Shown here in pieces: positions 1 through 57,813 of a stretch of 57,813 nt of DNA; positions within the stretch are counted from its first letter, which is position 1; each line of letters starts with the position of its first letter. Origin of the DNA: a virus (taxonomy: Duplodnaviria; Caudoviricetes); the IMG/VR virus record IMGVR_UViG_3300028586_000026, positions 1-57,813 of that record; one strand, given 5' to 3'. The position numbers and the translations under genes are program-made. The notes beneath the pieces are model-generated. The model was not told where the DNA came from and did no database searches. It was given only the letters and a program-made list of their open reading frames with translations.

Positions 1-138
1 GCGCAAGCCGGAGCCCTTGCCCGCGTTGTTGTCGGGGCTCTCGCTCTCACCAGCGCCCGGCTGCGTGGCGTTCTGGCCGGTGCCTGCCTGGATCACCGTG
101 CCGTCAGGACCGATCAGGCTCATGTTCACCGGGACCAT
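1..138. repeat. Terminal direct repeat (circular assembly overlap), left copy
   Basis: Identical to 57676-57813 except position 12 (a) versus 57687 (c). Confidence 0.95.
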
Positions 139-1404
139 GCGCTGGTTGCCACCGCCGGCGAGCGGGTTCAGCCGGAACGGCAGGACCTCGCGCGCCTCGT
201 CGAAGGTCATCAGGCCGTCCTTCATGGCGGTGTCGACGAGCTTGGACAGCGCATCCAAGTCGGTCGCCATGAGCGCGACCTGATCGAACTGCGGGCCGTA
301 GATCGGCCAATCGTCCATCGGGAACAGCGCGTTCCGGAACTTCTCCTGGATGCCGTGCGCAGTCGGATGCAGCACGTCGCTGTAATATTGGCGGTTCATG
401 GCCGCCATGTTGTTGTAGGCGACAGCTTCCAGGGCAAAGATCTTGTGCGGCGGCGTGTTCATCAGGCCGCAGATCCGCATCACCTGCTGATTGAAGCTCT
501 CCGTGGTCTGGCCATCGCGGGCGTTCAGCGCGATCACCTTCGCTTTCAGCCCCGCTTCCAACAGGATTGGGTCGCCGTTGGCGCTGGCCTTGCGAGCTCG
601 GTCTGTGAGCTGCCCCTTGAGCCGGCGGAAGGCGGCATCCGCGAGCGCGCCGTCACTGAAGTCCTTGTCTGTCTCAAAGACGATCGGCTGCTTGCCGTCG
701 TTGCCGAAGATGTTGGTCTGATACTCGGAGATCGCCGAGACAAGGTCGAAGATCGGCGAGCCCAGAGCGAGGCTCGACAGGCCGTAGAGCCCATCCCAGA
801 GCCGCCCGCGCAGGTGGATCATGCGATCCGCCGGCACGATCATGTACGTTTCGCCGAGGACGGACCGCTCATATTCCGTACCGGCGAAGATCTCGTAGAA
901 CAGCTTGCCGCTGGGGTAGGCGATCCGGGCCCGGCACCGCGCCGGCAGGATCGGGATCAGCTCGAGCACCGTGCCGTCGGTGGCGATGCGCTTCAGCGCG
1001 TAGGCGTTCTGCGCGAGCTCGTAGTGCATGATCATCATGCGCCAGAACTCGGTCCAAGTGTGCTGCTCGTTCGGCCGGGTCATCAGCAGCCGGGCGACCG
1101 GGTGCTGGTTGTGCTCGACCATCGTCCAGCCGCGGCCCTTGCGCTTCCACAGCAGCATCTCGGCCTTGGCGATGTCCTGCGCCTTCCTGTCCGCGCACTG
1201 GATCGCCAGCCCCATGCCGACGGCATCGCGCCCCAAGAAGCCGCCGCGCGCCGTCCGGCTGCCCAGCCCGACGAAGTCGCTGATGTCGTTCCAGCCGAAC
1301 TCGAACTGGTCCCAGCCGGCCGAATCCGTGGCCGTGAGCGGGCCCGGCACGTCGCCGGCGGCCTTCGCCAGGGCTTCGGACTTCTCGGCTTCGGTCTGGC
1401 TCAT
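1..1404 (-). CDS. HK97-type portal protein, 5' part (continues across the origin to stop at 57646; ~477 aa)
   Basis: ATG at 1404 overlaps the terL TGA. The frame is open to base 1 and 1404+30 nt after removing the overlap is divisible by 3. Position between terL and protease. Missed by the ORF track because it wraps. Confidence 0.9.
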   Translation of the reverse strand, partial: MSQTEAEKSEALAKAAGDVPGPLTATDSAGWDQFEFGWNDISDFVGLGSRTARGGFLGRDAVGMGLAIQCADRKAQDIAKAEMLLWKRKGRGWTMVEHNQHPVARLLMTRPNEQHTWTEFWRMMIMHYELAQNAYALKRIATDGTVLELIPILPARCRARIAYPSGKLFYEIFAGTEYERSVLGETYMIVPADRMIHLRGRLWDGLYGLSSLALGSPIFDLVSAISEYQTNIFGNDGKQPIVFETDKDFSDGALADAAFRRLKGQLTDRARKASANGDPILLEAGLKAKVIALNARDGQTTESFNQQVMRICGLMNTPPHKIFALEAVAYNNMAAMNRQYYSDVLHPTAHGIQEKFRNALFPMDDWPIYGPQFDQVALMATDLDALSKLVDTAMKDGLMTFDEAREVLPFRLNPLAGGGNQRMVPVNMSLIGPDGTVIQAGTGQNATQPGAGESESPDNNAGKGSGLR

Positions 1405-3260
1405 CAGGCAGATGCTCCGGCGAGGCCGCGCGTCAGGTACGGGTTCGCGTCAGTCGGGCGCTTGGCGGTCGAGCCGAGCTGGCCGGCCTCGTGGTCGAGG
1501 CGCAGCGCGTTGGCCTCGACCAGGGCGTCGAAGCCGTCGATGTTGGCCTTCGACCAGGGCTTCTCTTTCTTCGGCAGCACGTTGGCATTCTGGTCGTAGT
1601 GCCCGACCACGTTGCCGGCGCACCACGCGGTGACCGGGTTGCCATCGTGCTGGAACAGTTCCGGATCCGCGGTCCGGGCCACGAGGTCGTCCGTGGCCGC
1701 CGTCAGGTTCCGGGCGTTCTTCTGGATGATGAAGACCCGGTAGCCGGCCGCCTCAATCTCCGAGGCCATCAGGTTGGCCTGGTAGTCGTCGAGGCCGACC
1801 CCGACGACGTTGTGCCCGTCCAGCGTCGCGAGGATCTGCTTCAGGATCACCCGGTAGTCGATGAACGACCCGGGGGTGAGTTGCAGCCAGCCCTGGCGAT
1901 GCCAAGCCAGGAATGCGTCGGCGAACCGATCATCCTTCAGGCGATCGCACTTCGCGGGCAGCCAGTAATCGGCGGTCGAATAGACCCGGTCCCCGGCCTT
2001 CACCATGTAGGCCGCCGCGTTCAGATCCGAGCGGCTCGCGAGGTCGATGCCGACGTAGAGCGGGAAGCCCTTGAGCACATCGAGCTTTAGCTTCGGATCC
2101 GCGCAGCGCTCCCAGGCCTCCAGCGAGACGAGGTTGCCCGCGGCCCGGGACCAGAAATTGATCCGGGTGCGCAGGTATTCCTGCCGCTTCGATTCCGACT
2201 TCCGGCCCTCGAACGCCTCTTCCTCGATCGAGGTGGGGTTCAGCGAGACGCCCCACATCGGGTTCAGCTTCTCGACCGTCGCGGGGTCGAAGCACCGATC
2301 CCGGTCCGCCTCCGAGCCCGCGTACATCGCGATGAACATGCGCGGCGCGTTCAGCCGGCCGGCCAGCACCTGCCGGCAGACCTTCCAGTCGTCGTAGGCC
2401 GGCGCGTTCACATCGCGGCCCGCCGTCGAAATGCCCAGGTCCAGCGGCGCCTGGCGCGAGCCCTGCGCCGTTTTCAGCACGCCGATCACGCCCTGATCCT
2501 GCGCGTGCAGCTCCTCCTGCAGCAGGACGTGCGGGTTGAAGCCGTCGAGGTTCTTCGCCCGGGCGTGGGCCAGCTTGATCGTGCCGCCCGATACCGTGAA
2601 CTCGCACCCGTCTTTGATGTCGACGGCCCCGGTCATCTCCCGCAGATCCTCGTCCTTGCCGAGCATCTTGCGGATGACGTCGTACGGGATCCGCGCCTGA
2701 TCCTCGGAGGCGGCCGAGACCACCACGTCGGCACCGACCTCGCCCTCGAAGTTGGCGCAATACAGCACCACGCCGGCCGAGAGCGTGGTCTTCGCGTTCT
2801 TGCGCGGAATCCACACCCGCACCGTGCGGGTCCACCGCAACCCCGTGGCCTTCTCCCGGAAGCCGAAGATGCCGGCGAGATACCAGCACTGCACCGGCTC
2901 CAGAACGATCGGGCCGGTGAAGGCCTTCACGTGCGGGAGCTTGCCGACGAAGTCGCACACGTCGATCATGTGCGCATCCGACCAGACGAAGTCCGCCCGC
3001 CCGGTCAGCGCGTGGGCGCGCATGTCGAGGAAGCGCTGGCAGCCCTGCCGCTCCTCATCGCACGCCGGCACGCGCCCTGCCGCCACCTCCTCGCAATACC
3101 AGACGGCCATCCCGACGTAGTCTGGGAAGGCCTGCATCTCGCCGTCGATCTCGATCTCGACCGGCTTGAAGCGCTGATCAGCGGCGGTTCGCGAAACCCG
3201 TTCGCGCGTAGCGGTTGACCCGCGCCCCTTGAGGGGCCGCGATCGGCCTGTCGAGGTCAT
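1404..3260 (-). CDS. terL: Terminase large subunit
   Basis: Walker A IPRKNAKTT, Walker B LLQEELH, ISTAG motif, nuclease GIDLAS and IDGFDA. Start uncertain (ATG 3260 or 3137). Confidence 0.93.
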   Translation of the reverse strand: MTSTGRSRPLKGRGSTATRERVSRTAADQRFKPVEIEIDGEMQAFPDYVGMAVWYCEEVAAGRVPACDEERQGCQRFLDMRAHALTGRADFVWSDAHMIDVCDFVGKLPHVKAFTGPIVLEPVQCWYLAGIFGFREKATGLRWTRTVRVWIPRKNAKTTLSAGVVLYCANFEGEVGADVVVSAASEDQARIPYDVIRKMLGKDEDLREMTGAVDIKDGCEFTVSGGTIKLAHARAKNLDGFNPHVLLQEELHAQDQGVIGVLKTAQGSRQAPLDLGISTAGRDVNAPAYDDWKVCRQVLAGRLNAPRMFIAMYAGSEADRDRCFDPATVEKLNPMWGVSLNPTSIEEEAFEGRKSESKRQEYLRTRINFWSRAAGNLVSLEAWERCADPKLKLDVLKGFPLYVGIDLASRSDLNAAAYMVKAGDRVYSTADYWLPAKCDRLKDDRFADAFLAWHRQGWLQLTPGSFIDYRVILKQILATLDGHNVVGVGLDDYQANLMASEIEAAGYRVFIIQKNARNLTAATDDLVARTADPELFQHDGNPVTAWCAGNVVGHYDQNANVLPKKEKPWSKANIDGFDALVEANALRLDHEAGQLGSTAKRPTDANPYLTRGLAGASA

Positions 3261-3576
3261 CGAGCCCCAATTCCTTCCGGGCCTTGTCCAGCTGAGCGAA
3301 CCACGAGCCCCGCACCTGCTTGCCGCTCTCAGCCGCCCGCGTGATCGTGTCGAACTGCATCGCGTAGCTGGACAGGCTGCGATGCGCGCTGGCAGTGAAC
3401 CGCCCCGCATCGAACAGCAGCCGGGCGAGCGCGTCGTATTCCGCCTGCGCCTCAGAGCTGGTCAGCGGGAACAGGGACCGCGGGATCTGCCGAAAAGCAG
3501 GGTGAGCGAGCACGCTTCCCTCGACAGAGACCTTCAGCGACGCTCCCGCTTCAGCCTGCTGGCCGCATCTGGCCAT
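3178..3576 (-). CDS. terS: Terminase small subunit (P27-like)
   Basis: Directly upstream of and overlapping terL; helical, ends ELGL...NRYAR. Confidence 0.7.
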   Translation of the reverse strand: MARCGQQAEAGASLKVSVEGSVLAHPAFRQIPRSLFPLTSSEAQAEYDALARLLFDAGRFTASAHRSLSSYAMQFDTITRAAESGKQVRGSWFAQLDKARKELGLDDLDRPIAAPQGARVNRYARTGFANRR

Positions 3577-3582
3577 CGCGGA

Positions 3583-3939
3583 TCACCATCCGTAATCGAC
3601 CGCGACAATCCTCGCGCCGAGTCGGCCGAAGCTGTCGGGCTTGTGCTCGGCGTTGATCCGGTATTCGCCGCGCTCGCAGAACTCGACCGCGTCGAAGGCT
3701 AGGAACTCATCCTCCGTCAGGATGCACGCCCGAGGCATCACGATGAGAAAGCCGCCAGGGGCCGCGAACAGCACCGGGCAATACCCATCCAGCCCCGCCC
3801 GACCGAGCCGCGCCTCGTTCATGTTGTTGAGCAGGCCGAACAGGAAATCACGCCAGTTGCGCAGAGTCGGGATCTTGTAGGCATGCTGGCGCGTGAGAAT
3901 GACGAGGCGATTGGCACCTCGCGTATTCAGCTCGAACAT
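3583..3939 (-). CDS. Small protein-kinase-fold-like protein
   Basis: Ordered motifs RGANR / AYKIP / NMNE / LIVMP / EHKPDSFG / VAVDYG. Confidence 0.55.
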   Translation of the reverse strand: MFELNTRGANRLVILTRQHAYKIPTLRNWRDFLFGLLNNMNEARLGRAGLDGYCPVLFAAPGGFLIVMPRACILTEDEFLAFDAVEFCERGEYRINAEHKPDSFGRLGARIVAVDYGW

Positions 3940-4337
3940 GCCGGCATCTCTCGGATCGCGATGTGTCCACGCATCACCGGCCGGGCGCTGGGGTCATCGC
4001 ACCAGCGCACGATCAAGTGCATCTGGTCCGTCCGTCGCGCCAATGCCTCCAGCGCTTCCTTCCACCCGTGACAGGCCGCGCACAGCGTCCACAGCCCCTC
4101 GTCCGGGCAATGCACCGCGCCGCCGTCCGCCACCGGCATCTTGTGGTCGACCACCGTGCCGAGAACCGTCCGGCCGATCTCCGCGCAGCGCTGGCAGAAC
4201 GGCTGCTCGCGCCTGAAGGCCTTCGATCGCCGATCCCACCGCGCATCGTACCCACGCTCGCGATACGGCGTCCTCGGAGCGCCCCGCTGCCGCGTCGGCT
4301 GACGCCCGCCATTCCGAGCGCGGAAGATCTGCGGCAT
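3927..4337 (-). CDS. Packaging-associated HNH endonuclease (HK97 gp74-like)
   Basis: RGYDARW, CQRC, VDH, LCAACH; adjacent to terminase genes. Confidence 0.88.
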   Translation of the reverse strand: MPQIFRARNGGRQPTRQRGAPRTPYRERGYDARWDRRSKAFRREQPFCQRCAEIGRTVLGTVVDHKMPVADGGAVHCPDEGLWTLCAACHGWKEALEALARRTDQMHLIVRWCDDPSARPVMRGHIAIREMPACSS

Positions 4338-4430
4338 CAGATTTTTTCGATTTTGGTCCGCGAGAATCGGTTTGGCATCCGCCCCTGAACCGAAAGCTCG
4401 GATCGATTAATCGACACCCCCCACCCCTTC
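4338..4430 (-). other. Candidate cos/packaging-initiation region
   Basis: Non-coding. G-run GGGGTGGGGGGTG, perfect palindrome TCGATTAATCGA (4403-4414) and an A-tract upstream of the HNH gene. Confidence 0.4.
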
Positions 4431-4507
4431 CTGGCTGTCCGGTTCATTCGATCACCGCGCAGGATCGATTACGGGGGCCGTGGGCGGGCGTGGGGCGTGC
4501 CGGAGGC

Positions 4508-4762
4508 TCAGGAGCCCACGCCGATGCGGGGCTTGCCTGTGGGGCCCTGGTCTGGGGCCATGGCTGCCAGCACTGCCTGGCTGTGCTCTTGATGGCGGAC
4601 CGCCAGCTTCAGGTAGCCGATGATCTCGCGGTTGTTGTGCAGCACCGTCTGGGCCTGCGAGCGCTGGTCCCCCTCGATCTTGCGGCACTTGGCCTCGATC
4701 TCGGTGATCAGCTGGGCCAGGTGCTCCTCCAGCTTCGCGCCGGTCGGATTGTCCGAAGACAT
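4508..4762 (-). CDS. Hypothetical protein (84 aa)
   Basis: MSSDNPTGAKLEEHL...; helical, same strand as late operon. Confidence 0.6.
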   Translation of the reverse strand: MSSDNPTGAKLEEHLAQLITEIEAKCRKIEGDQRSQAQTVLHNNREIIGYLKLAVRHQEHSQAVLAAMAPDQGPTGKPRIGVGS

Positions 4763-4769
4763 CAGGATG

Positions 4770-5005
4770 AGCATGCGAGGCCTCGTCGATGGTCGCTGAC
4801 CTCCCCCGCTGAATGGGAGGGTGGAAGTCGAAGGGCCGGGAAGGAGGGTCACCCTCCGGCAATTAGGTGCCAGGCGTTCCAGCCCAGCGCTCACCCCGCC
4901 GGGTGATTGCTCTCTACCGGCCGAGAGCACGTGGCGGCCTCTGATCATTCAGCGCTGGCGAACCGGACGCTTCCCAGGCGCGCCGGTCAGCGTGCGCTGA
5001 TCTGG
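4770..5005 (-). ncRNA. Candidate structured RNA / cis-regulatory leader
   Basis: Dense nested inverted repeats and a 9-nt long-range complementarity (4807-4815 with 4946-4954). Confidence 0.4.
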
Positions 5006-5006
5006 A

Positions 5007-5369
5007 TTACTGCTGCGCGCCCTGGTCGCTGGCCTGCTGCTCGGTCTCGGCCGGGGCCGGATCCTGCGCAGCGGCGGTGTTGGCCGGGATCGCAGCGGCG
5101 AGGGTCGAGGCCGAGGCCTTCATCTCGGAGATGATCGAGGCGAATTGCGCGCCGTCGCCGATGGCATTGGCCTGCTCGAGCCGATCGATGAGGCCGGTGA
5201 TCGCAGCGGCGGCGGCTGCCTCCACGGCGGTGTTGGCGTGCACCTGGTCGATGAGATTCTGCAACGTCTGCTGGGCCATGTCGCTCTCCTGCATGTGGGC
5301 CGCCTGCCGTCTCAGCAGGGCGTCCAACTTCGCTTCGATGCGGCGGCCTCGGCCGATCCAGTCGAGCAT
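5007..5369 (-). CDS. Hypothetical Ala-rich protein
   Basis: MLDWIGRGRRIEAKLD...; alternative start at 5280 with a GGAG RBS. Confidence 0.6.
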   Translation of the reverse strand: MLDWIGRGRRIEAKLDALLRRQAAHMQESDMAQQTLQNLIDQVHANTAVEAAAAAAITGLIDRLEQANAIGDGAQFASIISEMKASASTLAAAIPANTAAAQDPAPAETEQQASDQGAQQ

Positions 5370-5387
5370 GCGAGGTCCGTGCGCTGG

Positions 5388-5471
5388 TGGTGAGGAAGGC
5401 AGGGCTCGAACCTGCCGTGCCGTAGGCGGCGGATTTACAGTCCGCTGGACGTCCGCCTGTCCATCTTCCTC
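5388..5471 (-). tRNA. tRNA-Tyr(GTA) with encoded CCA
   Basis: Cloverleaf: GAGGAAG/CTTCCTC acceptor, GGAC/GTCC D-stem, GCGGA-CTGTAAA-TCCGC anticodon arm, long variable arm, GCAGG-TTCGAGC-CCTGC, A73-CCA. Confidence 0.9.
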
Positions 5472-5514
5472 AAACGAATGCTGAAAAAAACTTCGTTGTA
5501 CTTGCGAATATCTG

Positions 5515-5543
5515 TTGACGCTCAAAGCATCGGCAAGTATTAC
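5515..5543 (+). promoter_or_regulatory. Sigma70-like promoter of moron gene
   Basis: TTGACG-17 nt-TATTAC in an AT-rich patch, upstream of RBS GAGGA and ATG 5573. Confidence 0.6.
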
Positions 5544-5572
5544 ATAGTCATCGGCAGCGAGGAACCAAGCAA

Positions 5573-5746
5573 ATGACCAGCAACTCCAAGATCACCACCG
5601 CCAAGACCGCCTGGATGGTTCTGGATCGTGACACCGGCAACAGCGTCTTCACTTCCAAGAACGAGACCAAGGCCCGGGCCAAGTGCGAGACCCTGAACGG
5701 GAAGTACAACCGGGAGCGGACCCGGGTCGTCCCCTTCCCTTACTGA
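5573..5746 (+). CDS. Moron-like 57-aa protein (not in ORF track)
   Basis: MTSNSKITTAKTAWMVLDRDTGNSVFTSKNETKARAKCETLNGKYNRERTRVVPFPY; own promoter, RBS and downstream hairpin. Confidence 0.75.
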   Translation: MTSNSKITTAKTAWMVLDRDTGNSVFTSKNETKARAKCETLNGKYNRERTRVVPFPY

Positions 5747-5786
5747 GGGGTGGGGCTCCGGCCCCTCTTCCTCTACGGGAGAGGGG
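5746..5786 (+). terminator. Hairpin(s) after moron gene
   Basis: GGGGC-TCCG-GCCCC followed by TCTT, plus an alternative CCCCTCTTCC/GGGAGAGGGG stem. Confidence 0.45.
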
Positions 5787-5789
5787 TGG

Positions 5790-5951
5790 TCCGTGCTGCG
5801 GGCAGAGTCGTAGCAAAGAGGGGGTCCGAAGCCTCCCTCCGGGCCGCGCTGCTCATCCTTCGACCCGGGTGTCCGGGGAGTACAAGGGGCGGTCGTCCGG
5901 CACCGCGAACGGTGCGGGACTCGGTGAATCAGTCCAGCACCGGAGAGTCAA
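5790..5951 (-). promoter_or_regulatory. Putative late promoter and structured leader (pR'/tR'-like)
   Basis: TTGACT (5946-5951) just after the NusG-like stop; hairpins GCACCG-TTCG-CGGTGC and a C(UUCG)G stem followed by TTT. Confidence 0.4.
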
Positions 5952-5978
5952 GCGGCGGCTGTGGACGCCGCCGCCATG

Positions 5979-6830
5979 TCACGCCCGCTCGAACTGCTGC
6001 CGCTCCAGCTCGACGGGCGTGGCCCGGCCGAAGATGCTGACCGCCACCTTGTAGCGATCGCGCGCCACGTCGGCCTCCTCGATCACGCCGTCGAAGCTGG
6101 CGAAGGCCCCGTCGACCACCCGCACCGCCTCGCCGATCTCGATCCGGTCCAGGTCGTCGATCGTCGGGGCCGCACCGATCAGGACCTCAGCGAACTTGCG
6201 CATCTCCTCGTCGGGCACGGTGACGGGCAGGATGACCGGCGCCGGTCGTGGCTTGCCCTGCTCATCCAGCAGCGACTCGTGGCGCTCGATCCGCTCGACG
6301 TCCCATGCGAACGCCCGGTCGTGGCGCAGGCACGGCATCGTGCCGTAGACCCGCCGCTCCATCAGCCAGGGATGCTCGACGGCCAAGCGCTCCAGCTGGC
6401 TCCGCTGCTCAAGCCCGACGAACACTGTGTGGTCGAACAGCGGCATGCGGATCCGCCGGATCCGGCCCGAGGCGAGTCGCTGCTCGATCTCGTCCCGGGG
6501 CCGGAAGAACGGGATGCAGGCGTTCCGGAGCTTCTCGCACAGCTCGCCGGTGTGGCCGACGCAGGCCTGCACCATGGCCCACTGCTTGCCGGCCGGCAGG
6601 TCGTGCTCGGCTCGGCGGGCGGCGATGCGCTCGGCCTCCCGCTCCCGACGCTCACGGTCATGCCGCTCGCGCGGGCTCTCGGTGGGCTCGTCCGCCTTCG
6701 CTGCGTCCGCCGCATCGCGCTCGGCCCGCTCGTCCTGCAGGATCACGCCGCGGCGCATGAACGCCTTGTGGGCCCGCTCCCGCTCCAACTTCAACCGCAG
6801 CCGCTGCTTCCGGGTCAGCCTTTGGCTCAC
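5979..6830 (-). CDS. NusG-family late antiterminator
   Basis: NGN-like domain (WAMVQ...PLFDHTVFV) and KOW domain (GEAVRVVDGAFASFDG...VSIFGRATPVEL); lambda Q position. Confidence 0.88.
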   Translation of the reverse strand: MSQRLTRKQRLRLKLERERAHKAFMRRGVILQDERAERDAADAAKADEPTESPRERHDRERREREAERIAARRAEHDLPAGKQWAMVQACVGHTGELCEKLRNACIPFFRPRDEIEQRLASGRIRRIRMPLFDHTVFVGLEQRSQLERLAVEHPWLMERRVYGTMPCLRHDRAFAWDVERIERHESLLDEQGKPRPAPVILPVTVPDEEMRKFAEVLIGAAPTIDDLDRIEIGEAVRVVDGAFASFDGVIEEADVARDRYKVAVSIFGRATPVELERQQFERA

Positions 6831-6831
6831 G

Positions 6832-7029
6832 CTACGCTCCCGATGCCCCCTGACCCGTCCGCGCGGCTTGCGCGTTCGGCCTCGACCCCTCTCCTGCTGC
6901 GGGAGAGGGTGATGTCGCGCGGCTTGCCGCCATGGCCTCCGCCGCCTGGGCGGCCAGCGCCTTCGCGGCATCCCGGTGCATGCGCTCCCAGCGCAGGGCG
7001 GAGCCGGAGATGCGGCGGTGGCGGACCAT
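6832..7029 (-). CDS. Hypothetical protein (65 aa)
   Basis: ATG overlaps the upstream TGA; MVRHRRISG... Confidence 0.5.
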   Translation of the reverse strand: MVRHRRISGSALRWERMHRDAAKALAAQAAEAMAASRATSPSPAAGEGSRPNAQAARTGQGASGA

Positions 7030-8165
7030 CACGCCGCCTCGAGCAGCAGCCGGGGCGGGATACGGCATCCGGGCTGGCCGGGGGGCGGGCCGAGCACCGC
7101 CTCCGACCAGGCGCCGGCATCGGACCGGAACCGATCGATCCACTTCCGCAGCGTGGGCTCAGGCCAGCGGCCGGAGGCGCCGAGGTCGATCAGCTCCTCG
7201 GCCGGGGTTGGGGCTGCCGGCACTGCGGCCAGGCCCTGTGCCGTGCGGCCCTGGCGCTGGACGGCGACGCGCTCGGCGACGGTGTCGGCCAGCAGCGACC
7301 ATGTCCGGATCGGCACCCGGCGGGCCACGGCGAGGTCGAGCAGGGTGGGTATGATCTCGGCTTCGAGATCGACCCCGGAGGCCTCCAGCCGGGCCATCGG
7401 GCTGACGACCAGGTCCTGAACCCAATCCCGGGGCAGCACCTCGCGGCATCGACGCTCGACGCGGTTGAAGTTCTCCCGGCAATTCCAGGCCAACGGCGGC
7501 GCGGCGGCGGGCGCACCAGGTACAGGTTCACAGGCGCCCGCCGGGGTATTCTCTTCTTCTGTACTGCTATGCCCTGCTATGGGTGAACGTAACGGTGTCC
7601 GTGACGTGATCGCTACGGTTTCGTCACGTCGTTCGTGACGTACATCGTGACGTTGTTCGTCACGTCCCTCGTTACGTTGACCGTTACGACCAACGTTACG
7701 GTCGGGCGTTTCGTTGACACCATTGGGTTTTTTGCCCCCGGACGGAGGGGTTTGGTCCGGCTCGGTCTTCGCCTGCCGAGCGCGTGTCGCTGCCGCCGTC
7801 CTCTCCTTTCTCGCATCCTTCGATTTTGCGGCTCTGAGCACGTCCTCACACAAAACCCGATGATAGAAGCGATTATCGGAGCACAGGACGAACCCGCGGA
7901 GGGCGATTCCCTTGACCCGTTTCCACCGTCCGCCAGCCCCAGAGAACGCCGCCAGGAGACGGTCGTCGTTGGGTAGCGAGCCCGCCGGACGCTGCCGCCA
8001 GGCGTGGCCCCAGAGCGCCACGGCGGCCTTGAATTCCTCGCCCGTGGACAGTGCCCAGAGCTCCGAATGGAACAGCCGGTCGATGTCGAGGAGGAAGCTC
8101 GAGAGGCCGGCTATGTCGATGTCGGCCGGCACCAGCGGCGCGGGCAGGTCGGATCGTTGAGTCAT
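7029..8165 (-). CDS. Replication initiator (DUF1376/YdaU-like)
   Basis: N-terminal W...PAGSLPNDDRLLA motif, internal iteron array, next to DnaB. Confidence 0.8.
   Translation of the reverse strand: MTQRSDLPAPLVPADIDIAGLSSFLLDIDRLFHSELWALSTGEEFKAAVALWGHAWRQRPAGSLPNDDRLLAAFSGAGGRWKRVKGIALRGFVLCSDNRFYHRVLCEDVLRAAKSKDARKERTAAATRARQAKTEPDQTPPSGGKKPNGVNETPDRNVGRNGQRNEGRDEQRHDVRHERRDETVAITSRTPLRSPIAGHSSTEEENTPAGACEPVPGAPAAAPPLAWNCRENFNRVERRCREVLPRDWVQDLVVSPMARLEASGVDLEAEIIPTLLDLAVARRVPIRTWSLLADTVAERVAVQRQGRTAQGLAAVPAAPTPAEELIDLGASGRWPEPTLRKWIDRFRSDAGAWSEAVLGPPPGQPGCRIPPRLLLEAA
7588..7700. repeat. Iteron array / probable replication origin
   Basis: CGTNACG palindromes at 7588, 7600, 7622, 7634, 7646, 7658, 7670, 7682 and 7694 (12-bp period). 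Confidence 0.75.
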
Positions 8166-9619
8166 CAGATGCCCCCTCTGGATTGCTGGGCGACGGCGGA
8201 ATGGGCGACGTCGCACCACAGGTTCAGCGTGGCGGGCGGACCGGATCGGTTCTTGCCGAGGATCAGTTCGAGCTTGTGCTGGACCTGCATCATGCGATCC
8301 GCGAGCTCCGGCGTGGCGTTCGCCTTGAGCTTGCGCTCGACGTAGACAGCCTCTCGGAACAGCAGCAGGACCGCGTCGGCATCCTGCTCCAGCTCGCCCG
8401 AATCCCGGAGGTCGGCCGGGGTCGGCCGGCGATCCTCACGCTCCTGCTTCTCGACCCCGCGGTTCAGCTGGGCGAGCAGGACGACGCAGATGTCCTCGGC
8501 CTTCGCCAGCTGCTTCAGCGAGCCCGAGATCTCGCCGATCTCAAGGACGCGCTGGCTCTTGTACCGGTCCGAGACCTGGATGAATTTCAGGTAGTCGATG
8601 AACACGACGCCGAGGCGCACGCCGATCTTCGCCAGCCGCCGCTTCTCGGCCTTCACCCCGAACGCGATCTGGGCGACCGTGACGCCGGGCTCACACTCCA
8701 GCCGCAGGTGCAGCTTGTCGAAGCTCGCCGCGGCCTGCTCGATCCTCCAGGCCTCCTCGTCGTCGATCTCGACGCCGGCCATGATCTTGCCGAAGGTCAG
8801 CGGCCGGTTGTGGACGTAGGACAGATCGGACAGATACCGGGCGATCTGCTGATCCCGGGTCACCTCGCACTGATAGACGAGCACGCCGGCCTCGCGCGCG
8901 GCGAGCCGGGACAGGGTCGTCATCGCGACCGTCTTGCCCATGCCCGGGCGGCCCGCCAGCAGCCAGAGCTGGCCGCGCTGAAAGCCGCCGTTCGTGACCC
9001 GGTCGAGCTCGGACAGTCCCGTCGAGATCGCGGTGGATTCCATCATGCCGGTCCTCAGCTGGTTGATGCGGTCGAGCATCCAGCGGCTGGCCTCGGGCGC
9101 GGACTGGCCGGCGAGGTGCGCCTGCGGGACGATGGCGCGGACATCGAGCAGCGCCTGCTCGGTCTCATCGATGATCGCCTGGGCGGCCGTGCCGGGCAGC
9201 GATGTGCGGACCATTTCGGTCAGCTTCTCGGCCACCGCGAGCAGCGATCGCTTCGAGGCGAGGTCGCGCACGATCGCTGCGTAGCCCGTGGCGTCGAGGC
9301 CCATCGTGTCGCCGGCACAGGCGGCGAGGTAGGCCAGCGCCGGGCGGTCGCCGATCTGCGGCCGCTGCAGGTAGCCCTTCACCGCGATCGGGCTGGGCGG
9401 GCAGCCGGCGGCCACCAGCGACTCGATGCAGGTGAACACCTCCTGGTGGTCGGCGAAGTAGAAGTGCTCCGGGCGCACGATCTGCGCGATCGCCGGCACC
9501 ACCTCGGGCCGCATCATCGCCAGGCCGAGCAGCGCCTGCTCCACCTCGATGTTGTGCGGTGGCGCGACCTGGTCGGTCGGCTGGCGGAACACCACGACGT
9601 TGTCGGGATCTCGGCTCAT
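8165..9619 (-). CDS. dnaB: Replicative DnaB-like helicase
   Basis: PPHNIEVEQALLG, GRPGMGKT, FIDYL, LAQLNR, DLRDSGELEQDAD. Confidence 0.93.
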   Translation of the reverse strand: MSRDPDNVVVFRQPTDQVAPPHNIEVEQALLGLAMMRPEVVPAIAQIVRPEHFYFADHQEVFTCIESLVAAGCPPSPIAVKGYLQRPQIGDRPALAYLAACAGDTMGLDATGYAAIVRDLASKRSLLAVAEKLTEMVRTSLPGTAAQAIIDETEQALLDVRAIVPQAHLAGQSAPEASRWMLDRINQLRTGMMESTAISTGLSELDRVTNGGFQRGQLWLLAGRPGMGKTVAMTTLSRLAAREAGVLVYQCEVTRDQQIARYLSDLSYVHNRPLTFGKIMAGVEIDDEEAWRIEQAAASFDKLHLRLECEPGVTVAQIAFGVKAEKRRLAKIGVRLGVVFIDYLKFIQVSDRYKSQRVLEIGEISGSLKQLAKAEDICVVLLAQLNRGVEKQEREDRRPTPADLRDSGELEQDADAVLLLFREAVYVERKLKANATPELADRMMQVQHKLELILGKNRSGPPATLNLWCDVAHSAVAQQSRGGI

Positions 9620-9861
9620 GCTGCGCGTCTCCGGAGCCGGGCCGGAAGCATCTCCTCCGGCAAGATCACGGCGTTCTGCATCAGTCGCGGCGGGATCTCG
9701 GCGCCGTCGTCGTAGAAACCGCGGCCGGGCACCGGGGCCCGCACCTCTGGCACGACGTGGCACACGAGGCCGTAGCGCTCGGCGGCGGTCAGCACGTCTT
9801 CGCGGCTGCCGCGGTAGAGTACCGTTCCAGATCGGGCGAGAACCCAGCGCATGGGCATCAC
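9616..9861 (-). CDS. Hypothetical protein
   Basis: 4-nt overlaps with both neighbours. Confidence 0.6.
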   Translation of the reverse strand: MMPMRWVLARSGTVLYRGSREDVLTAAERYGLVCHVVPEVRAPVPGRGFYDDGAEIPPRLMQNAVILPEEMLPARLRRRAA

Positions 9862-11054
9862 TCCGCTGCCGCGATGGTCGCGGGCCCGTCATCACCGCCG
9901 AAGCGACGAACGATGTCGGCCCGATAGGCTTCCTCGCGCTCGATTAGCTCGGCGCGGCAGCCTTCGGCGATGGCCGCCGCGGCGGTTGTCCCCGTCCCGG
10001 CGAAAGGATCTAGGATCAGGCCGCCCGGCGGCGCTACGAGGCGGCAGAGCCACCGCATCAGCGCGATCGGCTTTACGGTCGGATGTTTCGAGCCGGCTCG
10101 ATCCGCCTTTGTCGCCTTGGCGCAATAGAAGAACCGAGCCGCCGAGCCGGAATCGCCACGGAACGTGCTTCCGGCCTCGTCGATGTCGCCCGCAAAGGCG
10201 CCGTAGGTATTCCGGAACTTGTCCGATCCGCGACGATGCACAGGCGCCTGTGCGCCGGCTTGCGCTGGGAAAGCCGCGACCACCTCGTCCGAGCCGTCGT
10301 GCACGATGTTGGCGGGCCAACGTCCGGCCGCGGACGGCTCGAAACCGTTTCTCTCGACGCCAGGGGCCGCCTTGCCATCGCGGTAGTGAGACCGCAGGAG
10401 GCCGGCGCCGCCGATCAGCGCCTCATCGGTGGCAACACGACAGGCATCGATGTTGATCGCCCCCGTGCCGTGCTCCCTCAGGCATTCTTGGACGGTGCCC
10501 GCGAGCGGCTTGCGCGCCAGGACGATCGGCTCGTAGGCCGGCTTCAGCGCCGTGCCCCAGCCCGCCCACTTGTCGGATGCAGCAGCGGCGGCCTCGCGGA
10601 ACAGGTCGCTGTCCGTCACCTTGCCGAGCGCCTTCTCAGCGTCATGGCTCTTCGGGAAACCGGTTCCGAAGAGCCACATGAGCTGATCGCGAACCTCAAA
10701 CCCGGCGTCCTCGATGGCGCAGGTGAGGCGGTGAACGTTCTTCGGTGCGCCGAAGGCGACCAAGTGAGCGCCTGGCTTCAGCACGCGCAGGACGGCGGCC
10801 CAGGTCTCCGGTCGGAAGGCGATATCGCCGCCGTCCCAAGTCTGCCCCATGAAACCACGCGAGTGCCGGCCCATGGCGCCAGCGGACGTCCGCGACGATG
10901 GATCGACGCCAGACCACCGTTTGATGATCGAGGCGAAATGGTAGGGCGGATCCGTCACGCATGCGTCGAAGCGGTCGGGCGGCAGCGTGGCGAGCACGTC
11001 GATGCAGTCGCCCGCATGCAGACGGACAGCACCATCGGCGTGGAAGGATCTCAT
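9858..11054 (-). CDS. N6A/N4C DNA methyltransferase (beta class)
   Basis: TDPPY catalytic motif, HPTVKP, LDPFAGTGTT. Confidence 0.9.
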   Translation of the reverse strand: MRSFHADGAVRLHAGDCIDVLATLPPDRFDACVTDPPYHFASIIKRWSGVDPSSRTSAGAMGRHSRGFMGQTWDGGDIAFRPETWAAVLRVLKPGAHLVAFGAPKNVHRLTCAIEDAGFEVRDQLMWLFGTGFPKSHDAEKALGKVTDSDLFREAAAAASDKWAGWGTALKPAYEPIVLARKPLAGTVQECLREHGTGAINIDACRVATDEALIGGAGLLRSHYRDGKAAPGVERNGFEPSAAGRWPANIVHDGSDEVVAAFPAQAGAQAPVHRRGSDKFRNTYGAFAGDIDEAGSTFRGDSGSAARFFYCAKATKADRAGSKHPTVKPIALMRWLCRLVAPPGGLILDPFAGTGTTAAAAIAEGCRAELIEREEAYRADIVRRFGGDDGPATIAAAE

Positions 11055-11572
11055 GCCGCCCTCCCGCCGAGGCGCCCGAGGGCGCCGAGCTTCAGGCGCG
11101 AGTACTTCGGCGCCTTCTCGTGCACAGCGCACGCCCAAAGACCGAGGGCATCCGCGGCGTGATCGTCCTTCGGATCCCAGCCATGTTGGCGGGCCGCGGC
11201 GATCATGTCGTCTTTGGTCGCGTTGCCGCGCCCGGCGAAGGCCTTCTTGACGGAGGTGTTGTTGTGCTCGGCGCAGCGCACGTCGCGCCGGAAGCAGGCG
11301 ATCTCGGTCTGCCAGCACAGGCCCATGAGCTTGCGGGCGGTGTTCGAGTTGCCGGTGCCGCTGACGAACGGCGCCTCGAACACGACCAACGCTGGGCTTT
11401 CCAGCGTGATCATGTCGAGAATCCACTGGTCGTAGGCGTCGCCGAAGCGCCCGATGTCCGACCCGGTCGAAGGCAGGAGCTTCGAGCCATAGGTCGGCTC
11501 CCCGTCGGGCGAGCCGCAGGCCCACCCCAGGCGGGTGGCCAGATCGAGGGCGAGGATCTTCGGCAGTGCCAT
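11051..11572 (-). CDS. RuvC-like Holliday junction resolvase
   Basis: ILALDLA, VFE, GRGNATKDDM, DHAADAL. Confidence 0.8.
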   Translation of the reverse strand: MALPKILALDLATRLGWACGSPDGEPTYGSKLLPSTGSDIGRFGDAYDQWILDMITLESPALVVFEAPFVSGTGNSNTARKLMGLCWQTEIACFRRDVRCAEHNNTSVKKAFAGRGNATKDDMIAAARQHGWDPKDDHAADALGLWACAVHEKAPKYSRLKLGALGRLGGRAA

Positions 11573-11575
11573 GGC

Positions 11576-11989
11576 TCAGTGCACCGCCGGCTCGAGCTGC
11601 TTGATGCCCTTCAGGCGCGCCTTGTTCTCGGCCACCTGGTCCTGCTCTGCCGCCTCGGCTCCCTTCGCGGCACGGCGGGCGGCCTCGTCGCCGTCCTTGC
11701 CCTCGTCGAACAGGTCCGGGGCGGGGTTGAGATCGAGCTTCGCCCGGTAGTCGTCGAAGGCGCGGAGGTAATCGGCCCGGGCCGAGTCCTCCATGCGGGT
11801 GAGTTTGCGGCAGTCGTTGAAGGCCTTCCGGTGCACGCCGTGCACGTCCTCGGCCTTCTTCACCGCGGCGCCGAGCTCGCCGCGCGCTTCGTCCATGTCG
11901 CCCTTGTGCGAGTTGCACACGTCGATAAGGCTCTTCAGCACGCTCGGCGCGATGCCGGTGTCCTTCTTCGCTTTCAGCTTCTCGGCCAT
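11576..11989 (-). CDS. GapR/DUF2312-like DNA-binding protein
   Basis: LKSLI...ELGAAVKKAEDVHGVHRKAF...R...DY..KL pattern resembles GapR helices. Confidence 0.5.
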   Translation of the reverse strand: MAEKLKAKKDTGIAPSVLKSLIDVCNSHKGDMDEARGELGAAVKKAEDVHGVHRKAFNDCRKLTRMEDSARADYLRAFDDYRAKLDLNPAPDLFDEGKDGDEAARRAAKGAEAAEQDQVAENKARLKGIKQLEPAVH

Positions 11990-12039
11990 GACTCTCTCCT
12001 CGCGGGACTAGCCCGCCTGGTGGTTCGATCAGGGGTGGA

Positions 12040-12483
12040 TCAGGCGACCGCAGCGAGCGGCTTCCGGGCGGCCTGGCCGCCGATGACACCGAGGCCGAGG
12101 CTCTTGGCGAGCTCGGAGCGCTGGGCGCTGTAGTTCGGGCAGACCATCGGGTAGTCGGCCGGCAGGCCGAAGCGCTGGCGGTAGGCATGCGGATCGAGCC
12201 CGTGCCGGGTGAGGTGCCGCTTCAGGGTCTTGTAGGACCGGCCGTCGATGAAGCTGACCAGGCCGTCGGGCCGGATCGACTTGCGGATCTCGGACGGGCT
12301 GGGTTGGGTCGAATCGGCGTCGACCGGGGCGCCGGCCGCGCCGACGCCGGCGATCGCCGCGTGCACGGAAGCAATCAGAGCCGGCAGCTCGGACGCTGCA
12401 AGGTGGTTGCCGCGGACGTAGCTGGCGACGACCTGCGCCGTGAAGTCGACGGCGCTACCGGTTTCGGGCTGCTCTTCAGTCAT
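12040..12483 (-). CDS. mucR: MucR/Ros family regulator
   Basis: TAQVVASYV, ELPALIASVH, KSIRPD, YKTLKRHL, YRQRFGLPADYPMVCPNYS, LAKSLGLG. Confidence 0.92.
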   Translation of the reverse strand: MTEEQPETGSAVDFTAQVVASYVRGNHLAASELPALIASVHAAIAGVGAAGAPVDADSTQPSPSEIRKSIRPDGLVSFIDGRSYKTLKRHLTRHGLDPHAYRQRFGLPADYPMVCPNYSAQRSELAKSLGLGVIGGQAARKPLAAVA

Positions 12484-12527
12484 CGTGTGCTCCAGTCGCG
12501 CGGGAGCGCCCCGCGTGGGCGGGCCTT

Positions 12528-12869
12528 TCAGCCGGGGAAGCGGGGGACTCGCGGGGGCAGGCCAGCGAGGCACCCGGCATTGGCGCGCGGGACCGGCAGG
12601 CTTTCAGCCTCGAACACGTCGGCGCGGCGATGCGAGACCGCGCCATCGCGGTCGATCAGCAGCCAGTCGCCGGTCACGGGCGTGGCGGCCCGGCAGAAGT
12701 CGTTGGGCACTGTGACGTAGGCGCATTCGCCATCGGCGATGACAGTGACCCGGCTCTCGGTGGCGATTTCGTCGGTCGCCGCGATGCGCCAGGCGGTGAC
12801 GGCACGGCTGATCACGTGTGTCGGGGCCAGCAGCTCGTCGGTCGCGATGGTGCGCAACGGCGTGTTCAT
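12528..12869 (-). CDS. Hypothetical protein
   Basis: MNTPLRT...GDWLL; overlaps upstream stop. Confidence 0.6.
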   Translation of the reverse strand: MNTPLRTIATDELLAPTHVISRAVTAWRIAATDEIATESRVTVIADGECAYVTVPNDFCRAATPVTGDWLLIDRDGAVSHRRADVFEAESLPVPRANAGCLAGLPPRVPRFPG

Positions 12870-13099
12870 GGCCGGCGCTCCCGGGTGTCGGTGCGGGGAT
12901 CCTGGTCGCGATCCCAGAGCCGCGGATTCCATTCGGCCGGCGGGCAGATCGCGTCCGCGGCGGCGCCGTAGCGCTTGGCGTCGTCCGCGCGGCGGTTCCG
13001 GAAAGCGACGATCGAGCGAATGCGGGCGTTGGCCCGGGCCTCGTCCAGCTGAGCGACCCACTCGAGGAGGCGCAGGACGTGAAAGCGGATCGGCCTCAT
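12866..13099 (-). CDS. Hypothetical protein
   Basis: 4-nt overlaps with neighbours. Confidence 0.6.
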   Translation of the reverse strand: MRPIRFHVLRLLEWVAQLDEARANARIRSIVAFRNRRADDAKRYGAAADAICPPAEWNPRLWDRDQDPRTDTRERRP

Positions 13100-13512
13100 C
13101 GCGACGCCCTCCGGAAGTCCTCAGCCAGCATCTCGTCGATGGCCCGCCGCTCAGCCAGGAGCTTCAGCTTCCGCTCTTCGCGGGCGAGGTCGTCGAGCCA
13201 GGGCACCGGGTTCGCCATGGCGCCGACGACGAAGGCGAGGCCGTAGCGGTTCAGGATCGGGCCGACGTAATCCAGCGAGGGCTTGGCCTCACCGCTGAAC
13301 CACTTCTCGACCGTGCGCGCCGGTGCGTTGATGGCGTCGGCGACGCACTGCGCCGCTTTCACCGGATGAATCTGGCGCCACTGCGCCACCCATCTTTGGG
13401 GCTCAATCACCCATCCTTGGGTATCGCTGGACCCAGACTTCCGCATGTCGTTCCCCGATGCTGTGAACATCGGGGATGAGGACGGGCCGGGGATGCAGGA
13501 GGCGGCCGACAT
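13096..13512 (-). CDS. HTH regulator, CII-like position
   Basis: AAQCVADAINAPARTVEKWFSGE HTH; downstream of cro; start uncertain. Confidence 0.55.
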   Translation of the reverse strand: MSAASCIPGPSSSPMFTASGNDMRKSGSSDTQGWVIEPQRWVAQWRQIHPVKAAQCVADAINAPARTVEKWFSGEAKPSLDYVGPILNRYGLAFVVGAMANPVPWLDDLAREERKLKLLAERRAIDEMLAEDFRRASR

Positions 13513-13803
13513 CAGCGATCTCCCAGGGTGTGGAGAACCTGTGCAGACACACGAAGAGCACCCCGGCCAACAGCTGGCAGGCGGACGGGCAGAGGTGCGG
13601 AAAGGGCGGACCCCGCGGCGGGTCCGAGTCTCGATCGAAGGCCGCGGGGCGCCTCAGCTCCGGGGAGGAACCCAACGGAGCGAGAGGAAAAACGAATGGT
13701 TGACCGAGCCCGTAGACGCGATGACGACGCGACGATCCGGGCGGTATCCTGCGCGCGGGCACGAGGCCCGACCGGTGAGATCATGGGCGCGCAGATCGTC
13801 ATG

Positions 13804-14361
13804 TCAGGCAGCCCGCCGGAATACGGGCAGGCGCTGGACCGCACGGCCCAGGCGCTGAACGAGCGTCACCGCTTCAGGGGCACGCTCATCCCGCGCAACG
13901 ATGACTGGCCTCGCAGCGACCAGGATCACCGAGCCACCGGCCGCACGATGAGCAAGCCAGGACAGCAGCTCGGCGTCCTGCGCCTCGGCCTGAAGGTGCT
14001 GAGCCGCGCGCTCCATATCGAAGGCGTGCTGCGCGGCCTCGATGGCCTCCTGCGGCTCGATACGACCGGCAGAACGCGCGGCCCGGCCCAGAGCGGCGGA
14101 CTGGACGGCGAACGCCATCGCGGCCCGGCGGCACGCTGAGCCGAGCGTCAGGAGAGAGCGGGCATCGATCACGGTGGGCTCCACGCTGGAGACCGCCACC
14201 GAGGCCGCGGCCCCGACACTGGCGACGGCGATGGCACGCGATGAAGGGATGCCGGGGCTTTCTCGGCCCGTGCCCGGCGTACGGGGTCCGCACAGGGCAG
14301 TCCTGCGGAGGCCCTGGTCGAGATCAGACGCGCCAACGCGCGAAAGGGATGAGGCGCTCAT
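13804..14361 (-). CDS. Hypothetical protein
   Basis: ATGA overlap with upstream ORF; true start may be later (MAFAVQ). Confidence 0.35.
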   Translation of the reverse strand: MSASSLSRVGASDLDQGLRRTALCGPRTPGTGRESPGIPSSRAIAVASVGAAASVAVSSVEPTVIDARSLLTLGSACRRAAMAFAVQSAALGRAARSAGRIEPQEAIEAAQHAFDMERAAQHLQAEAQDAELLSWLAHRAAGGSVILVAARPVIVARDERAPEAVTLVQRLGRAVQRLPVFRRAA

Positions 14362-14495
14362 ACGACGAGCACCCAGACGAGGCCGGCGCCGAGCGTCGTG
14401 ACGACCAGCGGGAACAGCCCGCGGCACCACATCAGAGCTGCTGCGCCGACGGCGACGGAGACGACGAGCGGAGCGGTCAGCAGCGCCGTGATCAT
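14358..14495 (-). CDS. Small membrane protein (45 aa, not in ORF track)
   Basis: MITALLTAPLVVSVAVGAAALMWCRGLFPLVVTTLGAGLVWVLVV; ATGA overlaps at both ends. Confidence 0.55.
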   Translation of the reverse strand: MITALLTAPLVVSVAVGAAALMWCRGLFPLVVTTLGAGLVWVLVV

Positions 14496-14722
14496 CGCGT
14501 AGCCTCCGCGCAGATCAGGCGGGCCGTCTCGACGACGCGCTCGTTCTCGGCGTGCTGGCGCAGCAGAGCGGCCAGGTGATCAGCGGCTTCTGGATCGAGC
14601 CGCGTGAACATGTCGGCGACGATGAAGATGCCGCCCGCCGGCGCGACGCCGCAGGTTGCGACGTAGTGGCCGGCGCGCTTCACGCCGTGCTCGTCGAGGG
14701 TGAGGTCGCGGGCGGCCGGCAT
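14492..14722 (-). CDS. Hypothetical protein
   Basis: TGATG coupling to cro. Confidence 0.65.
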   Translation of the reverse strand: MPAARDLTLDEHGVKRAGHYVATCGVAPAGGIFIVADMFTRLDPEAADHLAALLRQHAENERVVETARLICAEATR

Positions 14723-14970
14723 CAGGCGGCCTCGGTCTGCGACGCTATCCGCGAGCTACGCCGATCCTGGATCTTGTCGCGTAGGCCGTAGAGCAGCTCG
14801 AAGGTGATGCCGACCGATCGGCCAGCATCCGCATCCACCAACCGCTTGAAGTAGCCCGCTGGGATGCTGTCTCGCGCCTTCAGCGTCCGAACATGGTTCT
14901 CCGGGATTCCGAGGATCTCGGAGGCTTTCGCGACGCCAAGCGCGTCTATGACATCGGAGAACGAGTTCAT
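14722..14970 (-). CDS. cro: Cro-like repressor
   Basis: Short HTH (GVAKASEILGI...RDSIP), divergent from cI. Confidence 0.75.
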   Translation of the reverse strand: MNSFSDVIDALGVAKASEILGIPENHVRTLKARDSIPAGYFKRLVDADAGRSVGITFELLYGLRDKIQDRRSSRIASQTEAA

Positions 14971-14977
14971 GGAACAA

Positions 14978-15045
14978 TCGCTACATGAGGTAGCGACAAA
15001 CGTCAACACGGCGCGTAGCGTTCCCATCGCTACCTTGCGTGTTAT
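14978..15045. promoter_or_regulatory. OR operators (3 sites) and PR promoter
   Basis: TCGCTAC-N5-GTAGCGA (14978-14996) and variants at 15003-15021 and 15027-15045; minus-strand TTGACG-17-TAGCGA. Confidence 0.8.
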
Positions 15046-15742
15046 GGACGCGAAGAAAATCAGGAAAGAGCAGGGCGAACGCCTGAAGTCCGCGCGAGCA
15101 GCTGCGGGTTACCGCTCGGCGCGCGAAGCTGCTCTGCAGAACGAGTGGCCTGAGAGTTCGTACCGCGCCCATGAGGGAGGCACCCGGACCATCGGTCAGG
15201 ATGACGCGGAGCGCTATGCGGCGCGCTTTCGGTTCGATGGGGTGGACGTGACCGCCCGCGGAATCCTGTTCGGCGACGCGGATGCTCCGGCCCAGAACGT
15301 CGAGGACCTCAACGTTGTCGGCGTGAAGGGCCTCGTGAGCGCGGGCGGGGTGATCGAGACCGCATCCGAGCAGCTTGCCGACGGCGATGATCTATACGAG
15401 ATCTCCGTCCCGTTCCCTGTCGAGGAAGGAACCATCGCGTTCCGTGTAAGCGGCACCTCGGGTTATCCGAAATTCGACCCAGACGACGTGGTTCTTTGCT
15501 CCAAACATGGAGAGAACCCGGAGCGCCTCGTTGGTCTATATGCGGTCGTTATGACAGGAGCGGGAGATCGCTACTTAAAGCGAATCCTCCAGGGCTCGAA
15601 AAAAGGCCGCTTCCATTTGGAAAGCTACAACGCACCGCTGATTTCCGATGCTCGCATCAAGTGGGCTTCGGGCATCATCAGCACTGTGCATGCCCGAAGC
15701 TGGTCCCAGGTTGCTAAGGCCGCGAAGCAGGCGGCCGAGTAG
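15044..15742 (+). CDS. cI: CI-like repressor (HTH + S24 peptidase)
   Basis: N-terminal HTH, Ala-Gly site VSAGG, RVSGTS serine, YLKR lysine. Confidence 0.9.
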   Translation: MDAKKIRKEQGERLKSARAAAGYRSAREAALQNEWPESSYRAHEGGTRTIGQDDAERYAARFRFDGVDVTARGILFGDADAPAQNVEDLNVVGVKGLVSAGGVIETASEQLADGDDLYEISVPFPVEEGTIAFRVSGTSGYPKFDPDDVVLCSKHGENPERLVGLYAVVMTGAGDRYLKRILQGSKKGRFHLESYNAPLISDARIKWASGIISTVHARSWSQVAKAAKQAAE

Positions 15743-15747
15743 CGCGA

Positions 15748-16008
15748 TCAGAACGGAAGGTCGTCGGTGATCTCGGGCGGACAGGCGCCGTAGACACCGA
15801 TGGTGACCGGCCCCTCGGTCTCCCCGATATGCTCGTCTCCCTTCAGCAGGTACGCGGCCGCTCCGCGATCCTGCTTGCCGCTACAGCTCTGCTCTGCTTT
15901 CGAGAGCGCCTCCTGCAGCGTCTTACACGGGATTGATCGCCCGGCAGTGAAGCTTCCCGTCGGCATCTTCGTGAACGTCTGCACCGCGTATCGTTCCGTG
16001 CTCGGCAT
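15748..16008 (-). CDS. Putative SOS-regulated small protein
   Basis: RBS GGAG before ATG; LexA-like box upstream. Confidence 0.7.
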   Translation of the reverse strand: MPSTERYAVQTFTKMPTGSFTAGRSIPCKTLQEALSKAEQSCSGKQDRGAAAYLLKGDEHIGETEGPVTIGVYGACPPEITDDLPF

Positions 16009-16052
16009 CGGTCTCCTCCGGTTGGCTGCCCAGATCATCCGCCTCGAAAACA

Positions 16053-16067
16053 GAACGTAGCAAGAAC
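16053..16067. promoter_or_regulatory. Alphaproteobacterial LexA box
   Basis: GAAC-GTAGCAA-GAAC fits GAAC-N7-GAAC / GTTC-N7-GTTC. Confidence 0.65.
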
Positions 16068-16145
16068 AAAATTTTTGCTACCTGTGGATGAGTGTGGATC
16101 AGTCGCTACCACCGGCAAAGCCGTACGCGGCTGGTCTGAGCGAAA

Positions 16146-16189
16146 TCGCTACATGGTGTGTTGACCCATACCGCTACATCATGTAGCGT
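16146..16189 (+). promoter_or_regulatory. OL operators and PL promoter
   Basis: TCGCTAC-ATGGT-GTGTTGA and CCGCTAC-ATCAT-GTAGCGT overlapping TTGACC-17-TAGCGT. Confidence 0.8.
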
Positions 16190-16226
16190 TTCTTCATCGC
16201 CGCTCACAGAGCCGATGGAGCCCCCG

Positions 16227-16376
16227 ATGCTCACCGCCCTCGACCTCTACCTCTCGACCGCGCCGCTCCCCGAGGTGATGACCTACGTCGGTCTCGCCAT
16301 GCTCACGATCGGCCTGGGCCCGTTCGTGCCGGGCGTCGTCGCCGATCACGTGGCCGCCTACCGGGCCGCCCGCTGA
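16227..16376 (+). CDS. Small membrane protein
   Basis: GGAG RBS, hydrophobic stretch, first gene after PL. Confidence 0.55.
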   Translation: MLTALDLYLSTAPLPEVMTYVGLAMLTIGLGPFVPGVVADHVAAYRAAR

Positions 16377-16600
16377 TGGCCGGCTCAACCACCCGCGCCG
16401 TCGAGCGCAAGTTCTTCCAGGCTGTGCTTAACCACGAGGTCGCCCGCGGCCGCGCGGAAGTCGTCGCCCTAGAGTGGTCGGCTCAGGTCAACTGCAACGG
16501 CGGCACGACGGAGCCCGGCTGCCCGGCGTGCCGGTTTCCAGAGCGCATGGGCCACGCGGCCCGCTGCCGGCTCGGCGCCATTATCCGGCAGGTGGCGTGA
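16376..16600 (+). CDS. Hypothetical Cys/His protein
   Basis: CPAC...H...C; TGATG coupling. Confidence 0.65.
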   Translation: MAGSTTRAVERKFFQAVLNHEVARGRAEVVALEWSAQVNCNGGTTEPGCPACRFPERMGHAARCRLGAIIRQVA

Positions 16601-16938
16601 TGGCCGCCCGCCCGCGCTTCGCCACCACCGCCCAGGCCATGCGAGCCTCGGCCGCCATGCGCCGCGCCGTCAACGCGGCCGGTGGTGCCGCTCGCCTGGC
16701 GCATCAGCTCGGCCTGCACGTCTCGACCGTGACCGGCTGGGTCTTCTGCCCGACCGGCCATGTGGACACGGTCGCTGCCGTCAGCGGCGTGTCCCGCAAC
16801 GACCTCAGGCCCGACCTCCTCCCGCGCGCCAACACGGCCCGGCCGCTGACGGCCGAGCAGGCGGTCGCCGCGCACCTCATGGCCGGCGAGCACTTCGCTC
16901 GGACCGGCCGCTGCCTCTCTGCTGAGGATGCGCGCTGA
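16600..16938 (+). CDS. YdaS/Cro-like HTH protein
   Basis: AAGGAARLAHQLGL...VTGW...SGVSRNDLRPDL. Confidence 0.75.
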   Translation: MAARPRFATTAQAMRASAAMRRAVNAAGGAARLAHQLGLHVSTVTGWVFCPTGHVDTVAAVSGVSRNDLRPDLLPRANTARPLTAEQAVAAHLMAGEHFARTGRCLSAEDAR

Positions 16939-17147
16939 TGGCCGCCGACGATCTGATCCACCGTGCGGCTCAGGAGCCATGGGACCTGCGGCGGTGCGTC
17001 CTGCGCCGCTACCGGAACGCCGACACGCTGACGATCCGTGACGAGGTCCGGCGGGTGTTGGCCGATGAGACCATCACCGAGGCCGCCGTCGACCGCATCC
17101 TGGCCGCGCATCGCGAGGCTCAGCGCCTCGTGCGGGGAGCGGCGTGA
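16938..17147 (+). CDS. Hypothetical protein
   Basis: TGATG coupling. Confidence 0.6.
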   Translation: MAADDLIHRAAQEPWDLRRCVLRRYRNADTLTIRDEVRRVLADETITEAAVDRILAAHREAQRLVRGAA

Positions 17148-17527
17148 TGTCGGCTCTTCATGACCTCCCCCGCGAGGAGCGCTTGCGCACCACCGCCGGC
17201 CTGCGCGGCACGCCCGCCTTGGCGCTGTCGGCTTGGCGAGGCGCATCCGGGCGCCGCTACGTCGTCGGTATCTGGGATGCCCGCCACGTCGAGCTCGACG
17301 AGTTGATCGAGGCGGTCGCGATCGGCGTGACCCGCGACGGGCACGGCATCGCCCAGCTGCAAGGCGTCGCCGCCGGGCTGGGACGCGATGCGGGCCAGAA
17401 ATGGCTCGGCGAGATGCGCCGGAAGGGCTGCACCGAAATCCACATCCATCGGCTCTGCGACGGCGCGGAAGAGCGCAGCGCTGTCGGTGACGACCTGAAT
17501 CCGCCCAGCAAGGGAGCGCGTCGGTGA
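17147..17527 (+). CDS. Hypothetical protein
   Basis: WRGASGRRY...EIHIH; coupled. Confidence 0.65.
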   Translation: MSALHDLPREERLRTTAGLRGTPALALSAWRGASGRRYVVGIWDARHVELDELIEAVAIGVTRDGHGIAQLQGVAAGLGRDAGQKWLGEMRRKGCTEIHIHRLCDGAEERSAVGDDLNPPSKGARR

Positions 17528-17859
17528 CCTCGCAACCCGCCATCATCGTGACTCAGCACGAGCTCGATCAGCTGCATACCTTCGCCGAGCGCGCGGTGCG
17601 GTCCGATCGCGTCCATCGCCTGGAGATCCAGCGCCTCGCCCTGGCGCATGCCGTGGTGGTCCAGGAGCTGGCGGTCATCCGCATGGCCCTGAGCCGCAAG
17701 GACACGGCCGGCGCGCTCACTGTGGTCGAGACGCTCATGCGCCACAGCGGGGCGCACGCGATCAACATGGATGCCGAGCCACTTCCGGCCGGCGTCGTGG
17801 ACCTCGACGAGGTCCGGGCCGGGCGTAGCATGGTCGCGATCGGCGGGGGCACGCTGTGA
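17524..17859 (+). CDS. Hypothetical protein
   Basis: GTGA overlaps. Confidence 0.6.
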   Translation: MTSQPAIIVTQHELDQLHTFAERAVRSDRVHRLEIQRLALAHAVVVQELAVIRMALSRKDTAGALTVVETLMRHSGAHAINMDAEPLPAGVVDLDEVRAGRSMVAIGGGTL

Positions 17860-18203
17860 GCGCTGCCGCCATCACCCGGCGCGAGCCCTCACCGCCGCTT
17901 GAGCACCGCCGTGCTGTCGGCGCCATGGTCCGCGCCGCCCGGGTTGCTCGCGGGCTCTCCATGGGCGCGGTCGGCGATCACATCGGCACCTCGTCGGTGA
18001 TGATCCATCACGTCGAGAGCGGCCGCAGCCGCATGCCACGCGCCCGGATTCCGGTGATCGCCGAGCTGCTCGGTTTGGAGCCGCAGGCCTTCGAGAGGCC
18101 GTCGCTGGCCGCCCAGGACGATGACGAGGCCGCGTTCCTCGTCGCCTTCAGGCACCTGCGCGAGGACGAGCGCCGCGCGCTGCTCGAGCTGATGCTGCCA
18201 TGA
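17856..18203 (+). CDS. XRE-family HTH regulator
   Basis: RAARVARGLSMGAVGDHIGTS...HVESG. Confidence 0.8.
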   Translation: MSAAAITRREPSPPLEHRRAVGAMVRAARVARGLSMGAVGDHIGTSSVMIHHVESGRSRMPRARIPVIAELLGLEPQAFERPSLAAQDDDEAAFLVAFRHLREDERRALLELMLP

Positions 18204-18352
18204 CGGTGCTCATCACGCTCTGCGCCACCGGCGCGATCTGCGAGCCGGCGCCTGCCGTCACCGTCGTCGATCTCGCGCCGCCGATCCTCCTCCTCTTCGG
18301 CCTTCTCGCCGTCCTGCTCCTCCTCATCCGCAACCCGGAGGGACGCCTGTGA
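18200..18352 (+). CDS. Small membrane protein (50 aa)
   Basis: ATGA overlap; Leu-rich C-terminal helix. Confidence 0.5.
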   Translation: MTVLITLCATGAICEPAPAVTVVDLAPPILLLFGLLAVLLLLIRNPEGRL

Positions 18353-18384
18353 TCTTCCCGCCCTTCTCAGCCCCGGAGGTCGTC

Positions 18385-18732
18385 ATGACCCGCGCCGTCA
18401 TGCCGGTGGACCATCTGCCCCGCCCGGAGCAGATGACGCCCGAGCGCGCCGCGCAGGCGCTCTACGCGAAGGGGCATCGCGCCCTGATGGCCAGCTGCTC
18501 AGACCGGCAGCTCAGCGTCGCCATCGTGCGCTCGTTCGGGCGGGATGTCCGGTTCGGCGACGCGCTGAACAGCGCCTCCGCCATGCAGGCGGTCCGGTAT
18601 CACCTGCAGCGGCTCTGCGCCGAGGCGATCGCCGCGCCCTTCGATCCCGAGCACCTCGCCGCCGTTCAGACGGAATCCGATCGGTGCGCCCGGCAGATGG
18701 GTCGCGGCCTGAAATCCGAAGCGGCGGAGTGA
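18385..18732 (+). CDS. Hypothetical protein
   Basis: GGAGG RBS. Confidence 0.65.
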   Translation: MTRAVMPVDHLPRPEQMTPERAAQALYAKGHRALMASCSDRQLSVAIVRSFGRDVRFGDALNSASAMQAVRYHLQRLCAEAIAAPFDPEHLAAVQTESDRCARQMGRGLKSEAAE

Positions 18733-19712
18733 TGGCCATGAAGATCAAGCCACACCTCGCGGGCTACGTCGGCGGCCCGGGCCTCTATCAGATGCCAGCC
18801 GACGTCTACCACGCCGACTGCGCACCTGAGCCGTCGCTGTCCTCATCGATCGCCCGCACCCTTCTGGAGGCGAGCCCGCAGCACGCCTGGATCGCGCACC
18901 CGCGGTTGGGCTGCCAGGTCGAGGCGGAGCGCGACCCGAGCCGGCCGAAGGAGATCGGCACCGTCGCCCATAAGCTGATCCTCGGGCAGGGATCCGACGT
19001 CGTGCTGATCGACGCCGACGATTACCGTTCAGCCGCAGCCAAGGCGCAGCGCGCCCAGGCCTACGCAGACGGCCATTGCCCCATTCTGCAGCCCGACGCC
19101 GACAAGGCCGACGCGCTCGCCGACCAGGTCGCGGAAAAGCTCGCGCTCATCCCGGGCTGCGAGGGCTTCACCAAGGCGCCCGCCGAGGTGGTTGCTGTCG
19201 CCCAGGACCGGTCCGGCGCCTGGCTCCGGATCATGATGGACCGGGTCGAGATCCACCCGACCCACGCCATCATCTGGGACGTGAAGACCGGCGATCAGTC
19301 CGCCGCTCCGCAGCTGCTCGGCCGTCGCGTCGAGAGCATGCAGATGGAGGTTCAGGCCGCCCTCTACGTGCACGTGCTTTCGATGCTGCTGCCGCACCTG
19401 GCTGGCCGCATCCGCTTCCGCTGGATCTTCGTCGAGAACGAATTCCCGCACGCGCTCAGCGTCGCCGAGGCCGACGGCGCCGGCATGGAGATCGGCGCGC
19501 GGAAGGTCGCCGCCGCGATCCACGTCTGGAATCGGTGCCGGGCTGCCGGCGAGTGGCCGGGCTACCCGGCTCAGATCGTTCGCTTCGACTACCCCGAATG
19601 GGCCGCCCGCCGCTGGTCCGAGCGCGAGGAGCTCGACCCGCAGCTCTCCGGCGTCTCGTACGACATCGCGCAGAGCCCGTTCCGCCCCCTCGATATGGAG
19701 AGCGCAGCGTGA
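18732..19712 (+). CDS. RecE/exonuclease VIII-like PD-(D/E)XK nuclease
   Basis: YHAD..LSSS, GTVAH, D..WDVKT, QAALY, WPGY. Confidence 0.85.
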   Translation: MAMKIKPHLAGYVGGPGLYQMPADVYHADCAPEPSLSSSIARTLLEASPQHAWIAHPRLGCQVEAERDPSRPKEIGTVAHKLILGQGSDVVLIDADDYRSAAAKAQRAQAYADGHCPILQPDADKADALADQVAEKLALIPGCEGFTKAPAEVVAVAQDRSGAWLRIMMDRVEIHPTHAIIWDVKTGDQSAAPQLLGRRVESMQMEVQAALYVHVLSMLLPHLAGRIRFRWIFVENEFPHALSVAEADGAGMEIGARKVAAAIHVWNRCRAAGEWPGYPAQIVRFDYPEWAARRWSEREELDPQLSGVSYDIAQSPFRPLDMESAA

Positions 19713-20755
19713 GCTTCAGCTTCATCGGCGCCGATGCAGCCCGCGAGCGGGTCGGCCTGTTCGTCTCGCTCACCGGCGGCACCAACTCCGGGAAGACCTG
19801 GTCCGCCTGTCGCCTCGCCCGGGGCATCGCCGGCCCGAATGGCCGGGTTGCGGTTCTCGACACTGAGGGCGGCCGCACGAAGCGCGTGGCTGAGGACAGC
19901 TTCGGCTTCAAGGCGATCGTCATGGACCCGCCGTTCCGGCCCAACCGCTTCGCCGAGGCGGCCTTGGCGGCAGAGCGCGAAGAGTTCGACGCCCTCCTGA
20001 TCGACAGCTTCTCAATGGAATGGGTGGGCCTCGGCGGGGTGCTCGACTGGCAGTCTCAAGAGCTCCAGCGCATGGCCGGCGACGACTACCGCAAGCAGGA
20101 GCGCATGAAGATGGCCTCCTGGATCAAGCCGAAGACCGCGCACAAGGCGATGGTCTACGCGCTCCTGCAGCGGCGTATCCCGATCATCTTCTCGATCCGC
20201 GGCGAGGAGACCGTGAAGCCGGGCGAGAACCCCGGCGAGAAGCCGACCCGGATCCTGAAATCGGTGTGCAACTCGCAGTTTCCCTACGAGGTCACGGTCT
20301 CGTTCCGGCTCGAGGCCGACCGCAAGGGCTACATCGACCTGTCCGACCCGAAGTCGTGGAAGATGGAGGGCGCGCACCAGGAGATCTTCAAGCACGGCGA
20401 TCGGCTGAGCGAAGAGCATGGTGCTGCCCTCGCGGCATGGGCCCGGGGCGAGACCACGGCAGCTGCTGCCCCGAAAGACCCGTCGACTCCGACGCCAACT
20501 CCGAAGAGCCCGACGCAGCAGCCGACCCGCGGCGGTCGGGACAAGCTCTTCAACGACGCGCGTGATGCAGCTCGCCAGGGCGTGGCCGCCCTGGAAGCCT
20601 TCAAGGCCGACCTGCCGCCCAACAACGTCCGTGCCCTCGACGCGATCGCCGCCGAGCTCGACCGGCTGGCCTGCAACGCTGACGCGGCGGACGACGGCTT
20701 CCCGGGCGACACGCCGGCCAGCGAGGGCATTCCGGCGGGCGAGGTGGTCGCGTGA
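19709..20755 (+). CDS. AAA ATPase (Sak4-like recombinase)
   Basis: GGTNSGKT, LDTE, LIDSFS; follows the exonuclease. Confidence 0.75.
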   Translation: MSFSFIGADAARERVGLFVSLTGGTNSGKTWSACRLARGIAGPNGRVAVLDTEGGRTKRVAEDSFGFKAIVMDPPFRPNRFAEAALAAEREEFDALLIDSFSMEWVGLGGVLDWQSQELQRMAGDDYRKQERMKMASWIKPKTAHKAMVYALLQRRIPIIFSIRGEETVKPGENPGEKPTRILKSVCNSQFPYEVTVSFRLEADRKGYIDLSDPKSWKMEGAHQEIFKHGDRLSEEHGAALAAWARGETTAAAAPKDPSTPTPTPKSPTQQPTRGGRDKLFNDARDAARQGVAALEAFKADLPPNNVRALDAIAAELDRLACNADAADDGFPGDTPASEGIPAGEVVA

Positions 20756-21132
20756 TGCGCGTGCTCATCTGCGGAGGCCGCAACCTCGACTCAACTCTCG
20801 TCTGGAACTGGCTGGAGGCACACGCCACCGAGCTGTGCGCCGACGCGCTGAACCGAGCCTCCCACGTGCTGATCACTCACGTGATCCAGGGCGGAGCAAC
20901 CGGCGCTGATACGGGCGCCGAGCGCTGGGCCCGTGCCAGCGAGATCCCGGTGTCGTGCTTTCGCGCGGACTGGGAGCAGTACGGCCGGCAGGCGGGCCCG
21001 CTGCGGAACACACGGATGCTCGCCGAGGGCCGACCGGACGCGGTGATCGCGTTCCCGGGCGGCAAGGGCACGGCCGACATGGTGCGCAAGGCGCGCGCCG
21101 CCGGGCTGCCGGTGGTGGAGGCGCGGATATGA
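20755..21132 (+). CDS. SLOG/YspA-like (DUF2493) protein
   Basis: VLICGGR, GGATGAD, AGPLRNTRM, AFPGGKGTADM. Confidence 0.85.
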   Translation: MRVLICGGRNLDSTLVWNWLEAHATELCADALNRASHVLITHVIQGGATGADTGAERWARASEIPVSCFRADWEQYGRQAGPLRNTRMLAEGRPDAVIAFPGGKGTADMVRKARAAGLPVVEARI

Positions 21133-21398
21133 GCGCCATTCGCTGCCCCCACTGCACCCGCACGGTCGCCGACACCGAGGCGCTGTTCTCGCACGTGAAG
21201 GCGAAGCACGGGCTGAAGGCGGCCCGGGCCTGCGTGCCGGAACACCCGGCCTTCATGCGCGAGGCCAAGCGCCGGGCCGCCGACCAGGCGCGCCGCGACG
21301 CCGAGCCCAGCATGGCCGACCTCGTGATCGAGGCCACGCTCGACCGGGCCATGGGCCTGCCTGTCGATCGCGACATTGCGGAGATGTTCGATGTCTGA
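21129..21398 (+). CDS. C2H2 zinc-finger-like protein
   Basis: CPHC...H...KH. Confidence 0.65.
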   Translation: MSAIRCPHCTRTVADTEALFSHVKAKHGLKAARACVPEHPAFMREAKRRAADQARRDAEPSMADLVIEATLDRAMGLPVDRDIAEMFDV

Positions 21399-22215
21399 AG
21401 CCATGACGTCCCACGCACCGAGCGTGCAGCTCGCCAATGTCGACTTCCCGATGCCGAAGTACCGGACCGGACAGACAGTCTACCGCGCCAGCGTGAGCCA
21501 CGAAACCGAGATGCTTCCGTGCCCGGATTGCCTCGGCGCACGGAAGTGGAAGGTGCTGACGCCGGCCGGCGCGGAGTTGACGACCGACTGCATCCGATGC
21601 TGCTCCTACGGCGATATTCGAGGCGTTCCGTCGTTGCGCCGGGCGATATGGAAGCCGCAGACCCGCTCTCTCACCATCGGCGCTATCGAGATCCGATCGG
21701 GTTACGGCGATCGCGATGCGGTCAGCTACATGGCCGTCGAGACCGGCATAGGCTCAGGCTCGGTCTACCGTGAGCGCGAGCTGCATGCCGATGAGGAGTC
21801 GGCACGCGCGGCTGCGACCGCAGAGGCAGAGGCCAAGAACGTCACGCTCGACGCCGAGCCGGCCCGCATAGAGCAGCACCATTTCTTCGGCCTCCAGATC
21901 ACTGACGCTGCAGTCAGAGCAGCCGGCGATGCCGTGTATAACGGCTGGTATCGGCTGAATTATCTGATCGACGACATCAAGCAGCAGCTAGATGACGAAG
22001 GTCTGACGCACGCGCATCTCAAGGAAGAGATCGCGCGCATGATCGAGTTCGACCGCGAATACAGGGCGAACCGCGATCCCTTCGACAAGCTTCTGGCCGC
22101 TGCAAGGTACGCCGTCCAGACAACCGACCTGCCTGCGCTTGCGGACGCTCTGGCCGCCCTACCGTTCGGTGAGCGCGCCTCCGCCCCGGCGAGCGGCGAG
22201 GAAGCGGCGAGATGA
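21391..22215 (+). CDS. Hypothetical protein with Zn ribbon
   Basis: CPDC...CIRC. Confidence 0.7.
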   Translation: MSEAMTSHAPSVQLANVDFPMPKYRTGQTVYRASVSHETEMLPCPDCLGARKWKVLTPAGAELTTDCIRCCSYGDIRGVPSLRRAIWKPQTRSLTIGAIEIRSGYGDRDAVSYMAVETGIGSGSVYRERELHADEESARAAATAEAEAKNVTLDAEPARIEQHHFFGLQITDAAVRAAGDAVYNGWYRLNYLIDDIKQQLDDEGLTHAHLKEEIARMIEFDREYRANRDPFDKLLAAARYAVQTTDLPALADALAALPFGERASAPASGEEAAR

Positions 22216-23027
22216 CGGTACGCGTCGAGCACCTCGCCGAGAACGTGACGCTCTACTGCGGTGACGCCCGCGAGGCTGTCGAGCAGTTTGATGCCTCGAT
22301 CGAGCTCGTCATCACCGATCCGCCCTACAGCAGCGGCGCCCGCCGAGACAGCGAGCGCCAGGTGCGCGGCTCCATGCTGCGCGGGATGGAAGATCCGGAT
22401 TGGTTCAGCCACGACGCCATGACGACGTGGGGCTTCAACTGGTTCATCCGGGGCCTGTTCTCGGACATCCGCCCGAGGATGACGCAGGGGGCGCACGCCT
22501 ACTGCTTCATCGACTGGCGGCAGACCCCGAACCTCTACGGCATGCTGGAGGCCAGCGGCTTCCGGGTGAACCACTGCCTGGTCTGGGACAAGCAGCACTT
22601 CGGCATGGGCCAGTGCTGGCGCAATCAGCACGAGAACATCGTGTTCGCCTCGAACGGCGCGCCGGCCGACATGCTCGATCGAGGCGTCGGGTCCGTCCTG
22701 CGCTATCCGACCGTCCATCACGGCGAGCGCGTGCATCCGACTGAGAAGCCGGTCGACCTGCTGACGCGGCTTGTCCAGGCCGTGCCCGGCCGCATCGTGC
22801 TCGACCCTTTCATGGGCTCCGGTTCGACGGGAGTCGCGGCGGTCCGCAGCGATCGAGGCTTCGTCGGCATCGAGATCAACCCAGGCCACTTCGACGTGGC
22901 CTGCCGCCGAATCGCGAATGCGCTGACCGGTGAGGATGAGCGCCGCCGCACGGCCTTGCTCGCCCGCGGCAAGCCCGCCGACCACGGCCCCCTCTTCGCA
23001 GACCCAACACCTGGAGCCGCCGCGTGA
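22212..23027 (+). CDS. N6A/N4C DNA methyltransferase (beta class)
   Basis: TDPPY, HPTEKP, LDPFMGSGST. Confidence 0.92.
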   Translation: MTVRVEHLAENVTLYCGDAREAVEQFDASIELVITDPPYSSGARRDSERQVRGSMLRGMEDPDWFSHDAMTTWGFNWFIRGLFSDIRPRMTQGAHAYCFIDWRQTPNLYGMLEASGFRVNHCLVWDKQHFGMGQCWRNQHENIVFASNGAPADMLDRGVGSVLRYPTVHHGERVHPTEKPVDLLTRLVQAVPGRIVLDPFMGSGSTGVAAVRSDRGFVGIEINPGHFDVACRRIANALTGEDERRRTALLARGKPADHGPLFADPTPGAAA

Positions 23028-25204
23028 ACGCACCTCTCGTCATCGACAGCTTCGCGGGCGGCGGCGGCGCCTCCGAGGGCATCCGGGCTGCGCTCGGCCG
23101 GGATCCGGATTACGCGCTGAACCACGACGGCCTGGCGCTGGCCATGCACCGGCTCAACCACCCGGCCACGAAGCACATCGAGGAGGATGTGTGGAACGTC
23201 GATGCGGTCGGCCTGTGCGCCGGCCGGGACGTCGGGCTCCTCTGGATGAGCCCGGACTGCAAGCACTTCTCCAAGGCGAAGGGCGGGAAGCCCCGCGAGA
23301 AGGCGATCCGCGGTCTGGCGTGGGTCGGCGTGCGCTGGATCAAGAGCCTGCCGAAGCGCCAGCGCCCGCGCGTAGTGTTCCTGGAGAACGTCGAGGAGTT
23401 TCAGGATTGGGGCCCGCTCCTCGAGGACGGACGACCGTGCCCGGTCCAGCGCGGCACCACGTTCAAGCAGTTCGTCGCCGCCCTGGAAGCCATGGGCTAC
23501 GTTGTCGAGTGGCGCGAGCTGCGCGCCTGCGACTATGGCGCGCCGACGATCCGGAAGCGGCTGTTCCTGGTCGCGCGCCGCGACGGCAAGCCGATCGTCT
23601 GGCCGGAGCCGACCCACGGCGCGCCGGACAGCGAGGGCGTGCGGGCCGGGCGGCTTCTGCCCTGGCGGGCCGCGGCCGAGATCATCGATTGGTCGCTACC
23701 GTGCCCCTCGATCTTCGAGACGTCGGCCGAGATCAAGGCGAAGCACGGGATCCGCGCCAACCGGCCGCTCGCCGACGCCACCATGGCCCGGATCGCCAAG
23801 GGGACTATGCGCTACGTCGTGAACGCGGCGAAGCCGTTCCTGGTGCGGGTGAACCACGGGGACAGCCGTGGCCGGCGGGATCGCGGGCTCGACGAGCCGA
23901 TGCCGACCTCGACGCACTACAGCGGCGACGCGCTGGTGCAGCCCTTCGTCACCTACGGCCAGCAGGGCGGCGGCAACCGGGATGCCAGCGACCCGCTGCA
24001 CACGATCTGCGCCAGCCCAAAGGACCAGAACGCGATCGTCACGCCCTTCGTGACCAAGTTCAACCGCGGAGCCACCGGCCACGAGATTGATCGCCCGCTC
24101 GCCACCGTGACCTCGCACGCCAGCGAGACGCACGGCGGCGGGGCGGCCCCGCTCGGCATCGTGGCGCCCGTCATCGTCAACGTCGCCAACGGCCAGACCA
24201 CGGGGCGCGCGCCGAACGTGTGGCCGGCCGAGGATCCGCTGCGCACCGTGAAACAGGCGGGGACGCATGCTGTTGTGGCGCCCTTCCTGGCCCTGCGCCT
24301 ACAGGAGAAGCCGGGCGACGAGCCCCGCACCCGCGCGATCAATCTGCCGGCAGCCACCATCACGGCGAGCGACGTGCTGCCCGGCCACCTGGTCGGCGCC
24401 TGCCTCGTCCCGCGCTACGGCGAGCGGCCCGGCCAGGATCCACGCGCCCGATCCGTGGAGGAGCCCGCGCCCGTCATCGTGCCGACCGGCAACGAGGGCA
24501 GCCTGGCGGCCGTCCACCTCACCCGGCAGTTCGGCATGTCGGTGGGATCCAGCGCGGAGGAGCCCGTCGGCACGATCACCGCGGGCGGTGCGGGTAAGGC
24601 CGGCGTGGTCGCGGCGTTCCTCGCGCAGCACAATCTCGGAGTCGTCGGCCACGCGGCTACCGAGCCGGTCTCAACGATCAGCCAGAAGGGTTCTCAGCAG
24701 CAGGTTGTCGCCGCGCACCTGCTCAACCTGCGCGGCTCGGACCGCCGTGACGCGCCGATCGACCGGCCTGCGCCGACCGCGACCAGCGGCGGCAACCACG
24801 CGGCCGCCGTCTTCGCCTTCCTGTCGAAGTGGTACGGGACCGGCGCCTTCGCCCAGCCTGCCGACGATCCGCTGCACACGGTTCGCGCCAAGGACTGCTG
24901 CGGCGTCGTCACCGTGATGGTCGAGGGCCAGCCCTACGCCATCGTCGACATCGGCATGCGGATGCTGACCCCGCGCGAGCGCTTCAACGCGCAGGGGTTC
25001 CGCCCGGACTACGTGATTGATCGCGGCGAGCTGGAGGACGGCTCGATCGTCCCGCTCACCCTCGAGCAGCAGGGGCGCATGTGCGGAAATTCTGTCTGCC
25101 CGCAGATGGCTGAGGCGCTCGTCGCCGCGAACTACCGCGAGGCTGATGTCCGCGTGCGCCCGGCCGCCCAGGCCGTCCCGATGCCCCTCTTTGCCGCGGA
25201 GTAG
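23024..25204 (+). CDS. C5-cytosine DNA methyltransferase with repeat-expanded variable region
   Basis: FAGGGG, SPDC, ENV, R.RLF, RMLTPRE, GNSV. Confidence 0.92.
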   Translation: MNAPLVIDSFAGGGGASEGIRAALGRDPDYALNHDGLALAMHRLNHPATKHIEEDVWNVDAVGLCAGRDVGLLWMSPDCKHFSKAKGGKPREKAIRGLAWVGVRWIKSLPKRQRPRVVFLENVEEFQDWGPLLEDGRPCPVQRGTTFKQFVAALEAMGYVVEWRELRACDYGAPTIRKRLFLVARRDGKPIVWPEPTHGAPDSEGVRAGRLLPWRAAAEIIDWSLPCPSIFETSAEIKAKHGIRANRPLADATMARIAKGTMRYVVNAAKPFLVRVNHGDSRGRRDRGLDEPMPTSTHYSGDALVQPFVTYGQQGGGNRDASDPLHTICASPKDQNAIVTPFVTKFNRGATGHEIDRPLATVTSHASETHGGGAAPLGIVAPVIVNVANGQTTGRAPNVWPAEDPLRTVKQAGTHAVVAPFLALRLQEKPGDEPRTRAINLPAATITASDVLPGHLVGACLVPRYGERPGQDPRARSVEEPAPVIVPTGNEGSLAAVHLTRQFGMSVGSSAEEPVGTITAGGAGKAGVVAAFLAQHNLGVVGHAATEPVSTISQKGSQQQVVAAHLLNLRGSDRRDAPIDRPAPTATSGGNHAAAVFAFLSKWYGTGAFAQPADDPLHTVRAKDCCGVVTVMVEGQPYAIVDIGMRMLTPRERFNAQGFRPDYVIDRGELEDGSIVPLTLEQQGRMCGNSVCPQMAEALVAANYREADVRVRPAAQAVPMPLFAAE

Positions 25205-25208
25205 CAGC

Positions 25209-26162
25209 ATGGCCGAGTCCAGCACCATCACGCGCGAGATGATCGACGCCCCGCAAGACCATGGCGAGAAGACCCTCTGGTACATGGAGGTCGCCGGTCC
25301 GGACGATATGCACGCCGTCCCGGACTTCTGGACTGGGCTAGCCTGGGCCGCGGAGCTGAACGCCTTCATCGCTGCCAGGGCGGCGAAGGAAAAATGGGCG
25401 GCCGACGACAACTGGCCGCTGACCCAGGCAACCATCCGGCGATGGACGTGGTCCGCCGAGCAGCATGCGACCATGCTGGCCCGCGAGCTGTCCGAGCGTC
25501 AGGAGCATGCCGAGAAGCGTGCTGCTGCGATCGCCGACGTGGAGCGCGAGAACCGCGAGCTGCGGGCCTACCTCAAGGCGTTCTGCGCCGCGACGATCGA
25601 CCCGGAGGACCGCGGCCGGGACGTGTCGGCGCACGAGGCCAACCCGTTCATCACGTACCAATTCCTCTACGTCGAGGAAGGCGACCCGCAGGCGGACCGG
25701 ACCATCACCGGCGGTCAGGTCCGACGTGCCATGGAGCTCGTCGGCTTCGACAAGCTCAAGATCCAACCGTCCGACCGGACCATCGCTGACGAACTGACCG
25801 AGGCGCGGGATCTGAGGCGCGAGATCGGATACCTGCGGCGGCTTGAGGAAGGCGCGCTGGGCGAGATTGCTCGGGAGCGCCGCCGTCAGGTCGAGGCCGA
25901 GGGTTGGACGCCCGAGCACGACGACACGCACGGCAACGGCGAGATGGCGACAGCCGCTGGCTGCTACGCCTTCATGGGCGGCCTGTACGACCACGCGCGC
26001 CGTCGCATTGAGCGGGAAGGCGCGCCCTACCGGTGGCCGTGGGATCCGTCGTGGTGGAAGCCGATCGACAACCGCCGTGACCTGGTCAAGGCCGGCGCGC
26101 TGATCCTGGCCGAGCTCGAGCGCCTGGACCGGGCCGCCCTCGCGACGGGAGGCGCCCAATGA
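25209..26162 (+). CDS. Hypothetical multi-domain phage protein
   Basis: C-terminal ERRRQ..EGWTPEHDD...WPW...LVKAGALILAE domain common in phages. Confidence 0.7.
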   Translation: MAESSTITREMIDAPQDHGEKTLWYMEVAGPDDMHAVPDFWTGLAWAAELNAFIAARAAKEKWAADDNWPLTQATIRRWTWSAEQHATMLARELSERQEHAEKRAAAIADVERENRELRAYLKAFCAATIDPEDRGRDVSAHEANPFITYQFLYVEEGDPQADRTITGGQVRRAMELVGFDKLKIQPSDRTIADELTEARDLRREIGYLRRLEEGALGEIARERRRQVEAEGWTPEHDDTHGNGEMATAAGCYAFMGGLYDHARRRIEREGAPYRWPWDPSWWKPIDNRRDLVKAGALILAELERLDRAALATGGAQ

Positions 26163-26555
26163 GCGATCTGACCCTTGAGGAGAAGACGAGCTACGCCGTC
26201 ATGCGGGCTCGCGAGATCGAGGCGGAGAAGCACTTCTTCGATGCCGCGCAGCCGTTCTTCCCGCTCGGTTTCTCGGTGGGCTACCGCAACCCCGGACATT
26301 GGGATGTGATCGCCCAAGAGTGTCCAGGCCGGGCCAGTGCATGGCGCGCGGCACATCCCGAAGGCTTCACGTCTGCGCAGGACGGCCAGCGCGCCCGAGC
26401 CTTCCGCATCCGAGGCGAGCCCGGCCAGGTCGTCATCTACGACGAGCGCTGGAACCCGCACCGCGAGCGGGGCGGCGAGCCCCTGACCTTCCGCAGCGTC
26501 ACCGGCGCAATGCTCTGGATCGTCGAGGAGATGATGCAGGAGCCGGAGGCCGCCC

Positions 26556-26563
<8 letters not shown>
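26159..26563 (+). CDS. Hypothetical protein
   Basis: Coupled ORF. Confidence 0.65.
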
Positions 26564-27684
<1,121 letters not shown>

Positions 27685-27692
<8 letters not shown>

Positions 27693-28155
27693 ACCGATCA
27701 CCCTGGAGACCGTGCGCGCTGGTGCCCTGCGCGAGGCCGGGCACCTGAACTACGGGAAGCGCGGCGGCGGCACGATCTGGCAGCACACGACGATCCGACG
27801 CCTCAAGGCGATCGACCGGCCGGCACTGACCGACAAGGAGCGGATCGAGCATCGCGGCGGCCTCCGCGAGTGGAGCGTGGATGGCGCACGGGCAACCTGC
27901 CTGGAGGATGCCATCGCCGCTCTCAACGTGCCGGCCGTGCTGTCGGAAGAGGAGGCCGAGGTGCTCGCCCACGTGCCCAGCGATTGGGTTCGGCTGCACG
28001 ACTTCCGGACGGCCCTGGCCGAGACCCTCAGCCGGCAGGTCGGCATCGATCTCATGCTGTGCGGCGACAAGGGCTTCACCGAGACGGAAATGCGCCCCGG
28101 GAAGGAGCGCCGCGAGCCGTGGATCCGCAGGAAGATGGAGGCAGCCCATGGGTGA
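27685..28155 (+). CDS. Hypothetical protein
   Basis: GGAGG RBS, overlap with neighbours. Confidence 0.65.
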
Positions 28156-28491
28156 GCAGAGGCGCCGCAACGAGCGGATGACGCCCCAGGAGCGCGCCAC
28201 CCAAGAGCTGACGCGCAAGCTCGTCGACGAAGGCAAGCTGATCGAAGCCGGATGGGCGGGACTGGCCGCCATGTGGCTGCCGGCGGACGCGCCGGACCAC
28301 CAAGTGGCCGACCTCCGCAAGGCCTTCATGGCTGGCGCTCAGCACGCCTGGTCGAGCCTGATGACGATGCTGGAACCGGGCGCCGACCCGACCACGGCCG
28401 ACCTGTCCCGCATGGAGAAGATCCAGGCCGAGCTCGATGCGTTCGGCGCCGAGCTCGTGCGTGACCACTACCGACGAAGGGGACCGCGTGA
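28148..28491 (+). CDS. Hypothetical protein with apparent 1-nt deletion near 28472
   Basis: No in-frame stop; adding one base gives ...HYPTKGTA-TGA coupled to ATG 28491. Confidence 0.55.
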
Positions 28492-28775
28492 TGCAGACGG
28501 AGAAACAAGCCTTCTTCCACGTGCCGACCCTACGCCAGCGCATCTGGCGCCGCCTCGGCTTCCGCTACCACCTCGGCGAGGAGCCCGAGGGCTGCGAGGC
28601 TCTCCAGGGATGGATGCGCACCGACATCCAGCTGCACTTCGACTGGCTGGACAGGCTCCGGCTGCTGGTCACCGGCCGGCTGTTCATCGCCTCGATCGTC
28701 CACACGGACACGCCCTCAGCGACGGTCTCCAAGAGCCGCGTCGACTGGATGGTCAAAGCTCCAGGGGAGGCCTGA
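28491..28775 (+). CDS. Hypothetical protein
   Basis: MQTEKQAFF... Confidence 0.65.
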   Translation: MQTEKQAFFHVPTLRQRIWRRLGFRYHLGEEPEGCEALQGWMRTDIQLHFDWLDRLRLLVTGRLFIASIVHTDTPSATVSKSRVDWMVKAPGEA

Positions 28776-28777
28776 CC

Positions 28778-29065
28778 ATGCACATCGGACGTGTGGCGGG
28801 CGCGACCCGCAACCTCGGAGCCCCGAAGGACTGGGATGAGGCCAAGGATGGCATCTGCGGAGGCCTGCCGATCCGCGACGAGCCGCACAGCCCGGGCGTG
28901 AACCGCATGGTCTCCGCCTGGCTGCCGACCATGGAAGAGATCGCGCTCATGGTGGCGGGCGCGCCGATCTACCTGTCGGTGGTCGGCACCTCGCATCCGC
29001 CTGTCTGGGTCTTCGTCGGCGAGCCGCCGGCGGAGGATGCTGTCGAGGAGGTGGCCCGTGGCTGA
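28778..29065 (+). CDS. Hypothetical phage protein
   Basis: GGAGG RBS; LGAPKDWD...CGGLP...SAW...HPP. Confidence 0.7.
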   Translation: MHIGRVAGATRNLGAPKDWDEAKDGICGGLPIRDEPHSPGVNRMVSAWLPTMEEIALMVAGAPIYLSVVGTSHPPVWVFVGEPPAEDAVEEVARG

Positions 29066-29702
29066 CCGCCCCATCCTGTTCAGCGCCGCTATGGTCCAGG
29101 CGCTGCTCGCCGACCGGAAGACGCAGACGCGCCGGATCCTGAAGCTGCCCAAGTGGGCGAGCACCGACCCGAGCCACATCGAGTTCGGAGCATCGGGGGC
29201 GCCGGAGGTGATCTGCCGGGACACCGGCTGCCTCGCGACGCTTCCGCTACCCTACGCCGTTGGTGACCGGCTGTGGGTGAAAGAGACGTGGCGCGCGTCC
29301 TACGGGCTCGACTGGCATGATGAAGCGCTGGGTCGAGCGCCGAAGCCAAGCGATATCCCGGTAGGGAGCGTGCTGGAGTATCTCGCTGATGGCGAGCGGG
29401 AGTTGGGCGGCAAGATCCGCCCGAGCCTCTTCATGCCGCGCTGGGCCAGCCGCCTGACGCTCCTGGTGACGGAGGTCCGGGTCGAGCGGCTGAACGACAT
29501 CAGCGAGGCGGATGCGCGGGCTGAAGGCGTCTACCCGATCTGCGACCACGGCGTAGGCAACCAGCATCTGCACTCAATCGCCTTCCAGCAGCTCTGGTGC
29601 TCGCTTCACGGCGAAGGCGCTTGGATCGCGAACCCCTGGATTTGCGCGGTGAGCTTCCGCTGCATCCAGCAGAACATCGACACCTTGGAGAAGGCGGCAT
29701 GA
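29058..29702 (+). CDS. ASCH/PUA-like phage protein
   Basis: RPILFS..MV.A...RKTQTRR, GDRLWVKE, PSLFMPRWASR, NPW. Confidence 0.75.
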   Translation: MADRPILFSAAMVQALLADRKTQTRRILKLPKWASTDPSHIEFGASGAPEVICRDTGCLATLPLPYAVGDRLWVKETWRASYGLDWHDEALGRAPKPSDIPVGSVLEYLADGERELGGKIRPSLFMPRWASRLTLLVTEVRVERLNDISEADARAEGVYPICDHGVGNQHLHSIAFQQLWCSLHGEGAWIANPWICAVSFRCIQQNIDTLEKAA

Positions 29703-30322
29703 CTGCGCGGATTGACTTATCCGGTCAGCGGTTCGGGCGCTGGATGGTGGGCAGCCATGCCGGCGGGAAGCGCTGGAATTGTCGATGCGATTGCGGCACC
29801 GAGAGAGCAGTCGACGGCGGTAGCCTGCGGCGAGGCATCAGCGCCGGGTGCAACACCTGCGCCCCGAGCCGAGCCAACCGTCGCACGCACGGCCAGAAGC
29901 GCTCGCGCCTCTACAGCATCTGGTGCGGGATGAAGGCGCGCTGCAGCAACGCGCGCGAGCCCGCGTTCGAGCGCTACGGCGGTCGCGGCATTCGTGTCTG
30001 CAAGGCATGGGCAGAGAGCTTTGAGGCCTTCCGGGACTGGGCTCTCGCGAACGGCTACGAGCCGCATCTCACCATCGACCGCGAGAACAACGACGGCCAT
30101 TACGAGCCCGGAAATTGCCGGTGGGCGACCAATCGCGAGCAGAACCGGAACTACAGCCGGAATCGGCCGATCCAGTATGCGGGCCGCTACGTCTTGATCG
30201 GCGACTTGGCGGCTGAGCGCGGTCTCCCGGCAGACATCGTGAAGAACCGCGTCCGCCGGTACGGCTGGCCAATTGAGCGGGCGCTCTCGACACCGGTCAT
30301 GTCGCGTGGAGGCGTCCGATGA
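29699..30322 (+). CDS. Free-standing HNH (homing-type) endonuclease
   Basis: DLSGQRFGR, CRCDCG, YGGRGI, TIDRENNDGHYEPGNCRWAT. Confidence 0.8.
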   Translation: MTARIDLSGQRFGRWMVGSHAGGKRWNCRCDCGTERAVDGGSLRRGISAGCNTCAPSRANRRTHGQKRSRLYSIWCGMKARCSNAREPAFERYGGRGIRVCKAWAESFEAFRDWALANGYEPHLTIDRENNDGHYEPGNCRWATNREQNRNYSRNRPIQYAGRYVLIGDLAAERGLPADIVKNRVRRYGWPIERALSTPVMSRGGVR

Positions 30323-30405
30323 AGGCAGTTACCTTCGCCGTCCACGCGCGCAACATCGACCGGCTCGCCCCGGCCGCCGCCCTCGAAATCGCGGGGGCGG
30401 CATGA
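30319..30405 (+). pseudogene. 28-codon remnant resembling the C-terminus of the ASCH-like gene
   Basis: MKAVTFAVHARNIDRL versus ICAVSFRCIQQNIDTL. Confidence 0.5.
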
Positions 30406-30860
30406 CCCGACTTCAGTATCGCCGCTGGTACGACTTCGCGCGCCGCATGGCCCTACGCACGATGGACGTAACGCCAGCACGCCGCGCCAAGATCATGAAG
30501 GAGGTTCGGCACATCCTCTGGATCTTGGAGAACGATGTTCCCGAGATCGCGAGTTGGGACGGACCGGGGTGCTACGTCGGCGACGAGGTCGACCGCATCC
30601 TTTACGATCGCGGCCATAACAGCGAGCGCCAATACAGCAACGGCAACGTTGATCAGCGGGAGCACCGCTTCATCAATCAGGTCTCGTGCTGCATCCGCGC
30701 GGGCCTCGACGTTGCTCTGACGCCATCGGCTGGGGTTCTCGGTTGGACCGTTGGCGACCTGCGCCGGATGTATCCGCTCGGGCTGCCGGCCTGGGTCGCG
30801 TCCTACTTTGTCGAGCCGATCACGACTGACGTCTCGGACGAGATGGGGGTCTGGCTGTGA
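30402..30860 (+). CDS. Hypothetical protein
   Basis: ATGA overlap; MTRLQYRRW... Confidence 0.65.
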   Translation: MTRLQYRRWYDFARRMALRTMDVTPARRAKIMKEVRHILWILENDVPEIASWDGPGCYVGDEVDRILYDRGHNSERQYSNGNVDQREHRFINQVSCCIRAGLDVALTPSAGVLGWTVGDLRRMYPLGLPAWVASYFVEPITTDVSDEMGVWL

Positions 30861-31477
30861 CCGCCGCCCTCGCCACCCCCGACCTGTTCGGCGTGCCCTT
30901 CGCCGACACGATCGCCCGCTCGGCCAACCTGTCTCGCTGCGGCGCCTACCGCTTCACGCTGACCCGCACGTGGTCGAGCGAGGGCGGCCACGTCTGCTTC
31001 ATCGGGCTGAACCCGAGCACGGCCGACCACCGGCAGGACGACCCGACCGTGCGCCGCTGGATCCACTTTGCCAGGTCGTGGGGCTACGGCGGGTTCACCG
31101 CGGTCAACCTCTACCCGCTGCGCACCCCGTCGCCGGCCGAGTGCCGCGCCTGGGCGCAGTTAATGGACAACGGCCCGGACTGGCACGCTCGCGACGTGAT
31201 CCACTTCAGCAACCTGCCGCTGCTCGTGCGCGAGGCAAAGGCGGCCGCGCTGGTCGTGGCCTGTTGGGGCGCCGGCGCATGGGATCCTGAGTTCGTCGAC
31301 CACGTGCTCGAGGAGATCACCACCGGTGAGGCGCCCTGGCCGACCGTGCACTGCTTCGGCCTGACCGCCGACGGCGCGCCGATGCACCCGATGGCGCGGG
31401 GCCGGTCGCGGATTCCAGATCACGCCCGGCCGGTGCTGTGGATGCCGAAAGAGCGGGGAGGGGGCGATGCCGCGTAG
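30857..31477 (+). CDS. DUF1643 family protein
   Basis: YRFTLTR.W, GLNPSTAD..DDPT, VNLY, WG, HP. Confidence 0.85.
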   Translation: MTAALATPDLFGVPFADTIARSANLSRCGAYRFTLTRTWSSEGGHVCFIGLNPSTADHRQDDPTVRRWIHFARSWGYGGFTAVNLYPLRTPSPAECRAWAQLMDNGPDWHARDVIHFSNLPLLVREAKAAALVVACWGAGAWDPEFVDHVLEEITTGEAPWPTVHCFGLTADGAPMHPMARGRSRIPDHARPVLWMPKERGGGDAA

Positions 31478-31739
31478 CGTCCGCACACCAGAGCGGGTTG
31501 AGCGACCGCCCCTGCCGTTCGCTCCTAAAGGACTCTCTCGCCTTGAGGCGGCCCGCTACGTGGGCGTCTCGACTACCACCTTCGACGAGATGGTGCGCGA
31601 GCGGCTGATGCCTCGTCCGAAAGCTGTCGGCACCCGCGTGCTGTGGGACCGCGCACAGATCGATCTGTTCTTTGAGGCGCTGCCAGAGCGGGAGTCGTCG
31701 CAGGAGAGCGATGAGGATATCCTAGCGAGGCTTGGGTGA
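31467..31739 (+). CDS. xis: Excisionase / AlpA-like HTH
   Basis: LSRLEAARYVGVSTTTFD...MPRP...LWD; precedes int. Confidence 0.8.
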   Translation: MPRSVRTPERVERPPLPFAPKGLSRLEAARYVGVSTTTFDEMVRERLMPRPKAVGTRVLWDRAQIDLFFEALPERESSQESDEDILARLG

Positions 31740-32890
31740 CGCGCATCCGAGTGAAGGGCTTCAAGATCTTCGCCGATCGCCATGGTGTCATGCGGTGCTA
31801 CCACCGCGCCACCAACGAGAAGATCGACCTGAAGGCGGCACCGCTTGGTTCGGCCGCGTTCTTTGCCGAGGTGGCGCGTATCGGCCAGAGCGCTGAGGTC
31901 GCCGCAGCACCCAAAGCTGGCACGTTGGGCAGCCTGGTCGCCGCCTACCGTGCGCACGCAGCATTCACCGACCTCGCGCCGCAGACGAAGGCCGATTACC
32001 AAAAGGTCCTCGATTACCTGAAGGACATCGACGGCACCGCACTGGACCGCTTCACCCGCCCTTTCGTGGTGAAGGTCCGGGACCGCGCGGCCGAGCGAAA
32101 GGGCCGGCGCTTCGGGAATTACGTCAAGGCGGTCCTGTCGCTGCTGTTCGCTTGGGGATCCGAGCGCGGCCACCTCCCGGCCAACACGGCGACCGGCATC
32201 AAGGACCTGCGCAAGAAGAAGGGCGAGCCAGACGCGAACCGACCGTGGTCGGACGCGGAGCGCGAGGCGGTGCTGGCCGCCGCGCCGCCGCACATCCTCA
32301 CGCCGGTGGCGCTGATGATGTTCACCGGTCTCGGGCCGAAGGACGCGCTCGGCCTGCAGCGTGAAGCCTACCGGGACGGAGAGCTCTCCACGAGCCGATC
32401 GAAGACCGGCGAACCGGTGTTCTGGCCGGCGCCGCTGCCGCTCGCGATGATCCTGGCGGCGGCTCCAGAGCACAAGGCTCCGACGCTATGCGCGAACTCC
32501 GAGGGGAAGCCGTGGACGCTCAGCGGATTCCGCGCGTCGTGGCGGCCGATCCGGTTGCGCCTAGAGGAGGCCGGCAAGGTCCAGCCCGGTCTGACCTTGT
32601 ACGGGCTCCGGCACACGCTGGCGGTGGTGCTGCGCGAGATCGGTCACGACGAACGGGCGATCGCCGACGCGCTCGGACAGCGCACGATCGAGATGGCGCG
32701 GCACTACGCGAAGGGGGCAGATCTGGCGCCGAAGATGCGGGCTTTGGTGGCGACGCTAGACGCAGAATTTGCCCGCCGAAGCGAGAGCAAGCGTCAAACC
32801 GATGCTGGAAAAGTGTCAAACCGGGATGTGGCTCAACCGGTCGATGCTAATGATAACAAGGAGTTGAATGGTAGCGAGGGAGGGATTTGA
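31736..32890 (+). CDS. int: Tyrosine integrase
   Basis: YGLRH, LGQ..EMARHY (catalytic Tyr); the motif I Arg position reads TGLGP. Confidence 0.9.
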   Translation: MTRIRVKGFKIFADRHGVMRCYHRATNEKIDLKAAPLGSAAFFAEVARIGQSAEVAAAPKAGTLGSLVAAYRAHAAFTDLAPQTKADYQKVLDYLKDIDGTALDRFTRPFVVKVRDRAAERKGRRFGNYVKAVLSLLFAWGSERGHLPANTATGIKDLRKKKGEPDANRPWSDAEREAVLAAAPPHILTPVALMMFTGLGPKDALGLQREAYRDGELSTSRSKTGEPVFWPAPLPLAMILAAAPEHKAPTLCANSEGKPWTLSGFRASWRPIRLRLEEAGKVQPGLTLYGLRHTLAVVLREIGHDERAIADALGQRTIEMARHYAKGADLAPKMRALVATLDAEFARRSESKRQTDAGKVSNRDVAQPVDANDNKELNGSEGGI

Positions 32891-33010
32891 ACCCCCGACA
32901 CAAGGATTATGATGCACCGCTTGTGTGTTTGATCGCCGCTACTTAGCTCGCGAAAATGCGTCAAACTGCATGGCCGGTTTCAATAGCTTACGGGTCCGAT
33001 TGTCAAACCG
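32793..33010 (+). repeat. Integrase arm-type sites
   Basis: GTCAAAC(CG) at 32793, 32815, 32960 and 33002, flanking the core. Confidence 0.7.
32869..32913 (-). mobile_element. attP: attP core = 3' half of a tRNA(CAT), probably Met
   Basis: Reverse complement ATCATAATCCTTGTGTCGGGGGTTCAAATCCCTCCCTCGCTACCA; 5' tRNA half absent. Confidence 0.88.
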
Positions 33011-33057
33011 TCCGGACCCGTCTCGACTCGTCGTTGCGTGCGCGATACCGGTGCCGG

Positions 33058-33315
33058 ATGGCCTCGAACCCGACCGTCTCCGAACTCCGGAAAACGTCTG
33101 ACGTCACGGACGACGAGATCACCGCCGCGGTCGACGCGGTGTTGGCTGACCTCGCGAGCGAGGCCTATCCGCTGGCCAACGGCTGGACGCTCGACCTAGT
33201 CGCGGCGGTCGCGAATCACAAAGCCTCCCAGGACGCGCTCCTCACCGACCGGGAGGCCTACAAGCGCAACATGGTTCGCACCGCGATCCTGCTGGCTCAT
33301 CCGGTGAAGGAATGA
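33058..33315 (+). CDS. Hypothetical protein
   Basis: MASNPTVSEL... Confidence 0.6.
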   Translation: MASNPTVSELRKTSDVTDDEITAAVDAVLADLASEAYPLANGWTLDLVAAVANHKASQDALLTDREAYKRNMVRTAILLAHPVKE

Positions 33316-33328
33316 AGGGAGCGGTCAG

Positions 33329-33835
33329 GTGACGCCAGCCGAGTACGTCGAAGTGGTCGTCATGCCGACGGTGCGGGAGTTCATGCAAAAGCCCGGCGAC
33401 CGACGGCTGGCCTACTTGTCCGCGATCGCTGCCTTCCACATCTCGGACTATCTGCTGCGCGCCGGGCCGCCAGCAACCAAGCCAGAGGCGGAGCTAAAGC
33501 GAATCCGCGATGTGCTGCGTTCGGACCTCAACCACTGGTACGACGCCGTTGACGGGGTGGCGAACGGAACCAAGCACTGTGGCAGAGATCACGGGGTGCC
33601 ATTCAAGCCTGACGACGAGGAATATGTCCCGGCGTTCGCCGCTGATGAAGAGGGCAGCGGTGCGGATCAAGGGCGCTGGGATGGCCCAGGCCTTCTTGTG
33701 ACCGTAGGAGACGAGCGGGTCTTCGTGGACAACGCCCTTGGGTACTTCCTGTTGGCCTGTGCGCGGCACTTCCCCGACCGCATTCCGAGCATTCAGCCTT
33801 CGGATTGGGACCCGAAGCTCAGATCGGCCAGCTGA
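33329..33835 (+). CDS. Hypothetical protein
   Basis: GGAG RBS; FHISDY...ANGTKH, possibly HEPN-like. Confidence 0.65.
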   Translation: MTPAEYVEVVVMPTVREFMQKPGDRRLAYLSAIAAFHISDYLLRAGPPATKPEAELKRIRDVLRSDLNHWYDAVDGVANGTKHCGRDHGVPFKPDDEEYVPAFAADEEGSGADQGRWDGPGLLVTVGDERVFVDNALGYFLLACARHFPDRIPSIQPSDWDPKLRSAS

Positions 33836-33838
33836 CAG

Positions 33839-34024
33839 ATGTCGGACGACGACACCGATCCGATCATGCGGGCCGCCACAGCTCTGAAGGCGGCCGGCGT
33901 CGAGATCGCACCGATCGGCGAAGAGCTCGAGCACTGGCGGATCGGCGACTTCATCCGGAGCGATGCCGACGTGTGGCGCCTGGCCGTGAGCCGGGGGCTG
34001 GTAGAGGCTGACGAGCCGGGATAG
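33839..34024 (+). CDS. Hypothetical protein
   Basis: Short acidic ORF in operon. Confidence 0.55.
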   Translation: MSDDDTDPIMRAATALKAAGVEIAPIGEELEHWRIGDFIRSDADVWRLAVSRGLVEADEPG

Positions 34025-34033
34025 CTCGGCCCC

Positions 34034-34264
34034 ATGCCGCCCGAACGCACCAACCGTCTCCACGTCACCGCCCTGCGGGCCTGCGGCCACTACGGACGCA
34101 ATGGCATGCGGCACGGGGCTCACCGGAAGACGATGTTGGCCCTCGCCGAACTCGGCCTCGTCGAGGAGCGGACGCGGATCGGGCATCGCGAGCCGAGGTG
34201 GTTTCTGACGGCTACCGGCAAGGATCTGCTGGAGCAGATTGGGATGGGCGATGCGGGGGATTGA
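34034..34264 (+). CDS. Winged-helix-like small protein
   Basis: LAELGLVE...WFLTATG. Confidence 0.55.
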   Translation: MPPERTNRLHVTALRACGHYGRNGMRHGAHRKTMLALAELGLVEERTRIGHREPRWFLTATGKDLLEQIGMGDAGD

Positions 34265-34288
34265 GCGCACCACCTTGCCACTTAGTGG

Positions 34289-34594
34289 CTAATTCCCACC
34301 GCCGAGCCGACTGCGGATGTGCTTCTCCAGCATGGCCACGTGCCGAGGGATTTGGTGGTTGACGAAATCCACGCGCACCTGAAGCTTCGCTTCGTTCGAT
34401 CCGATCTGCAACGCATGGGATTGAAGGTTCTTCTTGATACCTTCGATCACAGCCTCATGCATCTCCCTCGGGTGAGACCGAATATAATTTGCAGACAAGT
34501 CAGCGACCATTGCGCCGAGAACAATGATTTGCGCTTGGATGTCCAAGAGCAACGACTGCGTTTCAGCCAAATGTTCTTTCGTCTTTTGGTCCAT
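34289..34594 (-). CDS. Hypothetical protein (lower GC)
   Basis: MDQKTKEHL... Confidence 0.55.
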   Translation of the reverse strand: MDQKTKEHLAETQSLLLDIQAQIIVLGAMVADLSANYIRSHPREMHEAVIEGIKKNLQSHALQIGSNEAKLQVRVDFVNHQIPRHVAMLEKHIRSRLGGGN

Positions 34595-34652
34595 CAACTC
34601 GCTGCCGCTGGCTTGAAATAGCTGGTGTGCGCTGGCCGTTCGTCCGATCCGA

Positions 34653-35435
34653 TTATGAGAGGATCGCCGCGTCGAGCTTCGTTCCCGTAATCTCTTGCAG
34701 TTCCTGCAGTTCATCGTTCGCTATGGACCGGTCGAGATGTCCCGAGGACAAGCAGAACTGCTTGAGAAACCTCTCGGGCTCCTCCTGTCCCCAGTTGACG
34801 TGAGCGTGAAAGTCCATGCTGACGCAAAATTTGTAATAGCTCGCCGCACCCAAAAGATTGAATTCCGAAAACTCGTATTGGCTCGCCGCCTTATCCAAGA
34901 GCGCGTCCACGCCGCCATGGTTTTCATCGAGCCACAAATTCAGCATCAGGCAAAGCTCTCGCGGATATATCAGCGGTAGCATCGCCATGAATTCCAAATC
35001 GACTTGTCGCAGCGCGGCCCTTGACGTGAAAAGTTGCCAGGGTGTCAACATTCGGTTTCTGTAAAAGAAGTCATACTCGCGATGATATAGGAGCGGCATG
35101 CTACCGCGGAACAACGAATGCGGCTCGTATTTCTTATTGAACACGCAATCGCTGTCGACGTGATGAATGTAGTCAGCGTTCGTAAATTCGTAGGCCCTGA
35201 GCTTGTCCCGCTGCTGTCCGAGATAGTCCCTTTCGTACTCTCTGGTGATTTTGTGTATCACGCCCGGAAAGTTGGCCACCACGCGCGAGATCACCTCGGC
35301 AGAAGACGGTGGGCAGACGACGACAGTTTCGGAAAACCCCTCGCAGAACCGCATTATGGACGCGAGGCAGTAGTGCAGGCGCTCCGCGTCCTTATGGTAG
35401 GTTCTAACAAACAGGGCGTGTTTCGTGTCTGGCAT
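34653..35435 (-). CDS. GT-A-like glycosyltransferase (DUF6492-like)
   Basis: LFVRTY.KD, QQRDKL, HVDSD (DxD), FSEFNLLG; lower GC. Confidence 0.65.
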   Translation of the reverse strand: MPDTKHALFVRTYHKDAERLHYCLASIMRFCEGFSETVVVCPPSSAEVISRVVANFPGVIHKITREYERDYLGQQRDKLRAYEFTNADYIHHVDSDCVFNKKYEPHSLFRGSMPLLYHREYDFFYRNRMLTPWQLFTSRAALRQVDLEFMAMLPLIYPRELCLMLNLWLDENHGGVDALLDKAASQYEFSEFNLLGAASYYKFCVSMDFHAHVNWGQEEPERFLKQFCLSSGHLDRSIANDELQELQEITGTKLDAAILS

Positions 35436-35504
35436 GTGCACTGTTCTCAGGCGATGTTCTAGAACGACGGCCCTGTTTATTGCCTCTCCAACCGCGATGC
35501 TGAA

Positions 35505-36317
35505 CTACGGCTTCTGGAAATGGACGACCGGATCACGCAGGCTGGGCAGGAAAGCCGTGTCGATGACTTTGAAACCGGCCTTCGCAACGGCATCGCCCAT
35601 GAACTGCCGCCCGACGTAATAATAGCGGCCGGGAGCAACGACGTTCCACGTGCGAACTACCTCTGGCACAACCGCGCGCGACTTGATTGCTTCCTTGTCA
35701 TCCAAGAGAGCTTTTGCGGTGTCTCCGGCGTTCCCACCGATCGCTCGCGATAGAACGGAATGGATCATCAGGTTTTCGTTTGTAACCACGTTGTTCCAGA
35801 TATCCATGTCGGCATATTGAATGAAGCCGTGAGCGCCAGACTTCATCTTCTTGAACATGTTAGTAATGTACGCGGTCTGTATGTCCTCGGACATATGCAC
35901 GAACGCACCGCCGGACCACATGAAGTCTATGGACTGGTCCGCCACCATCGAGCAGCTCATGTCTTCGACCACGTAATACTGAAGCTTATGCGCATGCTCA
36001 CGCACCCATGCGTCGATGTTGTTGAACTCCCTCGTCTGCACGTCGAGCGCTACGACTGTTTCAGCGCCGCACTCAAGCAGCGCGCGCGTCCAAGCTCCGT
36101 GCCCAGGGCCGATCTCAAGGACTCTCGCGCCTGGGGGCATGTACGGCTTGATAGCAGCCCACATCAAAGCATGGTAAATCGAGACAAATCCGTTCGTCGT
36201 ATAGCTGCTCCAGCCCAATGGGTTGAGCGGATCACAGTCCATGAACCCGCCATCCCATAGCTTCGCGTCCTTGAAGCTTTGGAGTTCTTCGGACGCTTCG
36301 GCGCTATTCTGGCTCAT
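35505..36317 (-). CDS. Class I SAM-dependent methyltransferase
   Basis: VLEIGPGHGAWT, SIDFMWS, FVHM; lower GC. Confidence 0.85.
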   Translation of the reverse strand: MSQNSAEASEELQSFKDAKLWDGGFMDCDPLNPLGWSSYTTNGFVSIYHALMWAAIKPYMPPGARVLEIGPGHGAWTRALLECGAETVVALDVQTREFNNIDAWVREHAHKLQYYVVEDMSCSMVADQSIDFMWSGGAFVHMSEDIQTAYITNMFKKMKSGAHGFIQYADMDIWNNVVTNENLMIHSVLSRAIGGNAGDTAKALLDDKEAIKSRAVVPEVVRTWNVVAPGRYYYVGRQFMGDAVAKAGFKVIDTAFLPSLRDPVVHFQKP

Positions 36318-36497
36318 GTATCCAGTCCTTGGAGCGAGAGGTGCGGGTCTGACGACGGGCACTCCGGCTGGCTACCATACCGATAAGCGAGGCACCACCA
36401 ACCCACCGAAGCGCGGAATTTCCTCAGAGGTGGGTGAGATGGCGCCTGGTGTGCTATCCAGTCCCCTCGCCCTTCACGGGCACTGGGCCAGGTCGTC

Positions 36498-36851
36498 ATG
36501 CGCTCGCTTTTGCTCGCTGCTTCCATCCTGCTCCTGCCGGCTCCGGCCTCGGCGCTATGCCGGTGCACGTGCGTCCAGGGCGTTATGAGGCCGATCTGCC
36601 AACAGACCGATTTGATGGTTCCGATCTGCCAAGGGCTATGCGAGACCCAAATCCGGCAGGACCGCGTTGTTACCCCGTTGGCAGGCGGGAAACAGGCTTT
36701 TGAGCCCGTGCTGCCGTTCAATCCAGCGCCGGGTGGGCTCGTCTCGCCAGATGCAAGCTTGGACACCGCCCCGAACGGAACGCAGCTAGGCACGCCGGGC
36801 CAACTCTCGGGGAGCGTGGACTCAAGCTTGTCCGGCGGTGGCGGGCGCTGA
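36498..36851 (+). CDS. Secreted Cys-rich small protein
   Basis: Signal peptide ending ASA, then CRCTC...C...C..C. Confidence 0.7.
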   Translation: MRSLLLAASILLLPAPASALCRCTCVQGVMRPICQQTDLMVPICQGLCETQIRQDRVVTPLAGGKQAFEPVLPFNPAPGGLVSPDASLDTAPNGTQLGTPGQLSGSVDSSLSGGGGR

Positions 36852-36855
36852 AACG

Positions 36856-36886
36856 AAAAAACCGCCGCGGCGTGAGCCGGGCGGTT
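36856..36886 (-). terminator. Intrinsic terminator of late operon
   Basis: AACCGCCCGGC-TCAC-GCCGCGGCGGTT followed by TTTT on the minus strand. Confidence 0.7.
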
Positions 36887-37004
36887 GGGTAGAGAGACAG
36901 CGATGTCAACAGCTCAGATCCTCGTGTTCTGGCTCGGGACCTCTGCAGCTGGAGTCGGCTGGTACGGGACCGCGTGGTGGCTGGGGCGGCGGTAAGAGCG
37001 CCGG

Positions 37005-37559
37005 CTAGCACCACCCTCTCAGCCACGACCCTGTCAGGAATGGCTTCAGCGCGTCAGCAAGCCAGCGCAGGTCTGGTGACGCATAGGTCAGGCCCAGGAT
37101 CACCGCGACCACAATGAACCACGCCAGCCCGAGCCGGATCTGCGACCAAGTCGGCACATCTCGGCCGAACAGATTGGGCGTCGTGATCAGGATGAAGATG
37201 CCGGCCGCGATCAGCGTCACGAAGAACGAATAGACCGCGTTTTCGACGAGCTCGCGATCGAAGTCTGAGAACCGCCAAAGAAGCTGGAACAGCCCGCCGA
37301 AGCCCAGCCCAGCCATGATCAGGCAGTTGGCCAAAGCCGCCAGCAGCGGCGGGTTGGGCCAGCGATCGGCCTGATAGGCACGGACAGCGACGCTTGAGTA
37401 GACGATGAGGCCCATGAACGCGAGCGCGACCACCGACGTTCTGGCGCCTTCCGCCAGCGTCGTGGTCTGGGTGTAGTGAGCGACAGAACAGAACACGACG
37501 ATGTATCCGGCTGATAGCCACGTCAGCCGGTTGGACAAAAAGCGTTTAATGCCGATCAT
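37005..37559 (-). CDS. Multi-pass membrane protein
   Basis: About five hydrophobic helices. Confidence 0.7.
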   Translation of the reverse strand: MIGIKRFLSNRLTWLSAGYIVVFCSVAHYTQTTTLAEGARTSVVALAFMGLIVYSSVAVRAYQADRWPNPPLLAALANCLIMAGLGFGGLFQLLWRFSDFDRELVENAVYSFFVTLIAAGIFILITTPNLFGRDVPTWSQIRLGLAWFIVVAVILGLTYASPDLRWLADALKPFLTGSWLRGWC

Positions 37560-37818
37560 CGTGAACCTTGCCTCTGTCGGTCTCGCCGATCATGCCGCCG
37601 AGCATCAAGCGGATGCGGGCTTCGGTTGCCATTGCCCGTGTCGCATCAAGTACAACGCCCATGGACGCGCGATTATTGGCCTCCATAGCCTTCGTTCGGT
37701 TCGCAGATAGATCCGCCTCAGCCTTCAGGCTGGCATCGTTCGGACGCAGTTTCGGTCGTTCGGGGCGGTGCGCTGTATCGTGGTCCCAGAATGCGTTCAG
37801 CATGGCGCGGATCCCCAT
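37546..37818 (-). CDS. Hypothetical protein
   Basis: Coupled to upstream stop. Confidence 0.6.
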   Translation of the reverse strand: MGIRAMLNAFWDHDTAHRPERPKLRPNDASLKAEADLSANRTKAMEANNRASMGVVLDATRAMATEARIRLMLGGMIGETDRGKVHDDRH

Positions 37819-38351
37819 CAGCCGCCCCCGTTGTTAGACGCGCGCTGGCCTCCAAGGAGATTACGCACCAGAGTCGATAGCTGCTCGATGCCAGACCGAT
37901 ATTCGGCCAGGTTTCGATCCAGCATCTGTGCATTGTTGCTGGCCACGAGCGACACGCGATCCTGCTTATTAGCGAGTTCCTGGAGGGTGGAGGTCCGATC
38001 CGCCTGGGTCTGAGCGAACACGCTCATGGTGGCGGTCGAGTTGTTCAGTGCTGTGATGACGTTGCGAAGCTCATCCACGCGCTTGTCCCGCTCCGCCTGC
38101 AACTGACGCTGCCACTCGTCCCGGTCTTCGTCGTGAGCCTTTTGGGACGCCTCTCGATCGGTTTCAGCCTTCATTTTTTGTCGCCGCATCTCCCACCACA
38201 TCGCTGCGATGGCGAACCCCAGCAGCACAACGATTGGCCCAAAGATGCTGTCGGAGCTGGCGAGTTTTGCCGCCGCCTCCGCGACGCCGGGAGGCAAACC
38301 AGTCGGGATACCAGTCGGCACATCGGCTGCGGCTGTGAAGATGCGTTCCAT
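37818..38351 (-). CDS. Single-TM coiled-coil protein (holin-like)
   Basis: One TM then coiled coil; in lysis cassette. Confidence 0.55.
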   Translation of the reverse strand: MERIFTAAADVPTGIPTGLPPGVAEAAAKLASSDSIFGPIVVLLGFAIAAMWWEMRRQKMKAETDREASQKAHDEDRDEWQRQLQAERDKRVDELRNVITALNNSTATMSVFAQTQADRTSTLQELANKQDRVSLVASNNAQMLDRNLAEYRSGIEQLSTLVRNLLGGQRASNNGGG

Positions 38352-38516
38352 CCGTCAGGCTTGCGGTTGGCAGGTGATTTGACACAGGAAGGGCTCAGCC
38401 ATCGCTAGCGCGGTCCTTTCGCGTTGGTGGTGGTCAGAGAGGCCGGCTGATGACGCTGCCAGGCTGACAGTCGGCCTCTCGCTGCATCGCCATTGGCCCG
38501 GCGACGGCGGTTCAGA

Positions 38517-38717
38517 TCAGCGCGAGGAGCGATCCGCGCACGTCGCCCGCCAGATCGCGTTGATCGAACGCAGCCGCCGCCGGGTTCTCGGATCATCCGT
38601 GCGCGCGTACTGCACAGGCGAGGTCATCACCGCGCACAGCCGGGCGGCCGGCAACGCCGACGCATCGAGGTCGCAGTGCAGGATGGCGAGCCCGAGGGCG
38701 AAGCCGATGCAGGTCAC
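38517..38717 (-). CDS. Putative o-spanin-like protein
   Basis: Hydrophobic N-terminus, C...P...D...N..W...C pattern. Confidence 0.5.
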   Translation of the reverse strand: MTCIGFALGLAILHCDLDASALPAARLCAVMTSPVQYARTDDPRTRRRLRSINAIWRATCADRSSR

Positions 38718-38962
38718 GAGGTCGCCTCCGGGAGGAGATCTGCGGGATTGTCGAGGCCGTCGACCGCTGCGTCACCAGCGGCCAGGGCCTTGGCCTCCTG
38801 CGCCTCGGCAGCGGCGGTCGAGGCGTTCGCCTGTGCCGCCGCGCCGAGGTCGCGCTGATCCTGGTCGTGCCGCAGGCTGTCGACCTCCTTCACGATGGCG
38901 TCCGAGAACGTCCTCGCGAGGAGGCCGAGCAGTGCGCTCAGCAGGGCTGAGAGGCTGAACAT
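38714..38962 (-). CDS. Putative i-spanin-like protein
   Basis: N-terminal TM plus Ala-rich helix. Confidence 0.5.
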   Translation of the reverse strand: MFSLSALLSALLGLLARTFSDAIVKEVDSLRHDQDQRDLGAAAQANASTAAAEAQEAKALAAGDAAVDGLDNPADLLPEATS

Positions 38963-39492
38963 CAGCCGGCCGCGACCGGCGCAGTGGTGGTCGGGCCCGC
39001 CGCCGTCGGGGTCGATGTGGCCAGTGACGCACCATCCTCTACCGGCAGGAGCGCGATGATGTGGTCACGGATCGCATTCACGCCACCGGTCCACGACAGC
39101 AGCCAGCCGGGGGTGTGCTCGACGACGTAGTTCAGGGCGTTGGCCAGCACCGCGTTGCCGACGTCGAAGGTGAGCGCCTTGTCCTTGGCCGCGCCCGCCA
39201 CCGTGTTTACGCCGAAGCTGATCGCCTTCTCGACGAGCTGCTGGGTGATGAGGCCCTTCACGATCGCGCCGATGCTGGCGGGGAGCTTGCGCAGACCCCA
39301 GGTGACGGCCGCCATGACGAGGGCGGTGACGATCTCGACGGCGGCCGAGGCGTAGGAGGCGATCCAGGTGCCGAGCGGCACAGTCACGATGGCAGTGTCC
39401 GTCGCCGGCTGAGCGACGGTGGCCGCGGTCTGGGCCAGGACTGGAGAACAGACGCAGGCAAGCGCCAGCGCCGCGAGAATGATGCGGTTCAT
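38962..39492 (-). CDS. Membrane protein with signal peptide (holin-like)
   Basis: MNRIILAALALACVCSPVLA/Q followed by a TM segment. Confidence 0.6.
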   Translation of the reverse strand: MNRIILAALALACVCSPVLAQTAATVAQPATDTAIVTVPLGTWIASYASAAVEIVTALVMAAVTWGLRKLPASIGAIVKGLITQQLVEKAISFGVNTVAGAAKDKALTFDVGNAVLANALNYVVEHTPGWLLSWTGGVNAIRDHIIALLPVEDGASLATSTPTAAGPTTTAPVAAG

Positions 39493-39581
39493 GTCGGATC
39501 TCGATGTCAGGGGTTGCGCGGCTGGCCCGGCCGGCTCGGGTCGAACTATCGCGGGATCCGCGGGACTTGGATCAGGGCGCG

Positions 39582-39725
39582 CTAGCGACGCCCGTTCAGA
39601 CGTCCGACAGAGGACTGAGCCTTATCTCGGCCGAACACGATGCCCTCGATCATGCCGCCCAAGAAGATGCCGGCGATACTCATTGCCGGGAACGCCAGGA
39701 TGAAGAAGATGACGTAGTTGCTCAT
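39582..39725 (-). CDS. Small membrane protein (47 aa)
   Basis: TGATG-coupled to endolysin; single TM. Confidence 0.5.
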   Translation of the reverse strand: MSNYVIFFILAFPAMSIAGIFLGGMIEGIVFGRDKAQSSVGRLNGRR

Positions 39726-40423
39726 CACGCCTCGCTGACACCGGCCTTGGCGCCCGCCACTGTGGTCGGCAGCTTCGAGGCGGTTGGCAGCGGCATGTCG
39801 GCCGGCCACCGGAACGAGGTGATCTCGGAGCGCTTGAAGGTGGCCACGTTCACCGCGTCCGCCTGGTTGCCGCCCAGGCCGTAGACGTGCGTCTTGTCCG
39901 CCCCGACGATGAAGAAGACGTGCCCCTGCCAAGAGGAGTTGCCGCGCTTCTTGGTGGCGACACAGCCCAGCACGGGCTCCTTCAGACCGACGCCCCATCC
40001 CTCGTAGGATCGGGCGGCAAGGCTGCCGGACGGCGTGTGACCGGATCGTTCGAGCATGGCGCCGACGAAGGCTGCACACCAGGATGTCGCGTCGTCCTTG
40101 ATGCCAGCGAAGCCAGCGTCCTTGAAGTAGGCCACCACCTTCGGGTTGTTCGCCTTGCCGACACCCTCGTGGGTGCCTTGCTCATGGCTGGCCAGCGCCA
40201 GCCACGACGGCATGGCCGGCTCAGCCTTCTGCTGAGTCACGTCGGCCGTGCCGAGTGCCCTCACGGTTAGCGGGCCGGCGATGCCGTCCGCGTGCAGGCC
40301 GGCCGCCTTCTGGAATGCGGTCAGCGCCGCGATCGTCTTCGGGCCCGCGTCGCCGTCTGCGCCGGCTTTGCCCAGGTCGTACCCGCGCGCCAAGAGAGCG
40401 CGCTGGATTTCAGCCACGGTCAT
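39725..40423 (-). CDS. Endolysin: PG-binding domain + TIGR02594/CHAP-like peptidase
   Basis: DGDAGPKT...FQ...DGIAGP, WCAAFV, GHVFF, LGGNQ. Confidence 0.88.
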   Translation of the reverse strand: MTVAEIQRALLARGYDLGKAGADGDAGPKTIAALTAFQKAAGLHADGIAGPLTVRALGTADVTQQKAEPAMPSWLALASHEQGTHEGVGKANNPKVVAYFKDAGFAGIKDDATSWCAAFVGAMLERSGHTPSGSLAARSYEGWGVGLKEPVLGCVATKKRGNSSWQGHVFFIVGADKTHVYGLGGNQADAVNVATFKRSEITSFRWPADMPLPTASKLPTTVAGAKAGVSEA

Positions 40424-40463
40424 GTCGTCCTCACGATTTCAGGGATGGTGAAGTCTCTGCGGC

Positions 40464-41957
40464 TCAGAGCCGGGTGACGCTGTACGTGCCGCCCATGCAG
40501 CGGATCTGCGCGTCGAGTTGCGAACCCGCGGCTGACGGCACGAAGTTGGTGCTGATCGTCACGTCTCCGGTGCCGGCAATGGGCGTCGCTGTGATCGAGA
40601 AGAACTGCGGTAGAGCAACGGTACTGGCCGGAGACCCGACAACCACCGCGTTCGGTGCGCCGCCGCCGTTACGACCGATCAGGAAGGTCGTCTCCGTCAC
40701 GCCGCCAGCCAAGCCAGCGACGAGGCCGGAGACTACGACCGTGCACGACGTGCCAGTGTAGGGGTTCAGGCCGTCGAGGGTGACGGTGAACAGTGACTTC
40801 GTCTGCTGACCGGTGGCCGCAATTTGCCCCGGGACCAGTACCTTGCCCGCCCGCCGCTGGTCCGCGAGCTGGTCGTCGATCAGGCTGCTGGAGACCGGCG
40901 GGTATTTCATCTCCACGCCGCCACCGATATTGTTGCCGGTGAACGAGATCCGCGCGAAGGCCGGGGCGTTGGGCGCGAAGTCGAACGGCACGTTCATGCC
41001 CGCGTCGAGCTGCGAGCCCGAGACGAGGATGTTGTTGCGGTAGCTCGTGACGGCGTCGACCTTGATCAGCCGCGAGCCGTTTCCGCCGAAGTGGCCGCCG
41101 TTGATGACGATGTCACCGACCACGCCGGCCTTGTAGTAGAAGACCGCCGCATCGGGTGTGGTGAAGGCGGTCTTGATGTTGCTGTACGTGGTGCCCGTGC
41201 CCGAGCCGAAGTTCCAGAGCCAGCCATAGATCGCATCCCGCGACCCCGAGCGGATGGTGATGTCGTTGAAGGTGAGCCAAGCCGCGTTGCTCTCGGCGCC
41301 GAACTCGGTCTGGCGCGTATCCTTCTGGATATCGAAAGCAGCATACAGACTCTCGAAGGTCAGGCCGCTGAAGTGGTTGTACTGAAAGAAGTTCTTGTTC
41401 CCGCCTCCGAACACGAAGCCGCGCGAGGCACTGTAGTCCGCGCTGGGGGCGAACTGCCCCCGCAGCGTGAAGCCGGTGATGAGGGAGTTCCCGACTTCCG
41501 CCTGGTCAGCGACACCGCCGGGCCCGTTGGTATCCCAGATGAAGATCGGGCCGTTGAAGGCGCCGACGAGGATGGACTTGGACTGGCCGTCGCCCTGCAT
41601 CGTCTGACGGCCGGAGACCTTGAGGCTCCCGCCGATGACACACAGGTCCTTGCCGCCGATGTGCACCGGACGTCCGCTGATCTTAGCGACGTCGAACGCC
41701 TTCTGATACGCGGCTCGGTCATCACTGCTGCCGTCGCACTTGGCCCCGTACCACTGCGCGTAGATCGGGAAGTCGGCGAGGACACCCGAGAGGGCGCGCT
41801 TGATCGTGTTGGGTCCGAGCCCATTGAGGATGACGTCGTTGACCGGCGGCGCATCCATCGCCGGCGAGCGCAGGTTCGGCACGTAATCCGCGTGCACCGG
41901 AGCGACAGCGAGAAGGGCGGCGCTGGCAGCAGCAACGGCGCGGTCGAGACGATGCAT
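40464..41957 (-). CDS. Beta-helix (pectate-lyase-like) depolymerase/tailspike
   Basis: YGAKCDGSSDDRAAYQKA motif and Gly/Asn beta-helix pattern; signal-like N-terminus. Confidence 0.75.
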   Translation of the reverse strand: MHRLDRAVAAASAALLAVAPVHADYVPNLRSPAMDAPPVNDVILNGLGPNTIKRALSGVLADFPIYAQWYGAKCDGSSDDRAAYQKAFDVAKISGRPVHIGGKDLCVIGGSLKVSGRQTMQGDGQSKSILVGAFNGPIFIWDTNGPGGVADQAEVGNSLITGFTLRGQFAPSADYSASRGFVFGGGNKNFFQYNHFSGLTFESLYAAFDIQKDTRQTEFGAESNAAWLTFNDITIRSGSRDAIYGWLWNFGSGTGTTYSNIKTAFTTPDAAVFYYKAGVVGDIVINGGHFGGNGSRLIKVDAVTSYRNNILVSGSQLDAGMNVPFDFAPNAPAFARISFTGNNIGGGVEMKYPPVSSSLIDDQLADQRRAGKVLVPGQIAATGQQTKSLFTVTLDGLNPYTGTSCTVVVSGLVAGLAGGVTETTFLIGRNGGGAPNAVVVGSPASTVALPQFFSITATPIAGTGDVTISTNFVPSAAGSQLDAQIRCMGGTYSVTRL

Positions 41958-41991
41958 GGGCGTGTCCTGATAGGCTGGGCGCGGCGGGCGG

Positions 41992-42855
41992 TCAGTTCGC
42001 TGACAGTGCGACCGAAGCGAAGGCGTTCATCGAGGCCACGCTACCGTTCTGCAGGAAGGCGCGGTAGCGCGTGCCCGTCGCGGTGATCGGCACGGCGTAG
42101 GAGCGGCCGGTCACAAGCTCGCCGGCGGTGTAAGTGCCGGTCGCGATCACGAAGGCGATCGACTGATCCGCGTTGGACACCTGCACGGTGTAGGTGCCGT
42201 CTTGGGCCGAATAGAACGCCCAGTTCACGTAGGTGTACGCGCTGGGGCTCGCCCCAAGGTTCACGAACGTGGCCTCTCCGAGGTAGCCACTGGCGGCCAG
42301 ATTCGCCGAGTAGGTAACCTGATAGAGCTGGCGGCCGACGATCCCCTGGTAGATCGACGAGAGCCATCCCGTGATGCCGGTGCCGCCCGCGGGCATGCTC
42401 GTGCCGGTGATCGGAGCGCCGGCCGGCTCGATGTTGGCGAGGTCCAGGGCCGGCGTCACGGAGCGCGACGCCGCCTTCGGCTGGCTGCCGATCACGGGCG
42501 TCTTGCCCTCGATCAGGGCGAGGATGGTGTTGGCGGTCCCCTGGTTGGTGGCCGTCGAGGCATCCGAAGGCAGCGGGAGAGTCGCGGCAGAGATCGGCTG
42601 CGTCACCCCGGAGCCGTCCGTCTTCACGGCCACGGTGTTTCCACCGACCGGCTGCACGAACACAGGGTTGGTGGATGTGACGGCAGCGCCGCCGATACGC
42701 AGATCCGCGCCCACGGCCGCACCGGGCACCCAGGTGACGGGCCAAGGCGCCGAGCCCGCCTTACCCTGGTCGACGGTGTAGGTGGGCTGCTGCTGCGCCA
42801 ACGCGGGCGCAACCAAGCAGGCAAGCGCCATCAGCGCCAGGATGATCTTGCGCAT
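41992..42855 (-). CDS. Signal-peptide-bearing tail-region protein
   Basis: MRKIILALMALACLVAPALA/QQQ; GWLSSIY motif; beta-rich C-terminus. Confidence 0.7.
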   Translation of the reverse strand: MRKIILALMALACLVAPALAQQQPTYTVDQGKAGSAPWPVTWVPGAAVGADLRIGGAAVTSTNPVFVQPVGGNTVAVKTDGSGVTQPISAATLPLPSDASTATNQGTANTILALIEGKTPVIGSQPKAASRSVTPALDLANIEPAGAPITGTSMPAGGTGITGWLSSIYQGIVGRQLYQVTYSANLAASGYLGEATFVNLGASPSAYTYVNWAFYSAQDGTYTVQVSNADQSIAFVIATGTYTAGELVTGRSYAVPITATGTRYRAFLQNGSVASMNAFASVALSAN

Positions 42856-42893
42856 GGAATCGGTCCAATGGTGAGAAGGTGAGGGTCGGGCGA

Positions 42894-43556
42894 TCAGCCG
42901 GTGGTCACAAAGAAGCTCGTGCCGGCGGTCGAGAAGACGCTCAGCGCCCCGGTCGGGCACTTATCGTCGAAGCGCTCGGACTCACCGGGGGCCAGGATAT
43001 GGCCGGTCAGGGCGTCAGCGGCTCCGCCAAAGCGGTAGGCCATCGGGTTGGCACCCGTGTTGGTGACCATCAGGAAGCGGCGATCTGGATCCGCCTCAAG
43101 CGGCGTGGCAGCAGCCCCAGCGATCGCATTCCCCTGCACGTCGGTGGTATTGATGCTGCCCGATGGGATAACGCTCAGGCTTCCGCCGAGGCGTGCGTAG
43201 ATCCCCGAAAGCCACCCTCGGATGCCGACCGCGCCATCAGGAGGTGCGACGCCCGTCGCGTCTGTGCCATCCTGCGCGGCGCCGGGCGGGAGCGGCTGCG
43301 TCCCATCCTCGTAAAAGAAGGCGAGCCGATCGGTCGAGCTCATGCCACCGGTGAAAGCTTCCAGGGTCAGCACGCCGTCGGCGAAGGCGGTGAACCCCAG
43401 CCCATCGCCCTTCACGGCATAAAGCGGCGTCCGCTTGTCGACGTTGATGACCGCGAGCAGGTATTCGAGTCGGAAGGCGGCGCCGACGCTCGATTGCGAG
43501 AAGTCGAGGCGGTTCTGGGACGGCGCGAAGATGACGCCGGTGAGGGGCTTCTTCAT
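42894..43556 (-). CDS. Tail-region protein
   Basis: GWLSGIY motif; beta-sandwich-like C-terminus. Confidence 0.65.
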   Translation of the reverse strand: MKKPLTGVIFAPSQNRLDFSQSSVGAAFRLEYLLAVINVDKRTPLYAVKGDGLGFTAFADGVLTLEAFTGGMSSTDRLAFFYEDGTQPLPPGAAQDGTDATGVAPPDGAVGIRGWLSGIYARLGGSLSVIPSGSINTTDVQGNAIAGAAATPLEADPDRRFLMVTNTGANPMAYRFGGAADALTGHILAPGESERFDDKCPTGALSVFSTAGTSFFVTTG

Positions 43557-43566
43557 CGGTGCACCT

Positions 43567-43818
43567 TCAGCCGTAGATCAGGGTGTCGAGGAACACGTCG
43601 TCGACCACGCCGTCGATGCGCGTGTTGACCGTGTCGATGGCGGTGCTCAGCCCCTCCAGGGTGTTCCGCTCGACGGCGACATTGCCCCGGATCTCGCGCA
43701 GCGCCTCCAGGACAGTGCCGGTGGAGAAGGGGGCGACGACGCGCACGACCCACGGAGTAAGCCGCCGCTGCTGCGCCGCGAGGTCGCCGCTGGGCAAGGT
43801 GATCAGCGCATCCGACAT
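43567..43818 (-). CDS. Tail-region small protein
   Basis: Coiled-coil-like. Confidence 0.6.
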   Translation of the reverse strand: MSDALITLPSGDLAAQQRRLTPWVVRVVAPFSTGTVLEALREIRGNVAVERNTLEGLSTAIDTVNTRIDGVVDDVFLDTLIYG

Positions 43819-43822
43819 CCGC

Positions 43823-44185
43823 TCAGCCCTGGATCTGGAGGAAGCCGTCGAGATACGGCGTGATCACCCCGTCAGCGTCCGTGACGGAGACGTGATAGGG
43901 GACGACTGCGCCCGCCGGGCAGGCGTCGAGCTCCGCCGGCAGGACCGGGCAGAAGATCACGTCGAGGCGCAGATCGTGGGTGAGGCCGCCGCCATCCGCC
44001 GTCGTGCGGGAGACCGTACCCGTCGGTGCCGGCCACTCTACCGTGACGGTCACCACCTGCCCGGGCTGCGGGATGCGCTTGATCTCCAGGCTGATGATGT
44101 CCTGGCCTTCGAGCTGCACGCCGAAGGGAAGCGGCGTCGCCCCCTTGCGGTAGACCAGCGGGAGAGGATCCTGCGCGGCGATCAT
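43823..44185 (-). CDS. Tail-region protein
   Basis: ATGA overlap; beta-rich. Confidence 0.6.
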   Translation of the reverse strand: MIAAQDPLPLVYRKGATPLPFGVQLEGQDIISLEIKRIPQPGQVVTVTVEWPAPTGTVSRTTADGGGLTHDLRLDVIFCPVLPAELDACPAGAVVPYHVSVTDADGVITPYLDGFLQIQG

Positions 44186-45606
44186 CGCGGCACCACCAAG
44201 AAGCCGTCGGCGAGATAGGGTCTGTCGGTCTGCTCCGTGCGCGGCAGACTGTTGGCCCAGCGCAAGAAGGCCGGCGCCATGTAGTTGTCGAAGACCTCCT
44301 GGCTCATCGTCACGCGGCGGAAGAGAGCGCCGCCCTGATCGACAAAGCCGTCTTCGCCGTCACCGAGCGCCCCAACCGAGCGCAGAAATAGCCCGTCGCC
44401 ACCATCGCCTGATTGTACCGTCCCGAGGACGGTGAGCGCCTGGATGTTGGCAGGGACAGTCGCCGCGGCCGCGGCCGCACGGCTGGGATAGGTCATCGTG
44501 TTGGGCGTGCCGACGCTCTGCTCGAGGATCTCGATCCGGGCGTCGTATCCCTTGCTCTCGATCGCGTTGACGCGCTGGACGGTGTCCTGCGTCTCCGGGG
44601 CAAGCACCGTGGCGCTGGTCACATCGTCGGCGCCGAGCACCTCGACGTCGGTGACGCCATCCGGTCCGTAGGTGAAGACCGCCGGCACGGCGAAGCGGGC
44701 ATTCGACGGGGCGTTGATCGATCCAGGCACCGACTTGCCGTCCCGGGAAAACAGCGCCTCGACGGCCTGCCTGCCGTCCACGATGCGCAAATCATCGAAC
44801 TGCCGGACGATGGTGTATCCCAGCTTGCTCCGGATGACGTTGAGCCGCTGATCCAGCCACACGATCGCGCAGGTGACGGCGTCGCCGGAGGGGTCGACGG
44901 GATCGACGCGGCGCTGGACGGCAAAGCGCGCCCGGCCGACCCGGGCGATCTCGATGGCGAAGATCTCGCGAGCGGCCAGAACGACCCCGCCCGGGAGCCG
45001 CACGATCGGGCCCTGATCCGCAGCCTGTAGCATGCTGTCCGGGATCAGTGGCAGCGCGGTTCGTGCGCCGCCGAGAGCGAGAAAGCCTTCCACGACCGTG
45101 TAGCGCAGCGGCGCATCGCCGGGTCTGCCGACCGTGCCCATGAGTTCCAGACGGCGGGCCGTGAGGATCCCGTTGAATTCGGCGGCATCCGCCTTGAGCT
45201 TGATCGCTGCCTGCGCGTCCGCAAGCGCCGTGCGTGCGGTGTCGACGAAGTCCTTGATCGCACTGACATCCGATCGGATATCGACGATGCTGTCGCTGGT
45301 CTCGCTGGCAACCCTGCCGAGATTGTTCGCCGTCTCCAGGAGCGCCTGATTGACCGATGAAGCATATGCTTGGGTCGAGGCGATGCGGTTTTGAAGAACG
45401 GTCTGGAGTTGCGCGATATTGGCGACGGCACCATTGATGCCATCTTGCAGCTGCTGGTCGCGCCCGGTTGCATATTCCGTGAGCTGGTTAAACCCCGCGG
45501 TGATATCCGCGAACTGCCCGAGCACAGCATCCACAGCATCGCACAAGGCCATGATGCTGGCATAGGTCGCGACCGGGTTGCCCGGAACGGGCCTCGGAGT
45601 TGCCAT
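44182..45606 (-). CDS. Tail fibre-like protein
   Basis: GAGG RBS; N-terminal coiled coil; GDGGDGLF motif near C-terminus. Confidence 0.65.
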   Translation of the reverse strand: MATPRPVPGNPVATYASIMALCDAVDAVLGQFADITAGFNQLTEYATGRDQQLQDGINGAVANIAQLQTVLQNRIASTQAYASSVNQALLETANNLGRVASETSDSIVDIRSDVSAIKDFVDTARTALADAQAAIKLKADAAEFNGILTARRLELMGTVGRPGDAPLRYTVVEGFLALGGARTALPLIPDSMLQAADQGPIVRLPGGVVLAAREIFAIEIARVGRARFAVQRRVDPVDPSGDAVTCAIVWLDQRLNVIRSKLGYTIVRQFDDLRIVDGRQAVEALFSRDGKSVPGSINAPSNARFAVPAVFTYGPDGVTDVEVLGADDVTSATVLAPETQDTVQRVNAIESKGYDARIEILEQSVGTPNTMTYPSRAAAAAATVPANIQALTVLGTVQSGDGGDGLFLRSVGALGDGEDGFVDQGGALFRRVTMSQEVFDNYMAPAFLRWANSLPRTEQTDRPYLADGFLVVPR

Positions 45607-45635
45607 GCTAACCTCAGTAAATGTGCGAGGGTGGT

Positions 45636-46334
45636 TCAGAACGCTTCGACGAGGTCGAGCGTCACGGTGCCGTAGCGGGAGAGCTGAAGCTCCATGGCCC
45701 CGGTATCGTCGGAGGCGAGGCGCATCTGGCAGAGTGGGCGGCCGAACTCGATCACAGCACCATCCTCGTAGTCGGAGCGGAGCCAAGGCCGGATCTGAAC
45801 GCCGATGACGCCAGGGGCGGCTTGCAGACCGAGCGTGTTGGGATCTCCGCTCGGGATCGCCGTGATCGTGTGCATCCGGCCGTAGATCGAGAGGACCATC
45901 CCGGGTTCCAGCGCGCCGCCCTTGACCCGTTCGACCGCGATGCTTGTCGCGTTCATCTCGGCAGCGCCGGAGAGCCTGAACTTCAGCACGGACGACGTGT
46001 CCTCGCCGGCCTCGAAGTCGCCGCCGTCCTTTTCGCCCCGGCCGTAGGTGATCTTCCCGCCGATCATGTCGATGTTCCAGGGCGCACGGGTGGTCTCCAC
46101 GGGCCCGACCAACCAAGGCTGCGTGCGACCCAAGGCAACGACCTGACGCATGGCCAGGGTCTGCTCGCGCCGCATGCACGGGATGGTCAGGCTCGCCTTC
46201 CATCGTGCCGTCGGCGACGCGACGATCTGCTCGTTCCCCTCGAAGGTCTGACCGCCGGAGCGGGTGCCCCCGCGCAGAGACCAATCTTCGGAAGTCGGCA
46301 CGAGGACGCTCGGCCAGGGCAGCACATCAGCCAT
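45636..46334 (-). CDS. Distal-tail-like protein
   Basis: Ends LVEAF; position in tail-tip cluster. Confidence 0.6.
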   Translation of the reverse strand: MADVLPWPSVLVPTSEDWSLRGGTRSGGQTFEGNEQIVASPTARWKASLTIPCMRREQTLAMRQVVALGRTQPWLVGPVETTRAPWNIDMIGGKITYGRGEKDGGDFEAGEDTSSVLKFRLSGAAEMNATSIAVERVKGGALEPGMVLSIYGRMHTITAIPSGDPNTLGLQAAPGVIGVQIRPWLRSDYEDGAVIEFGRPLCQMRLASDDTGAMELQLSRYGTVTLDLVEAF

Positions 46335-46341
46335 TCCGGCC

Positions 46342-47790
46342 TCAGTTGTAGGTGTCGGGCAGCAGCGGTCGCTGGCCTTCCTCGGCCGGGCTCCAGGCGT
46401 AGGCGGAGGCGTCGAGGCTGATGAGGTCGAGTTTCACGTTGGTGAGCGCGCTGCCCGCCATCGCCAGCGTGCCGCGCATGATCGCGAACGTCGTGTCGAT
46501 GCCGAACGACGGTAGCACGAGGCGGACGGTCGGCTCACCGTAGGCCGGCAGCCCGGCGGGCGAGAGCCGAAGGCCGGTGAGCCGAAACCGCGGGTTGCCC
46601 TTGGCCATGGCGATCTTGGCCAGCCGCCGGGACTGGCTGTGCGACGGTGCCCGGATGAAGCTCTTCTCGGTCTCGATCACGCCCTGAACGGCCTGAGCCG
46701 TCAGATCGTCCCATGGGTCGCCCTCGGTCGGCTGATAGTCGTGCCAGGGCGAGGTGTAGGTGTGCTTGACCCGGGTGAAGGTGTTGTACGCCTCATCACC
46801 CTCCTCGAGCTGATCCCAGCCCTGGATCATGCTCTCGTCGATGGTGAAGGTCGGCTCCTGCCAGCGGCCGCCGCGCACCGCCACCAGCCCGTCGCCGTCC
46901 TGGTAGAGCTCGCCGTCGCACGCCGCGAGCATGCGGCCGAGCACGTCAGCGCGCTGCTCGGAATAGTCGTAGCTGCCCCAGGATCGATAACGTGGCTCGA
47001 CTGTGGCTCCGTTCGAATCCGGCTCGATCAGCGCCACGGGCTGATCGCAGACGTTCGCGAGGTCGATGAAGCTCTGAAGGCTGATCTCCGAGAGATCGAG
47101 GCCGTAGCCACTCTCGTGCGTTAGGTAGTCGAGGAGCAGGATCGCGGCGTTGTCAGTGTAGGCGTAACCACCGGTCCGGGGGTCGTAGGACGGGGCACCC
47201 GCCACCAGCAGCCGGACGTCCGGCGCGCCTTCGGGGAAAATCTGGCTACCCTTCTTCAGGGGAGTGGCCACCACCACCGAGTAGCACAGCCCCTTTAGCT
47301 GCATGCTGTCGTTCCAGTATGGCAACTTGAGCAGGGAAGCGGACGCGGCCTGATCCTCAGTGCCCCCGTGCCCCTCGATCACGACCTTGCCCTGATAGAC
47401 GCTGTCGGGAACCATGCCCCCGGCCCCTGAGCCGAGGCTGGTTTTGATGTCGCCGAAGAAATACTGGAGGATGTTGACTGGCCCGACGCAATGAACCGCG
47501 CCGCGGTAGAGGATCTTCGCCTTGTCGTCGTCGGCGCTCTCGTACTCCTCCGTTTCGAGAACGAAGATCACGCCGCCGACCAGCGCTTGCCCGAGGACGC
47601 GGCGGCGCGGCGCTACGGCTTGGCGAACCGTGACCTGCGCATCGGCGCGCTTTTCCCCGCCGAACAGCGCCTGCGCGGCGTAGTTGACGCCATAGACGCC
47701 CACGCTCAGCACGGCGTAACCCACGATCAATTCTGCGGTCGCGCCGAGAGCAAGCTCTCCGATGACGGCGGCGCCGATCGCGGCCGGCAT
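46342..47790 (-). CDS. Tail tip/hub protein
   Basis: YDPRTG...NAA...DYL...G, LANVCD motifs typical of siphovirus tip proteins. Confidence 0.75.
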   Translation of the reverse strand: MPAAIGAAVIGELALGATAELIVGYAVLSVGVYGVNYAAQALFGGEKRADAQVTVRQAVAPRRRVLGQALVGGVIFVLETEEYESADDDKAKILYRGAVHCVGPVNILQYFFGDIKTSLGSGAGGMVPDSVYQGKVVIEGHGGTEDQAASASLLKLPYWNDSMQLKGLCYSVVVATPLKKGSQIFPEGAPDVRLLVAGAPSYDPRTGGYAYTDNAAILLLDYLTHESGYGLDLSEISLQSFIDLANVCDQPVALIEPDSNGATVEPRYRSWGSYDYSEQRADVLGRMLAACDGELYQDGDGLVAVRGGRWQEPTFTIDESMIQGWDQLEEGDEAYNTFTRVKHTYTSPWHDYQPTEGDPWDDLTAQAVQGVIETEKSFIRAPSHSQSRRLAKIAMAKGNPRFRLTGLRLSPAGLPAYGEPTVRLVLPSFGIDTTFAIMRGTLAMAGSALTNVKLDLISLDASAYAWSPAEEGQRPLLPDTYN

Positions 47791-48167
47791 CAAACGCTCC
47801 AGGCCACGACGGTGGGATAGTCGTTGACCGCCACGCCCTCGGGGCTCTTCACGGCCCAGCCGAGCGCACAGCGGATCGCGAACACAGGGCCAACAGCGGG
47901 ATGCTGAACCAGGCCGACGTCGCCGGGCCGGGGCGCCCCGGTCGTCTCGAAGCCGCAGCCGGCCATGAGCGAGCGCGCCATCGTCTCGAACCCGCCAAGC
48001 CGCCGGACATGCCGCACCGCGCCGCGCGCCGTGCTGTAGCGGCCGCGCAGGCTGGCTGCCGGGTCGACGCCGCGCACCTTCCGGCACCAATCCGCCATGA
48101 CGAGCGAGCAATCGCACGTGCCCCAGACGAAGGTCGCCCGCCCCATCGCGCGTAGGAACGCGCTCAA
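47790..48167 (-). CDS. NlpC/P60-like tail assembly protein
   Basis: FVWGTCDC, RGRY, PRPGDVG; TTG start overlapping upstream TGA. Confidence 0.7.
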   Translation of the reverse strand: MSAFLRAMGRATFVWGTCDCSLVMADWCRKVRGVDPAASLRGRYSTARGAVRHVRRLGGFETMARSLMAGCGFETTGAPRPGDVGLVQHPAVGPVFAIRCALGWAVKSPEGVAVNDYPTVVAWSV

Positions 48168-48748
48168 GTCTCGTCCTCCGGGATCTCTGGGTTCCACGGG
48201 CGCCTCCGGTTGATCATAGCCGCGATATCGAACAGGCCGGCATCGCCCGGGTAGCGGGCTTGCTGGTCCCGGTCGGTGAGGTTGCCGAAAGGCGGCAGGC
48301 CGCGGCGCGAGAACCGGGTCTCGGCCGTGAGCTGCGCGGTCCAGATGTCAGGCCCGCTGGCGGTATGGATCAGCCGGTCCATCACCCCGCGATAGAGAGT
48401 GTAGAGCCCGCCGAGCGGCGTCAGATCCGAGTCGTAGAGCTGCAGGTAGACGAAGCAGTCCCGGCCCTTCACCTCGGTCTTCGCGTTCACGACGTCGTTG
48501 GCAATCTCGGGCCCAACGCCTGACAGGGTGAAGGTCACCAGGGGGGCGATGCCCCCGACCGCGCTCTCGATGTCCGAGACCGAGCCGAGGCCGCCCATAC
48601 CCTGCCAGTCGAAGCCGCCGGCTCGAAGCGTCCCGTATCCGGCGTGCACCCGCTGAGGCGCGGAGGCGAAATCGAAGAAGGCCAGGATCTCGGCTGTGAT
48701 CGCATCGCCCCGGAGAGCGGCGGCGCCGGCAGCGTCGAAGATGCCCAC
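48164..48748 (-). CDS. Minor tail protein
   Basis: WQGMG.LGSVS, DQQARYPGD. Confidence 0.7.
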   Translation of the reverse strand: MGIFDAAGAAALRGDAITAEILAFFDFASAPQRVHAGYGTLRAGGFDWQGMGGLGSVSDIESAVGGIAPLVTFTLSGVGPEIANDVVNAKTEVKGRDCFVYLQLYDSDLTPLGGLYTLYRGVMDRLIHTASGPDIWTAQLTAETRFSRRGLPPFGNLTDRDQQARYPGDAGLFDIAAMINRRRPWNPEIPEDET

Positions 48749-48751
48749 GGA

Positions 48752-51052
48752 TCAGCGGCCGGTGCTGTAACGCCGGTTCGCCACCGCGGTGCGTGCCGCG
48801 AGGCTCCGGTTCAGCCCTTGGTCGTAAGCGGCGAGGCGAGCCGTGATCTGATCCGCTACGCCCACCTGTGCCCCCCGCGCGTCGATGTTGTACGAACGAC
48901 TCTGGTCGATCGACTGCGGGCCTGCGCCGGCGGCGCCGCCCATGATCGGCATGACCTTCCCGTCCGCGTTCGGGACGAACAGCTCGCGGCCCATCTCGCC
49001 GACGGTGACGGGCTGGCCGGCCGAGACTGGGCCGCCGTTCGCGCGGAAGATGCTTCCGAAGATGTCGAACAGTCCGCCAGTCGGCAGGCTCGGGCCCTGG
49101 GCGCCAGGGAGCGGGGACCCGGCAGAGGCGCCGCCGCTTTTGGTCAGCCCGCCGAACAGGTTGCCGAGGAGGCCGCCCGTCGCATTGCTCCCGAGGCTGG
49201 CGGCTGGCGCCGTACCGAGCAGCCCAGCGAGCGGCCCGGTGCCGGTGAGCAGACCCGTGAGAACGGAGCGCTCCAGCTGTTTGGTGATGTCGGTCAGCAC
49301 CGAGCCGAACGACTTGCCGTTGATGATGGCGTCGGCCAGGCCGTCGGAGGCCGACTGCGCGAAGAAGCGGGCCGCCTCGGCGCTCTGCCGCAACGCCTGC
49401 TGCGCGTTGTCGGTGGCGTCCTTGTACTTTTGCATCGCCTCGGCCGCGGCGAGCACCCTGGTGCGCTCGTCGTCGTCCAGAGCTGGATCCGTGCGGTTGC
49501 CCTTCTTGACCTCTTCCCGGGCAGCCGCCTCGGCCTTGGCCAGCGCGATCGCCTTCTCACGCTCGACGTTGGTCTTGCCGACGTTGTCGAGCTCGGCCTT
49601 CGCGGTGTCCCGGGCCTTCTCCAACTGATTGATCAGCGTCTCGATCGCGTCGAGGCTCTCGCTCTCGGACCCGCCGCCTCGACCCTTCGGCGTGTGCAGC
49701 GACGGCAGAACGGCGGACCGGTCCGGCCCCTTCGGGCGCACCTTGACGTTCAGCGGCGCCGGCGGCCCCTGCACCTCGGGGTCGATCACGCCCGTGGCGC
49801 GGCCAACTTCCTGGAGGAAGGTGATCGGGTTGCCGGCGGTGATGATCTTGCCGATGCCCGGGATCGAGCCGACCAGGTCCCGCACCTGCCCGACGACACC
49901 GCTGATGGTCTGGTAGAGGTTGACCGCGATCTGAACCACGCGGGCGATCACCGCCTCGACGCTCAGGAACGCGCTGTAGGTGTCCAGCACCGCGTTCGAG
50001 ATATCGCGCTGGATCGGCGCCAGGGCGTTCGCGAACGTGTCGGCGATGTCCTTCGCCTTGGCGTCGAGCTGATTGGCGCGCTCGACCTCGTCGGCGCCGA
50101 CGATGCGCACGCCCGCCACCGTGGTCGAGGTGCTGTTCAACGTGTCGCGCAGCTGGTTGGTGAGGTCGACGCCGCTGCGCAGCTGGCGCTCGAAGTCCGG
50201 CCCGAAGAACTTGCCGGCGAGGTCGAACGCCGCGACATCGCGCGAGCTGGCCCGGAGCTTCTCGATCAGGTCGAGCATGACCCGGATCTTGGCCTCTTGG
50301 CCGTTCGCGTTGTCGAAGGCGGCCTTGTCTCCCGCCGAGAGGTTGCCGGCCCGGACGTTCTGCTGCAGGCGGCCGTCGATCGCCGACGTGTTCGTGCCGT
50401 CCTTGCCTTCGCCGATCTTGATCTCGCTGGCGTCGCGGGCGTGCTGAAGCGCAGCGACCACCTGCTCGACCTTCAGGCCGAACTTGTCCGCGCCGAGCGT
50501 GGCGCGCTGGAAGAAATCGGTGCCGACGCCGACCTTCTCCGCATCCTTCCCGATCTGGACGTACTCGGCGATGTGCTTACGCGCCGCCTCGATCGAAGCG
50601 GACACGCTGTCGAAGACGAGCTTCGCGGCCTCGAACCCGAGGAACACCGCCAAGAGGGTGTTCAGCGAGGGGATCTGGGCCGCAACGCCGGTGATCGTGC
50701 TGGTGGTAGCCGTGAGGCCGGACCGCACCGCTGTGCCGGCCGTGGTTGAGGCGGCGGCCGCACCGGTGAAGGCGCGGACGACACCCTCCAGCGTCGCCTT
50801 GTCCGCTGTCGCGGCGTTGGCCGTGGCCGTCGAGATGTTCCGGACGTCCTGGCCCACGGCCGAGGCCGCGCGCTGGATGTTGCTCGCCAGGCCGGACAGG
50901 CTGCCGCTGAACGAGTTCGCGTTCGCCGCGCCGCCGGACATGGCGACGCCGATCGAAGTCATGTTGCCCACGATCTGCGACGCCAGCGTCGCCATCGCGC
51001 TCTGAGCGCGCGAGGTGTCCGCGGCAAACGATATGACGAGCGGTTCGGCCAA
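48752..51052 (-). CDS. Tape measure protein
   Basis: 766 aa, Ala-rich; RANGGPV...VGEMGRELFVP C-terminal motif. Confidence 0.88.
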   Translation of the reverse strand: MAEPLVISFAADTSRAQSAMATLASQIVGNMTSIGVAMSGGAANANSFSGSLSGLASNIQRAASAVGQDVRNISTATANAATADKATLEGVVRAFTGAAAASTTAGTAVRSGLTATTSTITGVAAQIPSLNTLLAVFLGFEAAKLVFDSVSASIEAARKHIAEYVQIGKDAEKVGVGTDFFQRATLGADKFGLKVEQVVAALQHARDASEIKIGEGKDGTNTSAIDGRLQQNVRAGNLSAGDKAAFDNANGQEAKIRVMLDLIEKLRASSRDVAAFDLAGKFFGPDFERQLRSGVDLTNQLRDTLNSTSTTVAGVRIVGADEVERANQLDAKAKDIADTFANALAPIQRDISNAVLDTYSAFLSVEAVIARVVQIAVNLYQTISGVVGQVRDLVGSIPGIGKIITAGNPITFLQEVGRATGVIDPEVQGPPAPLNVKVRPKGPDRSAVLPSLHTPKGRGGGSESESLDAIETLINQLEKARDTAKAELDNVGKTNVEREKAIALAKAEAAAREEVKKGNRTDPALDDDERTRVLAAAEAMQKYKDATDNAQQALRQSAEAARFFAQSASDGLADAIINGKSFGSVLTDITKQLERSVLTGLLTGTGPLAGLLGTAPAASLGSNATGGLLGNLFGGLTKSGGASAGSPLPGAQGPSLPTGGLFDIFGSIFRANGGPVSAGQPVTVGEMGRELFVPNADGKVMPIMGGAAGAGPQSIDQSRSYNIDARGAQVGVADQITARLAAYDQGLNRSLAARTAVANRRYSTGR

Positions 51053-51079
51053 GTCGGCGTTCCTGCTATCGATGAGCGG

Positions 51080-51313
51080 TCAGGCGCGGCCTGCCGCCAT
51101 CTCTTCGGCTAGCACCGCGAGGAACTCGTCCTCGCTGGTGCCCTCTTCCGGCGGGCTGTTGGCGGCGATGAAGGCCTCGATGACGACGTGCCATTCGGCC
51201 AGCGTCATCCGCTTCACCTCTTCCGGCGAGAAGCCCGCGACCGCCCCGGCTCCGATGAAGACCGAGAGGTCGCCGGGTCGGCTTGGCTCTCCCCCTCGGT
51301 CTCGGCTTTTCCC
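51080..51313 (-). CDS. Tail assembly chaperone -1 frameshift extension (gpT-like)
   Basis: Open -1 frame after the slippery site: GKSRDR...GFSPEEVKRMTLAEW. Confidence 0.7.
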   Translation of the reverse strand, partial: GKSRDRGGEPSRPGDLSVFIGAGAVAGFSPEEVKRMTLAEWHVVIEAFIAANSPPEEGTSEDEFLAVLAEEMAAGRA

Positions 51314-51633
51314 TTGGGAACGCCGTTGACCGCCGCGGCCACGATCTGACCGGCGAGTGGCAGGTACTCCATCAGCGGCTCGTTCTGGTAGCGCACCACC
51401 AGGGCCGAAGCCGCGATACCGCTCATGCCACCGCCTTCGAGGCCGAGGCGGATGGTGTCCCAGACGTCCCGGTGGCTGAACTGGTGCGTGCCGAGCCGCA
51501 TGAAGATCGCGCCGATGCCGGCGCCGCACAGCCGCTCCAGTTCGGCCATCTCGCCGAGCCGCAGCTGGAACCGGCACCCCCGGCCGGCGAACGCCGCCGT
51601 GACGAGGGTGCGGGAGGTGTCCGCCTCGCTCAT
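51214..51633 (-). CDS. Tail assembly chaperone (GTA gp10-like, gpG)
   Basis: FQLRLGEMAELE...IRLGLEGGGM. Confidence 0.8.
   Translation of the reverse strand: MSEADTSRTLVTAAFAGRGCRFQLRLGEMAELERLCGAGIGAIFMRLGTHQFSHRDVWDTIRLGLEGGGMSGIAASALVVRYQNEPLMEYLPLAGQIVAAAVNGVPKGKAETEGESQADPATSRSSSEPGRSRASRRKR
51307..51313 (-). promoter_or_regulatory. -1 ribosomal frameshift site G GGA AAA
   Basis: XXXYYYZ heptamer in the correct phase (AAG GGA AAA). Confidence 0.75.
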
Positions 51634-51845
51634 GAAGTAGGAGCCTCCACTCTCGCCGCGTCTTGAGCCGCAAGCTCCTCGCGGATCAGCTGAACCATCC
51701 ACGCAAGCTGCACTTCCGACTTCTGCATGTCCCCTTCTTCGAGGGCTGCACAGGCTCGGCGGCCGGCCATGGCGGCTTCGATGATGCGTGAGCGATCACG
51801 CTTCACGATGAGCTGAGCCTGGCGGAATGCGTCCGCCACGCTCAC
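51630..51845 (-). CDS. Hypothetical protein (71 aa)
   Basis: GTGA/ATGA overlaps between tube and chaperone genes. Confidence 0.55.
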   Translation of the reverse strand: MSVADAFRQAQLIVKRDRSRIIEAAMAGRRACAALEEGDMQKSEVQLAWMVQLIREELAAQDAARVEAPTS

Positions 51846-52285
51846 GTGCTGGCACCTGCGACCCAGGCCAGCGGGCCATCGCCGCGGAACTGCACGGTGA
51901 AGCTCACGATGCCGTTGTTGGTCTTCGTGACCTCGAAGCTCTCGACGAACACGTCGCCGACCCATTTGCCGGCGTCTGTCGCGTCCTTCGGGTCGACGCG
52001 AAACTCGTAGGGGACCGGATCGTCGCTGTCGGCATCGGCCTGGAACTCGGCCAGGTGATCGGACGCCATGGACCCGGCGAAACGGCCGCCCCACGACTTC
52101 GAGGTCTTGATGCTCTTCCGGTCCGGAATGGCCAGCGGGTTGTCGCAATCGGCGACGGTGGCATCCTCGAACGCATTGGTCTGCGTGAGGGTGATCGCGG
52201 TCGCCAAGCACACGAATTTGGCGGCGGCGCCCACGCCGCGATAGGCGCGGAATCGGTTGCCGGGGAGCAGTGCGGGCTCTGCCAT
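51842..52285 (-). CDS. Major tail tube protein
   Basis: DATVADCD.P...KS..GSM...F.GDG pattern. Confidence 0.8.
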   Translation of the reverse strand: MAEPALLPGNRFRAYRGVGAAAKFVCLATAITLTQTNAFEDATVADCDNPLAIPDRKSIKTSKSWGGRFAGSMASDHLAEFQADADSDDPVPYEFRVDPKDATDAGKWVGDVFVESFEVTKTNNGIVSFTVQFRGDGPLAWVAGAST

Positions 52286-52287
52286 GG

Positions 52288-52755
52288 TCAGTCCTCCTGT
52301 CCCGGCAGAGGCCGGGCGATGCTGGTGGTGAGATCGAAGAAGACCGACTTCGCCTGGAGCGGGTCGATCACGTCCCCGGCCTGGCCGACCACGAGGGGCG
52401 TGCGCAGGCTGTAGGGCTCGGCGAGCGGCAGATCGGGCTGCTCGAGCTGGTTGAGGGCGCGCACCATCGCATCGATGAGTAGCCAGCCCTGATCACGGTT
52501 GAAGGCGGTGGACACGGCATAGAGCCGCGCCTGGATCGTCCACGACTCGCTACAGCCGATTTCGTACCCGGTCCGCCGCATCGGTCCGAAGTAGGCGTAC
52601 GGCGGCTTCACCTTCGCCGCCGCGTCTCCAAGCGACGACGGCACCTCGTCGAAGATCTGCTTGCCGGCGATCGCCACGAAGCCCGCGTCGGCCTTCAGCA
52701 GCGTCCGGATGGCGTCCCGGAGGGCAAGCTCTGGGGTGGACGGTGCGGTCGCCAT
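52288..52755 (-). CDS. Tail terminator (DUF3168-like)
   Basis: ELALRDAI..L, IFDEVP, PYAYFG. Confidence 0.75.
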   Translation of the reverse strand: MATAPSTPELALRDAIRTLLKADAGFVAIAGKQIFDEVPSSLGDAAAKVKPPYAYFGPMRRTGYEIGCSESWTIQARLYAVSTAFNRDQGWLLIDAMVRALNQLEQPDLPLAEPYSLRTPLVVGQAGDVIDPLQAKSVFFDLTTSIARPLPGQED

Positions 52756-53333
52756 CAGAGGCCTTCCTCCCGCGCCGAGCTGCCGATGCTGGCACCGAGC
52801 TCGCTGCTCCAGTCCGAAAGCGCCTCGCGCACCGAGCCATAGAAGAAGGGCTGCCCAGGAACGTCGGTCTCGTGCGACTCGCGCACCCGCCTTCCGCCCT
52901 TGCCCGTCGTGTCCGCGAAGAAGTCGCCGTCCGCGTGCGTGCCGCCGGCATGGTGGCCGGCCTCGACCGCCAGAGCGTAATCGTAGCCACCGCGGTCCGC
53001 CCTAGCCCCGACGACGTAGAAGCCGCCCTCATGCCGGTAGCTGATCCCGTTCAGCAGCAGGCCGGAATCCTGCGGCACCCGGGAGCGCATCAGCTCGACC
53101 ATCTCCTGGGCGGCGTGCAGGGAGGCCTGGTCGCTCTTCAGCGCCAGCTTCACGGCGTATTTGGCCAGTTGGCCGGAGATGCGGTCGATCCCGATGATGC
53201 CGGAGACGGTGTCGACCAAGCGGAGGCCGGACAGCACACCTGGACGCTGGTCGAAGCCTCGAGCCGCGCCGGTCAGTTCGAGGGCGGCCTGGCCCTGCCC
53301 GAGGTATCCGAACGTGGCGCCGAGGTCGGGCAT
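52755..53333 (-). CDS. HK97 gp10-like neck protein
   Basis: VPQDSGLL..I, YA..VE.G, PGQPFF. Confidence 0.75.
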   Translation of the reverse strand: MPDLGATFGYLGQGQAALELTGAARGFDQRPGVLSGLRLVDTVSGIIGIDRISGQLAKYAVKLALKSDQASLHAAQEMVELMRSRVPQDSGLLLNGISYRHEGGFYVVGARADRGGYDYALAVEAGHHAGGTHADGDFFADTTGKGGRRVRESHETDVPGQPFFYGSVREALSDWSSELGASIGSSAREEGL

Positions 53334-53674
53334 TACGCGCCCCCGAGCGTCGAGGAGATGTTCAGCGCGATCGTGCCGGTGGATCGATCCGGCAGGGCGA
53401 CACCATCGATGTTGAAGTCGCGGCCGAGCAGCTGCACCCGGTCCCCGTTGACGATGGTGCGGGCCTGCGGGCCGTCTCGAATCGTCAGCACACCGCTCGC
53501 CACGTTCTGCGCGGCGCCGCCCTGTGCTGCCTCGCGAGCGGTGAGAGGCCGGAAGTTCGCCCAGCGGTGGAAGATCGGCGCGTAGTCGCCGACCGACACC
53601 ACCTGCCCGTCTGCATCCTTCGTGACCGTGCGGCGCATGAACTGCGCGCGCTGATCGAGCGGCCCGGCTGCCAT
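53333..53674 (-). CDS. Head closure protein
   Basis: AGPLDQR, WA, FNI motifs. Confidence 0.75.
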   Translation of the reverse strand: MAAGPLDQRAQFMRRTVTKDADGQVVSVGDYAPIFHRWANFRPLTAREAAQGGAAQNVASGVLTIRDGPQARTIVNGDRVQLLGRDFNIDGVALPDRSTGTIALNISSTLGGA

Positions 53675-53682
53675 ATCGATGC

Positions 53683-54366
53683 TCAGCTGTGGTCGGCAGC
53701 GACGCGGTAGCGCCCGGCCAACCGACCGATGCCGATGGTCAGGTTCTCTGGCAGCGCCTGCGTGCGCGGGTCGCTCTCGATCGATTCCCGCTTCTCGTAC
53801 CAGTAGCCCGCGATCATCTTGATCGCCTGCTTGAGCGGGCTCGGCACGAGGGCGGCCGACTTGGCCCCGGCAGCGAACCGGATCCGGTAGAGGCGCGGCT
53901 TGAGGGCTGGGGGAGACGTCCAACGCGCCACGTGGGCGTTCCAGTCCAGCCCGCGCCAGAACCGCTCGCGCTCCGCAAGCGCCAGCCCCGACAGGCTGAC
54001 GATCACGCCGTAATCGTCCTCGCGCACCACGGTGTAGAGCCCGGCATCGAGGTCCTCGTACTGCCCGGTCGCGAGGTCGATGCGCTCGACGCTGACGAGG
54101 TCACCATCCGCGAAGCGTCGAATCGGCAGCTCGAGCCGGGTGCCGATGGTGTCGACGTACAGCTCGAAGCTCTCCTCCAGGATGCAGTGGCCGTTCAGCC
54201 AACCCTCCGGCCCGGACAGGTAGTCGTAGGCCGCCTCGAGGAGATCGCCGATCAGCACATCCTCGTCGTCCTCGGCGACACGCTGATGCAGCTTCAGCGC
54301 GTCGATCGAGACGACCGCGAGCTTCTGCTGCTGCGTTAGAGGATCCGAGATGCGCTGCAGGTCCAC
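53683..54366 (-). CDS. Head-tail connector (gp6-like)
   Basis: LKLHQRV..DDED.LI, VPSPLKQAI...WYEKRE. Confidence 0.8.
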   Translation of the reverse strand: MDLQRISDPLTQQQKLAVVSIDALKLHQRVAEDDEDVLIGDLLEAAYDYLSGPEGWLNGHCILEESFELYVDTIGTRLELPIRRFADGDLVSVERIDLATGQYEDLDAGLYTVVREDDYGVIVSLSGLALAERERFWRGLDWNAHVARWTSPPALKPRLYRIRFAAGAKSAALVPSPLKQAIKMIAGYWYEKRESIESDPRTQALPENLTIGIGRLAGRYRVAADHS

Positions 54367-54372
54367 GGGCGC

Positions 54373-54537
54373 CTACTTGGTCTCGTAGCTGCGGCGCCCA
54401 TCGCCGCTGAGCATCTTGTTCGGCGGACGGCGGACCGTCTTCGGCCCGCGGTCGCGCAGGGCGTCGGCAGCGGCCTGGCCGGTCCGGACGTCGGCCGGCT
54501 TGCTGGCGCCCTGACCGGCCTTCGCGTCGTCGCTCAC
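54373..54537 (-). CDS. Small hypothetical protein (54 aa, not in ORF track)
   Basis: GTGA overlap; ends PPNKMLSGDGRRSYETK. Confidence 0.55.
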   Translation of the reverse strand: MSDDAKAGQGASKPADVRTGQAAADALRDRGPKTVRRPPNKMLSGDGRRSYETK

Positions 54538-55007
54538 GCGACCGGACCCAGCAGGCCGGACTCGCTGGTCACACCGCCGCCGGTGCGCTCGACCATCGCG
54601 GCCCGGCGCTGCTGCTCGGCCTTGATGATCGCGTCGGCTTCCTCCCAGGTGGCGGGGTCGCGACCCGCGATCTTCTTGGCCAGCGCCATGCGCTTCAGGC
54701 CGTGGGCCTCCAGCACGTCCGCCGGGATCTCGACGGCGCTACGACGCGCCTCGTCTTGGGTCTCATCGACCAGGCCGGAGCCCGCTTGCTTCTCCGGCAG
54801 CGAGCCGGACCGGTAGACGGACTCGTGCGGGACCGCGGTGCCGTCGTCGTGCAGCTTCTTCGCGGCGGCCGGCTTGAAGCCCGCGATCTCGCCGATGGTG
54901 TACGGCAGGGTGGTCTCGGCGAAGACCATCGGCACGAGGCCGCGGTGGTTCTTGCGCGCCATCTCCTCGTAGTGGCGCAGGTCGAGCTTGGTGTTGTTCG
55001 CCAGCAT
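54534..55007 (-). CDS. Hypothetical head-region protein
   Basis: AAGGA RBS; follows the capsid gene. Confidence 0.65.
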   Translation of the reverse strand: MLANNTKLDLRHYEEMARKNHRGLVPMVFAETTLPYTIGEIAGFKPAAAKKLHDDGTAVPHESVYRSGSLPEKQAGSGLVDETQDEARRSAVEIPADVLEAHGLKRMALAKKIAGRDPATWEEADAIIKAEQQRRAAMVERTGGGVTSESGLLGPVA

Positions 55008-55078
55008 GTCCGCTGTCCTTGATCCTGAACCTCAGCGGGCCGCCGGCTCATTCCGGCGGCCCATGATCATCGCCCCGA

Positions 55079-56506
55079 TCAGGTGGCGGACAGGGAGCCC
55101 CAGCGGGCGTGACGGAGGACGGACACCGCCTGATCGTAGTTCAGGGCGATGTCGTGCTGAGCCTCCATCAGCACGGCCATCATGTTCTGCTGGAACAGGT
55201 GGACGAGCGAGCCCGTGCCGGGATCGATGGTGGCTTCCATCGAGGTGCGGACGGTGATGTCCTCCTCGTCGCCGTAGAGCACGTTGCTCCAGTCGACGAG
55301 CGCCAGGGTGGACTCGTCGGTGGTGGCGCCGCCGTTCGAGGGGAACTGCGTGGTCACCAGCACCCGGAAGCCCTTCCAGGTCGGATTGTCGCTGTTCAGC
55401 TCTGGATAGATGTACTGCCCGTTGGCGCCGCGGGCGTCCGCCAGGTAGCGCATCAGGTGGTAGTTCATCGTCCAGGCGAAGCGGTTGGTCGCCGGGATGT
55501 TGGCGTCGGTGATCGCCAGGATCATCCGAGTGGCGACGCGGTCGAGCTCGGCCACGGTCGGGGCCTTCGGGTTGGCGAACAGCGCGGTATCGCCGGTGGC
55601 CGAAGCATCGAAGGCGTTCACGTTCGGCCGGTTCAGGATGCCGAGCGGGGTGTAGTTCGTACCGGCGCCGAAGTAGCAGGCCAGGTCCATGTTCTGCGCC
55701 AGCGTGCGGCGCAGGTCGTCGCGGATGTAGGCCTGCAGGTCGGGCAGCGACCACTTGAGCGCCTCCATCGTCACCATGACGATGCCGGCGATCTTCTTCG
55801 ACCGCATGGAGATGCCGTTGAAGGTCGGCGAACCGACCGGCTTCTTCATGCCCTCGCCGACGTACCCGGCGGTGGACGAGGTCGCGCCGCGCGGCTGGTT
55901 GAACTGGCCGCCGATGAGGGGCACGCGCCGCGGGTTCGCCGCCAGGAACGTGGTCTCGCCGCGCAGCAGCTCGATGATGGTGTTGGCGTTGGGGGTCGGC
56001 AGCAGGATGCCGCCGTCGGCCGAGGTCAGGGTGGTGTTGGTCTTCTCGCGCCGACGGGCGGCGTTCGCGGAGGCCCGATCCTTCAGGGTCTTCACGAAGC
56101 CCTCGTAGCCCTCCTCGCCGAGGATCTCGACCGGCGATTTGGCGATGCCGGACTGGAGGAAGGCGCGGCTCTTGGCGGAGGCGGCGGCCATGAGCGTGGC
56201 CTCGTCGAGGACGCTCATCTTCTCGGCCGGCTGGGCGTAGGCGAAGCGGCCATCGTTGGCGGCGGTCCGCTCCAGCACCTCGGTGCCGGCAGCGGCCGAG
56301 GCCGAGCGGGTGGTGGAGGCGTCGAGAGCCTCCTGCCGCTCGGCGTCCTTGACCATGTCCAGCGCCTTCTCGGCCGCGGTCAGCGCGTCCTTGTAGGCGG
56401 TGCGGTCAGCGTCGGTGGCGTTGTCGGCCACGGCCTTCGCGCGTGCGGCGGTCGCCGCGTCGCGGGCAGCCTTCAGCTTCTCGCGGAGCTCAGCGAGTGT
56501 GGGCAT
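55079..56506 (-). CDS. HK97-fold major capsid protein
   Basis: Coiled-coil delta domain, DGGILLP, YVGEG, G.GT..PLGI, FQQNM. Confidence 0.92.
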   Translation of the reverse strand: MPTLAELREKLKAARDAATAARAKAVADNATDADRTAYKDALTAAEKALDMVKDAERQEALDASTTRSASAAAGTEVLERTAANDGRFAYAQPAEKMSVLDEATLMAAASAKSRAFLQSGIAKSPVEILGEEGYEGFVKTLKDRASANAARRREKTNTTLTSADGGILLPTPNANTIIELLRGETTFLAANPRRVPLIGGQFNQPRGATSSTAGYVGEGMKKPVGSPTFNGISMRSKKIAGIVMVTMEALKWSLPDLQAYIRDDLRRTLAQNMDLACYFGAGTNYTPLGILNRPNVNAFDASATGDTALFANPKAPTVAELDRVATRMILAITDANIPATNRFAWTMNYHLMRYLADARGANGQYIYPELNSDNPTWKGFRVLVTTQFPSNGGATTDESTLALVDWSNVLYGDEEDITVRTSMEATIDPGTGSLVHLFQQNMMAVLMEAQHDIALNYDQAVSVLRHARWGSLSAT

Positions 56507-56584
56507 TGCTGTGTTCCTCTTGGAAAAGGTGGCCGCGCCCGCAGGTCGCCACCGGGTTGCCGCCTCGGCTGATCTGCGGGCGGA

Positions 56585-57646
56585 TTACGCGGGGACGTGC
56601 TGCCCCATCTCGGTGTCGAGGGCCGCCATGCGGGCGTCGGCCTCGATGATCTCGTGCTTGGCGATCAGCGCCGGCAGGTCAGCCGCCATGCCGGCGGCCG
56701 CCTTCTGCTCCGGCGTCGGCTCGGGGGCGGGCTTCTCGCCGTCCTCTTCCGGCTTCGGATCGGCTGCCTCCGTCTTGCCCTTCATGCCGAGCGCCTTGGC
56801 GATTCGACCGAGCAGGCTCTCGTCCTTCTCGATCGCCTCGACCACGCGCTCGGCCTTGGACGGCTTCACCGGCTCGAGGACGGGCGCGCCACCTTCGCCG
56901 GCCTTCACCTCGAACGTCTTGCCGTCGAACACCACGGTGCTCTTGGTCGGCCCGGCGCCACGGTGCGCATCCTCGAAAGCCTTACGCGGGACGATCAAGC
57001 CGTTATCGATCGTCCAGGTGTCGAGCACCTCCTCGATCATCTCGCGGGCCATGACGTCGCCCTCGGCCGCGGCCTTGGCCAGCGCGGCGGGGTTCGCCGG
57101 GACGGTGCAGGGCGAGCACTCGTAGAGCTCGGCCTCGTGGATCATGTAGCCCGAGTAGAAGTAGCTGCCCTGCTGATCCTCCGGCACCTCGCGGCGCTCA
57201 ATGGAGGTGGGCATGAAGCCGATGGAGCAGGCGCGCACGCTGCCGGCGGCGAAGTGGATCGCGAGGCGGTCGGCCATGGGCTCGCCCTGCACCAGGGTGA
57301 GCGTGCCCTCGGTGCGCTTCGGCCGGCCGGTGAGGGTCTTCTCCAGATCCGACCACGTGCCGACGGGCGGATCGCCGGCGCGGTGCGACCATGGCGCGAC
57401 CGGGTTCTTCTCGAACTCGGTGGTGTCCAGGCCGGCCTGCACGACGATGTCGCGGTCGCGATCCTCGATCTCGGCCGACATGACGAAGCGGATGGTGCCC
57501 GCCTCTTTGTCGAACTTCGCCTTCACGATGCCGGTGGGCGCGGCCTTGATGATGACGCCCGAATCCCGGGCGAAGTGCTTCCGCTCCACGCCGCCGTAGC
57601 CGCGCGAGCCCAGGTATTCGTCGATCGAGACACGCTTCGAGGCCAT
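56585..57646 (-). CDS. Prohead maturation protease
   Basis: DRDRDIV, NPV..WSH, SIGF, ELYECSPCTVPANPAA. Confidence 0.88.
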   Translation of the reverse strand: MASKRVSIDEYLGSRGYGGVERKHFARDSGVIIKAAPTGIVKAKFDKEAGTIRFVMSAEIEDRDRDIVVQAGLDTTEFEKNPVAPWSHRAGDPPVGTWSDLEKTLTGRPKRTEGTLTLVQGEPMADRLAIHFAAGSVRACSIGFMPTSIERREVPEDQQGSYFYSGYMIHEAELYECSPCTVPANPAALAKAAAEGDVMAREMIEEVLDTWTIDNGLIVPRKAFEDAHRGAGPTKSTVVFDGKTFEVKAGEGGAPVLEPVKPSKAERVVEAIEKDESLLGRIAKALGMKGKTEAADPKPEEDGEKPAPEPTPEQKAAAGMAADLPALIAKHEIIEADARMAALDTEMGQHVPA

Positions 57647-57813
57647 CAGGCTGCTCCTGCTGCGTCGTAGGCGAGGCGCAAGCCGGCGCCCTTGCCCGCG
57701 TTGTTGTCGGGGCTCTCGCTCTCACCAGCGCCCGGCTGCGTGGCGTTCTGGCCGGTGCCTGCCTGGATCACCGTGCCGTCAGGACCGATCAGGCTCATGT
57801 TCACCGGGACCAT
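57646..57813 (-). CDS. Portal protein, 3' end (wraps from base 1)
   Basis: ...GLRLAYDAAGAA-TGA overlapping the protease ATG. Confidence 0.85.
   Translation of the reverse strand: MVPVNMSLIGPDGTVIQAGTGQNATQPGAGESESPDNNAGKGAGLRLAYDAAGAA
57676..57813. repeat. Terminal direct repeat, right copy
   Basis: Matches 1-138 with one mismatch. Confidence 0.95.

Follow-up and report, generated by a model that had tools for sequence, protein, structure and literature searches.

We consider it probable, if by a modest measure, that the 232-nt non-coding gap at positions 4775-5006 of this phage genome (5006>4775 on the − strand, between the small genes ORF120 and ORF88) represents an accessory-gene slot that has been emptied, in the leader portion of the late operon, with stem-loops at cassette boundaries and no designed RNA. 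In kind it would be an ordinary stretch, a mosaic junction with boundary hairpins, from a little-studied phage group. The original prediction had read the same letters as a structured RNA switch, in which hairpins, a multibranch junction and a kissing loop would give two competing folds or a pseudoknot.

The window, by which we mean the whole stretch of DNA analyzed, is a complete virus record from IMG/VR (57,813 bp; completeness rating 100%; ~68% G+C), and the nearest genome relatives of its phage are Methylobacterium prophages. Along the − strand, a DNA methylase and DnaB-like helicase (9895>8165) and a replication protein (8219>7029) are followed by a 330-aa antiterminator-like ORF (6971>5979), the tRNA-Tyr gene (5471>5388), ORF120 (5369>5007), the gap, ORF88 (4774>4508), an HNH endonuclease (4337>3927), a phrog_4301 gene (3939>3583), the large terminase TerL (3410>1404) and the portal gene (1404>1). 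The packaging genes named downstream of the gap are HNH, small terminase, large terminase and portal. This − strand gene order places the gap on the late-direction unit, between two small ORFs. A location in the late transcript, as originally proposed, was thus borne out, but not a location directly between the tRNA and the packaging genes, because ORF120 and ORF88 flank the gap. The 330-aa ORF matches phrog_6386, annotated as "transcription antiterminator" (E 5.6e-18), and has no Pfam hit; it may be a Q-like antiterminator, a family membership that comes from this single PHROG annotation, and the late operon is probably antiterminator-dependent.

ORF120 (120 aa, − strand) follows the tRNA-Tyr gene and stops just before the gap. 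It has no Pfam family above cut-off, and its homologues in five relatives (L003, L004, L005, L008 and L024) are 75-86% identical at the amino acid level. ORF88 (88 aa, − strand) belongs to phrog_26726 (function unknown) and has homologues in L003, L005, L008 and L007 and at 16 genome loci; its ATG (4774-4772) is preceded by GAGG (4784-4781) with a 6-nt spacer, as read from the sequence. The 12-mer CCTCGCATGCTC spans both the ORF88 start and the ORF120 start and has no other copies in the window.

The same five were the only related phages or prophages to turn up in a search of 146 Methylobacterium genomes, 401 family genomes, species-representative genomes, viral and metagenome contigs, and phage and plasmid records. 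They are L003 (same contig as L002, L006 and L036), L004, L005 (same contig as L043), L008 (M. litchii; same place as L037) and L024 (genome G129; same place as L035 and L046). At a single junction, 4858/4859, these phages differ in what they carry. L003 has a 1317-bp insert exactly there (between window positions 4859 and 4857); in it lie a 58-aa ORF homologue that has decayed (tblastn E 1.7e-7) and, on the opposite strand, a 270-aa ORF of lower GC. L005 has the same opposite-strand moron (75% amino acid identity; 1.2-1.3 kb in both phages) in an insert that replaces 4929-4858, and L024 has a 216-bp insert with the 58-aa ORF intact. The breakpoint 4857/4858 is common to these three different insertions or replacements. 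In L004, everything past the long hairpin that follows ORF120 (H1, below) is replaced, and an opposite-strand ORF whose start resembles a signal peptide is present. An Acb2/Tad1-like gene (PF24729) stands in the place of ORF88 in L004 (E 4.7e-17) and L024 (E 1.3e-15). L008 has ~73 nt between its ORFs, with a single hairpin (H5, below), and a contig from isolate run X3 joins window position 4775 to 5076 via 163 unrelated letters. From ~4815 to the ORF88 start, the sequence is window-specific.

One site thus holds different extra genes in close relatives and is empty in others, and, as judged by alignment, the window is the version without a gene in the slot. Among the five relatives, H1 is present in four, H2-H4 in two and H5 in four, with an altered H5 in L004. 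Because modules of the gap are missing or replaced in relatives, most of the structured region is dispensable for these phages. We infer the loss of an accessory ORF as the direction of the event from five relatives in an unrooted comparison.

These comparisons suggest how the gap could have come to look as it does. From the post-antiterminator leader to the packaging genes, the operon is hyperplastic, with cassettes that in relatives comprise tRNA-Tyr plus ORF120, the 58-aa ORF, opposite-strand low-GC morons, and either an Acb2/Tad1-like gene or ORF88. Every cassette boundary would have its own GC-rich stem-loop: H1 would travel with ORF120, H2-H4 would lie ahead of the 58-aa ORF, and H5 with its pyrimidine-rich linker would lie ahead of the last accessory gene. 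With the 58-aa ORF absent, H1-H4 abut H5-H6 in the window, hence the look of an elaborate multi-hairpin RNA. On the − strand transcript, the stem-loops may act as intercistronic 3′-end, processing or stability elements or, alternatively, as weak pause or termination signals that antiterminated RNA polymerase reads through; as DNA, they may be preferred breakpoints for cassette gain and loss. Such a slot would involve no ligand- or pairing-driven switching.

The hairpins differ in how widely they are kept. H1 (4949-5000, − strand) is a long imperfect hairpin directly after the ORF120 stop; it is present in L003, L004, L005 and L024 and absent in L008. Its outer 7-bp stem (UCAGCGC/GCGCUGA) is nearly invariant, its inner stem is variable (81% paired), and its arms (4949-4966/4983-5000; 18 nt each) are 78% complementary. 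The original prediction had listed a shorter hairpin here, TCAGCG/CGCTGA (4987-4992/4995-5000); both arms are present, but with 2 nt between them the loop is too small for a hairpin of these arms alone, and the realistic fold by structure prediction would be H1. The next element is a block of 53 nt (4889-4941, − strand) that contains a linker, H2 (TGCTCTC/GAGAGCA; arms 4908-4914/4923-4929) and H3 (TCACCC/GGGTGA; arms 4891-4896/4901-4906). This block is identical to L024 at 53 of 53 positions and to L003 at 51 of 53 (one L003 change breaks an H2 pair), and it is absent from L004, L005 and L008; the flanks (ORF120, H1 and H4) are 78-79% identical to L024. The identity of 53 nt amid such flanks is more than a mere spacer can explain and needs either recent exchange or sequence-specific function.

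H4 (4869-4888, − strand; GCUGGGC-UGGAAC-GCCUGGC), like H2 and H3, was found among the relatives in L003 and L024 only (4869-4929 for the three together); both the window and the L003 form contain two G·U pairs. Its minimum free energy (MFE) is −11.7 kcal/mol on the − strand versus −5.9 on the + strand, where the G·U pairs become A·C mismatches, so H4 would fold on − strand RNA only. In L024, the arms read GCCGAGC/GCUCGGC: three pairs are changed (U·G to C-G, G·U to G-C and G-C to A-U), one of them on both sides, and all seven remain paired. H5 (4843-4857, − strand) is the most widely kept non-coding element. It reads GGAGGG-UGA-CCCUCC or, with a 7-nt loop, pairs to CCUUCC; pattern matching finds it in L003, L005, L008 and L024 (four of the five relatives), and L004 keeps its 3′ half, with a GGCGGG...CCCGCC form by our reading of the pattern output. 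The 7-bp stem originally listed at this place, GGAGGGT/ACCCTCC (4843-4849/4851-4857), has both arms, but its loop would be 1 nt, so that the hairpin is effectively 6 bp with a triloop. RNAalifold pairs H5 in seven positions with G·U/G-C alternation; L005 and L008 have the same arms with different loop letters, and L003 pairs via G·U. Because the arms pair at other spacing or through G·U, H5 is better taken as an RNA hairpin than as a protein-binding palindrome. Behind it lies a conserved pyrimidine-rich linker, UUCCCGGCCCUUCGACUUCCACC (4820-4842, − strand), to which L004 has a similar tract. H6 (4800-4820; CCTCCC/GGGAGG, arms 4800-4805/4815-4820) folds on the − strand as CCUCCC-loop-GGGAGG. 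Its sequence is window-specific; relatives differ here, and some form a hairpin of their own at this place. Across six phages, the H5-H6 part has z values of −1.0 to +1.3 and is no stabler than shuffles.

All hairpin arms and complementary words listed in the original prediction were located, including the closing-stem words CCAGCGCT/AGCGCTGG (4884-4891/4951-4958); the observation is literally correct, if only modestly above chance. The region holds five perfect 6-bp hairpins with loops of 3-10 nt, compared with a mean of 0.92 in 1000 dinucleotide shuffles, and at least five were reached in 13 of the 1000 shuffles and in 1.4% of 488 equal-length genome windows. Local hairpin density is, therefore, truly raised. 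Stability is a different matter: the comparison of folding energy with shuffles, suggested at the outset as a check, put the region barely above them. Whole-region folding gave z = −1.50 on the + strand (15 of 200 shuffles as good) and z = −2.03 on the − strand (8 of 200), and 18% (+) and 15% (−) of 994 equal-length genome windows fold as well or better. The only stand-out is a 60-nt hairpin at 4944-5003, which falls among the top ~2% of 5776 windows of 60 nt from this genome, with z about −3, its boundaries having been chosen to fit the hairpin. Rfam 15 gave no match at gathering score over the whole window, and between 4400 and 6000, at E up to 10, tRNA was the sole match; the earlier statement that the structure could not be assigned to a known family thus held.

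The G·U pairs fit − strand RNA only, in line with the proposed folding at the RNA level. Predicted pairs can form in 118 of 122 cells on the − strand versus 112 of 122 on the +, a count that leans to the − strand because the structure was predicted there. Together, the G·U pairs and the few compensatory changes favor − strand RNA folding on comparative grounds. Covariation, another of the suggested checks, did not reach significance with three to five sequences, a number that gives little power: in the three-sequence alignment, two of 41 pairs were changed on both sides (48 of 500 shuffles reach that), and for H1, with five sequences, 199 of 500 shuffles reach the covariation score. A covariance model built from H1-H4 (R1) found G129 in the 146 Methylobacterium genomes, plus 13 weak hits (19-28 bits) that we treated as chance because none adjoins homologues of the phage's neighboring genes. 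Within the window, R1 found no second copy, only weak partial matches (best 14 bits), and no further copies of H5 or of H6-like motifs were found there. We rejected a repeated intergenic motif family, the motifs having no further copies in the window.

A DNA search of the 146 Methylobacterium genomes found a single real homologue, in G129; the matches in 10 genomes were short (20-44 nt). Neither the phage records nor the plasmid records matched 4338-5480 by blastn, and an alignment search with ORF120 found no relative in genome contigs or metagenome contigs. Among viral contigs, an exact 20-mer from H3 matched the L003 contig alone, and a degenerate H5 pattern matched five loci, one in the L005 contig and four that have no further similarity to the window; an exact 22-mer gave no match in metagenome contigs. 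An ORF120 profile run over the 401 family genomes gave four matches, three of them distant, and was not used for the gap. In RNA run X9, read contigs aligned to parts of 4300-4717 and 5044-5240 and to none of the gap, and DNA runs X2 and X4 each gave one 151-nt contig over part of it (4728-4875; 4882-5029); these runs added no sequence to the comparison.

The switch of the original prediction would have the loop at 4807-4815 pair with 4946-4954 and control translation of the small ORF. A perfect 9-nt complement does exist between CGCTGAATG (4807-4815, in the loop of H6) and CATTCAGCG (4946-4954), and the window's − strand MFE fold has a multiloop closed by GAGGCC/GGCCUC, adjoining the GAGG ahead of the ORF88 start. 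However, perfect inverted repeats of at least 9 nt turned up in 181 of 1000 shuffles and 20% of genome windows. The pair is therefore at chance level and is no evidence for a kissing loop. None of four aligned relatives has a copy of the 4807-4815 word, the would-be partner (4946-4954) is no more than H1's conserved 3′ arm, and in L003 and L005 the two places are 1.2-1.3 kb apart. The supposed closing stem of the multibranch junction (CCAGCGC/GCGCUGG) keeps five of seven pairs in L024 by alignment reading, whereas H4, which uses the same bases, keeps seven. As for the proposed translational control, the long-range stem near the Shine-Dalgarno (SD) sequence is not conserved in L003 (alignment reading), the gap is mostly or wholly missing or replaced in L008 and the X3 contig, and the ORF88 homologues in L008 work with a 73-nt leader. 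A switch, competing folds and a pseudoknot are, therefore, not supported; we regard this explanation as highly improbable, and the comparison among relatives has already largely refuted it.

A coding explanation was also rejected, and the view of the stretch as non-coding was upheld. Extension of the small ORF from an ATG at 4948 lacks conservation: in L024 it runs into a stop after two codons, L003 has 1.3 kb of inserted DNA between it and ORF88, and the peptide has no family. An ORF on the + strand across the gap was discarded because L024 has non-triplet indels in H1 that disrupt the frame (alignment reading).

Two further RNA-level explanations deserve weighing. The gap, or H1-H4 (4859-5006), could be a discrete cis-regulatory or non-coding RNA under sequence-specific selection, for example a signal for processing or antitermination, or a small RNA housed in an accessory or anti-defense hot spot. 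The 53-nt block identical to L024 between flanks of 78-79% identity, the survival of H4 pairing through three changes, the raised hairpin density and the Acb2/Tad1-like genes held by the slot in L004 and L024 all argue for it, but recent recombination could also explain the 53-nt identity. Moreover, such an RNA has no Rfam match, it is absent from L008 and the X3 relative, L004 and L005 keep only H1, and the H1-H4 covariance model has one true homologue (G129) in the 146 Methylobacterium genomes. Nor did we find a promoter or a U-tract terminator to mark it out as an independent RNA; a scan for sigma-70-type promoter consensus around the gap hairpins found none. We judge a discrete RNA unlikely. 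A narrower form, in which H1-H4 would serve this phage lineage as a discrete functional RNA or cis-element, possibly with H5 and its linker (kept in all six phages, whatever their neighboring genes) as a conserved partner, seems to us very doubtful; it draws on the identical 53-nt core between ~79% flanks, on the − strand-specific H4 and on a slot shared with Acb2/Tad1-like genes and a tRNA. It might have an accessory function at the RNA level, or be a signal for processing or antitermination that is specific to the lineage. Alternatively, the hairpins could form a cluster of terminators or attenuators that blocks unmodified RNA polymerase ahead of the packaging genes and is read through by the antiterminator-modified enzyme, like lambda tR′. 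An antiterminator-like gene does lie upstream, the gap falls between it and the packaging genes, the stems are GC-rich, and H5 is kept in nearly all relatives and is followed in L008 by CCCUUUCAGAUUUUC. Yet a terminator scan of 4775-5006 found nothing terminator-like, with no U-tract behind any hairpin, a scan of the L008 spacer found nothing, H1-H4 are dispensable in relatives, and the conserved leader after the antiterminator gene, whose last hairpin is followed by UCUUUGCU (~5840-5809), is the better candidate. Such a cluster strikes us as rather unlikely.

The gap could also act as DNA, as a cos or pac site, as a palindrome bound by a regulator or as a target of recombination. GGAGGGTGACCCTCC forms a perfect palindrome of 15 bp, TCAGCG/CGCTGA occurs five times in 236 nt compared with 105 copies in 57.8 kb, and three insertions or replacements have the breakpoint 4857/4858 in common. 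However, the palindrome arms pair at other spacing in L005 and L008 and via G·U in L003, unlike a dimer-binding site, and conservation does not extend to the additional TCAGCG copies (4794, 4807 and 4987). A packaging site is better sought at 4338-4434, directly upstream of HNH, a sequence conserved even in L004 and L024. Nor do the ends of the record mark a cos site: the record is cut within the portal gene, so these are not biological ends. We think a DNA-level site quite improbable. A candidate sigma-54 promoter at TGGCACCTAATTGC was rejected; by our own reading it is one base short of what we take to be the consensus spacing, and its GC element is missing in L024. An attP or tRNA-fragment core and a CRISPR-repeat mimic were likewise dismissed, since host genomes give sporadic single short matches only.

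Among known systems, an emptied slot with boundary hairpins would come closest in some respects to the moron sites of temperate HK97- and lambda-like phages. The likeness lies in an operon slot that relatives fill with extra genes of deviant GC and opposite orientation (L003, L004 and L005), of which the window would be the empty or collapsed form with stem-loops at the boundaries. Morons are described as carrying their own promoter and terminator (PMC3594210). In the window, by contrast, the gap has no moron, and no sigma-70-type promoter or U-tract terminator is detectable in it. A second point of comparison is the PeSL promoter/stem-loop cassettes, which are described as marking and mediating shuffling in hyperplastic regions of T4-type phages (PMC2839356). 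There too, short stem-loops flank non-essential ORFs and coincide with the breakpoints of insertions, deletions and replacements that distinguish close relatives (PMC2839356). PeSLs are, however, a repeated promoter-plus-terminator motif with many copies, whereas the window hairpins have no second copy and no promoter consensus, so the gap is not a PeSL member; phage type (the window phage is temperate, with HNH and terminase) and host also differ. The lack of a repeated boundary motif of the PeSL kind elsewhere in the window counts against the cassette explanation.

Stem-loops between cistrons of a transcript can also serve its processing. At T7 RNase III sites and in the Rhodobacter puf operon, intercistronic hairpins set segmental mRNA stability and processing. 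By analogy, the stable stem-loops between cistrons of the gap may be of this sort, with H1 as an imperfect duplex of ~50 nt directly after a stop codon, and with H5, a linker of single-stranded pyrimidines and H6 before the gene that follows. The window hairpins differ in having no similarity to curated RNA families, and cleavage by RNase III or RNase E would be compatible with their shape only.

If the gap is an emptied slot, it adds one more case of phage mosaicism in which stem-loops cluster at cassette boundaries. It also serves as a warning that a multi-hairpin RNA switch found by eye in 68%-GC DNA may prove to be a chance-level pattern once relatives are compared. For Methylobacterium-type prophages, the comparison maps a hot spot of accessory genes bounded by the antiterminator leader and the packaging genes. 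Its occupants, which include tRNA-Tyr, Acb2/Tad1-like genes, small ORFs and opposite-strand morons, are gained and lost, and it is a good place to seek new accessory or anti-defense genes. Should the 53-nt block prove to be a functional RNA, such hot spots would count an RNA among their members.

The upstream border of this hot spot is itself conserved. Just behind the antiterminator-like gene lies a stretch (5795-5951) common to the window, L003, L004 and L008, with TTGACT (5951>5946), a 17-nt spacer and TTCACC (ATCTAT in L003 and L008), followed by a leader of ~110 nt with three hairpins, the last of them preceding UCUUUGCU. RNAalifold gives 34 pairs for the four sequences, six of them compensatory. 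From the conserved alignment, this looks like a candidate late promoter with a terminated leader; a consensus scan called neither promoter nor terminator here. The arrangement resembles that of lambda pR′, leader and tR′. With the late-operon leader of lambda (Q, pR′, 6S RNA and tR′), the shared features would be an antiterminator-like gene, a short hairpin-rich leader and then late and packaging genes. The gap is not that leader: it lies ~800-900 nt further downstream, differs from relative to relative and has no terminator tail. The leader-to-HNH segment is thus a hyperplastic accessory region, of which the gap is one junction. In L004, the leader lies ~45 nt from the tRNA, and in the window an insert of ~320 nt and lower GC (5795>5473) lies between the two. 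This insert carries a 57-aa ORF on the + strand (5573-5746) and is another moron-like insertion.

Immediately upstream of the HNH gene, the position held in the window by the 88-aa ORF is taken in two of the related phages or prophages by genes for an Acb2/Tad1 hairpin domain (PF24729). These lie on the minus strand at 2075-2329 of L004 (E = 4.7e-17) and at 921-1190 of L024 (E = 1.3e-15), and their placement suggests that the slot ahead of HNH serves as a hot spot for anti-defence or accessory genes. At the point corresponding to window 4858/4859, two other relatives carry an inserted, lower-GC ORF on the opposite strand, encoding 270 aa in L003 (3258-4070, minus strand) and 287 aa in L005 (540-1403, minus strand). 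The two products are 75% identical, and neither has a Pfam or PHROG family match. Even L004 and L024, in which a different gene precedes it, retain the noncoding stretch directly upstream of HNH (window 4338-4434), with homology restarting at 4432-4434. This stretch may serve the HNH-terminase module as a packaging (cos) region or as a promoter region.

The start regions of the two small ORFs flanking the noncoding gap share a 12-mer, CCTCGCATGCTC (minus strand), which occurs exactly twice in the window (4769-4780 and 5364-5375), each copy overlying the start codon of one of them (ORF88 and ORF120, respectively). The copy at ORF88 is specific to the window, the relatives differing there, and the pair may reflect a past recombination event between start regions. 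A homologue of ORF88 (57% amino acid identity) was found in a more distant virus, L007, at 2486-2767, where its neighbors are apparent virion structural genes rather than HNH. Given that placement, the role of ORF88 may lie in virion structure or assembly instead of in regulation.

A phage-borne tRNA-Tyr (GTA; window 5388-5471) heads the accessory segment and is kept there in three relatives (L003 2399-2482, L004 940-1023, and L008 2452-2535); none was found in the 3.1 kb examined of G129, the genome that carries L024. The window's tRNA was missed by the Rfam search in gathering mode and was recovered in E-value mode at 40.2 bits (cut-off 29 bits). Next to it, a lower-GC insert (52-55%; 5473-5795) is present in the window only, all relatives parting from the window exactly at 5473-5479. 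The insert holds a 57-aa ORF on the plus strand (5573-5746), with GAGGAA ahead of its ATG and a TTGACG-N17-TATTAC-like sequence upstream.

On the far side of the insert, and directly after the antiterminator-like ORF (6971>5979), a promoter-like stretch and leader (5795-5958, minus strand) are conserved between the window and three relatives (L003, L004, and L008). The stretch reads TTGACT-N17-TTCACC/ATCTAT, followed by a leader of ∼110 nt with three hairpins and, directly after the last hairpin, UCUUUGCU. Across the four sequences, RNAalifold gave 34 pairs in the leader, 6 of them with compensatory changes; the stretch was not called in the consensus scan. We regard it as a putative late promoter and terminated leader of the lambda pR′/tR′ type. 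Elsewhere in the window, we noted a ROS/MucR-family regulator in the early region (12040-12573, minus strand; PF05443, E = 2.2e-40) and an S24-peptidase repressor-like ORF (14864-15742, plus strand).
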